DNA of 64,000 nt from Octopus vulgaris (taxonomy: Eukaryota): contig OX597822.1 in NCBI GenBank assembly GCA_951406725.2, forward strand, positions 42,718,001-42,782,000, given 5' to 3'. Position numbers and translations under genes: made by a program. Of this stretch, positions 1 to 64,000 are shown one piece after another; position 1 is the stretch's first letter; every line of letters begins with the position of its first letter. Under the pieces are notes generated by a model. That model ran no database searches. It was given only the letters and a program-made list of their open reading frames with translations, and had not been told where the DNA came from.

Positions 1-2172
1 GTGTTGTGAGTAATGTTGGTAGATGGAAATGGGAAGAAGCCAGTTGTGTATGTGCACATGTGTATCTGTGCTTGCCCTTCCCACTTCTTGACAACTAGTG
101 TTGGTTTGTTTACATTCCTGTATGCTAGCGGTTCATCAATCGAGACTGATAAAATAAGTACCAGGCTTATAAGTACCATACTGAAGGGATGAAAGAAAGT
201 CGACCTCAGCAGGATTTGAACCCAGAACACAAACACCCAGAAGGATTTTGTGCTAATGATGCTGCCAGCTCACTGCCATATATGCATATGTTAGAAGCCA
301 TTATCATTATGATCTTCATCACCATAAAAGATCAACGGGTGACAGAATTCTTTTTTTTTTTCTACTCTAGGCACAAGGCCCGAAATTTTGGGGGAGGGGG
401 CCAGTCGATTAGATCAACCCCAGTATGCAACTGGTACTTAATTTATCGACCCTGAAAGGATGAAAGGCAAAGTCGACCTTGGCGGAATTTGAACTCAGAA
501 CATAAAGACAGACGAGGGTGACAGAATAATTAAAACATCAGACAACATTTCTGGCTGTATCTAGTGATATTACTTTAGCTTAGGGGGTTCAAATCCAACA
601 CGTATCAACTTATTTATACATTCTAGGGTTGACTAAATAAGTGCCAACTGTGTGTTCATCACCAGCAATGCCTGGACATTACGTCCTGAGTCAAACTCGT
701 GGGGCCAGTAACATGGTTTTTATAGTGCTTAAGGGTCAGAATGGGGCAACAGTCCATTGCAGGGTTACTCTTTACAGCTGAATGAAGTGAAACAACATAA
801 AAGGGTGTGTTTTACTCAATAACACAATGCATTGCTCAGTCCAGGAACTGAAACCATGATTACAGGAACACCCTAACCACTAAGCCACACATCTTCATTT
901 TGTGTATTCGGGTTGATATCATCAGTAATACCCTTCTCTGTAATTTATGACCTAGTGCCACAGGATAAAGATTAATCAGGAATTATTGTATCTCAAGGGT
1001 TTGGAGGAGTGGAGTGAGGAGAAACAATCATTAAAACCCATTGACACCATGGTTTTGAGGTTGGACATGAGAGGTTGTCCTTTATGCTTTGTTGAATGAG
1101 CAAATCTACAGTTGGCAGAAATAATGGACATTGGTAAGTGGCAAATGGACTAGTCTGTTAAGGCTGGCCTGAAATATGTAGTAGAATGCTTTGCAAAAGC
1201 AGCCAGCAGAGTGGCTGCTTGTTTTGTGCAAAGGGCACAAAATACAACTGATACAGCAGACGATGCAGGTAAAAGTGCAGAAGTTTATGTACAATATGGT
1301 ACTGTGACTTGGAGACAAGTGACAGTTGTCATAATCATCAGCATTTAACAATACAGTTTTCCATGCTGGCATGGGCTGGATCGTTTGACAAGAGCCAGCA
1401 AGGCCAGGAGTCGCATCAGGTTTCATTTACTGTTTTGGCATGGTTTCTACAGCTGGATGTCCTTCTGAATGCAAACCACTTTTTAGAGTAATGGGTGTTT
1501 TTTTACACAGCGCCAGTGCCTTTCACATGGCACCAGCACTGATAGGGTCACTAAGGACCTTATGAGTATTTTAGGGTAAACACTCTTGTACTGAGGGAGC
1601 TGCTGTACTCTGTCTCAGAATGCAAGAATCAATGCCTAATTAGTGGATGAAGTAACATTGCAGGGGTTTTGGCATTTTACACCACAAACACCAGAGCTGC
1701 CTGGAGCCACTTACCATTGTAGACAACAGAACTCCTAAACAATAGCATGAGTTTTGTGGAGTTAGATGCTGTGACACTGAGCTGGATATCATCCTCAATG
1801 CTCATTGCTTCAAATATAGGCTACATCTGTTCCCACAATCAGCAGTGACTTGGTCAGTGAATCCTCTGCGACAGTCAACTATTATCAGCAAGATGAGCTG
1901 CCATGGATCACACTATCCCAAAGTGTGTAAGCATGTGACCAGGGACATATTGAACTTGTATTTCCACTGAAACTCCCAAACAGGACTTGATGGTTGGAGC
2001 TGGCACAACCCACTTCGAGTGAATGGCACCAAAAGTACAAGTTAAAGACAACGCTCAATCTTGCTGAACCACTCTTTTGTTAAATAACCTACAATGACAC
2101 AATGACACAGACATGTCGTTAATTAACCTATTCTAATGCTACAGAACATACGCACAGCTGAGTTCTGAGGTT

Positions 2173-2222
<50 letters not shown>

Positions 2223-2266
2223 AATGGCTAATGTAATGGTGTTTTTTTTTGGGTGGTGTCACTCAC

Positions 2267-2339
2267 CATTGGACAACTAGAAAAACTTCTTACAACATAT
2301 TTCATTGATGGTTGGTGATGTAGAACCACAGTGATACAT
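2267..2339 (-). other. Putative exon of the same minus-strand gene (coding or 5'UTR, ends in ATG|GTGAGT)
   Basis: Minus-strand acceptor ...ATAATCAG and strong donor ATG|GTGAGT enclose 73 nt. The open frame xCITVVLHHQPSMKYVVRSFSSCPM is phase 2 in, phase 0 out. Confidence 0.35.
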
Positions 2340-2361
2340 CTGATTATGATGAGACAGACAA

Positions 2362-2396
<35 letters not shown>

Positions 2397-2633
2397 TAAG
2401 CAGTGAGTGTGCCTGTGCAAGTATATACATACACACACATATATATTGTGTATCAAAGAGGGAAGAGAGGGGATAGGCTGTTGGTAATTCACACAATGTG
2501 TCTGTTATGCTAGAAATGGACTGGTGATAGAGGTGATGAACATAATGATGTATGGTGGTGGTGGTGGTGGTGGTGGTAGCCAGAGGGGGAAGTGGTTATG
2601 CTGTTGCATTCATTTACTCTCAATCTCCCATAC

Positions 2634-2703
2634 GTTGTCTATCATATCAACCAAAATGTCTTTATCCAACGCCACAGATATCTCCTCCTCTTCCTTCTCC
2701 CAA
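2634..2703 (-). CDS. Putative internal exon of an unidentified minus-strand gene (xWEKEEEEISVALDKDILVDMIDN)
   Basis: Minus-strand acceptor CTGTCCTTCTTCAG and donor AAC|GTATGG enclose 70 nt with only one open frame (phase 2 in, phase 0 out). No protein family recognised. Confidence 0.35.
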
Positions 2704-5700
2704 CTGAAGAAGGACAGATTGAAGTTTTTGCTATGACACAATGAATGCATTCATTAGGTGTGTATGTGTGTAGATTCATTGTCAGTCCAAGTGTGTCTGT
2801 GTTTGTATTAGTGTGAGTGTGTATAAGTATAGATTGGGTTATATGAATCAGTGTGTGTGTGTGTGAGAGAGAGAAAGAGAATAGATATGCGTAATAGACC
2901 TGTTGAACTCTTGTCAGCATAGAGAAACCAACAAGAAACCTGATGTTAATACAACAATGACTGAGCATCTGGTGGCCACTAGGTCTGCAAGAAACTACAG
3001 GCAAATCTCCCTCAAATAACACCCTAGTGTCAGATAAGAAAAAAGGACACATTAGATAATGTAATCCCAGATATGCTAATTAAAAAAAAACCCACAGGAT
3101 GTTCATCAGAGTTGATATGTTGGGTGATAGCTCCACTGGATTAGTGAAGACTTGGAATTAATGACTACAATTCAAACTGTTAGAAATAGCAACCAAGTAC
3201 CTTATCCTTTGCTTGTTTCAGTCATTAGACTGTCGTCTAGCTGGAGTACCGCCTTCAAGAATTATTTTTTTTTTAAAGCCTGGTGCTTATTTTATCAGTC
3301 TCTTTTACCAAACTGCTAAGTTACAGGGAATGTAAACACATCAATACCACTTATCAAGTGGTGGGACACACACACATACACACATAATGGGTTTCTTTTA
3401 GTTTCTGTCTTCCAAATCCACTCACAAGACTGGTTGGCCTAAGGCTATTGTAGAAGACACTTGCCCAAGGTACCAGGCAGTGGGACTGAACCCGGAAGCA
3501 TGTGGTTGGGAAGCAAACTTCTTACCACACAGTCATTTTAGCACCTATACTTTGAAACCATACCCTACTCTCTAAAAAAAAAAAACAAGAGGACACATTG
3601 GATAATGTAGTCTTAGATACACCATGGCTGACTAAAAGACAGGATGGTCACAGCCTGGTACCCTTGATCATAGGTTTGTTGAATAAGGGCTACTAACCCA
3701 AGCTTAAATAACAATAAAGGAGTTGAAAACAATGGTGTTCATGAATGTATATATCATCATCATCATTGTTTAACGTCCTCTTTCCATGCAGGCATGGGTT
3801 GGACGATTTGACTGAGGACTGGCAAACCAGACGGCTGCACCAGGCTCCAATCTTGATCTGGCAGATACATATATATACTCAATGTCTAAATATATTTAGA
3901 AAAGATGGAGCATAAGAAAGGTCCACTGTGGAATGAGGTGGTGGTGGTTGCTACGGTGGAAATGGTGATGGCGGCGATGACGATGGTGATGGCAACAATG
4001 ATAACAGCGATGATGACAAATGACAAAACCATACACAAAAGACATATCTGCACAAACACCTGCACATCCATATATGTCTATATACATTCTGAGACCCCCT
4101 TCGGTCATGACACGGACCATGGGATTGCACCTAGAAAGTTACCCTCCCAGACACAAGTCCAGGCAAGGTTGTTTATGGAAGACCAGCAGTCGCCCATGCA
4201 CACCGGCCTCCCCTCTCCACGCCACCAGTGTTATCCAAGGGAAAGGCAACAGCCAATACACCTTGGCACCTGTGAAATCGCAACTCACTTCTACAGCTGA
4301 GTGAACTGGAGCAACGTGAAATAAAGCGTCTTGCTCAAGAACACAACACGCAGCCCGGTCATCCGGGATTCGAGCTCACAACCTCACGATCGTAAGCTCG
4401 ACGCTCTAACTACTGAGCCATGCGCCTTCACATCTATATACATAGATACACGCAAATTATAGACAGGTACACGTGCACTTACAAGCTCACATACAAACAC
4501 ATGTATAGATGCATGTACTCATACTCTCTCTCTCTCTCACGCGCGCAGTATAGCTGACAAGGAAATGCTAAAATAAAGTTTCCATCTGTTGTGAATTTCA
4601 CAACTGACAGAACCACCACCAACACCGCCGTGTGTGTGGCCAAACACAGTTACACACACACAATGGTCATTCAGTCATCAACATCAACTGATGTTATTTT
4701 CATCGTAAACATCAATGTCCCATCAATGCAATATAATACTGCATACACGCACTATATGTGTGTATATATGTGTGTGTGTGTGTAAGTTTCTGTGCATGTG
4801 TATATAGATGTGTATATGTAGGTGTCTAAAAGAAACTGATAAGACGCAAGAAAACTCATTAAATATATAGAATATAATGAAGACTGTGTGTGTGAGAGCA
4901 AGAAGGTGAGTGTAGAAGGGAGTGTGGGTGTGCGACAGAGTGAGTGAGTGAGAATGTGTGAAGGGTTCGTGAATATATGTGATGTGCGTGTGCGTAAACC
5001 TGGTTATAAATGTGCGTGTGTACATGTTTAACTGAGGTCAGCCAGAAAAATTTGCAACTCATGGTTTGTCAAAGTAACTCTCGGTCAATTGGCAGAGTGA
5101 AATGTCATTTTTCAGTAAGTAAATAGAAATCCGAGTGTTGCAGGTGTGGCTGAACAGATCTACAATCGATGACAAACCAACTGTGGCCATCTTGTCGTTT
5201 TGTATATCTGGGACCAAAATGTCCATCCAAATACCCTCCCCATTTAAGATGGTAGGGTGTGAGTAGTGGAGAGATATGGCTATAATTTTTAACAGTGCAC
5301 TAACTGACCATGACCAACTAGTAGAGGCTCATGCATACCAGTGAGGATTTGGTGATGGTAGCAGAACTAAGAGTTCCAACATATTAATCAAACATGCCGC
5401 TTTCAGGGGTTTTTTTTTTCTTTTGTAGCTGAGAAAGATTTAATTTACCAAATTTAAGATATTTATTTAGTGAGTTCATTTGTCCATTTTTGCCTTGGGT
5501 CATTTAAAATTTTTTTATGTCCATTTTTCCATGCAGGTAAGGGTTAGATGAGCATATTGTTGAACCAATGTTTCACAATCAGATGTCATTCCTGTTGCTA
5601 ACCTTTACCCGCTTTTCAAGTAAGAGGAACTCTTATTCCACATGTTTTTAAAGGTGCAAAGCCAGCAGATGAGCTGTTGACAGGTGACATGACAATGACG

Positions 5701-6210
5701 CCGCTTGTAGCTCAGTGATTTTTGGAGAAGTGCAAATAGAAAAATGCAGATACACATGTACACATATGCAAATGGATTTGGTAGGCAAAAACTGAGAGAA
5801 GCCAGATGAATTCAATAAAAATACACACACACCAAAGAAGCATGGCTAAGTGGTTAGAGAATTGGGCTCAAAATCATGTAGTACTGAGTTCAATTCCCAG
5901 ACAGGGCTGTGCATTGTGTTCATGAGCAAGACAGTTTATTTCATGTTGCTCCTGTTCACTCAGCTGTAGAAATGAGTTGTGACATCACTGGTACCAAGTT
6001 GTATCAGCCTTTGCCCTTCCCTTGGATAACATCGGTGGCATGGAGATGGGAGACTGGTATACATGGGTGACTGCTGGTCTTCCATAAACAACCTTGCCCG
6101 GACTTGTGCCTCAGAGTGTAACTAGGTGCAATCTCATGGTCATTCATGACCAAAAGGTGTCTTTATCCTTTTCCATATATATATACATACACACACACAC
6201 ACATATATAC

Positions 6211-6415
6211 CAGAGTAAGAAAAATGTGAAACAAGGTGGAAAAAATAGTACTGGAATACCAGAGGTAGAGTAATATGCTTTATTAAAAAGCAGCAAAAAT
6301 ATCACAAAAACTGTTACTCAGTTTCATCTTCCCGTTCGTTGGACAGTTTGGATGAACAGGAACGTGAAACTCTGAGTAACAGTTTTTGTGATATTTTTGC
6401 TGTTTTTTAATAAAG
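6211..6415. mobile_element. Fold-back element with degenerate hammerhead
   Basis: Inverted arms 6278-6338 / 6352-6415. The minus strand reads AAACUGU-CCAACGA-ACGGGAAGAU-GAAAC-UGA-GUA/ACAGUUU. TA/CA microsatellites flank it. Confidence 0.6.
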
Positions 6416-7229
6416 TATATATATACACACACACATACATACACACACGTGTGTGTAGCCTTGTCTTGACATCATGTGATGATTGTAAATGAGTTTGACT
6501 GTTGTACAAGTGAATTTGTTGGTTTCCAGTCTTCTGTGAGAGACATATCTAATCATGAGGAAATATTACCTTGCTTAGAAACCAGTGAAGGTTGGCAGCA
6601 GGAAGGGCATCCAGGTGTAGAAAAATCTACTTCAAAAAATTCTGTCTGCCCTATTGCAAGCATGGAAAATTGGACATTAAAATGATGATGATATAAAACA
6701 GGCTTCTTTCAGTTTCTTTTTATCAAATCCACTCATGAGGATTTGTTTGGCCTGGAACTATAGTAGAAACACTTGCTTAAGAAGCTACGCATTGAGGATA
6801 CTTCTTAATCACATTCATATTCGTACCTAACTAATTATTATTACTAATTAATCAAAGGTGGCAAGCTGGTAGAATTGTTAGCACCCTGGATGAAATGCTT
6901 AGCAGTATTTTGCCTGTCGTTCTGAGTTCAAATTCCACTGAGGTCGACTTTGCCTTTCATCCTTTCGGGGTCAATAAAATAAGTACCAGTGGGACACTGG
7001 GGTTGATGTAATCAACTCATCCCCACCTCCCCCAAGCTGCCCTTGTGGAAAAACTTGAAATAATTATTACTAATTAATTAGAATATATGTAAATTTTTAG
7101 GTTTTCCAACGTTCATTGAGTGAAAACAATCTAAAACTTTCAGTCTGTCTAGCAACAAAAGTGATTTATATTGGATGAGGGTGGGGTACTTACCTGCTCA
7201 TCCCTGCCACCAAAATCCCAAATGTTTAA

Positions 7230-7665
7230 CCCTTAAACATTCAGATTATCCTGTCAAATGTAATGCTTATTTATTCCCATTGTTTTGAACTAATCCTTTA
7301 GCATTCAGGTTAATTAAATCAAATATGCTTATCGATTCCCACTGCTTTGGATTAATCATGTATTATCTCACAGTTTTGAAATTTCAATGATGTGATTGTT
7401 TATTTTTAAAATGACATTGTAAGGTAAGTGTGAGAGGCTGGATCTGTCCACTTTGACAATACAACAGGTAAATATTTGAGCCAGATATGACCAGTTTAAA
7501 TGCTAAAGGGTTAATTATATTATACGTTATCTCATAGCTTGGAAACTTTGATGATTTGATAATTTATTTCTAGAATGACAATGTAGGGCTGGTGAGAGAG
7601 GTCAGATCTAACCATTTTGAACAAAAACATTTCAGCTGGATATAGCTGATTTAAATGCTAAAAAG
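7230..7665. mobile_element. piggyBac-type MITE with a second copy nested inside (about 7294-7510)
   Basis: TTAA|CCCTT...CATTCAG left ends and AATGCTAAAGGG|TTAA right ends each occur twice, and the internal sequence is duplicated. Confidence 0.7.
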
Positions 7666-8269
7666 TTAATCCCCACATGGACAACCTAAAGCCTGCAGGA
7701 TTATCTAAAGGACATGCTTAACAAAAAATTACCTTGAAATTTTTTTTGTAATGTAGCTCACCTGATGATGAGCCACATCACATGCAGCCCACTTCTTTAA
7801 AGAGTTGTCCATGCCTGGTTTAAATCTGGTTAAACCCCTTAGAAACCAAGTTTCACTGCCCTCATTGTTTACGTATTGTCATGGAGACATCATCACCTTC
7901 AGGACTTCACTTTAAAAAACTCCCTACCCTCGTTTACTTACAGAACAGAGGCAACACTTCACACTGTTACTTTGAACCTTGTCATAGCTAAATCCTCATC
8001 CATCACAGAAAACATATCATATTAGATGTATGACATGGACATCACAAGCTGTATAGCGTAAAGCCTTCCAAATAAAAACCGATATGAAGGATGCAGGTTG
8101 TTCTTTGCTACCCTCTCCTCACTTGGGACAAATTCTCTGGCATTGCTGATATCTTGAAGAACATTGGTAGCAGTCCATGATGTGATTGTAAAAGGAGGGA
8201 CAATAAGAATATTGATGCAAAGATGTTCTCTGAAATGAATAATATACTGGGTAAACTAGAACATATGTT

Positions 8270-10090
8270 GGTCAGTCATGTAGTACAAAAGAGGATCACT
8301 CCCAACAACTGACATTGTGTTTATTAATTGCTACAAAGGCAAAGAAAATGTTCTGAGAAGAAGCAACTACAGAGGCACCAAAATGAGGGACCAGTTAATA
8401 AAATCAGCAGAAACAGTTATAGCACAACTAATTAGGAAAACAGTTTAAATGAAATATAGTTTAGGTTTGATGATGATAATGTTTGTACCAGGGTGGGGTA
8501 GCACTATTGTATTCTTTCTGAGAAACTACAAAAACAGATTCTCAGAAAGGAGTAAGCCATTATACTTAGTATTCATATACTTGGGAAGGTCCTTTAATTG
8601 AATACTATGTGCTGTAATCTGGTGCTGACTAATAAAACTAAGCGGAGATGAATGGCACATGAATGGCAGTACAAACCATGTACAATGATGCTGGCAGTTA
8701 AGTGAGAGCTGGAAAGGAATGAAGCAAGATTTAGCATGTAGATAGGTGCCCATGAAGGATTGGCTTTCAATACCTTCCTGTTAACATAGTAGAGGAGTTT
8801 AATATTGGCTATCCATGAGAACTTCTGTATGCCAATGACCTAGTTCTCGTATCTGAATAAAAAACAAATTCCAAATGTGGAAGGGAAAACCCAAAATCAA
8901 GGCAGCCTTAAACTTAGCAAAGTCAAGGTTCAACAAGCAGGAAAGCGGACATAACACAGTTGCCATCTACAAAGTGGGCATATATCATCATCATCCAGTG
9001 TTTTAAATCTAGGTTTTGTCCCTGTTAATGGGGGTGGCCGGATTTACTTCAATGCCATAGCAACCGAGGTAGGCAGGTGCAGCCCACCTCAACCTTTGAG
9101 CTGGCTGGTGCCCATTCTCCTTTGCTATCATGAGGCTTTTTTGGAGCTGGATTTTCTACAGGGAGCATGCTCTTGCTTAACCCCCAATCTCAGTTTCTAG
9201 ACATGAGTGGTCCCGAGACCAAGGCCTCTACTATGATTTTTAAGAAATGTGGTGGAAAACTAACTCAGGAAGGCAGGGACACTACTCCTTGAGACCCCTT
9301 TTGGAGCCCCACCTACCTATGATATGTAGAATAGGAGTAGATGGGAATGTAACTATGGATATGTAAGAGATGTAGAGAGATTAGTAAAGAAGACATATTT
9401 TGTAGATGCGTAGGAGATGCGTAAAACATTCTTTCATATATTTGGAAGACTCCAAAGAAGTTAGTAGCTTCTGTCACCTAGGTCGTTGTGGCATTCCGTT
9501 GGTTACAACGACAAGGGTTCTAGTTGATCCGATCAATGGAACAGCCTGCTCCTGAAATTAATGTGCAAATGGCTGAGCACCTTAATGTAGTTCTCAGGGA
9601 GATTCAGCATGACACAGAGTGTGGCAAGGCTGGCCCTTTGAGATACAGGTACAACAGAAAGAGGAAGAAAGAGTGAAAGAAAATTGTGGTGAAAGAGTAT
9701 AGCAGGGTTCGCCACTACTCCCTGCCGAAACCTTGTGGAACTTTAGGTGTTTTCACTCAATAAACACTCACAACACCCAGTCTTGGAATTGAAACCGTGA
9801 TCCTATGACCGCGAGTCTGCTGCCCTAACCACTAGGCCATTGTGCCTCCATGTCACCAAGGTAAACAAATCAACAATGAAGATTTCAAAAGCATAGTAAC
9901 TAGAGTAAGAACAAGGTGGGAAAAGTTTAGGGTGCTTTTACATCAGCTAGCAACAAATTGATATTCTCACTTAGGAAAGGGCAGAACGTATGATGCTTGT
10001 GCATGAAGTGTAATACTGCATGGTAGCAAAATATGGGCACTGAATGCAGATGTGCTAAGTCTGGAAAGAAATGAGTTAAGGATGTGTTAA
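8270..10090 (+). mobile_element. Degenerate RTE-clade LINE RT fragments, interrupted by other repeats
   Basis: YKGKENVLRRSNYRG, FVPG, KPLYLVFIYLGRSF (cf. AFVDLEKAFD) and ELLYANDL (cf. YADD); sequence resumes near 9850. Confidence 0.7.
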
Positions 10091-10095
10091 GTTAG

Positions 10096-10372
10096 AATGA
10101 GTATCTCAAAGCATTTAGAATAATCTAATTAGGTAAGGTGAATTTGAAGTCTTACAGCTGTTTCTGGGGTAACCCAAGTGGTTAATTAGCATATCTGTGC
10201 ACTGGTTATTCCGTCATCAGAGACAAGGTATGAAAGTGTATGGATATGCTAACCAACCATTTGGGTTATCCCACAAACAGCTGTAAGACTTCAAATTCAC
10301 CTTATCCTAATTAAATTATTCTAAATGACACTTGAGATCTCGTTCTGCCTTGGTTTTGATTTTTCCTTTAAT
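10096..10372. mobile_element. Fold-back element with hammerhead (Penelope inverted-pLTR-like)
   Basis: ~100-bp inverted arms (10096-10196 vs 10243-10345), a short tail, then (TA)n. Confidence 0.7.
10149..10224 (-). ncRNA. Type I hammerhead ribozyme motif inside an inverted-repeat element
   Basis: Minus strand GUCU-CUGAUGA-c-GGAAUAACC...GGUUACCCC-a-GAAAC-AGCU-GUA/AGAC. Stem I and stem III match the 57972 motif; stem II is longer and partly mismatched. Confidence 0.65.
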
Positions 10373-12321
10373 ATATATATATATATATATATACACATAA
10401 GGATATTATTGTTTACAATAATATCAAATGGTAGAGCATGTGTAAATAAGTGAAACATTTATGGGTCGTAGTAGTCTTCTGGCTGCTATTTCAGTGTCCT
10501 GGCGCCACCCTTAATGACAGACAGATAGATAGATTTATAGATAGATAGATATGACCGGTCTATGAGGTTAGACCGGTCATCATCATCATCGTTTAACGTC
10601 CGTCTTCCATGCATACACATGGGTAGGACGGTTGACGGGAGCCGGCCAGGTAGAAGACGAACAGAAGGTTTATCTATATACTCTACTCCTCTAGAATTTA
10701 TTAAAGTCTGCTTCTTTTTCGGATTCATGATTTATTAACGACACACACACACTGTATAAGATGGGAAGGATAAAAAAAGAAGGCAGTGCTATAATGATGT
10801 TGGTGATGAAAGAAATCAAAATAGACTGTATGTGTGTTAATGATATTACCGGTGATAACTTCAGGGTTAGAGGTGGTGCGAACAAGGTGTGTATGGAATT
10901 TACGTTTATCCCTGGCAGTCTAAATATCAATAAAGTTTTATCTTTATATTCTATCTGTTTATCAATCTTTGGTACACAAATATACAGTCATTCATACATA
11001 CACAGATTCACACACACACACACACACACGTACTTACATTCACACGTCGCTGTTGCTATTCATCTTTTGTCTATGTGTAGTATTTCATGTGTAAATACCA
11101 AATAGATGAATAGATGGAGATAACATGCAATAGATTGATTAAAAAGGATGGTAGAAAGTACGTCGTACACACAGTACTCACACACACAAGGTGTGTATTA
11201 TGTATCTGTGCCTATGTGCGTATGCTTGCATGTATGTGCGGGCACACACACACACACACATGCATGCATGCACAAGCACACTGCAACCAAATAATGGAAG
11301 CCGGGAGTAAGATAGAAACGACAAGTAAACTCGGCATAAGGCATTTTACACAGCAATCAATCAACAAAGTGTGCTTGACACGTATAGAAACAATGAACCA
11401 TACATATACACACAATGAGACACGTACACACATACACACAACGAGACACGTATTTATATATACACAATGGTATCAGCTATTTCATCAGTTACATAGATGA
11501 CTTGCTTAAATAAAAGTACCAACCAAGGCAGATGGAATCACAGATCAACCAAACGGATAAGGAAGTGTGTGAGTGTATAGAGATAAGGGGTGGGGCAGCA
11601 TTTTATCTATATATCTATCCCAACATCATCATCATCATCATGATCATCATCATCGCCAGAACAGTATTTAAATTCGAAAAGAAACTAGTCGTCAGGCGGC
11701 CACATAATCGGGGAGCAGTTCCACAAATGTTAACTGCCTTAAAATGATCCCTGAATTTGTGGCAACGTAATGCACAATAATTGAGAAAAGCGGGGGGGGG
11801 GAAGGTGGTGGTGGTGTTGGCGGCGGCAATTGGTAGCACTGACAGGAGAAGATGAAGAAAGTAAGAAAGAAATAGAAGAAGTAGAAGGAGAATGTAGGCG
11901 GAGGTGAAGAAGAAGGAAAGAAAGAATGTAATTATGAGAAACGAGAGAGAGAGAGAGGGAGAGAGAGATTAAAAAAAAAAAAAAAAATGATGAAATGGAG
12001 ATCTGAGAGGATGGAGAGAATTACAAGCGGCAAAGGTGTGTGAATCAGGACGGTGAAAAGAGACAGACACACACACAATAGATACTAGTTTATACAAATA
12101 TTTCTCTACATAATTATACACATACATACACACATTTCCCTAACATACTCAGTACACACACACACACACATACAGACACACACTACAGAAGCGTTACAAT
12201 TCTACTCTTATATTACACAAACATATGTACATCTTGTACTTATAAAAACACACACTAACATAAGAACTTCCTGAAACAGACACACCTTTAACAAATGTGA
12301 GCTTGTGCGCGCGCATGTATG

Positions 12322-12385
<64 letters not shown>

Positions 12386-15104
12386 TATATTTGTCAGTAT
12401 ATGTGTGCGTGTGTGTGTGTGCATATGAGCATATCTACTTGCATATACGCGTGTGTACATATGCATGTATATGTAGGCGCGTATATATATATGTGTATGT
12501 ATATATATATATACGCACGCATGCGGTATGTTAACATCACACAAACTGACGGAACAAAAACAGAAACAGTTGGCTTCAACTAATTTACATAGGAGAAGAG
12601 GAGGAGGAGGAACATGGAGGATAAAAATACTAACAGAAATCGTTTCCGATTTAAGCACAGGCACAGCAATTCTGAGGGGCAGTGGTTTAGTCGGTAACAT
12701 CGAACCTCCAGTAAACAATAATTTAGGGAACAGCGTCAATTACAACAGCAACATCATCCTACATTAGTGTTGTTTATCTCCAAATCATATCAGAGTAGGC
12801 CTATGATAACAAGCATTCTAGCTGTGACCATCCCGTCTCTTTATGGATATGTAGATGATTTGCATTCCCTAATGGGTATTCGTTTTCATTTTAAAAAAAT
12901 GGGGAAAAGGCAGACAAATGTGTGAAGTTCGGAGGTAGATTTGTCAGCTATTTCTAGTAGACTGGGCGAAAGCACACAGAGGATGCTCCTCGTTAGTGCA
13001 TCTCCGATATATAGTAGGAGAAAAGTGCGCTGAGATGTCGATGGCTTCAGAATGGTGGACAGAGAAAGCAGTGTGACAAAGTAGAGGGACAAGATGATTT
13101 AGCTTTCTATATTCCCCTTCCTTATACACACACACACACGTGTGTGTATACATACATACATACATACATATATACGCGCACGTACTCTAGTACCCGTAAA
13201 CACACACACAACGATGCGAAGACGTCATAACATCGCACAAACAGGGATGCTGCTTCGAAAACGAAAGTAGGACATGGGTGATAATGGTGACAGTTAATGA
13301 TGACAATTTGTATGTCGCGTACAAAGTTCATAATTATATAAAATGAAAGAAAAAAAAGAAAGGGAATGTGTGGTGGTCATGTTTTCTCAAATAGATTTGA
13401 GGGCTAAACTTAGAGAGAAAAAAAAAAGAAAAAGGCGCAACGAAACAAATGACAGATTATCTCCGATTGTTGTTCAATCCCAGGTCAGCCCTGCATGAAT
13501 ACATTTGAATATTATATATAACAAGCATTCCGGACATGATCATCCCGTCTGTTTGTATATTAGGGACCACATCGTTCAATGAGCGTTTTTCAGAGACTCA
13601 ACAGCTATTTCTAGCAGGTCGAGCAAACACATAAAAGACCCTGGCGTTGAGGCTTAAAGGTTTACAGAAGTATGGGGATGTGTGAGATGTTGAAAAGTTC
13701 AAGTAGGTTTGGTGATGCAAACAGGAAAATAGAACTGAAAACATGAGTACATATATATTTCATTAATAATCGGCAAAATATACAGAGTGACTCAAGGGCC
13801 GAGAGCTTCGTGCCTTGGCACTTATCAAAGATTTAAGTAGCTATAGCCGAAAATTGAAACAGGTATGCCGAGTTCCACAGCAGCCGTGGGAAGTGAGCCT
13901 TAATTTTTGTTAAATACGAAGGGTTTATGGCTTTAAGACGCACGGCTTAGAGCTTACAGATTAGGGCTCATGACTGCGGGCCTACGCCTTAGTTTTTATG
14001 ACTAGTTTTAAGCATAGATTTTATGACTAAGGCTCTATGACATAACTATGGGTTTAAAACGAAGGGATTGTGGCTTATACGGCTTGGGGCTTATGATTTA
14101 AGGTTCCCAGTTTAGAACATAAAAAGTTGTTCGTGTTTAGGGCTTTGGGTGGGTAAAGGTTTTCCAGGTTGAAAAATAACGTTTATAAGAAACAAAATAT
14201 TTGCATATGGTACATAGGAGCTGAGTCAGCTCTTGAACAGTAAGTATCTATACTGTACACTACTCCTAAATATTTCATATGTATTCAATGAGAGGAGATA
14301 ATGAGATTGTGCGGCGTTCATGCATGATATGGCATTAGGAACGCAACCTACAAAGGTGGAGCCTATGCGGAGTCGATCAACTGGTACAGAAATAGTAGCT
14401 AAAACTGCCTCAAATCAGCTACTACCTAGAATTAGGCAATGATCACAGGTGGAATGCTTGGATTTGGGCTGACCTGGGGTTAAACAAAAAATAATCTATG
14501 TGAAATGAAGTGGCTACAAACACGGAAATTCGAAACCGGGTCAAGCACTTAGGAATGATAGCAGTAGTAGTGGGTAACTTGTGAAGGATTGTGTGACATT
14601 CATGTGTCTCTTGAGAGAAATAACTTTGATCAGGCAGTAAAACAATTTCTATCGATTACACACGAGAAATAAATGGTGACGGGGGATAAAAATATAACCA
14701 GACACCCCGCCAAGATTTGAACCCTGGGTGTCAAGGGACGTAACTAATTGCCGAATGATTGTCCAAAGCACCACCAATTCTGTAACGGTCGCACTTAAAA
14801 AACAGTATAATAGAAATTTGTTTTAGACAATCTAAAAAACAATGCCACTATGTGAGGGCGTGGCGCTTATCCATTACCCATTGTAACCTTCCGTAACCTC
14901 TTACTTCATAGATGCTTTAATCAAAGTCTGTATTTGCACACACACACATACACACACAAATAACCATGCGTGTATGTATATAAATATACACATACACACG
15001 TATAAAAGACATACAGATATAGGGATGAAAAATATATATACACACACACACACACATGTGCACATGTGAAAAAGCGGGGGTGGGAGAAAAAAAATCAGAC
15101 TTAC

Positions 15105-15442
15105 CTCATCAGATAACTGTTGTAGAATCATGATCACAAGTTTCACCGACTAATCTGTATGTTGTGGTGGTGACTGATAATCTTTCACTCTTCCTAATCT
15201 ATTCCGGGTGTCTATCTGTCTGTCTGTCTCTCGCACCCCTTCAATATATATACTCAGTTTCGGTTTCTCACTAACTTTGAAACCTTACAGATAGCGGTCC
15301 GACTTTGAGGGTCTAATTTAATTAAACCGTTTCACTTGACATCCCGAATTGTGTTCTCGATTTTTTCTTCTTCTTCTTGTATAGTCTATAGTTGGTAGTT
15401 TCTCCACACAGACACATATATAGACAGAAACAAGACTATATG

Positions 15443-15492
<50 letters not shown>

Positions 15493-16182
15493 AGCGTGTG
15501 TTTATATTTCTATGAGTATATGCTATGTATTTAAATATTATTACGGCTATGTATACTTGTATACCATATATCTATATGACAGTATATAAATATAAACACA
15601 GATGCGTGTTATGTATGAACCTTATATATTTAATCTAAATTCGATATGCAGAGATCGTTCATTGATGTAACTGTTTTTACTGCTAGAACTTCATATATCT
15701 CTATACACGTTATAGATGTCTGTAAATTGCATTCATACATGTAAGCTGAGCTGCGGAAAATAGATATGCATATATATACCTTATAATACTGTTTAAATAT
15801 GTTTTGCAATCTATATTAAGCTAAAATTATATGTTTGCGTTTTACTTTCCCTAAATCTATGGTACGTTTCTACATACAGTGTGCTAATAATATTTGATAG
15901 ACTACAGCTGGTTAGGTAAATGTGTGTGGTGTAATGTATGTATATATGGTGTTACGATGTGAATGTAGTGCAGCGGTGGTCGTTCTATCTATCTTCTTCC
16001 TCCTCCGCCACCTTTTCTTTAAGAAAAGCCAAGAGATGTCAGGTTAATCCAGTGTAAGAACAGAGCGACAAGAAAGCTGCCGTCCTATTCGGCCAAGCCG
16101 GGCTTTTGTAGGCAGACGTCCGCATCAAGATAGAGTTTAAGTTAATTGAGTAGGGTGGTTGTAGTAGTTCGTAAAGAAGGAA

Positions 16183-16222
<40 letters not shown>

Positions 16223-17250
16223 TTGTGTGTCTTTAAGAAAGGGAAAGAGTAACTAGTAGAAAATGCTTCCTCAAAAATTTAAAAAAGTAACAAGGAATAA
16301 AGAAAAAAAAACGAAGGTTAAGAGATAGGAAAGAACATGAAAGATCGTATCAGAGAAGCACACATACGTAAATATATATACACATATTAGGCTTTTATAA
16401 TGTATCACATATATTACACAATGTGGTGGACATTATATACATACACACACAACTAGAAATAATTTTAGTTTTTCTTGGGGCTTTTTGTTTTACACTCTTG
16501 AAAATACTTTCAAACTGTTTCTCTAAATAAATAAATATATCACTGATAGATAATATCTGGGTTCTTACATAGACATATAGCTTGCTAGCTAAGTAAAATA
16601 ACTAGAAATGCAAATACTTGACTCAAGACGGTAGAAGATATAGACACACACATATAAAATATATATATATATATATATTCCTTTTTCTTGTTTCTTTATA
16701 ATAGTTGTCTTCTAATTTCCATTGTTGATGATCAAAACGTTTTTTAAATTATATATATATTCTTTACAGATGTCAGCGTTGTGTGCAGGGCTTCCGTCGT
16801 AAATATGGTGTTAATTTGACATTATAGTTTGTCAATGATCATAATACACAATATATAATATAAATATACACATATATGCCAGAGAGACAGAGAGAAGCAA
16901 GGCTTTTTTTCCCTTTTTCTGTATTTTCAATCCGTTGTTGCAACATTAATTCTTCAACAAAATATATATAAAAAAAAATTAGTGCCTTTCCTGCTATTTC
17001 TTTTGTCTTTTAACGTCTCTCTTTTTTTAATCTATCTTTCCCTGTCGCTTGTCTCTTCTCTCCTTTTTTTTTTTTCTCTTTTTGTTCTTGGTTTTCCTCT
17101 TTATGATATTACAAGCGACAGCCTTTCCCGTTTTTAAATTCTGATAACACTCCTCATACTTTCTCCATCTTGTTCACTCTTCTCTCATGGAAACAACCAA
17201 AAAAACGACAAACAATGGAATTGTCTCCCTTGTTTAGGTCAGCAGAGATT
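15105..17250 (-). other. Putative first exon / promoter region of the minus-strand gene
   Basis: Consensus donor GAG|GTAAGT at 15105/15104 on minus, with the exon ending ...ATG AG. It sits in a ~2-kb stretch with no recognisable TEs and CpG-richer patches (15960-16130, 16770-16810). The upper boundary is a guess. Confidence 0.3.
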
Positions 17251-19084
17251 TTATTTATTTATTGTAGTTTCATTTGCCTTCTCTCCCCCACTTCCTCCTT
17301 TCTTCTAGCCTGCAACATAATTATCGATCTCTTAGATTGGCACCAAGTCCTTATATTTCAGGGACGAAGTAGGGGTGTAGGGGAATAGTCGATTATCTCT
17401 CCCTCAACATTTGAGGAATTACAATCCGGAAGCCAAGGAAACTATCGATTTTATTTATTCTGCTCCCGTGTTTTGCTGGCACTGGTTACTTTATTTTATT
17501 CTATTCTTCTTCTGAAGAAGAAGCTCTTTTCGGAAGCATGAAAAGAAAAGTCGATCTCAACGAGATTTGAACTCGGAACGTAAAGGGACACAACCAAATA
17601 TCTAAGGCATTTTGTCTGAAATTCAACACAGTTATTACCACGTCTTTGACGAGCTAACGAGAGAGCCTCCACGTAATCGCTTGACCTGTTAAAATTATCA
17701 ACTGAATCTCTTCCGAAAGAACATACTAACGTCTCTTTAAAAATATAAAACAAAGGATATATTGCGTAATGTGATCATAGATATGATGTATGTCAAAAAC
17801 AGATTAAATGACACGCTGGTCGCGACTGAAAAATCTCTTTCGAACATAGAACTGATTGATCAAAGCTAACCTGCAGCTAAACAACGACCATGACTTCGAC
17901 TGTCATTCTTCGCCAGGGATAGATCGATAAAAATACTGACGTCATGTATTTGGTTCGATTTCGTCCACTGGTCCCTTTCTCTTCTCACAATTTCATATTG
18001 TGTCCGTTACACAGCAAGCTAATGACAATGGAGGGTAGATTTGGCGGAATCGATAGAGCAGCTGTAGTGTAATATTTAAGTTACTTCCCTTTGATATCTA
18101 GAAATTTTCGAATTCTATGATAAAAATAATACCAATACTGTATCGATTTGATTTAATCGATTGTTGTCTCAGAACCCCTCGAAAATTTTACATCATAAAT
18201 TACCAGACAAAATTTCTTTTACGTTCGGAGTTCAAATCGCCGAGGTTGACTTTGCCTTTCATCCTATCAAGGTCGATAAAAGAAAGAGTACCAGTCAAGT
18301 ACTGAGGTGGGGGGCGGTTATTCAACTGTGCTCTTCTCGAAAATGTATGACATTATTGGAACTTAATATTATTATTACTTATTCGATTGAGTCTGACAAA
18401 ATTCCTGGTTTAAATCTCCGAAACCTTTTTTGCCTTGTGCCAGCTATGTTCGCAGTTTGACTTTTTTAAAATTTCAATTCATTCGATTAATATGTAAGTG
18501 TTGCGCCGATAAGAACGTGGAAGTAGGTTAAACTACTCAAGTGTTAATTGCCCGGCTATTTTGGCAGCTCTCCAGCAGAGAAACAGTATGAAAGTTGCTT
18601 GGAGCTAACCGTAGGAGCCATTTTGAAGCGTGATTAAGGAAAAACAAGAGTTGCGTTGAAGTTCAAGTACGCAATCCTAGCACTGAAATGGCACCCCGTC
18701 GGTTACAACAATAAGTGTTTTAGTTGATCTATTTAATGGAACAGCCTATTTGTGAAACTATCGTGCAAGTGGTTGAATATTCCACGGACACGCGTACCCT
18801 TAACGTGGTTCTCAGGAAGATTCACCATGAAAGAATGCGACAAGCTTGACCGTTTGAATTACAAGTACCACTCCTTTTTGTCAGCTGAGTGAACTGGAGC
18901 AACATGAAGTAAAATATCTTGCTCAAGAGCACAACGTGCCACCGGGAATTGAACTCACGACTTTACGATCATGATCCGAACACCCTAACCACTAAGCCAC
19001 ACGCCTGGCATTTAAACCAATTGAAAAAATGCAACAGCAAGCTCCCACATATTTTTCTGATCCTTTACCTTTGAGGCAATAATA

Positions 19085-20199
19085 AATAAAAGATTACTCC
19101 GGTCGTTTTTAAAGACTGGATAAGTACAATGTACCGCGGCATCTGTTTGATGGTCAAACTAAACGGCCACCTCTTGGACCCGTTTCTCATCGCACTCAGT
19201 TAGTCAAGGATGTACCTTTCCATTTGCCCTCTATGTTTTGGTGTCAGAGCCAATTCTATAGAGGTTAGAGACACTGGATGGCATCCCGCTCGAAGTAGAA
19301 CTCAGGAGAGCTATATCTGCAAATGCCGATTATATCACCATCATGACTTTGAGCACAGTGGAAATCGAGTCGATTACCACTACACCGGGAGAGTAGCAGG
19401 GGATTGCGAGTGTACGCATTAATCAGAACAAGTCGGCGAGTTTGCAGCTCGGAACCTAGAGAGACAAGTCCATGTCGGTTCAGTGGTGGCTTCTGCTGTT
19501 AGACCATGAGTTCGGTTATAATGCTTGGAGTCTGACTTAAACCAAACTTCCGAGTGGCGAAAAAACTGGGACGGGTTGCGTGCTAAGTGGCCAGTTTCAT
19601 TCAGAAATTGTCTAAGAGGAAACTATTCCAGAAAGGGTAGCGGAAGTGGCCATCGCCTATTTGGCTTCATTGGTATACTGTCGGTTGACCGTCGTATCTT
19701 GTCCCAGATAACACCTGGCTAAACTGGACGCTTGCTTTTTCGATACTTGTAGAAGAGACTGCACCGCTGGAGACTAGATCCATTTGCTTTTAACTCCCAC
19801 TCCCTGAGTCTCAAAATGTCGTTCCTTATCATGCTAAGGCACGTGCACTTTGTCTAAATCACCTACAGAGTGTCAGATTGTTGTGACAAAGAAGACAGTG
19901 AAAAGATAGGTCGTTCTTTGTGCACCGTCTTTCCGCAGCTCGTTTCTTTGACTAAACAGTGGTCCTGGGTCAAGTCCTTATACATATCGAATGCTTCGCA
20001 TCCGAATGGTGTTTCGAGAGTCACTGCATTCTGCCAGCTGGAGAATGCTGTCAGTGGCAAATCGACTTCTGTATTTTATCGAAGATCAGTGGAGAGTACG
20101 AGTGGTGATGGCCTGAGAATGATTCTGGTTAATGACTTGGACATTCTGAACAGTCTCTTTTTGTCGGAGAATATAGATAATTCTCTGGAGTTCTTGGTT

Positions 20200-20235
<36 letters not shown>

Positions 20236-20385
20236 TACTACAGTACTTTGGAAAGGCACTATCTGTTCAACACAGGTTCTAACGGATACTGAAGGACCAG
20301 CAGCCGAACATGTCCGAGGTGCGCACGAAGCGATAAAACCATCCTACACGCATACGTTCAATTCTTGTACATAGCTGATTTGTGG
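19085..20385 (+). mobile_element. Older, heavily decayed L1/Tx1-type LINE fragment related to 37235-39549
   Basis: Residual peptides ISANADYITIM, INQNKSASLQLGT*RDKSM, RLTVVSCP and TCPRCARSDKTILHAYVQ align by eye with the 38-kb ORF. Confidence 0.75.
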
Positions 20386-21721
20386 GCTTGTGAAAAACCT
20401 AGTAATTATTCTATCAGTCTCTTTTGCCGAACTGCTAAGTCACAGGTACGTAAACACACTAACATCGGTTGTCGAGCGACGGTGGGGGTACAAACTCAGA
20501 TACACAAATATATGCATACAGTTTCCTTCTACCAAACCTATTCGCAAGGCTTTAGTCGGCCCGAGGCTATAGTAGAAGACACTTGCCCAAGGTGGCACGC
20601 AGTGGGACTGAACCCGGAATCATGTGGTTGGTAGGCAAGCTTCTTACCACACAGCCACTCCTGCGCCTGTGTGTGTATTTTTTCCTTTAATGTTACCTAT
20701 TGTAATTCTAGATTTCATCTTTTCTTTACTTGATATACCTGCTTCCGATGTGTTGTTATCGTCTTAATACATGTGAAGGCTGGTTAGGGCATTCGGCTCA
20801 CGATCGCAAGGTCATGAGTTCGATTCCTGGCGGCGCGTTGTGTTCACGAGCAAGACACTATATTTCACAATGCTCCAGTCCACTCAGCTGGCAAAAATGA
20901 ATTGTACTTGTCTTTCAAAGGGCCAACTTTGTGACATTCTGTGTCACACTGAATCTAGCCTGAATGTGTCTGTGGAATACTCAGCAACTTGTTCGTTAAT
21001 TTCACGAGCAGGCTGTTCCGTTGATCGGATCAGCTGGAACACTCGGTATCGTTATAACCAAGTACTAATACATCGTTATAAGCCGAGAGAGGGCATTGTT
21101 CTCGGGGTCAGGATATTGCAAGATACATTGGGTTCTTTAGCCCTGAGTAAGGACTTATGCTTTAACGTTTCTTTTTTCAATTGTTGGGGTTCTTTGCTTT
21201 ACTATTTTGTTTTTAACCATTTGTTTTCGCAATTTTGTTGTATCTTGTCCCTTGTATAGTTCACATTGTGTTCGAGCCGCTGAGGAAAATAAAGAAACTG
21301 TTGTTGTTGTTGTTGTTGTTATTGTTGTTGTCCTTGTTATGATGGTAGATTGGCAGAGTATTTAGAGAGTTGGGTAGAATGCCTTACAGTATTTAGCTAC
21401 TATTCTTTGCAATCTGAGTTCAAATCCCGCCGGCTAACATTGCTTTTCACTCTTCAGAGTTAGATGAAATAAAACACGAGTCAAATATTGGGGACGGTGT
21501 AATTGAGTAACTCCATCTCCTCAATATGGCCTTGTACCTAAATCAGGAATTATTTCGACAGACGGTGGATTGGCAGAATCGTTAAAACATCGTATTTCTT
21601 CGGGCTCTTTACGCTCCGAGTTCAAATCTCACGAGGCTAACTTTGCCTTTTATCTTTTCAGGATCGATAAAAATAAGTACCAGTCGAGCACTTTCGTCGA
21701 TGTAATCAACTAATCTATTTT

Positions 21722-24494
21722 AATAACCATGTCTCACTGTTACTATTTGCTGCAACAGTCTTTGGGAACCTACAATGGACAGCCTTCTCCTGCTAGTCAG
21801 ATAACTTTTGTTCTTTTTTCTGGTTTTTAAGTTCGTTTTGGTTTTTGGTTTCCCTCTGCCTTCCCTCACTCTAGCAGCTGTTAATAAACTTTCTTCACTA
21901 TCCCCTACATAGGAATCTATATCTACTCTAGCTAACTCCACGCAGTCTTCAACTGATATTAACCCTCTTCCACCTTCCTTTCTAGGTAAGTATAATATTG
22001 CTGCTCCTGTCCTTAGCTGGAGTCCTCCATTCATATTGAATTCCTTCCTATTTCTTCTGTCTCGCTTTTCTAATTCAGTTTTTGTCCAATCTATAAAAGC
22101 TACTGAGTATCTAAGTAAAGATACTGCCCAAGTATTTACAGCCTTCACTAGATTCGGACCATTTAGCTTTTATCTTCATTACCCTTCTGATGTACTCCTC
22201 AAGTTTCGTTTTCATTTCTATAGTTAGTATTCTGCTAGATTCTAATACTCCTAGATACTTATGGCTCTCTCCTTCTTTTATTGATTTTAATGTCTGACCA
22301 CCTGGTAATTGGATGCCTTCACTATTGACTACCTGTGCCATTCTCATGACTAATATTACACACTTATCAATGCCAAATTCCATGCTTATATCTTTGCTGA
22401 AGATTCTTACAGTCTGTATTAAAGAATCTATCTCTTTTTCATTGTTACTAAAAAGCTTCAGATCATCCATGTGGAGCAAATGTTTCATTTTTCCTTTACT
22501 ATTTCTGTACCGATACCCTGCCTTTGCCTTCCTTAATTCTAAACTGAGGGGGATCAAACATAAAACAAATATTAAAGGGAACAACGAATCCCCTTGGAAA
22601 ATTCCTATATGAATATTAACTTTCCTTAAGACTGTGTCACCTGAGTAGATATCTATTTTCCATCTCTTCTTGCTAAAGCTAATTAATTCTCTTATGTTGT
22701 CTGCTATACAGAACATACTCAAATATTCACTTATCCATGAAAGTGGGATCATGTCATAGGCTTTCCTATAATCTATCCATGCTATTGTTAGATTTTTCTA
22801 GCTTTTACTTCATTTAGAACTGATTTCTCTTGGTATAATAGATCAGGCGTTCCTTCCAGCTTTCTTCCTGCAACCTCTTTGTTGCACTAAATTTTGGTTG
22901 TCAAGATGCTCGTAAATGCTTTCTGAAAGCATCCCTGTTAATAGCTTTCATACTAATGGTAAGCAAGTGATTGGTCTATAATTGCTAGCTGTATTACCTT
23001 TGCTTTTATCTTACACAAGGAGTGTCATTCTCCCTCAAATCATCCAATCTAGTATTATTCCTCAATTTAGGCAATCCTGAGGTTGTTCCTTCAGCCTCAC
23101 ATGTAAACTAAATTTCTTTAGCCAGTACCCTTGAAATAAATCTGGTTCTGGTCCCTTCCAATTCGGCATTTTTCTTAACACGTTACTTAATGCACTAGTT
23201 AGTCTTAGATCTGGCTGCCTCTCACTCACTACTTCTTCCCCCACTTTCTTTAGCCATACTGCATCTCCATTATGATTGACTGGCTTACCCCAAATATTAC
23301 TTCAGAACTTTCTAGCTTCTTCTGCATTAGGTATCTCATCTTCAGTACTTCCTTCTTTCCTGTTTATTTGGTTATAAAATCTCCTCTGGTCTGTCTCAAA
23401 TAATCTATTCTGTTGATACTGATCTATTCTTTTTTGATACCTGGAAAGCTTCCCTGTTACTGCTATGATACGCTGTTTCAACTTTTCTCTGACTGTCCCA
23501 AATCCTTTCTTTTTGACTAAATATCTTTTTTCAAGAGAAGATTTAAATCTTGTGTTTTCTAACTTGTCCAGTTTCCAGGCTTCTTTTCTACTGAGATCTT
23601 GTCTTAAAGTCTTTACTTTATTTTGTAATCCCCTTTTCCATATTTTCTCTTTTCTAATCTTTCCTTGTGGAATATCTAATCTTCTAGTAACTACACCTCC
23701 TGCATAGATCGATATGTTAATGTCTCCTATATTTTTAGTATCAATTCTACTGATAACAGAATCTACTTTCCTAGTCGTATCTAGCAGCTTCCTTCTATTG
23801 GTACCTTTTAATGTTGGCAATCTTTTTCTTACCTCTTTACTCATTATTTCCGGCAACTCATCTAAAATCTGATCTTTCTCACTTAAATCACTTAAATCCC
23901 TGGTGTTAGTTGTCTCTTCCTTATTGATAGTGCTATTATTATTTTTTCCTTCAGATTCCTCTTTGGTTGGAGCTGTATCTCTTATGTTGTTGTTTGTCTT
24001 TCCTACTGCCTGGTCTTTCTTTTCCAGATCTCTTGTAATCTCTTCCATCTCTAATTCTGTCATCCACTTTCTTCTAATAGCATTAACTTGATCTACTAGT
24101 CTCTGCTCAGGCACTTTAGATATACCTTTCTCTACCCAAAGTGTCAACATCCGTTTTCTATAATTCCTTGTTTTCGGTTTACTTTCTAAGTAGCACTGCA
24201 TCACTATCCTGTTTTCTTCGCTGGTCACTTCCTCCTCTTTACTCTGTTATCTGCTGATGCTGTCTTAGGATAACAGCTGTGGCCAGTCTGCATTTTTACT
24301 AAACCACTGCCGAGCGAGAGGCTTTCTCTTAACGGTCCAACCTCATTTTTGCTGTTACTATCAGAATTTCTTGTCTCTCACAAACTGAAGTAAGGTAACG
24401 TTCGTCACCAACGCCATCACCACTATTATTTTTCGACATCTGATAGTTTCAAGCAACTTTCTATTGCATCACTTGCTGCACTTTTGTGCTGGTG
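21722..24494 (-). mobile_element. R4/Dong-like RLE non-LTR retrotransposon, copy A (5' region + RT; 3' end missing)
   Basis: Broken ORFs with MPNWKGPEPD, NYRPITCLP, WIDYRKAYDMIP, GIFQGDSLFPL, HLLHMDDLKLF, EFGIDKC, KYLGV and LYLPRKEGGRGL. Confidence 0.85.
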
Positions 24495-25853
24495 ATTATT
24501 TTTATTTTCATATATACCCAACAGCTTAGACTGTCAGAAAATAAAAAAAATCCTAACATCAGGTTACAACAAGTAACCTTAGATGCCAAGAATCCTCCTA
24601 AGTATCCTAGCTCTCCCTAATAACACTGTTTTCTGCAGCTGTATTAAACTGGGTTTTATGCCTATTTCTTCTGTCCATCTGTTCAGATCTTTAGGGATAG
24701 TTCCTCATGCACCTATAATTACTGGGATACATTTTACCCGCACTTTCCATAGTCTCTGTAATTCAATAGCTAGGTCCTGGTACTTTACTATTCTTTTCTA
24801 TACTTCTCATATAAAGGTTTTCATTATTTGTGACTGTAAAGTCAATTATCTGGCACTTTCTATTCTCTTTATCTACTACTACTAAACCAGGCCTTCAGTC
24901 TGAATGTTGAAGGCCCACAACATCTTATTTTCTTACTTCCTTGTACTTTACTAGGTTCATGTTCATACATTTTATCAGTATGTTCAATTCATAGCTTTCT
25001 ACATAGCTCCCAGTGGATTACTCTCCCTAGATTGTCATGTCTTTTCTTGTATTCTTTCTGAGCCAGGATGCTACCTTCACTTACTATGCAAATAACGCTT
25101 TGCTCTTTTGATTTGCATAATCTACAATGGGAATCGACTTGGTTTTTGTTTATCTTGGCTTTTATCCAATTACTCCTTAAAGCTTGATCTTGTGCAGCTA
25201 TTAACCAGCTTTCTGTCTCCTTCTTCAGCTTTCCTTTCTGCAGCCATAACCATGTCTCACTACTACTATTTGTTGCAACTATCATTGGAAATCTACCATG
25301 CAACGCCTTCTCCTGCCAGTCAGATAATTTCTGTTCTTTTTTCTGGTTTTTATGTTCGTTTGGGTTTTTGGTTTGCCTCTGTCTTGCTGTCACTCTAGCA
25401 CCTGTTAATAAATTTTCTTCTCTATTACCTACATTGGAATTTATATCTACTCTAGCTAACTCCACGCAGTCTTCCACTAATATTAACCCTTTTTCATCTT
25501 CCTTTCTAGGTAGGTATAATCTTACTGCTCCTGCCCTTGGGCGGAGTCTTCCATTCACATTGAATTCCTTCCTGTTTCTTCTGTCTAGCTTTGCTAATTC
25601 AGTTTTTGTCCAATCTACAAAAGCTGCTGAGTATCTAAGTAATGACATTACCCAAATATTTACAGCCTTCACTAGATTCGGAGCATTTAGCTTTTATCTT
25701 CATTACCCCTCTGATGTACTCCTTCTCAATTTTCGTTTTCATTTCTGTAGTTACTACTCTGTCAGATTCTAATACTTCTAGATTCTTATAATTCTCTCTT
25801 TCTTTCAATGTCTGGCCATCAGATACCTGGATGCCTTGATGACTTCGTTGTTG

Positions 25854-25858
<5 letters not shown>
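24495..25858 (-). mobile_element. R4/Dong-like element, copy B (5'-truncated, retains zinc knuckle, RLE and 3' end)
   Basis: AAQDQAL, CRLC..., YKKRHD, KYQDLAIELQRLW...PVIIGA...QKTVLLG; stop at 24579-24581, followed by a 3'UTR and A-rich tail. Confidence 0.85.
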
Positions 25859-25896
<38 letters not shown>

Positions 25897-26213
25897 TGGT
25901 TTGGCTCAGGTTCGGTCTTATTCCAGATACGATTTATGTGGGTAGCGGGTTACTACCTGTAACCTTAGGTATCCACAAGTTTTCGGTTGTCTTTCAAGTG
26001 CTTAGAACCCTCCTATTAATTCTTTCTGTCCCTAAGAGGCAAACTTTCTGCAGGAAATGCAAAAAATAAACAAACAAAAAAGCCACTACCTTAAAATTTG
26101 AAATAGGAAGAATTTGGAGCTTGAGAACAGTAAAGGTCGTGCCTATAATAATTAGTGCGTTGGGAGCAGTAAGCAAAGATATAGACAAATGGCTGAAGGA
26201 GATTGGAATAGAA
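25855..26213 (-). mobile_element. R4/Dong-like 3' fragment, copy C, with (TAG)n tail and inverted 5' segment
   Basis: Minus strand: LHFLQKVCLLGTERINRRVLST* + UTR + (TAG)n. Plus strand 26091-26213: LKFEIGRIWSLRTVKVVPIIISALGAVSKDIDKWLKEIGIE. Confidence 0.75.
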
Positions 26214-26445
26214 AAGCTATCCCTATCTACCTATCTCCCTTTAAATACACTTGCTTTTAGTACATTAAAGAGCTAGATAAGTACTGGTATCCAAAATGGC
26301 CAAGAGAAATAATGTACGAAATAGTTAAGCACCCAAATGCCTGTAGCTACATATGTTGTATGTCAACACAGCTGTGTGTGTGGGGGGGGGCGCAAGTGGC
26401 GAAGTGCCCATGAGCATGGTAACCGCTTAAGTAAAAAAGGTTTGG

Positions 26446-26644
<199 letters not shown>

Positions 26645-27965
26645 GTATGTGAGTGCGTGTATGTATTGAAAACTTGAAGTGTGTAGTTGGAAGAAAATTT
26701 GACCGCTGTTTCTAGTAGTCAAATAAGCAGATACAGACTCCTTTATTGGTAATGCTGTTGTTGCTGGCGGTAGTGGTAGAGGTAGCGGTGATGGTTTTGC
26801 TAATGATGAGGGTATCAAAAATAATGATGGTGTTGGAGGCATTGGCGTAGATGGTAGTAATGATGATAATGATGTGGCGTCTTTTGTTATTATTTTTATT
26901 GCTGTTTAACCCCAGATCAACCTTGATCTATTGCTTCGTAATTTATATAATTTTTTGGATGGATTAAGTCTCGAAACAACCGATGGAGTTGAAACTGACG
27001 TTTCAGAGTTCTCCTCTTCGAAACCGAAAGAGTTTTCCACTAACGGGATTAAAAAGCTTACGAGTTGATGGAAAGATGTCGCAGATAATCATGGAAACTA
27101 TATTGACGATTAAGTTTCAATAAAATGTAAAATTTGATCACTTGTTTTCCTTATTTAAAATCCGGACATTACTTTTGGGATGACCTGATAGCATGCTCAA
27201 TAATTAGAAGCGATATAACCGTGGTGATCCCATTCTGTTTTATAAGGAAAAGATGTACTCTTTTACTTGTTTCAGTCATTTGACTGTGGCCATGCTGAAG
27301 CACTGCATTTTTGTCGAGCAAATCGATCCCAGGACATATTCCTTGTAAGCCTAGTACTTATTCTATTGGTTCTCTTTTGCCGAACCGCTAAGTTACGGGG
27401 ACGTAAACACACCAGCATCGGTTGTCAAGCGATGTTGGGGCGGGGGGGGGGGGGGGCACAGATACACAAACATATACACACATACATATATAGAGATATG
27501 TACATATATACGACGGGCTTCTTTCAGTTTCCGTCTACCAAATCCACTCACAAGGCTTTGGTCGGCCTGAGGCTATAGTAGAAGACACTTGCCCAAGGTG
27601 CCATCCAGTGGGACCGAACCCAGAACCATGTGGTAGGTAAGCAAGCTACTTACCACACAGCCACTCTACTGTATAATATAATCATAAATATCGTATATTT
27701 TGGCATATAAGTCGAGGTAGATTTTTCAGTCAAAAAATAAATGTTCAAGCCGTATACTTATCGTATAAGTCGACCATACGGAGAAAAAAAAAAAAGACCT
27801 GTATGATTTCGGTCACAGATTTTATTGAGAAATTGCGAAATGACTGTGTTTGAGATGGATCGTATAACCAAAGCTTTTGTAGGGGCCTCGCCGTTTCCTT
27901 GTTGGTTTGTGTCTTGTAAAGTGATCGGTGGTGTTATATTTTGGAGGGAGAGAGAAAGAAGGAGA

Positions 27966-28014
<49 letters not shown>

Positions 28015-28049
28015 TGTGTGAATATGTGTATGAGAGAGAGAGTGTGTAT

Positions 28050-28096
<47 letters not shown>

Positions 28097-28695
28097 TGTG
28101 TGAATATGTGTATGAGAGAGAGTGTGTATATGTGTGTGAGAGAGAGTGTGTGTGTATGTGTGTGAGAGAGAGAGTCCGTGTGTGTGTGAGAGAGAGAGAA
28201 AGAGAAGAGAGACGGACAGATAGTGTGTGCATGTGTGTGTGAGAGAGGGAGAGAGAGAGATAGAGGGACAGGTGAGATAGAAACAGGGTGTGTCCGTGTC
28301 TCTTACACTGATGGAATGAGTTTTAGGAAATAGGGGCGCGCTAAGGTGTGGAGGGCATATGCTGGGAAGGTAGGACAAGACGTTATGAGGTGAAAGTTGC
28401 TCCCTACGACCCCTCTCCCCTCTTTCCATCACTGGTGTTTTATGTTTTGTTGCGCGCTAAAGTTGGACCTTGCATACAGAAAGCTGGCAAATATATTCCT
28501 GAAACGAATGTTTGGCTTTCTAGCGTAGCAAACGTATCAAGAATCATTTAATAATGATTAAATTTCTCTTTAATCATTCATTGATATTTTTATTATTAGA
28601 GATAAAGTAGAAAAAAAGCCACTGTTATCATGACAAGCAGCCTACAGTTATCTCCCCTAGAGCTTGCTTGTAACTTTAATCCGCTTTATCTATCG

Positions 28696-28752
<57 letters not shown>

Positions 28753-28766
28753 CCTATCTATGTATG

Positions 28767-28797
<31 letters not shown>

Positions 28798-30047
28798 GAG
28801 GTCGGAATAACTTGTAAGTTGGGTAACAAATAAAATGAGAACAAATGTTTGTTCTTGCCTCACTGCCTAACAACTAGTGTCGGTTTGTTTACGTCCCCGT
28901 AACGCAGAATTCATACAAGAGACTGATAGAAAAGAAATGCCAAACTTAAAACTACTGGGGTCGATTTGTTCGACTAAACCCTTCAAGGCAGTACCCCAGC
29001 ATGGCCGCAGTCCAGTGACTGAAACAAGATAAATGATAATCTTTGCATTCTACATAAAAGCTGGGAATACTTCTGATCACCCAGTTCTTCACCGTGCAAT
29101 TCTTGGTCAAGCGTTTCTGCTGAGAACTGGATGTTTCTTTTCAAATATTTGCCTTAATTTTTGAGTAGGAGGAAGATGAGACAGTAACGGGAAGAAATCC
29201 TTTTTTCTTTCTAATTTTGGTATACAGCCAGCAATTTTGGGGAGATAAATTCGATTCTTTTCTATTCTTGAAACTTTTGGGGAGGGGGGCCAGTCGATTA
29301 GATCGATCCAGTACACAACTGGTACTTAATTTATCGACCCCGAAAGTATGAAGGGCAAAGTCAACCTCGGCGGAATTTGAACTCAGAAAGTAGATTATTT
29401 TAAATAGATTGTTTTAACGCATGAAAAACTTTTTACCCACATATACGCTGTCGAAACTGGGGTGCAGCTAATATGCTCGTGTTTTTTTCAAGGCCAGCAA
29501 ATTCGTGATAACGGGTAAGTCGATTACATCGATCGTGGTGCTCGATTGGTACTTATCTTATCGATCTCGAAAGGATGAAATGCAAAATCAACCTCTGCGG
29601 GATTTGAACTCAGAACATAAAGACAGACGAAATACCCATTTCTTTACTACCCACAAGGGGATAAACACAGAGAGGACAACAAGGACAGACAAACGGATTA
29701 AGTCGATTATATTGACCCCAGTGCGTAACTGGTACTTAATTTATCGACCCCGAAAGGATGAAAGGCAAAGTCGACCTCGGCAGATTTTGAACTCAGAACG
29801 TAACGGCAGACGAAATACTGCTAAGCATTTTGCCTGGCGTGCAAACGTTTCTGCCAGCTCGTCGCCTTGGGCAATAAATACGATTACATCAACTCAAGTG
29901 CTGAACTGGTACTTAATTTATCGGTCGCAGAAGGTTGAAAATCAAATTCGGGTACTTTTTGATATCTCACCCCCATTTAAAAAAATCATTAAAAAATGGG
30001 GTTATCTCCCATATATAAAGAAAAGCATCACTTTTTCAAATGACAAC

Positions 30048-30830
30048 AGTCATTTTATGAATTTCCCAGTTGGAAGTCAAAATAGATGGCGGTGTAGAAT
30101 TCGTAGATGCAGACAAGAACAAGAAGTAAGAACTGAAAATTGGTTTGCTAATTCACGTTTATCTTTTCGTAAAGCAGCACTTTTCATATATTGCTGGGTA
30201 CACAACATGACAAGTATCAAATTTTGCAAACGTGAGTTTGAAATGGAAAGCCAATTGCGTTGTTGACTGGAATAACTGAGAGATGTTTGTGTTGCACACA
30301 TTTTAGCTAATCCAAGAGTGATCGGAGGACCCAACATGACTATTGAAATCGACGAAGCTGTGTTCACTAAAAGAAAAAATTCCGTCGGACATCAACTACT
30401 TCAACAATGGGGTTTTGGAGGTATTTGTGGAGAAACAAAAGAGTGTTTTGATGTTTATTGTCCCTGACAGGTCTGCGACTACACTTCTTCCAATAATAAA
30501 AGATAATATAAGACCAGGTACTACCATCATAAGTGACGAATGGTCAGCATATAAATATATAATTAAGATTGATTATTTTCAACATCTCTCTATGAATCAT
30601 TGTCTACACTTTGTCAATCCTACTAATGGAGCTCACACCCAAAATATTGAAAGACTTTAGAAGAGTGCAAAAGAAAAAAAAAGAAAAGACAAAATGGCTC
30701 TCACATAGGTCTACTGGACTCATACGTGCGAGTTTATGTGGCGACAAGAGATTAGATTAAAAGGGTTAAATCCTTTTGATTCAATACTTCAAAATATTGT
30801 TGACTTTTGGCCTCCTCAACAGGCATTCAA
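30048..30830 (+). pseudogene. Frameshifted Merlin/ISXO2 DDE transposase
   Basis: Motifs IGGPNMTIEIDEAVFTKRK, QWGFGGI, VPDRSATTLLPIIKDNIRPGTTIISDEWSAY and NHCLHFVNPTNGAHTQNIE are split across frames with stops. Confidence 0.85.
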
Positions 30831-30978
30831 TAAGATATTTAATCTTTCTTTTCACATGACTTGTTATAAAAATATTATCAAATTCAATACGATGTGTAAT
30901 CTTTTCGCTTTTCCTGTTTATTGTGTGCGTGCGCGCGCGCGCGTATGTATGTGTATAAGATATATATATATATATATT

Positions 30979-31040
<62 letters not shown>

Positions 31041-31097
31041 ATAATAACAACAACAACACCAATATAGAATAATAATAATAATAACAACAACAACAAC

Positions 31098-31132
<35 letters not shown>

Positions 31133-31178
31133 TAACAATAATAATAATAATTATAATAATAATAATAATAATAATAAT

Positions 31179-31441
31179 AGGGAATATAATTCCAAAACTT
31201 ACGGGGAAAAAGTCAAATTAACAATTTTAAATCAAATTTCACATATAATATATGTATATAATTTAAAGAAAAACCTCTATTAAACAATTCAATAAAGAAA
31301 GATGTAATTCACACCATATACTACTACTATTTACTATTTATTGTACTTTATTGATTTTTAGAATAAGGTTGTTTTTTTTTTTATAGTATATGTTTTCTAT
31401 ATGGTGTGTATAACATCTTTCTTTATTGAATTGTTTAATAG
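31179..31441. repeat. Fold-back element sharing its terminal motif with 32051-32352
   Basis: Inverted arms lie within 31277-31441. It begins AGGGAATATAATTCCAAAACTTACGGGGAAAA, close to the reverse complement of the 32323-32352 tail. Confidence 0.7.
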
Positions 31442-32014
31442 ACGTTATTTAAGTGTGTGTATATATGCCTATAGGAATGTTGACATGATTTATGTATGGT
31501 AAAGAGAGAATTTTGTCTCCAGGTTTTATTGCCTAGGGTGATTAAAAACTGACCAGCTTTTTAACTCTTCGTCAATCACGAATGCCGGCCTGTGTGTAAA
31601 TTTATGTATGTATGTATGTATGTATGTATGTATGTATGTATGTATGGATGGATGGATGGATGTATGTATGTATGGATGGATGGATGGATGTGTGTATATG
31701 CTTGTACGTATACATGTATAAGTATACACCCACGCCTTTCATCACCATTGCTTCTTTTCCTTGTCGTTTCTGTTGAAGTTGTTCTTGTAACTGTTGTCAT
31801 AGTTGACGTTGTTCTTATTTTCATTTTCTTTGATTTCCTTCGTTTTTCTTTTATCACCCTAGAGAATTCGCTGACATGCTTCTTTCATTTACTTTCTTCG
31901 TTTCTTTTAAATTTATTTATGGTACACCCACGTATTTTTTCCCCGTCCGGTTCGCGATACACTTAAACTCATGGGCTTTGGGCCGCCGGCCCTGGTTGAC
32001 CCCCACCTCTTCTC

Positions 32015-32050
<36 letters not shown>

Positions 32051-32054
<4 letters not shown>

Positions 32055-32352
32055 TAAATTAGAGACAAAACACTATTAGGCAAATCAAACAATGAAAAAC
32101 TTAAGCCAATACATAAGATTATTTAATTTATATTATTTAAATATATAACAAAATTAATTATATATTTTTAATAATTTTGTTATATATTTAAATAATATAG
32201 ATTAAATAATCTTATGTATTGGCTTAAGTTTTTCATTGTTTGATTTGCCTAATAGTGGTTTTGTCTCTAATTTAATATGATATAATATTTTACTATAAAA
32301 TTGGATTCAATCCTAAATCTGATTTTTCCCTGTAAGTTTGGATTTATTCCCT
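32051..32352. repeat. Near-perfect ~230-bp AT-rich palindrome plus tail, in (TA)n
   Basis: 32051-32158 pairs with 32171-32278. The tail ends TTTTCCCTGTAAGTTTGGATTTATTCCCT. Confidence 0.85.
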
Positions 32353-32367
32353 AATATTTATTATATA

Positions 32368-32427
<60 letters not shown>

Positions 32428-33420
32428 TGTATGTGTGTATGTGTGTGTGTGTGTGGGTGTGTGTGGATGTGTGTGGATGTGTGTGTGTGTTTGCAAATGG
32501 ACTCTTCCCAACTGAACTATCTTCGAAAAAGCTTTTTCAAAAGGAAAATATCTATTAAGATTTAACCCTACAACAAATCTTAAAAAGTGCCATGTTTGTT
32601 TTATATTAAGAAGATAGTATTTATATTAGTTCTTAAAATATCCTAAATGTAAATTAATCTCAAGAAAAATTACTAAGATAAGACATATATAAATTCACTT
32701 GAAAAAAGTGATGGTTCTTATTTTTTTTTATATATATGGGAGATAACCCCAATTTTTTAATGGGGAGATAACCCTATTTTTTTAATGGCAATTTTTAATG
32801 GGGGTGAAATAACCAAAAAGTACCCAAAATTCGACGTTGGCAATACTATTTTACTATTTACTATTTTACTATTTTACTTGTTTCAGTCATTTGACTGCGG
32901 CCATGCTGGAGCACCGCCTTTAATCGAGTAACTCGACCCCGGGACTTATTCTTTTTGTAAGCCCAGTACTTATTCTATCGGGGTCTCTTGCCGAACCGCT
33001 AAGTAACGGGGACATAACACACCAGCATCTGTTGTCAAGCAATGCTAGGGGTACAAACACAGACACACAAACACACACACATACATACATATATATACAT
33101 ATATACGACGGGCTTCTTTCAGTTTCCGTCTACCAAATCCACTCACAAGGCTTTGGTCGGCCCGAGGCTATAGTAGAAGACACTTGCCCAAGGTGCCACG
33201 CAGTGGGACTGAACCCGGAACCATGTGGTTGGTCAGCAAGCTACTTACCACACAGCCACTCCTACGTAAAAAGGCGGAAGAAATGCCATTAATCATTTTC
33301 CTCCTAGCGGGGTAACGATTCTATCAGCTCGTCACCTTAATAGTATTAACCCATTGCCTGCCATTCGCATAATTTCGGAATCTACTGAAAACAGTCTCAC
33401 TGCCGGTTGTCCGTTGCATT

Positions 33421-33652
33421 AAGGTGGCGAGCTGGCAGAAACGTTAGCACGCCGGGCGAAATGCTTAGCATATTTCGTCTGCGTTACGTTGTGAGTTCAA
33501 ATTCCGCCGAGGTCGACTTTGCCTTTCATCCTTTCGGGGTCGATAAATTAAGTACCAGTTACGCACTGGGGTCGATGTAATCGACTTAATACCTATGTCT
33601 GTCCTTGTTTGTCCCCTCTGTGTTTAGCCCCTTGTGGGTAATAAAGAAATAG
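33421..33652 (+). mobile_element. tRNA-derived SINE family A (representative copy; more than 20 copies or fragments in window)
   Basis: AAGGYGGCGAGCTGGCAGAA...GAGTTCAAATTCC (A/B box-like)...GACTTTGCCTTTCATCCTTTCGGGGTCGAT, with TSD GTCCGTTGCAT at 33409 and 33656. Confidence 0.85.
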
Positions 33653-34246
33653 GTAGTCCGTTGCATGTAAAGTGAATTGCTTATGTACAATGCATTTGCA
33701 GAGTTGTGTTTAACAATATTTAGTAGTTAAAGTTTGTCATTATTAGCTCTGGCTAATTCTAGAGGACATTTTATGTCATAAATCGCTATTTTTTAACTTA
33801 CAAAGAATAAGTCCTGGAGTCGATTTGCTCAACTAAAGGCGGTACTCCAGCATGGCCGCAGTCAAATGACTGAAACAAGTAAAAGAGTACATGCAAACAA
33901 ACGAAAATACCCTGTTGTTGCTGTTGAAATTCCAATGAAGGAGCTTTGGATCTAGGTTAGAAACCGGTTCTTTCTCTATCAGCACTCCATTAGAGTGGTA
34001 TAATTGGAGATTCGTATTCCACATTGGCATGTTGTGCTTCAGTAAGCTTGGAATCACAGGAGAAATTTTGAAGATATCCAGCGATTTCAAGATCTATGAA
34101 TGCGGTATGCCGTCGAAGGCCTTTTTACAATCAATCCATGCAGAACTGAGATTTCTGTGCTTATTATTATTATTATTATTATTAAATTTATTATCATTAT
34201 CATTATTATTATTCTTCTTCTTCTTCTTCTTCTTCTTCTTCTTCTT

Positions 34247-34347
<101 letters not shown>

Positions 34348-34351
34348 TATT

Positions 34352-34905
34352 GAGTGAGAGAGCAGTTCATGCCATCAAAGTGACTCTGGGGTAAAATATA
34401 CGAAGCCCAATATACCCATCATGACTACCCGTCTGATAAGGGTACACTAGGCACATGCATCACAACCATATGTGCGCGACATGGTGATCTCATATCAAGA
34501 TAAACAGCACATGACCTTGCAGGTGGGGCCCAGTTAGAATTTTCTTCAGGTTGAGTACCCCATCCTGCTCAAACGGTCCCTGAATAAGGGGTGTTTAAGG
34601 ATGTTGAAAGAACCACCCATGTTTCCAGAGGTGAACTATTCAAACCCCAAAGAATCCCTCTCAACACATGGCTATGATGCTCCCCCACTACTTCTGCTCG
34701 TGATCAGAGATGCACATATCGCCAGCCACTAAGGGACATGCTCAACTGGTTACGGTCAAACAACTGACAAGCAAATCTGTGGTATTGAGCAGAATATTTG
34801 CTGTAGCCCATCTTTTATACCAAGACAAAACAATGTACATGATAACACTTCCAATCAGTTAAGATCAGAAGCCATGAGAGCCACTGCCTGGTACTGCATC
34901 AGGGC

Positions 34906-34909
<4 letters not shown>
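34352..34909 (-). mobile_element. ~560-bp non-coding interspersed repeat embedded in (TAA)n; partial second copy at 48341-48660
   Basis: The two copies are near-identical over ~320 bp, and both abut (TTA)n at ...GCATTTATTATT. The full copy has (TAA)n on both sides. Confidence 0.75.
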
Positions 34910-34980
<71 letters not shown>

Positions 34981-35224
34981 TACTACATATAAGGCGGCAA
35001 ACTGGCAGAATCGTTAGGACCCCGAGTGAAATGCTTAGCTGTACTTCGTCTGTCTTCATGTTCTGAGATCAAATTCCGTCGAGGTCGACTTTGCCTTTCA
35101 TCCTTTCGGGATCGATGAAATAAGTACTAGTTACGTCCTGGGGTCGATGTAATTGACTTAACCCTTCCCACCCCCAAGCTCTCCTTGTGGTAACATTGTA
35201 AAGCATTATTATTGTTATTATTAT

Positions 35225-35995
35225 GAAGGTGGCGAGCTAGCAGAATTGTTAGCACGCCGGGTGAAATGCTTAGCGGTATTTCGTCCGCCGCTACGTTCTG
35301 AGTTCTCATTCCACCGATGTCGACTTTGCAATTCATCCTTTCGGGGTCGATTAAATAAGTACCAGTTACGCACTGGGGTCGATATAATTGACTTAATCCG
35401 TTTGTCTGTCCTTGTTTGTCCTCTCTGTGTTTAGTCCCTTGTGGGTAGTAAAGAAATAGGTATTTCGTCCGCTGCTACATTCCGAGTTCTCATTCCACCG
35501 ATGTCGACTTTGCCATTCGTCCTTTCGGGATCGATTAAATAAGTACCAGTTACGCACTGGGGTCGATCTAATCGACTTAATCCGTTTCTCTGTCCTTGTT
35601 TGTCCTCTCTGTGTTTAGCCCCTTGTGGGTAGTAAAGAAATAGATATTTCGTCCGCTGCTACGTTCCGAGTTCTTATTCAACCGATGTCGACTTTGCCAT
35701 TCGTCCTTTCGGGATCGATTAAATAAGTACCAGTTACGCACTGGGGTCGATCTAATCGACTTAATCCGTTTCTCTGTCCTTGTTTGTCCTCTCTGTGTTT
35801 AGCCCCTTGTGGGTAGTAAAGAAATAAATATTTCGTCCGCTGCTACGTTCCGAGTTCTTATTCCACCGATGTCGACTTTGCCATTCATCCTTTCGGGATC
35901 GATGATATAAGTACCAGTTACGCGCTGGGGTCGATGTAATTGACTATACCCTCCCCCAAATTTCAGGCCTTGTGCTTATAAATAGAAAGGATTAT
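35225..35995 (+). repeat. Tandem array of SINE family A, 184-bp unit
   Basis: TATTTCGTCCGC recurs at 35277, 35461, 35645 and 35829. Confidence 0.9.
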
Positions 35996-36234
35996 TATTA
36001 TGAAGGCGGCGCGCAACGGGCAAAATGCTGAGCAACATTTCGTTCGTCTTTACATTCTGAGCTCAAATTCGCCGAGGCTCACTTTGCCATTCATCTTTTG
36101 GGGGCCGATTAAATAGATATCAGTCGAAGCCTGGGATCGATCTAATCGACTTATCCCTCTTCCCACTACATTGCACCGAAATTGCTGGCCTTGAGCCAGA
36201 ATAATAAAAAAGGATTAATATCATTATTACCACT

Positions 36235-37230
36235 TGTAAATATGTACTGGAATATGCGTGCGCACGCATACATTCCGACAGGATACCGTTTGTAGAACGA
36301 TCGTGCGAAAAGGAGACGTGACGAATGAATGACTCCTTTAAACACCGCACGGTCGCCTTACAATAAAAGCCAACACATGGATAAATGAATAAGAGTGCTA
36401 TGAAAGAATAAGAAGACACAACCATAAATGTTAAGAGAAAGGTTTTATTTAGGCGTTGACACGTGGGTAGCAGAGCGTGTGTACGTGTGTGCGTCATAAG
36501 TACATATATAATAAGAACAATAAGACAGGCTGTCAAGCATACAATAATGTATATATGTCTTAGCTGAGTGTGTCTGTGTGTTCGCCATAATCGCATAAGA
36601 ACAATAATAATAAACTGGTCGTCAAGCGTACATAATGTATGTGTGTACTAACAAGTGTGTATGCGTGTGAGATAAAATACAGAACATAGAAAGTGGTTAC
36701 AATAGGACGCTACATGAATGTTCAGACACAAAATGAAAATAGATATCAGTTCGTAGTAAGATACACAATAGTTGGAATTCTGTACAAGAAGTTGAGGTCA
36801 CAAGGCAGAGGCCGGTTGAACACATGTCGTGTAGCGGTTGTGGCTTCTATGCTGTGCCGGTTTACTTGATGCAGGAAAATCTTTCAAGTAGAGCTTGCTG
36901 TTAACCATGGTGAAATATTCACAAATAGCGTGAAGTTAAACCTTGGCGAAGTCGCTGTTGGCGTCGTTAAGATGAAGGCGACGGTGGTGGAGGCGACGTT
37001 ACGGTGAAGGCGACGAAGGTGGAGGTCCTGAAATACTGCTGGTGTCGGCTGTCGCTGTAACTGGCTGTGCTCTGTGGTCAGTGGTGAGAACCAAAGACGA
37101 GTTAGGGTGAATCGCTGAGGCTTTTATAGCAAATAGTAGGCTCCAGAATAGGCCTCGAAACCGGTTTTATATTATGATCAGTAAAACCGAAACGGATTTG
37201 CCAAAACCGATTTTAATGCTCGCTGTTTCT
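36235..37230 (-). mobile_element. Possible solo LTR
   Basis: CpG-rich ~1-kb block with minus-strand TATAAAAG (~37121-37128) upstream of AATAAA (~36444-36449). Termini and TSD could not be resolved. Confidence 0.4.
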
Positions 37231-37234
37231 ATCG

Positions 37235-39549
37235 GGGCAGGACGCGGAGCGTTGTGAAGGGCCGATCACACCTGAGGATGTAATTGAGGCTATGGCGGAC
37301 TGCGGCACGCGTAAGGCGCCGGGACGGGATGGTCTACCCTATGAACTGTATAAAAGTATGCAGGACTTGTTCGGTCACCTGCTGGTGAATGTCTACACGA
37401 TCTTGCAGCAGAATGGGTTCATTCCTAGATCTGTGCGCCGGAGAGTGGTGACGCTTGTCAGAAAGGATCCGCACAAGGGGGATTGCATTGATAATTTTCA
37501 GTCCATCACTCTGCTAAACACAGAGTTGAAGATTTTGGCCAAAGTGTTATCGAAAAGGTTGGCGCGCATCGCAGATGGCTTGATCGGGAATGATAGATAT
37601 GTGCCGTTCCCGGTAGATCCATCCAGGATAATCTCGATCTTATATGGTACACTGTAGTGGGGTTTAATAACAGTTCTGGTAAGGGAGGGGCAGTGGTCCA
37701 TTTAGACCAAGCAAAGGCTTTTGATAGAGTCGACCATCATTATCTGGTGTCCGGTCTGGGCCTTGGCTTCCTCAGGTGGATCATTGAAATTTATCACAAC
37801 ATCGACTTGGTAGGACGGGTGAACGGGTTTCCATCTAAGCCGTTCAGCATCAAACGCTCGGTTCGTCAAGAGTGTCCGCTCTCTCCGCTTTTGTACGTAA
37901 TGGCTCTTGAGCCATTGCTGCGAAAATTGAGCAACATCACAAGACAGCTAAGTTGTGGAGAGTCGATTTCAGCGTACGCGGACAACATCACCATCATCAT
38001 AACTGAAATGGATCACCTACAGAGAGTAGGCAGAGCCATTGAGGAATACGATACGGTAGCAGGAGCAAAGGTTAATCGTGAAAAGTCAGTCGGCTTGCAG
38101 CTCGGCACCTGGAGAGGCAAGTCGATGCCTCCTGACAGCGTCATGGAACGTTGGACGGAGAGTCCAATTAAGTTACTAGGCGTCTGGTTTGGACCAGGCC
38201 TCCAAATAGAGAAGAACTGGGCCGAGGTAGCGAGCAGGGTGCCCCACATAGCCAAGACCTGGTCTTGGCAGTGGCTATCCCTGAAAGGGAGGGCGGAGGT
38301 AGTCAATGTGTTCATCACATCGGTCATCACCTACCGCCTAACCGTCGTTCCCTGCCCTGATTCGTGGTTGAGCAAGTTAGAAAGACAGCTCTTCTGCTTC
38401 TTGTGGAAGGGTTCGAATTCGCTTGTGAGACGCTCTATTTGCTGCCAACAACCAGGGATGCCTTGGCTGATGATGCGCAGGCACGCGCTGTGGTTGAGGC
38501 ATCTGTGGCTCCATCTGGATGGTGACCGGGTGTGGTCTCCGCTGGCGAAACAGATGTTTCCCAAGTTTACTTGTTTCGGTGGACTGGATACCTGGTTCTA
38601 TCGTAGATCGAAGTTGGATACATGGTTTACGGAGTGTCGTAAGGCTCTCCAGATATTCCATCTCTCGGGCAACGCCTGCAGTAGTGGTTCTACCACATTC
38701 TTCTATAGAGGGTTGGTTGAAGCGAACTGTGATGATACTTTGGGGGAAGCCCTAGGTCTCGACGATAATCAGCTGGCCAGTCTGTTCCAATGTACATTCG
38801 GGCCGAAGACACTGGATAACTGCCAGAAGTCTTTGGCATGGCAATGGTACTGAGGAGACTTACTTGTCCGAAACAAGCTCGCAAGGCATGGTGACCCTGG
38901 CTCACCGACCTGTCCAAGATGTGGGCGGGACAGGGAAACCGTCCCGCATGCTATTGTTCAGTGTTCGGGGGTGTCAGATGTGTGGGTTTATGCCGAATAA
39001 CTGTTGTCAAGTACAGGAAGAGTACAGCTATCGACTGAGTTAATAGGAAAAATTGACCCACCGGATTTCCTATCGAAAGAAGGTAAGAATTGCTTTCTCA
39101 TCGTAGTAGCAATTGCGAGAGAGGTGATTAGGAAGACGCGAATGAAAGGGTTAATAACAGGCATTTTTATCTCTGGCCCTGGGTTGGTGAATTTCTTTAC
39201 CTTCCACCTAAGAAGGAAAATAGGGTCAGAGAAAAAATGCCTGTCCGCGAAAATGTTCCAAGATCGATGGAAGAATGTTGCACGAATGTTGCGTATGGAT
39301 GGAACCACATAAATACAACACATGACGAACCAAAGCATCAGATTTGAGACGGGGCTCATAGGGTCAGAGCATATCCCGCCCCCCTCACTCCATTCTGTAT
39401 TGTTGTCTAGTATATGTTATCATTCGAACTATTCATATTTATGTAAAATTTTAAAATTCATCTTTTTGTTAACTCATACGAGAAATCTGACCCCATATCA
39501 GATTGTAACGTCCCCTCTTTGTTGTCTCCGTGTGAGAAAGAAAAAAAAA
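37235..39549 (+). mobile_element. L1/Tx1-clade LINE, 5'-truncated ORF2 (RT + CCHC), disrupted
   Basis: KAPGRDGLPYELY, ITLLNTELKILAK, LDQAKAFDRVDH, VRQECPLSPLLY, AYADNI and CPRC...HAIVQC, followed by a 3'UTR and poly(A) at 39541-39549. Confidence 0.9.
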
Positions 39550-40436
39550 TTTGCGATATGCTTATTGGTATTTCGTCTGCCGTTTTGTTCTGAGTTCAAA
39601 TTCCGCCGAGGACGACTTTGCCTTTCATCCTTTCGGGGTCGATAAAATAAGTACCAATTACGCACTGGGGTCGATGTAATCGACTTAATCTCCTTGTCTA
39701 TCCTTGTTTGTACCCTCTATGTTTAGCCCCCTGTGGGCAGTAAAGAAATATATGCGTATAGTGTGGTTAAATGGGCATATTTACATGTGTATGGTACTTC
39801 TTTAGGTTTAGCCTACTTTAACGCAGTTCGAAAGTATTCTAGATGATATGCAGTAATGTGTCCTGTTCTTTTTAATTGACATAATTTGTTATATTGTGCA
39901 AAAACCATGAGCAATGTTACTGAATAGTTAAAAAGATATAACTTTCGTTTCTTTCTGACTAAAAAAAAAAAAATGAAAATTATTAAAAAAATATCATCAG
40001 CTTAATCGTAATCTACACTGGATCGGGTCAAGAATTATCTAAGACTTCAAGTTTTTGAATATTCACCAAGGGTAGTTCTGACGTAGTTTTGCATGCTAAT
40101 GAAGGAAACTACGCATATTTTCTCTAGACAAGATCCACTACACTTTTGAAAGCGTGTCTCTGAAAAGAAAAGAAAAAAAAAAGGACTTATTAAAATGTTA
40201 CGGAAAATATAATCGGTAGGGGTTATTAAATTGTTCTTATGTCCTATTTATAAGAGCGATTATAGATGGTAATTACAAAATAAATTTAGTTCCTTAAAAA
40301 TGCTAAATTGTCTCCCTTGACGTGTGCGTGTGTGTTTCAGTTATTAGCCAACAACCTTGCTGGGGCATCGATTGAAGGTTTTTGTCAAACAAATCAACTT
40401 CAGTACTTCTTTAAAAATGAGGTACTTATTCTACCG

Positions 40437-40938
40437 GGTAAATATTTCGTAAAGGACCCGTTCCTACCTAGGTGTGAATTAACTTTTTTCCACGGTTTTT
40501 CTTTCGAGTGCATTCAACGTATTTGACCTCCAAACTTACCGCAAGCTACTTTTTTCAGGGAAAGAAAGGGGTGGAGGGTGGTGGAGGCCTCAGAGTTTTG
40601 TTTTTTCTTTTCCAGGTTATTTCGCATACATTCAACGAAGGTGATATCGAAATCACGCGTAAACAGCTCCTTTCTCCAGAAAATAAAAGATTTGGCTGCT
40701 ATTTCTAGCACGCCATGCTACCACGTAACAGCTATTGCGATAAAGGATCCGCCGATATTTCGCTGTGAAATAATTTTTTGATCCCCTCCCCACTCCTTTC
40801 TTTTCCGGAAAAAAAAAGGGTTTGGTGGTCAAATACATTGAATGCACTCGAAAAAAAAAAAACCCCAAAAAAAAAAACCCTGTGGAAAAAAATTATTCCA
40901 CACCGAGGTACGAACTGGTCCTTTACGAAATATCTACC
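40437..40938. mobile_element. Non-autonomous Merlin-type MITE inserted into a SINE
   Basis: TIRs GGTA(A/G)ATATTTCGTAAAGGACC and a perfect 8-bp TSD TTCTACCG (40429-40436, 40939-40946). SINE sequence resumes on both sides. Confidence 0.85.
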
Positions 40939-41159
40939 TTCTACCGGCTCTTTTGCCGAAGCGCTACACGGGTTGCAAAGCAGTGGCGGGGACAAACACA
41001 AAGACATATACATGACAGGCTTCTTTCAGTTTCCGTCTGCCAAATCCGCTCACAATGCACTGGTCGGCCTAGAACTATTACAGAATACACAGATCCAAGG
41101 TGCCAAGAAGAGGGACTGAACCAGGAATTAGTCATTCAGAAGCAAGCTTCTTATCGTAC

Positions 41160-41834
41160 AGCCTGTAGTGTAATTTCACGCGCACACATGAACGTGCGCA
41201 CGCATTTACGTACACGTACGGACTACAGACGGTATTGGTGACATAAAACTGGGACATCGCTCAATGTCGTAAGTCGATTTGTGTCATAACTAGGAACCAA
41301 CAAAAGGTCACAAACAATTACCAGCAATCGGCAAGCCTCCCCTGCTGAGCCTTACTATTACTAGCAGCAGCAGCAACAGTAACAATAATAGTAGTAGTAT
41401 CAATAAATATCAATAATAATTTTAATAATGATCCATGTCATAATAATAGGAAGCAAAAATACATTTTGAATATAGTTTGAATATATATTTTTTGTTATTG
41501 ATATGATTTTTGTGGTAAAGTTCGGAAATGTTCGTTGATTTCCGGTTACATCACAAAAATTTTAGTATCACGGTGACCGTGGAAGCTGGTGTGTCTGTCG
41601 TCTTCTAAAGAAGTCTGCTTCTTACTGTTGTGGTTGTTATTGTTGTGACGACCCTGTGTATGTGTGTATAGATATACACACGTAAGCGCGTGTGTGTACG
41701 TGTTACATAATGGAATTACATGTTACCGTTGCTGTTATAGGGAGACGGGACCACTGCCACCAAAAATAACAACACCACGATCTCGATTGTTACCACCTCT
41801 AACTTCAGTAACAACTTCACCCGGTATAACTGAG
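41160..41834 (+). promoter_or_regulatory. Candidate COASY promoter and non-coding first exon
   Basis: Non-repeat, CpG-enriched stretch with GGACTACA (41220), ETS-like CGGAA/TTCCGG (41523-41545) and a good donor GAG|GTAGGT after 41834. The ATG-bearing exon begins at a splice acceptor, so an upstream 5'UTR exon is required. Assignment to COASY is inference. Confidence 0.45.
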
Positions 41835-42044
41835 GTAGGTGGCTGGTTCGCATCTCACGAGTTAGTTTCTGATAACTGTAAAAATCAATTTGTGACCCAG
41901 GACCCCAATCTATCACACTTTCTTTTGCCTCTCTTTTTCTCTTTCCCTTTTTATTTCTGTTTCTGTGTTTCCATCTCGCTTTCTTTCTCATGTCCCTTCG
42001 TCTATCGCTTTTATAACTTTCATTCTCTCCCCTCCTATGTCTGC

Positions 42045-42075
<31 letters not shown>

Positions 42076-42562
42076 CCCCCTCTCTCTCTCTCACTCTCTG
42101 TGAAAGCTGTGGACAGTCCTTTCTGCCAGACGAAACCATATGTTAAAAAGTTCACTTCGCAACTACGTAGTTTCAGGTTCGATCTCAGTGCGTGGCACAC
42201 TGAGCATATCTCTTTTATCATCGCTTCGGTAGACGAAAACTGTAGACATCTGTTGCATATGTATGTATTTGTGTTTGTATTTATACCGGTTTTGAGATTG
42301 ATGTTCTTTGGTTGTGTCCCTTTATGCCCTGTAATTGTGCGGTTCAACAAAGAGGTATCGACAAAACAAGTACCCCACTTATATTTGGTTCTCTTGAAGG
42401 GCTTTAGTCGATCATGCCGGTCTTTGACTATAACTTCCTTTCCTTCTACAACCTTTGTACTCATATCAAACCCATTCCACCCATTATGTTACGTTATCAT
42501 AGTTATATCAAACTACATCGTATGATATGCTCGCCCCACTTTTTATTTTTAAGAGCGTAAGG

Positions 42563-42815
42563 CAGTGGTCATCAACCAGTTTTTACATATGGACCCTTTT
42601 GATTACTGTTTTACTCTACTTGACCCCTATAGCTATTTGAGGTTTAGAAAATCCTATTATATTTTCATAATTCAATATCAATAGGAATTGTGTTAAAAAA
42701 TGTTAGACTATTTTATGTGTTGAAGAAGTGTAACCAATTTATCGCGCATAAATTTTAACAACAAAATCTTATATGAACCCCTAAGGGCCATATAAACCTC
42801 GGTTGAGAAACACTG
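42563..42815. mobile_element. hAT (Charlie-like) MITE
   Basis: Ends CAGTGGTCATCAACC / GGTTGAGAAACACTG, with a degenerate 8-bp TSD GCGTAAGG / GCATAGGG. Confidence 0.65.
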
Positions 42816-44274
42816 GCATAGGGTGCACTGTGAAAGGGATTTGGTTACTATTTCTAATAGATAGAACGAAATGAAAAGGCATTATATAAATAAGGGTATT
42901 GATCGTATCTCATTACTTAACCTCTCATTTCTAATTCCTCTTTTCTTTCATTCTTCAACTTTTTGTTGCTCTCGTCCCATCCCACGTACATAATGTATAT
43001 GCTAATATATATTCAACTCTCGCAAACTTATCTGCCCCGATGCACATGTACAGAAATATATGTTTCTATTGCTTGCTCGTTCATGTATATACAAATATAT
43101 CTATCCATTACGTATATACGAATACATCTATCTAATACACACACTTTTATTTGCAAACATATTCCCTACACATCTAAGTAAATATATCTAACTTTCCAGT
43201 ACGTATCACACATCTGTATTCAAACATCGTTTCCCGTTTCTTCTGCGAGTGAAACTTTGTTATAATGAAGCTTAATACTGCGGCAATTTAACAACCAAAA
43301 TCACATATAAAAAAAAAAGGAACTCATTGTTTGATTTTCTCAGAAATTCCCGCTTTAATTTGAATATCCTTTTATGAACCAGCTTATCGCTTCAAAGCAC
43401 TTGTCACACTTGGAATGATATTTCTGTCGGGGAGTCCTTTTTGTACGATGGTGACTTTAATTTTGTTAAAGTACATCATCAATCTCTATAATACTGTCTC
43501 AAGTCCTCAGGGATTGAAACCACAATCTTGTGATTGTGAGAGCAACATTTAACCATTAGGTCACTCACCTATTTATAACCACTATTTATTTCTTTACAGC
43601 ACTACAACTGATTCATTCTCACTTTCCCCACCACTAAATGTGAGTTGTCTTTACCAGAACTTGCTCTGTCCCACACCCTTCTTATATCCTCATTTCCTAG
43701 CATAAAGCTGCCCCCACACTTGGGTTTCATAGTCTTGCAAGTTGCATGGTGACCTCACTAGTACCAGTGGAAAAAAAAAAAAAAAAAAAAAAAAAAACAT
43801 CCAGTACACCCTGTAAAGTGATTTTGTGTTAGGAAACGGCATCCAGCCATAGAAACCATGCCAAAGTAGACTCTTGGAGCATGCTGTATTCTTTGAATCC
43901 ATCAGGTCCTGCCAAACCATCCAACCCATGCCATTATTGAACATGGTCATTACATGATGACGAGGGCATGTTACCTTGTACTTCTAAAAGGAGTGTAAAA
44001 CTTGATTTACAGTGACTGATGATAAATATCAAACCTTCAAAGACGTCTGGAATAATTCAAACATTATGGGAGCAGAAAGGAAAATATAAAGTTAAGCATT
44101 CATGTCTCATTGCACTTGGACAAAATTTTCTTCAAATGTAGTTGAAGAGGATCATGTGATGAGAGATGAAACAGTCTTAATTAGCAACAACTTTGTAGTA
44201 CCTATGGTACAAGATTTAGGATTTGAAGTTCATACATGCTTATCGTGAGACTCTTATCTATAAAGACCTCAGGG

Positions 44275-44426
44275 CACTAGCAAAGCTAGTGGGGGTGGCA
44301 CTAGGGGCAGTCTGCTCCAGGTAGTACTTTTGGCTCTGCTGTAGGCAATATGTGTTTCCTGTGGGGGTCCAGGGGTGGCAAACAGAAGGACCACCCCAGG
44401 CGGCACACATTCTAGCTATGCTAGTG
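44275..44426. mobile_element. hAT-type MITE
   Basis: TIRs CACTAGCA(A/T)AGCTAG and a perfect 8-bp TSD CCTCAGGG. Confidence 0.8.
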
Positions 44427-46501
44427 CCTCAGGGACTTAAAAGAATCATGTGTATGTAGTTCAGAGGGCAAGGAAGAGATGCTTTTGCAATCTGTACTAA
44501 CAAAAAATCTTAACTTAGTTTTTTAGTATTATATTTATGTTTTAGTACCATTATAGTACATTGAGAAGCCACCTGAACTTGCATCTCCTATTAATCATTC
44601 TCACTCTTGCTTTCCTGAAGGTGAGTAACCATGTAATTCCTCTACAAAAACCAGCTTGCCCTTCCCTCCTCATTGAATTACACATAATTTTGTTCTCTGG
44701 AGTTTTTCTGTTCATATAGGTGCACTGTTGGCCTACTATATATCAAACGTGTGTTTTTCTTACAATGATTAAATAAATTTATCTGGGTTACCTTCTTCTG
44801 ATAAGGAGGTTTGTGTTAGCAAAGTAGGAATGTGGAACATACTTATTTCGTTAATTGAAGTATTGGTGTATTTGAAAAAAAAAAAGTATGTCTGTAGTAC
44901 TGTAATGTAAATGCAAGTAGCCACACTAGAAATAAATTTAAAAACCCTAATATTATGTTTATGGTAATATAGTCTTCTCAATTTGTCTGTCTTTATGTTC
45001 TGAGTTCAAATTCAGCTGAGGTCAACTTTGCCTTTCATCCTTTCAGGGTCGATAAATTAAGTACCAGTTGCATACTGGGGTTGATCTAATCGACTGGTCC
45101 CCTCGCCCCAAATTTCAGACCTTGTGCTTAGTGTAGAAAAGAGTATAGTCTTCTCAATTCGTCTGTCTTTATGTTCTGAGTTCAAATTCAGCTGAGGTCA
45201 ACTTTGCCTTGCAGCTCTCTGTCAAACCATTCAACCCCTACCAGCATCGAAAATGGACATTAAATGATGATGATAATGATATTGTTCTATACTATACAAC
45301 ACAATACCATAATATACTGTTCTACATTAGCCTCTACTATACTACACTGTTACACTATAATATTCTATATGGTACACTATACTAAACTATACTATACTAT
45401 ACCATAATGTACTAATGCTACTATACTTCACTGTTCTATACTACGACTGGTGCTGTCTTTTCGTCTGATGTCACTTCATCAAACGTCTTTTCATCCATGT
45501 CTTTTGGTCTGATGTCTTTTTGTCCGATGATTTTTTTTGTTCAACCACAAATCCTATCAATAAAATTCTCAACGATTATTTGATTTTGATGTTCACCTTG
45601 TTTTCTAAAGAATTTATTTAAAATTGGACACAAAAAAATCATTGGACAAAAAATCGGGTCACGACTACAACTACTCTAAGTTGCTAGAAACAACAACAAG
45701 GTCTCCCTCAAATTAAATCCCACCATCTTAGAAAAGGGAGAGGATTGAGTCGAGTCAATAAGGCAGTTTGAATAAACAAAAACACAACAGAAGGCTGGAT
45801 GGTCGTGGCTGGAACATTTTTGGATTGTAGATTTTTCTCAGTGAGGGCTGATTTGGCACCAAACCACTGCCACCACCACTACAGCCATTACCACCATCAC
45901 ATTGGTGGAAAGAGTACAGAATGCCCCTTCAATGAAAATATGCACCCCATGATTCATCACTTTATGTGTCTGATCCTGGTGTTTAGGCATGGTATCACTG
46001 GAAATACAGACCCCTGGGTTACAACTTGTTGTTTTTACATGCTACCATAGTTCATGCAGTGACCAATTACACACACACACACACACAGGTGTATTGGTAT
46101 GGTGTCACTGCAAATATAAATCTTTGGGTTACACCATGTTTTTCTTATATGCAACCATAGTTTTCTTGATCTGTGGGCCATGTATTAACCAATCACACAC
46201 ACACACACACACACAGATGTATCGGTATAAACTTAGATAAACTTAGATATGTTTCGACCAAAGATTGGTCCAGGCCATGTCTAACTTAATAGCACCACCT
46301 GATAGGATTATTCGAATCCTGTTTAAGTCAAGTTTTGTTCAAGTAGTGAGTTCTTGTTGGGTGAGTTGTATCCAGTTTTGTTCAAGTAGTGGTGTCACTA
46401 CAAATGTAAGTTTTTGGGTTACACCATGTTTTTCTTATATGCTACTATAGTTTTGTTGATTTGTCAGCCACGTATTAACCAATTTCACACACACACATGC
46501 A

Positions 46502-46550
<49 letters not shown>

Positions 46551-47031
46551 CCTCTGTAGCTCTAATTTGTTACACACACTCACAAACACTTTGCTATTAT
46601 TTTTCTGATAAAACTGCTGACACCAATTCCTAAAACGACACTGTTTCTTATCTGGGTGTTTGTATGAAGGTTTGTATGGGATGGTGGTGGAGATAGAAAA
46701 TGGGATTTGGTAGAATAAAGGTGATTGGTATTGTGGTAGTGGTGGTGATGATGCTGATGATGATGGTGGTGGCGGCGGGGTAAGGAACTAATAAGGTCTC
46801 AGCTGGAATGTGTTTGGAGCTGAAACCAGTGCTAAACAACTGTCTAAATGTGTTTACGCATATCTATTCAGACACACACACATTACCTGTATTGACCTGA
46901 CTATTTGGTGTAGTTATACACTGCTAATCACAGTGCGCTTCCAGTTCTTTCTTGGTCAGTCACAAGTCATTGGTCAAGGTCTGCTCTGTAAAAGCTGACC
47001 TGGTAATAAACAACATCATCATCATTATCAT

Positions 47032-47430
47032 AGGCGCAGGAGTGGCTGTGTGGTATGTAGCTTGCTTACCAACCACATGGTTCCAGGTTCAGTCCCACTG
47101 CATGGCACCTTGAGCAAAGGTCTTCTACTATAGCCTCGGGCCGACCAAAGCCTTGTGAGTGGATTTGGTAGATGGAAACTGAAAGAAGCCCGTCGTATAT
47201 ATGTATATATATATGTGTGTGTGTATGTTTGTGTGTCTGTGTTTGTCCCCTTAGCATTGCTTGACAACCGATGCTGGGGTGTTTATGTCTCCGTCACTTA
47301 GCGGTTCGGCAAAAAGAGACCGATAGAATAAGTACTGGGCTTACAAAGAATAAGTCCCGGGGTCGAGTTGCTCGATTAAAGGCGGTGCTCCAGCATGGCC
47401 GCAGTCAAATGCCTGAAACAAGTAAAAGAG
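47032..47430 (+). mobile_element. tRNA-derived SINE family B (other copies at about 3205-3545, 20400-20668, 27260-27670, 32873-33265, 63263-63670)
   Basis: GGCGCAGGAGTGGCTGTGTGGTA...GGTTCAGTCCC head, internal TA/TG microsatellite, and end CCAGCATGGCCGCAGTCAAATG.CTGAAACAAGTAAAAGAG. Confidence 0.85.
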
Positions 47431-47431
47431 T

Positions 47432-48190
47432 AACATCCGCTTTCCATGCTGAATGGTTGGACGGTTTGACTGAGGACTGGCATGCCAGATGGCTGTACCA
47501 GGCTCCAGTCTGATCTGGCAAGGTTTCTACAGCTAGATGCCCTTCCTAATGCCAACCATTCTGAGAGTGTAGTGGGTGCTTTTTACATGCCACTGGCACA
47601 GGAGCCAGTCAGGCAGTACTGGCATTGACCACGCTTGAATGGTGCTTTTTATGTGCCAGTCAGGTGGAACCGGCAATGATCATGCTCGAATAGTACTTTT
47701 TATGTACCACCAGCACTGGAGCCAGTCAAGCAGCACTGGCGATGGCTAAGCTCAAATAGTGCTTTTTTTTACATGCCACCAGCACAGGACCAGTCAGGCA
47801 GCACAGGCATCGGCCATGTCAATGACTTCACTTGACTCAACAGGTTTTCACAAGCACAGTTTATTGCCCAAAGATTGAAGGGTACACTTAAATGGGCCAG
47901 TTATGCTGCACTGGTGCATAGGCCACAGTTACAGTCTCACTTGGCTTGCCAGGTCTTCTCTAATACAGCATATCTCCAAAGGTCTTGGTTACTTGTCATT
48001 GCCTCTGTGAGGCCCAACGTTCGAAGGTCATGCTTCACCACCTCATCCCAGGTCTTCCTGGGTCTACTTCTTCCACAGGTTCCCTCAACTGCTAGGGTGT
48101 GACACTTTTTCACACAGCTGTCCTCATCCATACGCAACACATGACCATATCAGTGCAGTTGTCTCTCTTGCTCACCTCATCTGATGCTTC
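47432..48190 (-). mobile_element. RTE-clade LINE 3' end with repetitive 3'UTR
   Basis: GHVLRMDEDSCVKKC...EGTCGRSRPRKTWDEVVKHDL...W, followed by tandem GGTGCTTTTTA.ATGCCA units. The 3' tail is shared with many short (GAT)n-tailed repeats in the window (e.g. 3755, 48960-49180). Confidence 0.8.
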
Positions 48191-48656
48191 TTGTTCACAC
48201 ATATCTATTCAGACACACATACACAAACACACTCTGATACACACACACATACAAGGAGAAACACGTGCATACACACACACACACACATTGGCCAGATATT
48301 GACTGTAATTATGTGCTTCCAGTTCTTTCTTTTTTTCTAGTCAAGTAGTCCATCCCACTCAAAAGGTCCCTGAATAAGGATTGTTTAAGGATGTTGAATG
48401 AACCACCCATGTTCCCAAAGAATTCCTCTCAACACATGGCTATGATGCTCCCCACTACTTGTTGTGATTAGGGATGCCACTAAGGGACATGCTCAACTGG
48501 TTAAGGTCAAACAACTGACAAGCAAATCTGTGGCATTGAGCAGAATATTTGCTGTAGCCCATCTTTTATACCAAGGCAAAACAATGTACATGATAACACT
48601 TCCAATCTGTTAAGATCAGAAGCCATGAGAGCCACTGCCTGGTACTGCATCAAGGC

Positions 48657-48690
<34 letters not shown>

Positions 48691-49825
48691 GTTAAAGGCG
48701 GTGAGCTGGCAGAGTTGTTAGCACGCTGAAGGAAATGCTTAGCGGTATTTCACCTGTCACTACATTCTGAGTTCAAAATCCGCCAAGCTTGACTTTGCCT
48801 TTCATCATTTCAGGGTCGATAAATTAAGTACCAGTTATGCACTGGAGTTGATATAATTGACTAGCTCCCTCCCCTCAAATTTCAGGACTTGTCCCTTCAG
48901 TAGAGAGAATTATTATTATTGTCATTATTATGGCATGTAAAATGTACTATCCAAACATAATTGATGCCAGGCCCGCCTGATTGGCTTCTGTGCTGGTGGC
49001 AAGTAAAAAGCACCCACTACACTCTCAGAGTGGTTGGCATTAGGAAGGGCATCCAGCTGTAGAAACATTGCCAGATCAAGACTGGAGCCTGGTGCAGCTG
49101 CTGGCTCTCCAGACCTCAGTCAAACTGTCCGACCCATGCCAGCATGGAAAATGGACGTTTAAACGATGATGATGATGAGGATGTGGTGAGCAGACAGAAT
49201 CATTAGCACACCAGACAAAGTGCTTAGTGACACTTTGTCCATCTTTACATCTTGAGTTCAAATTCCACCAATGTCAACTTTGCGTTTCATTCTCTTGGGG
49301 TTAATAAAAATAAGTACCAGACAAACACTGGCATTGATGTAATTAATGAACCCCTTTTCTACAAAATTTCAGGCTTTGTGCCTATAGAAGAAAGGATTAT
49401 TATTACAAGGGCAGTGGCTAGCAGAGTTGGTAAAGTATTGGAGAAAATTCATTGTAGCATTTTAGTTATGTACTCTTTACATACTGATTTCAAATCCTGC
49501 AGGTGTTGACTTGGCATTTTGTTCATCTAATGAAATAAAGTATTAGTTAATGAAAGAAGTACCAGCTATATTTTGGTGTTCACTTTGATTGATTACAGGT
49601 CTTCCCCCTGTTTCATAGCATTCAAAGATAGGAATTATCATTAATCCTGTAGCTGCAAAAGTGATCTACCCATGCTTCACATAAATGTTAAATATTTTAT
49701 TTGTGTGTTTTTCTCTCTTTGATTTCTTTTTTCTTTTCTTTTTTTTTTCCAACAGGTATTCTAATCTTTCATTCTATTAGATTTTGGTAAATTTGGTATC
49801 AACAGGAACAAATTCTTCAAGCATC

Positions 49826-50531
49826 ATGTCTCGTTCTGTGTTGTTGTTACTTACTTCACCGATTCCAAAGTTGAAATCAAAGGTACATGCAATCTTGCAG
49901 GCAACTAAACAATATGCAAAGAACTCGCTCTATATCCAACTTCAGCCAATGCAAAAGCCTTCAACACCCAGTTCTGCTGCAGTGTTTAAGCTGCAGCATG
50001 TCGCACCAACAGAAGATGCCTTCCACCTGATGCAACAATTCTATCAGACCAATGCTGCTTTATTCAAACAAATAGATCTTCGGATCATCTTAGATTCTTT
50101 TGGTGCTGCCCCCGTACCTGATCCTGTGGTTACAAAAACTACAACTTCATCATCTGGGCAAGACCAAACTTACCAGTCTTTGAGGAACTTTGACATCATA
50201 CTGCATGATTTTATTACGTCTGACGCCAACCACAAAAACAGATTCTTGCATGATGTTGCACATTGCTTTCCCAAGTGTGATCTGGGTCAAAATTTTGAGA
50301 ACATTGTGCCTCTTCCCTTACCCCAAACGCCATTGAACGATGATGCCTCACCGAGAACAACTGAAGACACTTCAGGAGTAGCCTCAGTGGTAATGACCAC
50401 ATATGACCATGTCGTGCTGGGTGGAACCTTCGACCGGTTGCATGCAGGACACAAAGTGTTGCTCACCCAGGCGTGTCTCCTCTCGTCCCGTGCTGTCATG
50501 ATTGGAGTAACAGATGACAACTTTGCTGCAA
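49826..50531 (+). CDS. COASY: Bifunctional coenzyme A synthase, first coding exon (N-terminal region plus start of the phosphopantetheine adenylyltransferase domain)
   Basis: Translation MSRSVLLLLTSP...YDHVVLGGTFDRLHAGHKVLLTQACLL...IGVTDD contains the GGTFDxLHxGH (HxGH) nucleotidyltransferase motif of PPAT/COASY. A strong polypyrimidine tract and CAG acceptor end at 49755 (exon starts 49756), the ATG is at 49826, and the donor is A|GTAATT after 50531 (phase 1). Confidence 0.9.
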
Positions 50532-50721
50532 GTAATTTTAGTATTTTTTTGTGACTCCACTCACCACTGCCATTACTAAACACATGCACACTTATATATG
50601 GAGTATATATATATATACAGAGAAAGAGATAGATAGATAGAGAGAGAGAGAAAGAGAGTTTCAAAAATATATTTGTGCATGCACATCACAGCGATAAACA
50701 TGAACATTCATACATACATAA

Positions 50722-50973
50722 AATAAATGTTCCTTCTCGAGCCATGCCAGGCTCATAAGGGCTGGTTTCCTGGTTTCAGTGGCGTAGAAATTTACTACCT
50801 GGACAGGATGCCGGTCCGTTGCAGGGTTACTCATTTTTGCCAGCTGAGTGGACTGGAGCAACGTGAAATGAAGTGTTTTGCTCAAGAACACAATGCATCA
50901 CCCGGTCCAGGAATCGAAACCACAACCTTACGATCATGAGTTCAACACCCTAACCACTAAGCCATGCACCTCT
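50722..50973 (-). mobile_element. tRNA-derived SINE family C (other copies at about 4092-4430, 5840-6170, 9490-9850, 18690-19010, 20775-21060, 59590-59830)
   Basis: Head GAGGTGCATGGCTTAGTGGTTAGGG...TTCGATTCC and shared core TTCACGTTGCTCCAGTCCACTCAGCTG. Confidence 0.8.
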
Positions 50974-51006
<33 letters not shown>

Positions 51007-51100
51007 CACACACATATATACATATGCATACAGCTTGGATTATAAATCTACCTACATACTATATATCTGTCTATCTTTCTACATACATATATATATATAT

Positions 51101-51415
51101 AAAACAATTGCAGCATGGAAGGTGTTTATAAGCCATTTAAGAAACACACAAAAACCGTTAGATTCACTTCAACATTTAAACTTAATTTGTCAAAATATTT
51201 TCGTCGCTTTGAGATGCAGCAGGAAGTTTTGTCAGTGAACAGGTCGCAGTCTCAAAGCGACGAAAATATTTTGACAAATTAAATTTAAATGTTGAAGTGA
51301 GTCTAACAGTTTTTGTGTGTTTCTTAAATGGCTTATAAACACCTTCCATGCTGCAATTGTTTTCGTTCCAGCACATGATCTCAGATCAGGTCACTTGCTA
51401 TGCAAGTACATCTCC

Positions 51416-51417
<2 letters not shown>
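51101..51417 (+). mobile_element. Fold-back element (inverted arms of ~113 bp plus unique tail), Penelope inverted-pLTR-like
   Basis: 51101-51214 is a near-perfect reverse complement of 51250-51363. The central hammerhead motif is followed by a ~55-bp tail, with (TA)n on both flanks. Confidence 0.75.
51228..51278 (+). ncRNA. Hammerhead ribozyme motif with swapped G3-C8 core pair
   Basis: UUUGUCA-GUGAACA-g-GUCGC(AGUCUCAAA)GCGAC-GAAA-AUAU-UU/UGACAAA: 7-bp stem I, 5-bp stem II, palindromic stem III (AAAUAUUU). The core is GUGAACA instead of CUGANGA. Confidence 0.65.
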
Positions 51418-51455
<38 letters not shown>

Positions 51456-51458
<3 letters not shown>

Positions 51459-51656
51459 TAATCCTTTCCATATCATGGTTTATTATTTAAGCTTATGTCG
51501 ATTCCTCCGTGGTGTTGTTTTGCATTTATAATAAAATAAATTTATACAAATTATATAAATAATAATACAAAATATACACTACTGTTTCTACTTTGTGGAT
51601 TTTCACCTATCACAAGGTTTTGGAATGTAACATCTGCAATAGTCAAGGGATTACTG
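51456..51656. mobile_element. Tc1/mariner (Tigger-like) MITE
   Basis: TA|CAGTAATCCTTT ... AAGGGATTACTG|TA. Confidence 0.7.
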
Positions 51657-52186
51657 TATCTATATATAGATAGATAAATAGATTTATCGTAGAAACCATA
51701 CCAAATCAGGTTGGAACCTGGTGCAGCTCCCTGGCTCATCAGTTTTCAGTCAAACCATTCAACCCATGGCAGCATGGAAAGCAGATGTCAAATGATGATG
51801 ATGATGATAGTATGTTGGAAGGTTTATAATCCAAGCTGTGTCCTCTTGAAGCACTTTTGCTTATTCCAATACTTCAAAATTGTACACAAGAGGTGTGCAT
51901 AAGAGTTGAAAAATACTGCTAATGTTTTTTGCAGAGTGGCTACTTATTAAAACAGAAGATTAGAAAAATTTTTGGTTATATTCATCATTGCACATGTTTC
52001 ATTTGATTAATCTGTCTGAAGAATTTCAAAGAGGAGATATATCTTACCTGTTTCCCCTACATGTACAGTTTCATAACTCCTATTAGCAAATGAAATAAGT
52101 GTAATGATTAATAAATTATACCGAAAATTTTCCAGTTTCTTGTTTTATATATATATATATGTTTTTACTGGTGAAGGCCTGTTTAC

Positions 52187-52245
52187 AGGGTTACCCTTGG
52201 GTTTCTTGCCATAAAGAGTATCTTTATGATGTGTCATCAGACCCT
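52187..52245 (-). ncRNA. Type I hammerhead ribozyme motif
   Basis: Minus strand AGGGU-CUGAUGA-cacau-CAUAAAGA(UAC)UCUUUAUG-gcaa-GAAAC-CC(AA)GG-GUA/ACCCU: perfect 5-bp stem I and intact core; the base of stem II is imperfect. Confidence 0.7.
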
Positions 52246-52560
52246 AAGACTTGTTGTCCTATGGCCTCTTTAAAGTATGGAGGGGAAAATGAACTGGATA
52301 TAAACAATGAGTGTTGTCTCCCTCTTCTGGTGGTTATCAGTTTCTGGCTATGTCGTCCTCCTTCAGCTATGCCACCTGTCAGCTGTGAGGGTAGAAAGCA
52401 GGGGGTTATCTCCCACTCTCATCAGCAATCAATTTCCAGCCATGGTGTAAATGTTATCATTAATACCGCTATTATCGTTATGTGGTTTCCAAAATGCTAA
52501 TAGGAATCTCCTGAAATGGAAACAAAGCTTGAAAATCTGTTCTGGAGTTCAGTATATTCA

Positions 52561-52592
<32 letters not shown>

Positions 52593-52604
52593 TAGCAGTA
52601 TATA

Positions 52605-53643
52605 CTAGCAGTATCGCCCGGCGTTGCTCGGGTTTGTTTCGACCTGCTGGAATTGGAATTTTTGAAAAGTAAAAATTTTGCATTATGTAGCTTGTTATTC
52701 TCTTCAAGTGAACATTTTTCTGGTTGCGTGTCAGCAGTGAAAAAATCGTAAAAAATAGGGATTTTCATAGAAAAAAGCACCTTTTTGATGTAAATAATTT
52801 TTGCTGTTAACATGGTCCGATTTGAATTTTATCTTCTACGGAAGGAAGAGCAACCCTTCTATCATACTCTCAATTTTGGTCAACTTGTGCCGCAGGGTCT
52901 CGGAGGAGATAGTGTTAGTTGAAGGCTACCAAACCTGGCGCACACAGACAACTTCAGCTTTATATGTAGAGAGATAACACACACACATTAATACACATAC
53001 ATACACACACACTCTCTCACACACACAGACACACACACACGCACACACACACACACACCTTCTTAGCTTACAATTTTCTTTCAACAATTGACACTGTCAT
53101 ATATGTATATGTTTGCATGTCTATGTGTGTAAAGAGAAAGTGTGCTAATAGGCGGAGTAAGCCTTTGAAGTGAGAGAGGGAAATCGTAAAATATTGAGTT
53201 TTTTCAAATTTTTGCTTAATTGGGGGTCAAATTGAAAGAAATTTATATGCCATGACCGAATGGAATGTATTCGAAAAATCATAGGTAAATTCCAATTGAA
53301 GAAATTCTGTGAGGAGTAAATCATTATGTATTTATTTGTTTGTTTGCTCTGTATTTTTTTTGAGTAGTGGTTTAAGGTACACTTGCAAAGAGAAAGTAGG
53401 AGAAAGTATGGTAATAGCAGGAGTGAAGCAGTTGAAATTAGAGAGGCAAATCGTAAAATATTTACTTTTCTCGAATTTTTGCTTAATTGGGGGTCAAATT
53501 GAAAAAACTTTATATGCCATGACCCAATCGAATCTACTTCGAAAAATCATAGGTAAATTCTAATTGAAGAAATTCTATATTGTAGAATTGTATTAAAAAG
53601 GAACATGGGAACAGGCAGAGAAAATCTGCTTTTATCATAAGAG

Positions 53644-53644
<1 letters not shown>
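52605..53644 (-). mobile_element. Non-autonomous Helitron (composite)
   Basis: Minus-strand 3' end CCCGAGCAACGCCGGGCGATACTGCTAG|T (hairpin + CTAG) and 5' end A|TCTCTTATGATAAAAGCAGA. A second, internal 5'-like end lies near 52974. Confidence 0.7.
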
Positions 53645-53710
<66 letters not shown>

Positions 53711-53909
53711 AATTATTACATTATATAAAAGGGCTTAGTAAAATAAATTACTTTGCCGCATACTGAACTCATTAGAAATAGCAGCTAAAAAACTTTTTTA
53801 AAAGCTATTTCTAATACTTAAAGAAAATCTCTCTCATATAGTGTTTGCTTGACTCAACTCACAAAAGTTTGGGGGTAAGGACATCAAAAAATCAAATGCA
53901 AAGGTTATT

Positions 53910-53961
53910 TGAGAACGTACGTTTCAAGATTAGTCAAAACGACACTTCTATCATCAGCTCA
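53910..53961 (-). ncRNA. Hammerhead ribozyme motif, copy 1 in direct repeat
   Basis: Minus strand UGAG-CUGAUGA-u-AGAAGUGUC(GUUUU)GACUAAUCU-u-GAAAC-GUAC-GUU/CUCA, with palindromic stem III AACGUACGUU. Confidence 0.65.
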
Positions 53962-54457
53962 GAAACTCCTTAGTTTGGATTTGAAAACACTGAAAGTAAG
54001 AACATACCCTTTCGAAGATCTGCTCGTAACTAACAGTGCCAACAAACTCAAATAAGCAAGCGAAGAATTTCTGTTCTCCCCTTTCCACCAGCGTGGGTTA
54101 AAATCATCAAACACTATGCTTATTTCGGTAAAATCCGAAGCATTAATTAGAGGGAGATTAATTATAATTTCAACAATTGAGGGTAAAATTAATTAATTAT
54201 TAATCAATTTCACCAAGTGTTCAGTATGCAAAGGGACCATTCAAGGCGAATTCAAATTATTACATTATATAAAAGGGCTTAGTAAAATAAATTACTTTGC
54301 CGCATACTGAACTCATTAGAAATAGCAGCTAAAAAACTTTTTTAAAAGCTATTTCTAATACTTAAAGAAAATCTCTCTCATATAGTGTTTGCTTGACTCA
54401 ACTCACAAAAGTTTGGGGGTAAGTTTGGACATCAAAAAATCAAATGCAAAGGTTATT

Positions 54458-54509
54458 TGAGAACGTACGTTTCAAGATTAGTCAAAACGACACTTCTATC
54501 ATCAGCTCA
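54458..54509 (-). ncRNA. Hammerhead ribozyme motif, copy 2 in direct repeat
   Basis: Identical to the 53910-53961 motif, offset by 548 nt. Confidence 0.65.
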
Positions 54510-54528
54510 GAAACTCCTTAGTTTGGAT

Positions 54529-54564
<36 letters not shown>

Positions 54565-54841
54565 CAAGAAAGTTAGAGGTTGTGAATCCAAACAACTAAG
54601 GGATAATATCTATCCAATATACTGCTGGTAGAATACCCAATTATTAACACACAAGTATTTTTTATTTCATTGCAATTACATTACCAAGTGTACTAAATGG
54701 GTGATGGTAAAGAGTTATTTTATCATTAACTAGCAGAATTGCCCGGTGTTGCTTGGGGCTGAATTGCTTGAAAGTACTATTAATGATTGCACTGAATTAT
54801 GATGATTATTCAGACAAATATTGATATAAGCTTACGGTGGG

Positions 54842-55345
54842 AGATGACTTAACGATCAAACGTGTGCCATTGCATTGTTTTGGGGGAACCAAATTTCTAA
54901 TGAGCATTATAGGGGCACCAACTTTAAGTTTGAGAAAGTGTGGTGGTAGTCCGGGGTGCTCAAAGGAATTGAGTACCTCTATTGGATAGTTGATGACGTC
55001 CTCTGGGTCAGGAGTTGTATCGATAGACTGATATACATAGACTTCCCCAGGAATGAGTTTTAGCATTTCATCATTAATATGGTGAACAGTTTTATTCCTC
55101 GTGGGGCCAGTATAGCCTTTTTGCCAATCCAATCCATATTCTGATAATTAGCTTGTAGATCTGGGAACACTGCATCTCTGAGATCAGAAGGCGTCTTAAC
55201 AATGGTACAAATGGAATCGATGGCAATATTACCATTTTCATCCCCTGGTATTTTGCCTTCGCCAAGTGCAAGGAGGGTGTGAGGAAATGCTGCTGATGTG
55301 ATATTACGTCGCATATGAGCACGCATATTGGTGTGAAGTTTGAGA
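54842..55345 (-). pseudogene. Helitron PIF1-like helicase fragment, frameshifted
   Basis: LLALGEG...VFPDL...AILAP followed by YQSID...YPIEVLNS...GLPPHFLKLKVGAPIMLIRNL...CNGTRLIV, typical Helitron/PIF1 helicase motifs. Confidence 0.85.
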
Positions 55346-55574
55346 GTTACTTCCCTTTATTAAAAAAACTATGCATTAAAATGGAAAAAAATGATGGTAA
55401 ATTATTTGTAAAATCATAGACTCATTGTAGACGCGCGCTAATACCCAGAAGGGCTCGATATGAATCACGACTATAAGATACCCGGTTTTGGTTAAACTGC
55501 ATCGCAAAATGTGGGAGTAGTTAGGAATCTAAATCGGAGTAGACAGACACACAACCTTTCTTTTATATATAAAT

Positions 55575-57001
55575 ATTTTCGTCCTAAAAAACTTTGTATG
55601 GATTGAATGGTTACCTCTATGGAAATATATACACGCACATTATACATACATGTGTGTATAGATGAATATATAAATACATTTAAATATCTATATACACTTT
55701 TGGGCGATCTTTCTGTTTCTTAGAGATAACTTTAGATCTTATTTTCGTCCTAAAAACCTTTGTATGGAGTGAATGGTTACCTCTATGGAAATATATACAC
55801 ACACGTTATACATACATGTGTGCATAGATGAATATATAACTACATTTATATATCTATATACACTTTTGGGCGATCTTTGTGCTACTTAGAGATAACTTTA
55901 GATCTTATTTTCGTCCTAAAAACCTTTGTGCGGAGTGAATGGTTACGTCTATAGAAATATATACACACACATTATACATACATCTGTGTATAGATGAATA
56001 TATAAATACATTTAAATATCTATATACACTTTTGGGCGATCTTTCTGCTACTTGTATATACTTATAAATACATTTAAATATCTATATACACTTTTGGGCG
56101 ATCTTTCTGCTACTTGGATATAGGTCTTATATTCGTCCTAAAAAACTTTCCTGTCACACACTCACGCACACACACACACACACGCGCACCCTCACACACA
56201 CACAGACGCACACACACACACACACACGCACGTTAGCTTACAATTTTATTTATATATTTGCGTGTCTATGTGTGTAAAGAGGAAGTGGGAGGCAGAGTGA
56301 AAGAGTCACTCACTACAGAAAGTGAATTACTTTCACTTTTACCTCTATGGAAATATATACACGCACATTATACATACATGTGTGTATAGATGAATATATA
56401 AATACATTTAAATATCTATATACACTTTTGGGCGATCTTTCTGTTTCTTAGAGATAACTTTAGATCTTATTTTCGTCCTAAAAACCTTTGTATGGAGTGA
56501 ATGGTTACCTCTATGGAAATATATACACACACGTTATACATACATGTGTGCATAGATGAATATATAAATACATTTATATATCTATATACACTTTTGGGCG
56601 ATCTTTGTGCTACTTAGAGATAACTTTAGATCTTATTTTCGTCCTAAAAACCTTTGTGTGGAGTGAATGGTTACGTCTATAGAAATATATACACACACAT
56701 TATACATACATCTGTGTATAGATGAATATATAAATACATTTAAATATCTATATACACTTTTGGGCGATCTTTCTGCTACTTGGATATAGGTCTTATATTC
56801 GTCGTAAAAAACTTTCCTGTCACACACTCACGCACACACACACATACACACGCGCACACACACACGCGCACACACACACACACACTCACACACACACACA
56901 TTAGCTTACAATTTTATTTATATATTTGCGTGTCTATGTGTGTAAAGAGGAAGTGGGAGGCAGAGTGAAAGAATCACTCACTACAGAAAGTGAATTACTT
57001 T
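55575..57001. repeat. 166-bp tandem repeat with higher-order ~728-bp duplication
   Basis: ATTTTCGTCCTAAAAA recurs at 55575, 55741 and 55907. The block starting at 55613 is repeated from 56341. Confidence 0.9.
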
Positions 57002-57431
57002 CCTGTCAACACACAGTGAATTAGTTTCAGTTTATTCGTTGCACACTGTGTGTGTGCGTTTGCATGTGCTGTAACCCAAACTAAGAAAAGCATTTGACAT
57101 ATACACCAGAATGTGAGTTCTCTCTAAATTTTGCTTAATTGGGGTTGAAATTTTAAAAACCGGACCTGGCAAAACCTGATGCATTCTACTCTTAAAAATG
57201 CTAGGTAAATTGTAATTGAAGAAATCCTATATTGTCGATTTCTATAACTGACAAAGGGAGGCAGATAAAATCTGCCTTTTATAATAAGAGATTTATAGAG
57301 CAATAACAATGGAGGGGATCAGTAGGTGGTATTCATCAACTTTTAGACATAATATTATGTCAATTTATTTATATATCATCAGTAAATCACAAATCTGAAA
57401 GAGAAGCACACTCTAAGTTATAGTAGAGTAT

Positions 57432-57638
57432 TTAGATAAAGGTAGTTATGGCCTGTCTATAGGGTTACCCAGGGTATCATGTCTATAAAACACTTAGCTT
57501 TACATATACATCTTGTCAGAAAGAGAGGTTATAAGCCACCAGCCATTAGGGTCTGATGAGACATATGTAAAGCTAAGAGCTCTATGGACATCATACCCTG
57601 AGTAACCCCATAAACAGGTCATAACTATTTTCATCTAA
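57432..57638. mobile_element. Fold-back element with degenerate hammerhead, related to the 52187 family
   Basis: Imperfect inverted arms. The + strand has AGGGT-CTGATGA...(CATA for GAAA)CCCTGAGTA/ACCCC at 57548-57609 and shares GGCCTGT.TA.AGGGTTACCC with 52176-52196. Confidence 0.6.
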
Positions 57639-57971
57639 ATATATATAAATTAAGCACAAAATGGAAAAAATTTTTGTTCAGCAAACAAATTGACTACCAT
57701 GGGTTATTATTTTTTTTTTTTCGTGAGTTTGCTTGTTGATAAAAAATTTTCTCTATTTTCTCCATTTAAATTTGATTCCTGATAAACTTTTGTTTATTTT
57801 GTTATTGCCTGTATCCTATGAGCATAGTATGCTTGCATATCCATGCCCAGGGTTAACATAGGTAATTCATAACGGTAGTAATAACGGATATTCTTATCCC
57901 TTAGATGGTTATTCCAACTGCTAACTCTACTTACCTTATATATAATTCGAACTCAAATATTTTCTCACACC

Positions 57972-58019
57972 GTCTCTGATGAAGGGATATCCATAATATC
58001 CCAGAAACAGCTGTAAGGC
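57972..58019 (+). ncRNA. Type I hammerhead ribozyme motif (Penelope pLTR-type)
   Basis: GUCU-CUGAUGA-a-GGGAUAU(CCAUA)AUAUCCC-a-GAAAC-AGCU-GUA/AGGC: intact core, 7-bp stem II, palindromic stem III (ACAGCUGU), 4-bp stem I. Predicted cleavage after 58015. Confidence 0.75.
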
Positions 58020-58371
58020 TATTTCTTTATAAATGTTTTGAAAACTCCTCACAACCTTGGATTTGTTATCTCATTCTGTCTAATATATGCTAATACATAC
58101 ATTCTATCTATCTAGGTTGTCCTTCAGGACACCCCTACATACATTCATATAAGTATATATATGTGTGTGTGTGTGTATATGTGTATGTATACACTTGCAT
58201 TCACACACACAAACATTCATAGTAATACACACACTAACACATCACAGTGATACATGGGTGGACAGAAATGAATGCACACATATATATACACATATTAAAC
58301 ACACATCTATCTAGCTATCCAATGTGTGTGAGTGTGAGTGTATATACAAAATGTATGTATGTAAATATATA

Positions 58372-58517
58372 TGTGTGTAACAGAAGCCTCCAGTGAGGAT
58401 CAGATGCATGATCCCTGGTTTACAAGACCAGTGCTCTCACCACTGAACTAGAGCCCTGGTCTTGTAAACCAGGAGTCGTGAGTTCAATCCTCACTGGGAG
58501 CTTCTGTAACACACACA
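58372..58517. pseudogene. Inverted pair of tRNA-Thr(TGT)-derived copies (tRNA pseudogene / SINE fold-back)
   Basis: Anticodon arm CTGGT-CTTGTAA-ACCAG occurs on both strands. The minus copy (58386-58454) has the D-arm AGTTCAGTGGTGAGAGC but a decayed T-arm; the plus copy (58449-58501) has T-arm GTGAGTTCAATCCTCAC but no 5' end. Confidence 0.75.
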
Positions 58518-58804
58518 CACACACACACATACATATGTAATTATGTATATATACACAGACAAGTGCATAGACCTGTGTTGATGTTGTTATTTTTGTTGTC
58601 AACAGTTATATTGATTAGCTGAAACCTGAAGTGTAACAGCACTGAGGTTGTGTGTCACAGTTAGTGCGTTACAGTGTGGTTAAATATTTTAATTTATGTT
58701 TTTTTTCTTCTATTCCCCCCCCACCACCACCAATCATCACCACCACTTCCATATGATGTCACATGATATTTCACCTACTCCACTCAACAACCAATGTCCA
58801 ACAG

Positions 58805-59019
58805 GGAAGGTCCTCAGTGAACTACTTGAGCCACTAGAAATGCGGATGAACTCTGTCCGGGATTTCATTGAGGATGTCAAGCCTGGCATCAAAGTGGAGT
58901 TAGTGCCCCTGCAAGACATGTATGGACCAACTATCACCGATGCAACAATGGACTGTCTGGTGGTTACCAAGGAGACGAGTAAAGGGGCTACAATGATAAA
59001 CACAGAACGGTCAAAAAGG
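58805..59019 (+). CDS. COASY: COASY coding exon 2 (PPAT domain)
   Basis: Acceptor CAG ends at 58804. The phase-1 join A+GG gives Arg and continues KVLSELLEPLEMRM...VPLQDMYGPTITDATMDCLVVTKETSKGATMINTERSKR, matching PPAT motifs DxYGP, LVVSxET and IN..R. Donor AGG|GTGATT is phase 0. Confidence 0.9.
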
Positions 59020-61590
59020 GTGATTTGTCTTTTTTTTTTGATACTTTATATTTTAAATTTCATTGTTTTATTTCAAGAGAATACATGCTGTTACTGCTTA
59101 ATCCTCAGGACAATCCTTATTGAATAGGCCTATGATCAAAAGCTTTCTAGCTATGACCATCCCATCTTTTACTGAGACACACTGACCTGAGTGTCACATG
59201 ATCCAACATGTTTAATGCTAAGATGGTAGGTTATGATTTGAAGAGATTTGGCTGTTATTTCCAGCAGATTGAACAGCCACATAGAGGCTTATTTTTTTGA
59301 AGTAGTGTATAGGTGTTTTCACTGAAGCACCTTTGAACGTAGGCCCATTCTATCTAGGCTGACTGAGAGTTAAACAACATTGCACACACACACACACACA
59401 CATACACACAGGCATGTGTACACATGTCTGAGAAATACTCAACCATTTATATGCTAATTCAATAAGTCAGTAATTCTCTTGATTGTCCATCCATTCATCT
59501 TCTCCACTCACCATTCCTGGGGGTGTCACAGACATAGTGTCCTCAGGCACCTCCTCCACAGAGTCCTATCAGATGCAACTGTCATTAGTAGTGGAGGTGC
59601 ATGGCTTAGTGGTTACGGTGTTGGGCTCATGATCATAAGATTGTGGTTTCCATTCCTGTACCGGGCACTGCATTGTGTTTTTGAGCAAAACATTTTGTTT
59701 CACATTGCTCCAGTCCACACAGCTTGCAAAAATGAGTAACCGTGTAGCAGACTAGTGTCTCATCCAGGGTAAAATACATAGGTTACAGAAACCAGGAAAC
59801 CAGCCGTATGGGTCAGTATGATTCAGGAAGGAGCTTATCAACTGTTATTACACTTTCTGGCTAGATTCCCAAGCATGACCAGTTATGGATATTCAGCCAT
59901 CTTTTGTACTCTAGGCACAGGACTGAAATTTTTGGGGAGGGGGCCAGTCGATTTGATCAACTCCAGTATACAACTGGTACTTAATTTATCAATCCTGAAA
60001 GGATAAGTCAACCTCAGCAGAATTTGAACTCAGAACATAAAAATAGATGAAATACTTATAAACATTTTGCCTGGTGTGCTAATGTTTCTGCCAGCTTGCC
60101 ACTTTAACCCACCTCAATATTCTTTTCTGCTTTATGCACAAGGCCTGAAATTTCGTGGGAGGGGGCAAGACGATTTGATTGATCCCAGTGTGCAACTGGT
60201 ACTTAATTTATCAACCCCAAGAGGATGAAAGGCAAAGTTGACCTTGGCGGAATTTGAACTCAGAATGTAAAGACAGATGAAATACCACTAAGCATTTCAC
60301 CCACCATGCTAACGTTTCTGCCAGGTCACCGTTTCAGCTGTCTTGTTCTTCATCTGCCCCTATGTTTGCTGCCAACTGGCTTGACTTGGCTTGGAGAATC
60401 CATCTTGTGATTCTCTCCTGTGACATTCTAAGCACGTCTGTAGTACTGGTGCTGTGACCTTACAATGCAAAGAAGTAGTGGTTCAACCTAGAGAGACTCA
60501 CTGATCGCTGAGCCATGCATTCTATCAGACTCACTAAGTTTAGTTCAGTTTTTGTGCCTATCCTCACCTTTGGCCATAAAAGTTGAGGTAATGACCAAAA
60601 GAATATGAGAGTGAATACAAGCATCTGAAATGGGATTCCTCTGAAGGATCTCTGGAATAATATCACTCATTTTGTATACTGTTTATATTACTTGGTGTTA
60701 TCTTGATTGTTGATTTCATTACATTTTGGCTGTTGTATGCTCCAACCTACTAGTGTCTTCTGCTGAACTCGTGTTGTTTTGAAATTTCGAACCTAACCCT
60801 TTATTTGATTCCTGGGGGTATGCGGTTCTCATTCCTCATTTCATGAATATAAAATTATAATGTTAATCAATTGGTCAAACAACTGGAATAGACACTTGAA
60901 ATTGGCAAACACCCGTTGACATACATTACCTATTTGGCTACTTTGCTATTGCTTACACACCACACACACATCCTATATAAGTGTACACAAGCATACTTAC
61001 ATATAGACATACACAAACTTGATTACAGACTCACTCAAACACATACTCAGGCATGCACATGCGCACACAGTGGTAACCTCCCAACTTGTGTGCTAGACTT
61101 AATCCATAACTTGGTCTTTAGATGTCCTTAGCACAGCCTACTCTGTTGTTTACATTCAGATTATATCTCAAGAGTGTATATGCATAGGATAATTTGGTAT
61201 CTTGTTGCGCTGCTTCTTTCTGTTAAAACGTGTCTGTTGTGACTTCTTCCCCTCTTGAACTCCTAAAAGTGTTGAGGAGACTTTTTAAAAGGATCAAGGG
61301 TGCTGCCCTTCCTTCACTAAAAATGACTAAATAAATAATACGCTCACATAAATGGAAATACACACGAACATAACATAACACGACACAAATACATACATAC
61401 CACAGATGCAGATACATGAAGACTTACACCACACAAACACACGTGTATACGTATAAATGTGCACGCGCAAACACAAATCTACATACAGATACACATGCAC
61501 AAATACGCATACACAAACACACATGCACACTACACAAACAAATACATACCCTCCATTTTATTGTTTGTTTCATCGTATTTTCCCCTGTAG

Positions 61591-61731
61591 GGTCTCCCTC
61601 CTTTGGAAGTTCGCGTCATTGATTTACTGGACGAGGAAGCAAACACAGACTACCAAGGCCTTCTAGAACCAAAGATCAGTTCATCAAATGAACGTAAATT
61701 GTTACTGGGAACATTGATAAAGGAACCTGAC
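61591..61731 (+). CDS. COASY: COASY coding exon 3 (end of PPAT domain)
   Basis: Acceptor TTTCCCCTGTAG ends at 61590. The exon has 47 codons, GLPPLEVRVIDLL...KISSSNERKLLLGTLIKEPD, with the KxSSS motif of PPAT. Donor GAC|GTAAGT is phase 0 and consistent with the upstream exon. Confidence 0.9.
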
Positions 61732-62059
61732 GTAAGTCTAAATAAATACGATTCTTCAACGCCTCTCGTGCCTCTTTCTAGAGCAATATTTGCTTGTCTC
61801 GGTGACTGTTTGTCTATTGTTTCCTAGATCTGTCTGTTTACTTGTCTGCGTGTCTGCTGGTATACTGGTCACTAAGTCTGTCTGTCACTGCCTGTCTCTA
61901 CTGGTCACTATGTTTTTTCCACTGCTTCGTTCTCTCTTTCTCCTACCCACGTTCCCGCTTCTTTGTGTCTGTAAGACTAACAAACTCTTTTAGTACTCTC
62001 TCTCTCTCTCTCCCGCTTTTACTCTCTCATGTCCGTCTATAAGAACCGTCTACTGCATC

Positions 62060-62272
62060 TCTGAGATGCAGTGTCTCCTTGTCAGTGAATAAATCAGTTT
62101 CGAACGGCGAAAAATTTGACACCATATTATAAATAATGGATGTTTAAGCAAAGTTAACACTCTTTGTGTGTTTCTGAATGGCTAACATGACATGCGTCTT
62201 TCATGCTGCAATCATTTTAGTTTCAACACACGGTCTCCGATCAAAACACTTGCTTGGCAAGTACACCTCTAG
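62060..62272 (+). mobile_element. Diverged copy of the 51101-51417 hammerhead element
   Basis: Retains TTGTCAGTGAA...CGAAAAATTTGACA and the tail TTTGTGTGTTTCT...CATGCTGCAAT...CACTTGCT...GCAAGTACA. Confidence 0.6.
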
Positions 62273-62714
62273 AACTATATATACTCTCTTACATTAGACG
62301 TAACGACACTAATATGTATGATAGGGTGTCTATTTTACAGAATGCCATTCACACCATTCTGTCTGTGCAAGCATCACCGTTTGCTTGAGGTAACAGTTGT
62401 CTCCCTTGAACGCTTGCCTGTAAAACAAGAGCGAAGGCAATAAAAAAAATGAACCAAGGTATATTTCACGGAAATAATCCATTCAGCTATTGGCACAAGG
62501 CCTGAAATTTTGGTAGAGAGGTGACTCGTCGATTACATCGACCCAGTGTTCTACTGGTATTAATTTTATCGAGTCTGAAATGATGAAATGCAAAGTCAAC
62601 TTCGGCGGAGTTTGAACTCAGAACGTAACGAGTCGGAAGAAATGCCGCTGAGCAATTTATACGACGTGTTAACGATTCTGTCTGCTAGATAATATACGAC
62701 ATACCTACATAAAT

Positions 62715-63112
62715 GCGCCCCACCTAACTTTATTTCCTCATAAGTTTCAGGAAAAATGGATATTTTTAAAACAAAATTTTAAAATACCTTTCAGGTACTG
62801 TAGATTATGACAATCAGAATTTAATATTAAAAAAAAAAAAAAAAAGAAAACAAAAGAAAAAAGTGGGCGAGCTCACATATATACTAACGCATAACACATA
62901 ATATCTACAAAATAAAACGTGAAATTAATTTTGAAAAATATAGTGATTTGTGTCAGTATGTTATGTATATGCGTTCACATTTTTTAAAAATTAAATTCTG
63001 ATATAATTGGAATGTGCACCACCTGAAAGGAACTTGTACAAAACTTCCTTAACAGATCTCCATTTTTTTCTGAAAGTTATGAGGAAACAAAATCGGGGAT
63101 GGGACACTCTTG
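62715..63112. mobile_element. TIR MITE (Tc1-like); a related copy at 63190-64000 is interrupted by a SINE
   Basis: Inverted ends TTTCCTCATAAGTTTCAGGAAAAATGGA / TCCATTTTTTTCTGAAAGTTATGAGGAAA. Confidence 0.55.
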
Positions 63113-64000
63113 TAATAAGTATGCCAAAATATCAATGTATAATGGTGTTCATATTAACAACAATACTCCCTCTTCAGCATACCTACACAATTGTGCCCCT
63201 CCAACTTTGTTTCCTTATAACTTCAAGAAGAACTAATATTTTTTAATGAAATATTCTACAAGGTGCAGGCGTGGCTGTGTAGTAAGAAGCTTGCTTCCCT
63301 ACTACATGGTTCTGGGTTCAGTCCTACTGCGTGACAGCTTGGGTAAGTGTCTTCTACTGTAGCCTTGGGCTAACCAAAGCCTTGTGAGTGGATTTCGTAG
63401 ATGGAAACTGAAAGAAGCCCGTCATGTATATATATATATATATTTTTATATGTGTGTGTTTTTGTGTCTGTGTTTGTCCCCCACCATTGCTTAACAACTG
63501 GTGTTGGTGTGCTTATATTCCTGAAACTTAACAGTTCAGTAAAAGAAACTGATAGAAAAAATACTAGGCTTACAGAAAATAAGTCCTGCAGTAGATTTCT
63601 TTGACTAAAGGCAGTAATCCAGCATGGCCACAGTCAAATTACTGAAACATGTAAAAGAGTAAAAGAATAAAATTAGCTTTGGATGGTGTAGATTTTGATT
63701 ATATCAGAATTTATGATGAAACTTTTTCTCTGAGGACGAAGTGAGGAGTTTCTGAAAATTCCCATGAATCAGTTTTGTTTTCTCTTAACATTCAGAAAAA
63801 TGGGTAATTTTTAATGAAATTTTCTAGAAATACTTTTGTGTGGAGATTATGATTATATGGGAATTTAATATGAAAAAAAAAAAAAGGGCTGGGTTCGTAC
63901 ATATGCATACTGACACACATCACATATCTACAAAATGAAACTTGAAATTTCGAGAAAAGAAATTGATATGTGTGTCAGTATTTATGCATACAAGTCAATC

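What the first reader, a model, noticed from the sequence alone, without database searches (positions are those of the whole stretch)
53711..54533. ORF-less LTR-like element with two hammerheads 548 nt apart: candidate retrozyme / circular RNA
Seen: near-identical ~275-bp direct repeats flank a ~270-bp non-coding spacer, each with an intact minus-strand hammerhead core with self-complementary stem III (AACGUACGUU), and the element sits in (TA)n. Established: retrozymes and Penelope-like pLTRs carry tandem hammerheads whose cleavage releases unit-length RNAs that can circularise, and palindromic stem III motifs cleave as dimers. Inference: the two copies pair in cis and release a ~548-nt RNA antisense to the COASY intron. 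Repeat identity suggests a recent insertion.
Basis: partly seen in the sequence, partly recalled or inferred. Interest (0 to 1): 0.8.

Follow-up and report, generated by a model that had tools for sequence, protein, structure and literature searches.

The report
Octopus retrozyme-type hammerhead repeat insertion
This is a one-and-a-half-unit copy of a very abundant 548-base non-coding octopus repeat that carries a hammerhead self-cutting RNA motif and was likely pasted into a TA microsatellite by Penelope-like retrotransposon enzymes, so it is a new cephalopod member of the known animal 'retrozyme' class, and the circular RNA it would make is predicted, not shown.

Summary
Repeats 53710-53985 and 54254-54533 have no substitution and one 4-nt indel. 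Each carries a minus-strand type I hammerhead core with a palindromic helix III; the GUU|C sites lie 548 nt apart, in (TA)n, in a COASY intron of an Octopus vulgaris-like genome. Correction: it is not LTR plus unique spacer. The whole 548-nt unit is a high-copy family: 4,386 contigs of one DNA run lie on it, all 29 bins are covered in 4 of 4 runs laid, and head-to-tail joints occur in 3 of 4. The locus is therefore 1.5 tandem units. The ribozyme resembles Penelope-type hammerheads (PMC4209133). Best reading: a non-LTR retrozyme, i.e. a non-autonomous parasite of Penelope-like elements, a class already described (PMC7229834; bioRxiv 2026.07.22.740005). Cleavage, circularisation, transcription and the partner element were not shown. 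Folding predicts a blocked ribozyme in the circle. The test of variants against the structure was not significant (31 of 40, P=0.075). I found no cephalopod retrozyme in print. The scan has noted similar elements in other genomes (e1-7858566, e1-2578096), but not this sequence.

The parts
53644..53710 (.). (TA)n microsatellite at the 3' end (RNA sense) of the insertion; likely target
   Evidence: junction
53710..53985 (-). partial second unit (pseudo-LTR, 276 nt); lacks the 4 extra letters, as most family contigs do
   Evidence: table 4 (deletion in 20 contigs, 102,552 of 119,153 summed depth in X1)
53910..53961 (-). type I hammerhead motif, downstream copy; C3 at 53957, palindrome 53923-53914, predicted cut 53914|53913
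53914..54461 (-). 548-nt unit between the two predicted cleavage sites (predicted monomer / circle); GC 0.33; no ORF
   Evidence: tables 2, 5, 5c
54065..54073 (-). predicted blocker strand pairing with 53968-53960, which overlaps the 5' strand of helix I of the ribozyme (pair probability 0.91-0.95 in the circle)
   Evidence: prediction only
54314..54360 (-). long hairpin; one compensatory A-U to C-G change (54316/54358) in family contigs
   Evidence: table 3 (equal depths 31.9/31.9 in X17, 35.8/35.8 in X10)
54254..54533 (-). first repeat (pseudo-LTR, 280 nt), 5' end of the insertion in RNA sense; carries 4 extra letters at about 54423-54426
54458..54509 (-). type I hammerhead motif, upstream copy; C3 at 54505, palindrome 54471-54462, predicted cut 54462|54461
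54533..54562 (.). (AT)15 microsatellite at the 5' end of the insertion
50532..58805 (+). host intron of COASY (8.3 kb), antisense to the ribozyme strand

Best explanation
The locus is a 1.5-unit, head-to-tail copy of a high-copy 548-nt non-coding repeat with a Penelope-type hammerhead motif, likely a non-LTR retrozyme (non-autonomous parasite of Penelope-like elements) that was likely reverse-transcribed from a multimeric or circular RNA into a (TA)n target. Steps: (1) shown: non-coding unit, tandem junction, high copy number, hammerhead motif, (TA)n flanks. (2) Inferred from known retrozymes: a tandem master locus is transcribed on the ribozyme strand, two ribozymes share their palindromes to form helix III and cut at GUU, and a host RtcB-type ligase closes the 548-nt monomer. 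(3) Predicted: in the monomer a strand from the 'spacer' and an alternative hairpin sequester the ribozyme (active fold costs about 10 kcal/mol), which would keep a circle from re-cutting. (4) Inferred: a Penelope-like endonuclease nicks (TA)n, the DNA end primes on an AU-rich stretch of the RNA (here at 54254/53710), and the reverse transcriptase runs 1.5 times round or along the template, which creates the apparent LTRs. This copy is antisense to COASY, so the host pre-mRNA carries no ribozyme and the copy is most likely a passenger. My odds: family is retrozyme-like and PLE-mobilised 0.75; family makes circles in vivo about 0.5; this locus itself releases a circle about 0.15.
For: Unit-wide high copy number: 4,386 (X1), 1,616 (X10, a second organism label), 169 (X13) and 64 (X17) contigs laid, 29 of 29 bins covered in each, with identities spread from 99+ to under 90% (4 of the 24 listed runs were laid). 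Head-to-tail joints from the right end back to 53986 or 54009 in X1, X13 and X17, with variant letters, so not this locus alone; none listed for X10 (tables 5, 5c). The share of contigs running on into unlike sequence is 0, 0, 0.03 and 0.05. Predicted helices cross the repeat/spacer borders (54312-54302 with 54229-54219; 54073-54065 with 53968-53960). The hammerhead fits the PLE consensus in the supplement of PMC4209133 (U-rich 5' side, CUGANGAH, GAAAN-palindrome-NUH, short helix I, AU-rich 3' side). Its U.U-plus-AGA/UCU base of helix II and palindromic tetraloop recur in the PLE-associated Drosophila willistoni motif, and GUU triplets are common in that alignment, including the mollusc Lottia. 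A U.U at the base of helix II is also described for the axolotl retrozyme ribozyme HHR_Amex2, which cleaves. PLE clades are reported to prefer microsatellites, (TA)n among them (passages, PMC8557442). PLEs make up 6.83% of the O. vulgaris genome, with 31 recently active families (PMC13282606). Two single contigs in X17 hint at RNA-templated ends: one copy ends in (TA)n at a different AU-rich site (54163), and one begins within 1 nt of the predicted cut (54462) (table 7; 2 of the 24 loose ends shown, 179 not shown). The unit folds far better than shuffles as a circle (z -7.65 minus strand, -5.62 plus strand; 30 shuffles each).
Against: No cleavage, circle, transcript strand or partner element was observed; no genome was available, so copy structure genome-wide and homology to a coding PLE could not be tested. 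The conserved G10.1-C11.1 pair of the PLE consensus is absent, and Rfam does not recognise the motif. The active fold is not favoured in any context folded: helix I probability at most 0.16 in a nascent fragment, 0.01 or less in the 823-nt transcript, 0.001 in the circle. The 10-nt palindrome also lets A14 pair with U17, which would be expected to slow cleavage (my inference). Family variants fit the predicted structure in 31 of 40 shown substitutions versus 27.1 +/- 2.3 expected (P 0.075), and the plus strand does about as well (27 vs 23.0, P 0.095), so the structure is not validated (40 of 85 variants were shown). Among 22 GC-matched 548-nt stretches of this repeat-rich window, five other stretches fold to lower energy than the unit. 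The two repeats differ by a 4-nt indel, which one pass round one circle would not make unless it arose as an error or later. Only 1 of 9 Xenopus dimer elements cleaved in vitro.
Confidence: 0.75

Rival explanations
1. The locus is a 5'-truncated copy of a coding Penelope-like element whose non-coding terminus is itself a tandem of hammerhead-bearing units; the ribozymes are passengers and no independent small RNA exists.
For: The hammerhead is of the PLE type. PLEs are 6.83% of this genome, and most PLE insertions are 5'-truncated. An earlier scan note reached this reading for a shark-like genome (e1-7858566; not tested here). Logan contigs of a high-copy repeat are short and break at branches, so a junction into an ORF could be missed; 179 loose ends were not shown.
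Against: The right end joins back to the spacer start in three runs, the share of contigs running on into unlike sequence is 0 in both DNA runs, the unit has no coding remnant, and predicted helices tie 'repeat' to 'spacer'.
Confidence: 0.17
2. The repeat spreads at the DNA level (satellite-like unequal exchange, or capture by a Helitron); the hammerhead is a relic of a PLE terminus and is no longer used.
For: A Pif1/Helitron helicase remnant lies 275 nt to the right (PF21530, E 3e-15). The active ribozyme fold is disfavoured and the test of variants against the structure is not significant. Local tandem amplification is proposed in the 2026 preprint.
Against: Both ends abut (TA)n sharply, and another copy ends in (TA)n at a different internal site, which fits target-primed insertion better. 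None of the 40 best-supported variants falls in the catalytic core, helix I or the palindrome (45 not shown).
Confidence: 0.05
3. It is a true LTR element (TRIM or plant-type LTR retrozyme) with two LTRs and an internal region, mobilised by Ty3/Gypsy enzymes.
For: Two near-identical ~275-nt direct repeats flank a ~270-nt non-coding stretch.
Against: The ribozyme is type I, not type III; the ends are not TG...CA and merge into (TA)n; another copy ends inside the 'internal' region at 54163.
Confidence: 0.02
4. The duplication is an assembly artefact.
For: The repeats have no substitution; no contig spans the whole locus.
Against: The head-to-tail junction exists in other samples, and the repeats differ by a 4-nt indel that is a real family polymorphism (table 4).
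Confidence: 0.01

Closest known systems
Animal non-LTR retrozymes (Cervera & de la Pena 2020, PMC7229834, read parts 2-4 of 6: end of methods, results, discussion; Li, Clavereau & Pollet 2026, bioRxiv 10.64898/2026.07.22.740005, read parts 1-3 of 5: whole main text)
   Same: Non-coding, low-GC tandem unit with a type I hammerhead, no PBS/PPT or true LTRs, high copy number, highly self-paired predicted monomer, proposed mobilisation by PLEs; U.U at the base of helix II as in axolotl HHR_Amex2.
   Different: The unit (548 nt) is longer than the 170-400 nt of the 2020 paper, though inside the 51-972 bp range of the preprint. The ribozyme is predicted to be blocked in the circle, which the 2020 paper reports for plant and some mussel retrozymes but not most animal ones. 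The host is a cephalopod, a group not in the main texts read (the 2020 supplement could not be read). Circles are not shown here.
Hammerheads in pseudo-LTRs of Penelope-like elements (Cervera & de la Pena 2014, PMC4209133, read parts 1-2 of 4 of the main text and part 2 of 3 of supplement file 2), especially the Drosophila willistoni motifs
   Same: CUGAUGA-U, AGA/UCU with an opposing U, GAAAN, palindromic tetraloop, short helix I, U-rich and AU-rich flanks, partial-tandem pseudo-LTR layout; D. willistoni also has 450-bp tandem repeats with such a ribozyme.
   Different: No RT/GIY-YIG ORF between the repeats; no G10.1-C11.1 pair; helix II is longer and interrupted.
Plant LTR retrozymes (PMC4918200, seen as search listing; features from passages in PMC6765202 and PMC7761336)
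   Same: Two ribozyme-bearing direct repeats around a non-coding centre; ribozyme predicted to be blocked in the circle.
   Different: They have type III ribozymes, true LTRs with PBS, PPT and 4-bp TSDs, and use Ty3/Gypsy enzymes; none of these is seen here.

Membership tests
Type I hammerhead ribozyme | Core CUGANGA...GAAA...NUH with three helices, open at helix I | tested here: met
   4-bp helix I, interrupted helix II, 2-bp plus palindromic loop helix III; 0 hits in 200 shuffled windows
Type I hammerhead ribozyme | G10.1-C11.1 closing pair of helix II (consensus over 80% in PLE motifs) | tested here: not met
   U.U followed by AGA/UCU; the same exception occurs in D. willistoni and a U.U in axolotl HHR_Amex2
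Type I hammerhead ribozyme | Match to Rfam hammerhead models | tested here: not met
   no hit at the gathering score or at E up to 10
Type I hammerhead ribozyme | Self-cleavage at NUH | not testable with these tools
   one X17 contig begins within 1 nt of the site, a hint only
Non-LTR retrozyme | Non-coding unit of a few hundred bp, GC under 50% | tested here: met
   548 nt, GC 0.33, longest Met-ORF 26 aa
Non-LTR retrozyme | Head-to-tail tandem with two consecutive complete type I hammerheads | tested here: met
   1.5 units with two intact motifs; joints in 3 of 4 runs
Non-LTR retrozyme | Multi-copy family in the genome | tested here: met
   4,386 contigs of run X1 on the unit, 29 of 29 bins; copy number itself not measurable
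Non-LTR retrozyme | Highly self-paired monomer | tested here: inconclusive
   z -7.65 against shuffles, but the variant test gave P 0.075 and five other window stretches fold lower
Non-LTR retrozyme | Linear and circular monomer RNA in vivo | not testable with these tools
   only contigs were available; they cannot show strand, ends or circles
Non-autonomous Penelope-like element | Homology to the pLTR or 3' end of an autonomous PLE | not testable with these tools
   no genome held; no hits in metagenome contigs
Non-autonomous Penelope-like element | Partial-tandem pseudo-LTRs and microsatellite target | tested here: met
   second (TA)n end; literature passages
Autonomous Penelope-like element | RT and GIY-YIG ORF | tested here: not met
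Plant-type LTR retrozyme | Type III hammerhead in true LTRs with a short TSD | tested here: not met
   type I topology; ends merge into (TA)n

The most novel reading that the evidence does not exclude
Octopus makes an abundant 548-nt circular RNA that locks its own hammerhead, like a viroid or plant retrozyme, and a (TA)n-targeting Penelope-like enzyme primes on it at whichever AU-rich stretch pairs with the target, so genomic copies start and stop at many points round the circle. The family would then be a large natural record that directly tests the long-proposed circular-template model of Penelope retrotransposition, in a phylum-level neighbour of the mussel case but in a group where no retrozyme was found in my searches.
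Probability: 0.25. Interest if true: 0.55.

Novelty: new member of a known kind. Interest (0 to 1): 0.33.

Why it matters
The class is known and the link to Penelope-like elements is already proposed in print, so the locus alone is not surprising. Its value is as a young, high-copy cephalopod example. How PLEs make more-than-unit insertions and what their hammerheads do are still open questions. Mapping the ends of many copies round the 548-nt unit, with one northern blot, would test the circular-template model. An effect on the host gene is unlikely because the ribozyme lies antisense to the COASY pre-mRNA.

Tried and rejected
Own genome: none held, so no genome-wide copy census and no search for the autonomous partner. 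Rfam: no hammerhead hit; the low-scoring miRNA and CRISPR hits are chance hairpins. Metagenome scans with two patterns: 0 hits. Viral contigs: 12 pattern matches, all with helix I of 0-1 bp and no homology beyond the motif, so chance. Sequencing runs: no RNA holder listed on record; eight rows are only guessed to be RNA, and the two of them that I laid (X13, X17) are contigs that cannot show strand, level or circularity, so they are used only as further samples of the family. The depth differences along the unit in X10 and X17 were not interpreted. No place with many molecule ends was listed (table 6). ARAGORN: no tRNA at 52000-59000. Sigma-70 promoter scan: at chance level and irrelevant to an animal. 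Pfam on 52 frames in the element and around the two other hammerheads: nothing at cut-off. Free folding does not give the hammerhead; ViennaRNA cannot model the double hammerhead, so its low cis-pairing value is weak evidence. Whether the form with 4 extra letters exists in other copies could not be resolved. Literature: no octopus or cephalopod retrozyme in searches; the giant squid genome paper lists 235 Rfam hammerhead-1 loci without analysis (passage); the O. vulgaris repeat paper and its supplement have 0 mentions of hammerhead or ribozyme. Lunse et al. 2017 was not available and is known here only through a review passage. The supplements of PMC7229834 and of the bioRxiv preprint could not be seen and may list cephalopod cases; repeat libraries (Dfam, Repbase) could not be searched. 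Earlier scan notes: no look-alike of this sequence.

Full report
Observation. The window shows two direct repeats, 53710-53985 and 54254-54533, with no substitution and one 4-nt indel, around a 268-nt stretch, between (TA)n runs at 53644-53710 and 54533-54562. On the minus strand each repeat holds a type I hammerhead motif: 4-bp helix I, CUGAUGA, a 26-nt helix II region, GAAA, the palindrome AACGUACGUU and a GUU|C site; the sites are 548 nt apart. A strict descriptor found 4 motifs in the window and none in 200 shuffled windows. Rfam does not recognise the motif. The unit has no ORF above 26 aa from a Met and no Pfam hit at cut-off. It lies in an 8.3-kb intron of COASY, antisense to the gene; the upstream exon is identical to a protein labelled Octopus vulgaris.

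What it is. No genome was held, so I used public runs. Of 24 runs listed, 20 hold part of the stretch, under three organism labels; I laid four of them on one unit, 53986-54533. All 29 bins are covered in all four, by 4,386, 1,616, 169 and 64 contigs, with identities from 99+ to under 90%. The 'spacer' is covered like the repeat. Joints from the right end back to the spacer start occur in X1, X13 and X17, with variant letters, and none is listed for X10. The share of contigs that run on into unlike sequence is 0 in both DNA runs. The 4-nt deletion of the left repeat is the majority form of the family (20 contigs in X1). So the locus is 1.5 units of a high-copy 548-nt repeat, the 'LTRs' are pseudo-LTRs, and an assembly artefact is very unlikely. 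Contigs give no copy number, strand or expression. Two single contigs in X17 are suggestive: one copy ends in (TA)n at 54163 rather than 54254, and one begins within 1 nt of the predicted cut. These are 2 of 24 loose ends shown; 179 were not shown.

The ribozyme. It fits the consensus for Penelope-associated hammerheads in the supplement of PMC4209133 except for the G10.1-C11.1 pair. The same U.U-plus-AGA/UCU base of helix II with a palindromic tetraloop appears in the PLE-associated motif of Drosophila willistoni, and GUU triplets are common in that alignment. A U.U at this place is described for an axolotl retrozyme ribozyme that cleaves 22% in an hour as a monomer and better as a dimer. The 8-nt palindrome forms a duplex of -9.8 kcal/mol with a second copy, in line with dimer cleavage. 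Against efficient cleavage: the active fold is never favoured in my foldings (helix I probability at most 0.16 in a nascent fragment, 0.01 or less in the 823-nt transcript; cis pairing of the palindromes 0.04), with the caveat that the program cannot represent a double hammerhead. In a 2026 preprint only 1 of 9 dimer elements cleaved.

The predicted circle. The 548-nt monomer folds to -144.5 kcal/mol as a circle, z -7.65 against 30 shuffles; the plus strand gives z -5.62. Several helices join 'repeat' to 'spacer'. One pairs 54073-54065 with 53968-53960, over the 5' strand of helix I (probability 0.91-0.95), and forcing the ribozyme costs 10.1 kcal/mol. A blocked ribozyme is what plant retrozymes, viroids and some mussel retrozymes show, unlike most animal ones. 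Support from variation is weak: 31 of the 40 variants shown are compatible with the structure against 27.1 +/- 2.3 expected (P 0.075), the plus strand does about as well (P 0.095), and there is one compensatory pair (54316/54358). Five other GC-matched stretches among 22 sampled in this repeat-rich window fold lower than the unit.

Mechanism. Shown: anatomy, tandem junction, high copy number, motif, (TA)n flanks. Inferred from PMC7229834 and PMC4209133: transcription of a tandem master, dimeric self-cleavage, ligation by an RtcB-type ligase, and more-than-unit reverse transcription by a PLE enzyme. Inferred from the junctions and from the microsatellite bias of PLE clades: priming of a nicked (TA)n target on an AU-rich stretch of the RNA. 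The host has ample PLEs (6.83%, 190 families, 31 recently active). Zero substitutions in 276 nt bound the divergence of the two repeats at about 1% (my estimate), which suggests an age under roughly 1-2 million years on the calibration quoted, unless gene conversion reset it. The 4-nt difference means either a dimer template with two unit variants or an error in or after copying; cannot tell which. Nothing shows that this intronic copy is transcribed on the ribozyme strand, and the COASY pre-mRNA carries the inactive strand.

Comparison and verdict. It works like, and meets the sequence-level criteria of, an animal non-LTR retrozyme; the defining RNA evidence and the homology to an autonomous PLE could not be tested. 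The class and its PLE link are in print. Searches found no cephalopod case; supplements I could not read may hold one. Earlier scan notes describe similar elements in other genomes but not this sequence. Verdict: new member of a known kind, interest 0.33.

Noticed in passing
window 57968-58030 (+), C3 at 57976: A second type of hammerhead-like motif (helix II GGGAUA/UAUCCC, palindrome ACAGCUGU, GUA triplet, 4-bp helix I with two G-U pairs) in the same COASY intron but SENSE to the pre-mRNA; an inverted repeat lies upstream (about 57429-57641). It probably needs a partner to cleave and is a single copy here.
   Followed up: partly
window 10094-10346, C3 at 10220 (-): A hammerhead-like motif with the same ACAGCUGU palindrome at the centre of a ~250-bp, 82%-identical inverted repeat, near (TA)n at about 10370-10400; resembles the inverted, 5'-truncated head of Penelope-like insertions. 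No Pfam hit nearby.
   Followed up: partly
window 54809-55356 (-): Pif1/Helitron-type helicase remnant (PF21530, E 3e-15) right of the element; the element may be nested in a decayed Helitron.
   Followed up: partly
window 49781-59124 (+): The public 244-aa COASY isoform P0001 ends just after the first PPAT exon, whereas the window has a further COASY exon at about 58806-59020; the public model looks truncated or alternatively ended.
   Followed up: partly
window about 54009-54014 (family variants tables 5c, 7): A subfamily carries an insertion of roughly 16 nt at the tip of the long rod, seen in X1, X13 and X17; other indels also tend to fall in loops, including loop 2 of the ribozyme (54486-54487).
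   Followed up: no
window 55574-56788 and 35277-35945: Tandem arrays with periods of 166 nt and 184 nt.
   Followed up: no
window 58433-58502 (+): tRNA-like match (34.4 bits, Rfam) next to a (CA)n run, probably the head of a tRNA-derived SINE; not called by ARAGORN.
   Followed up: no
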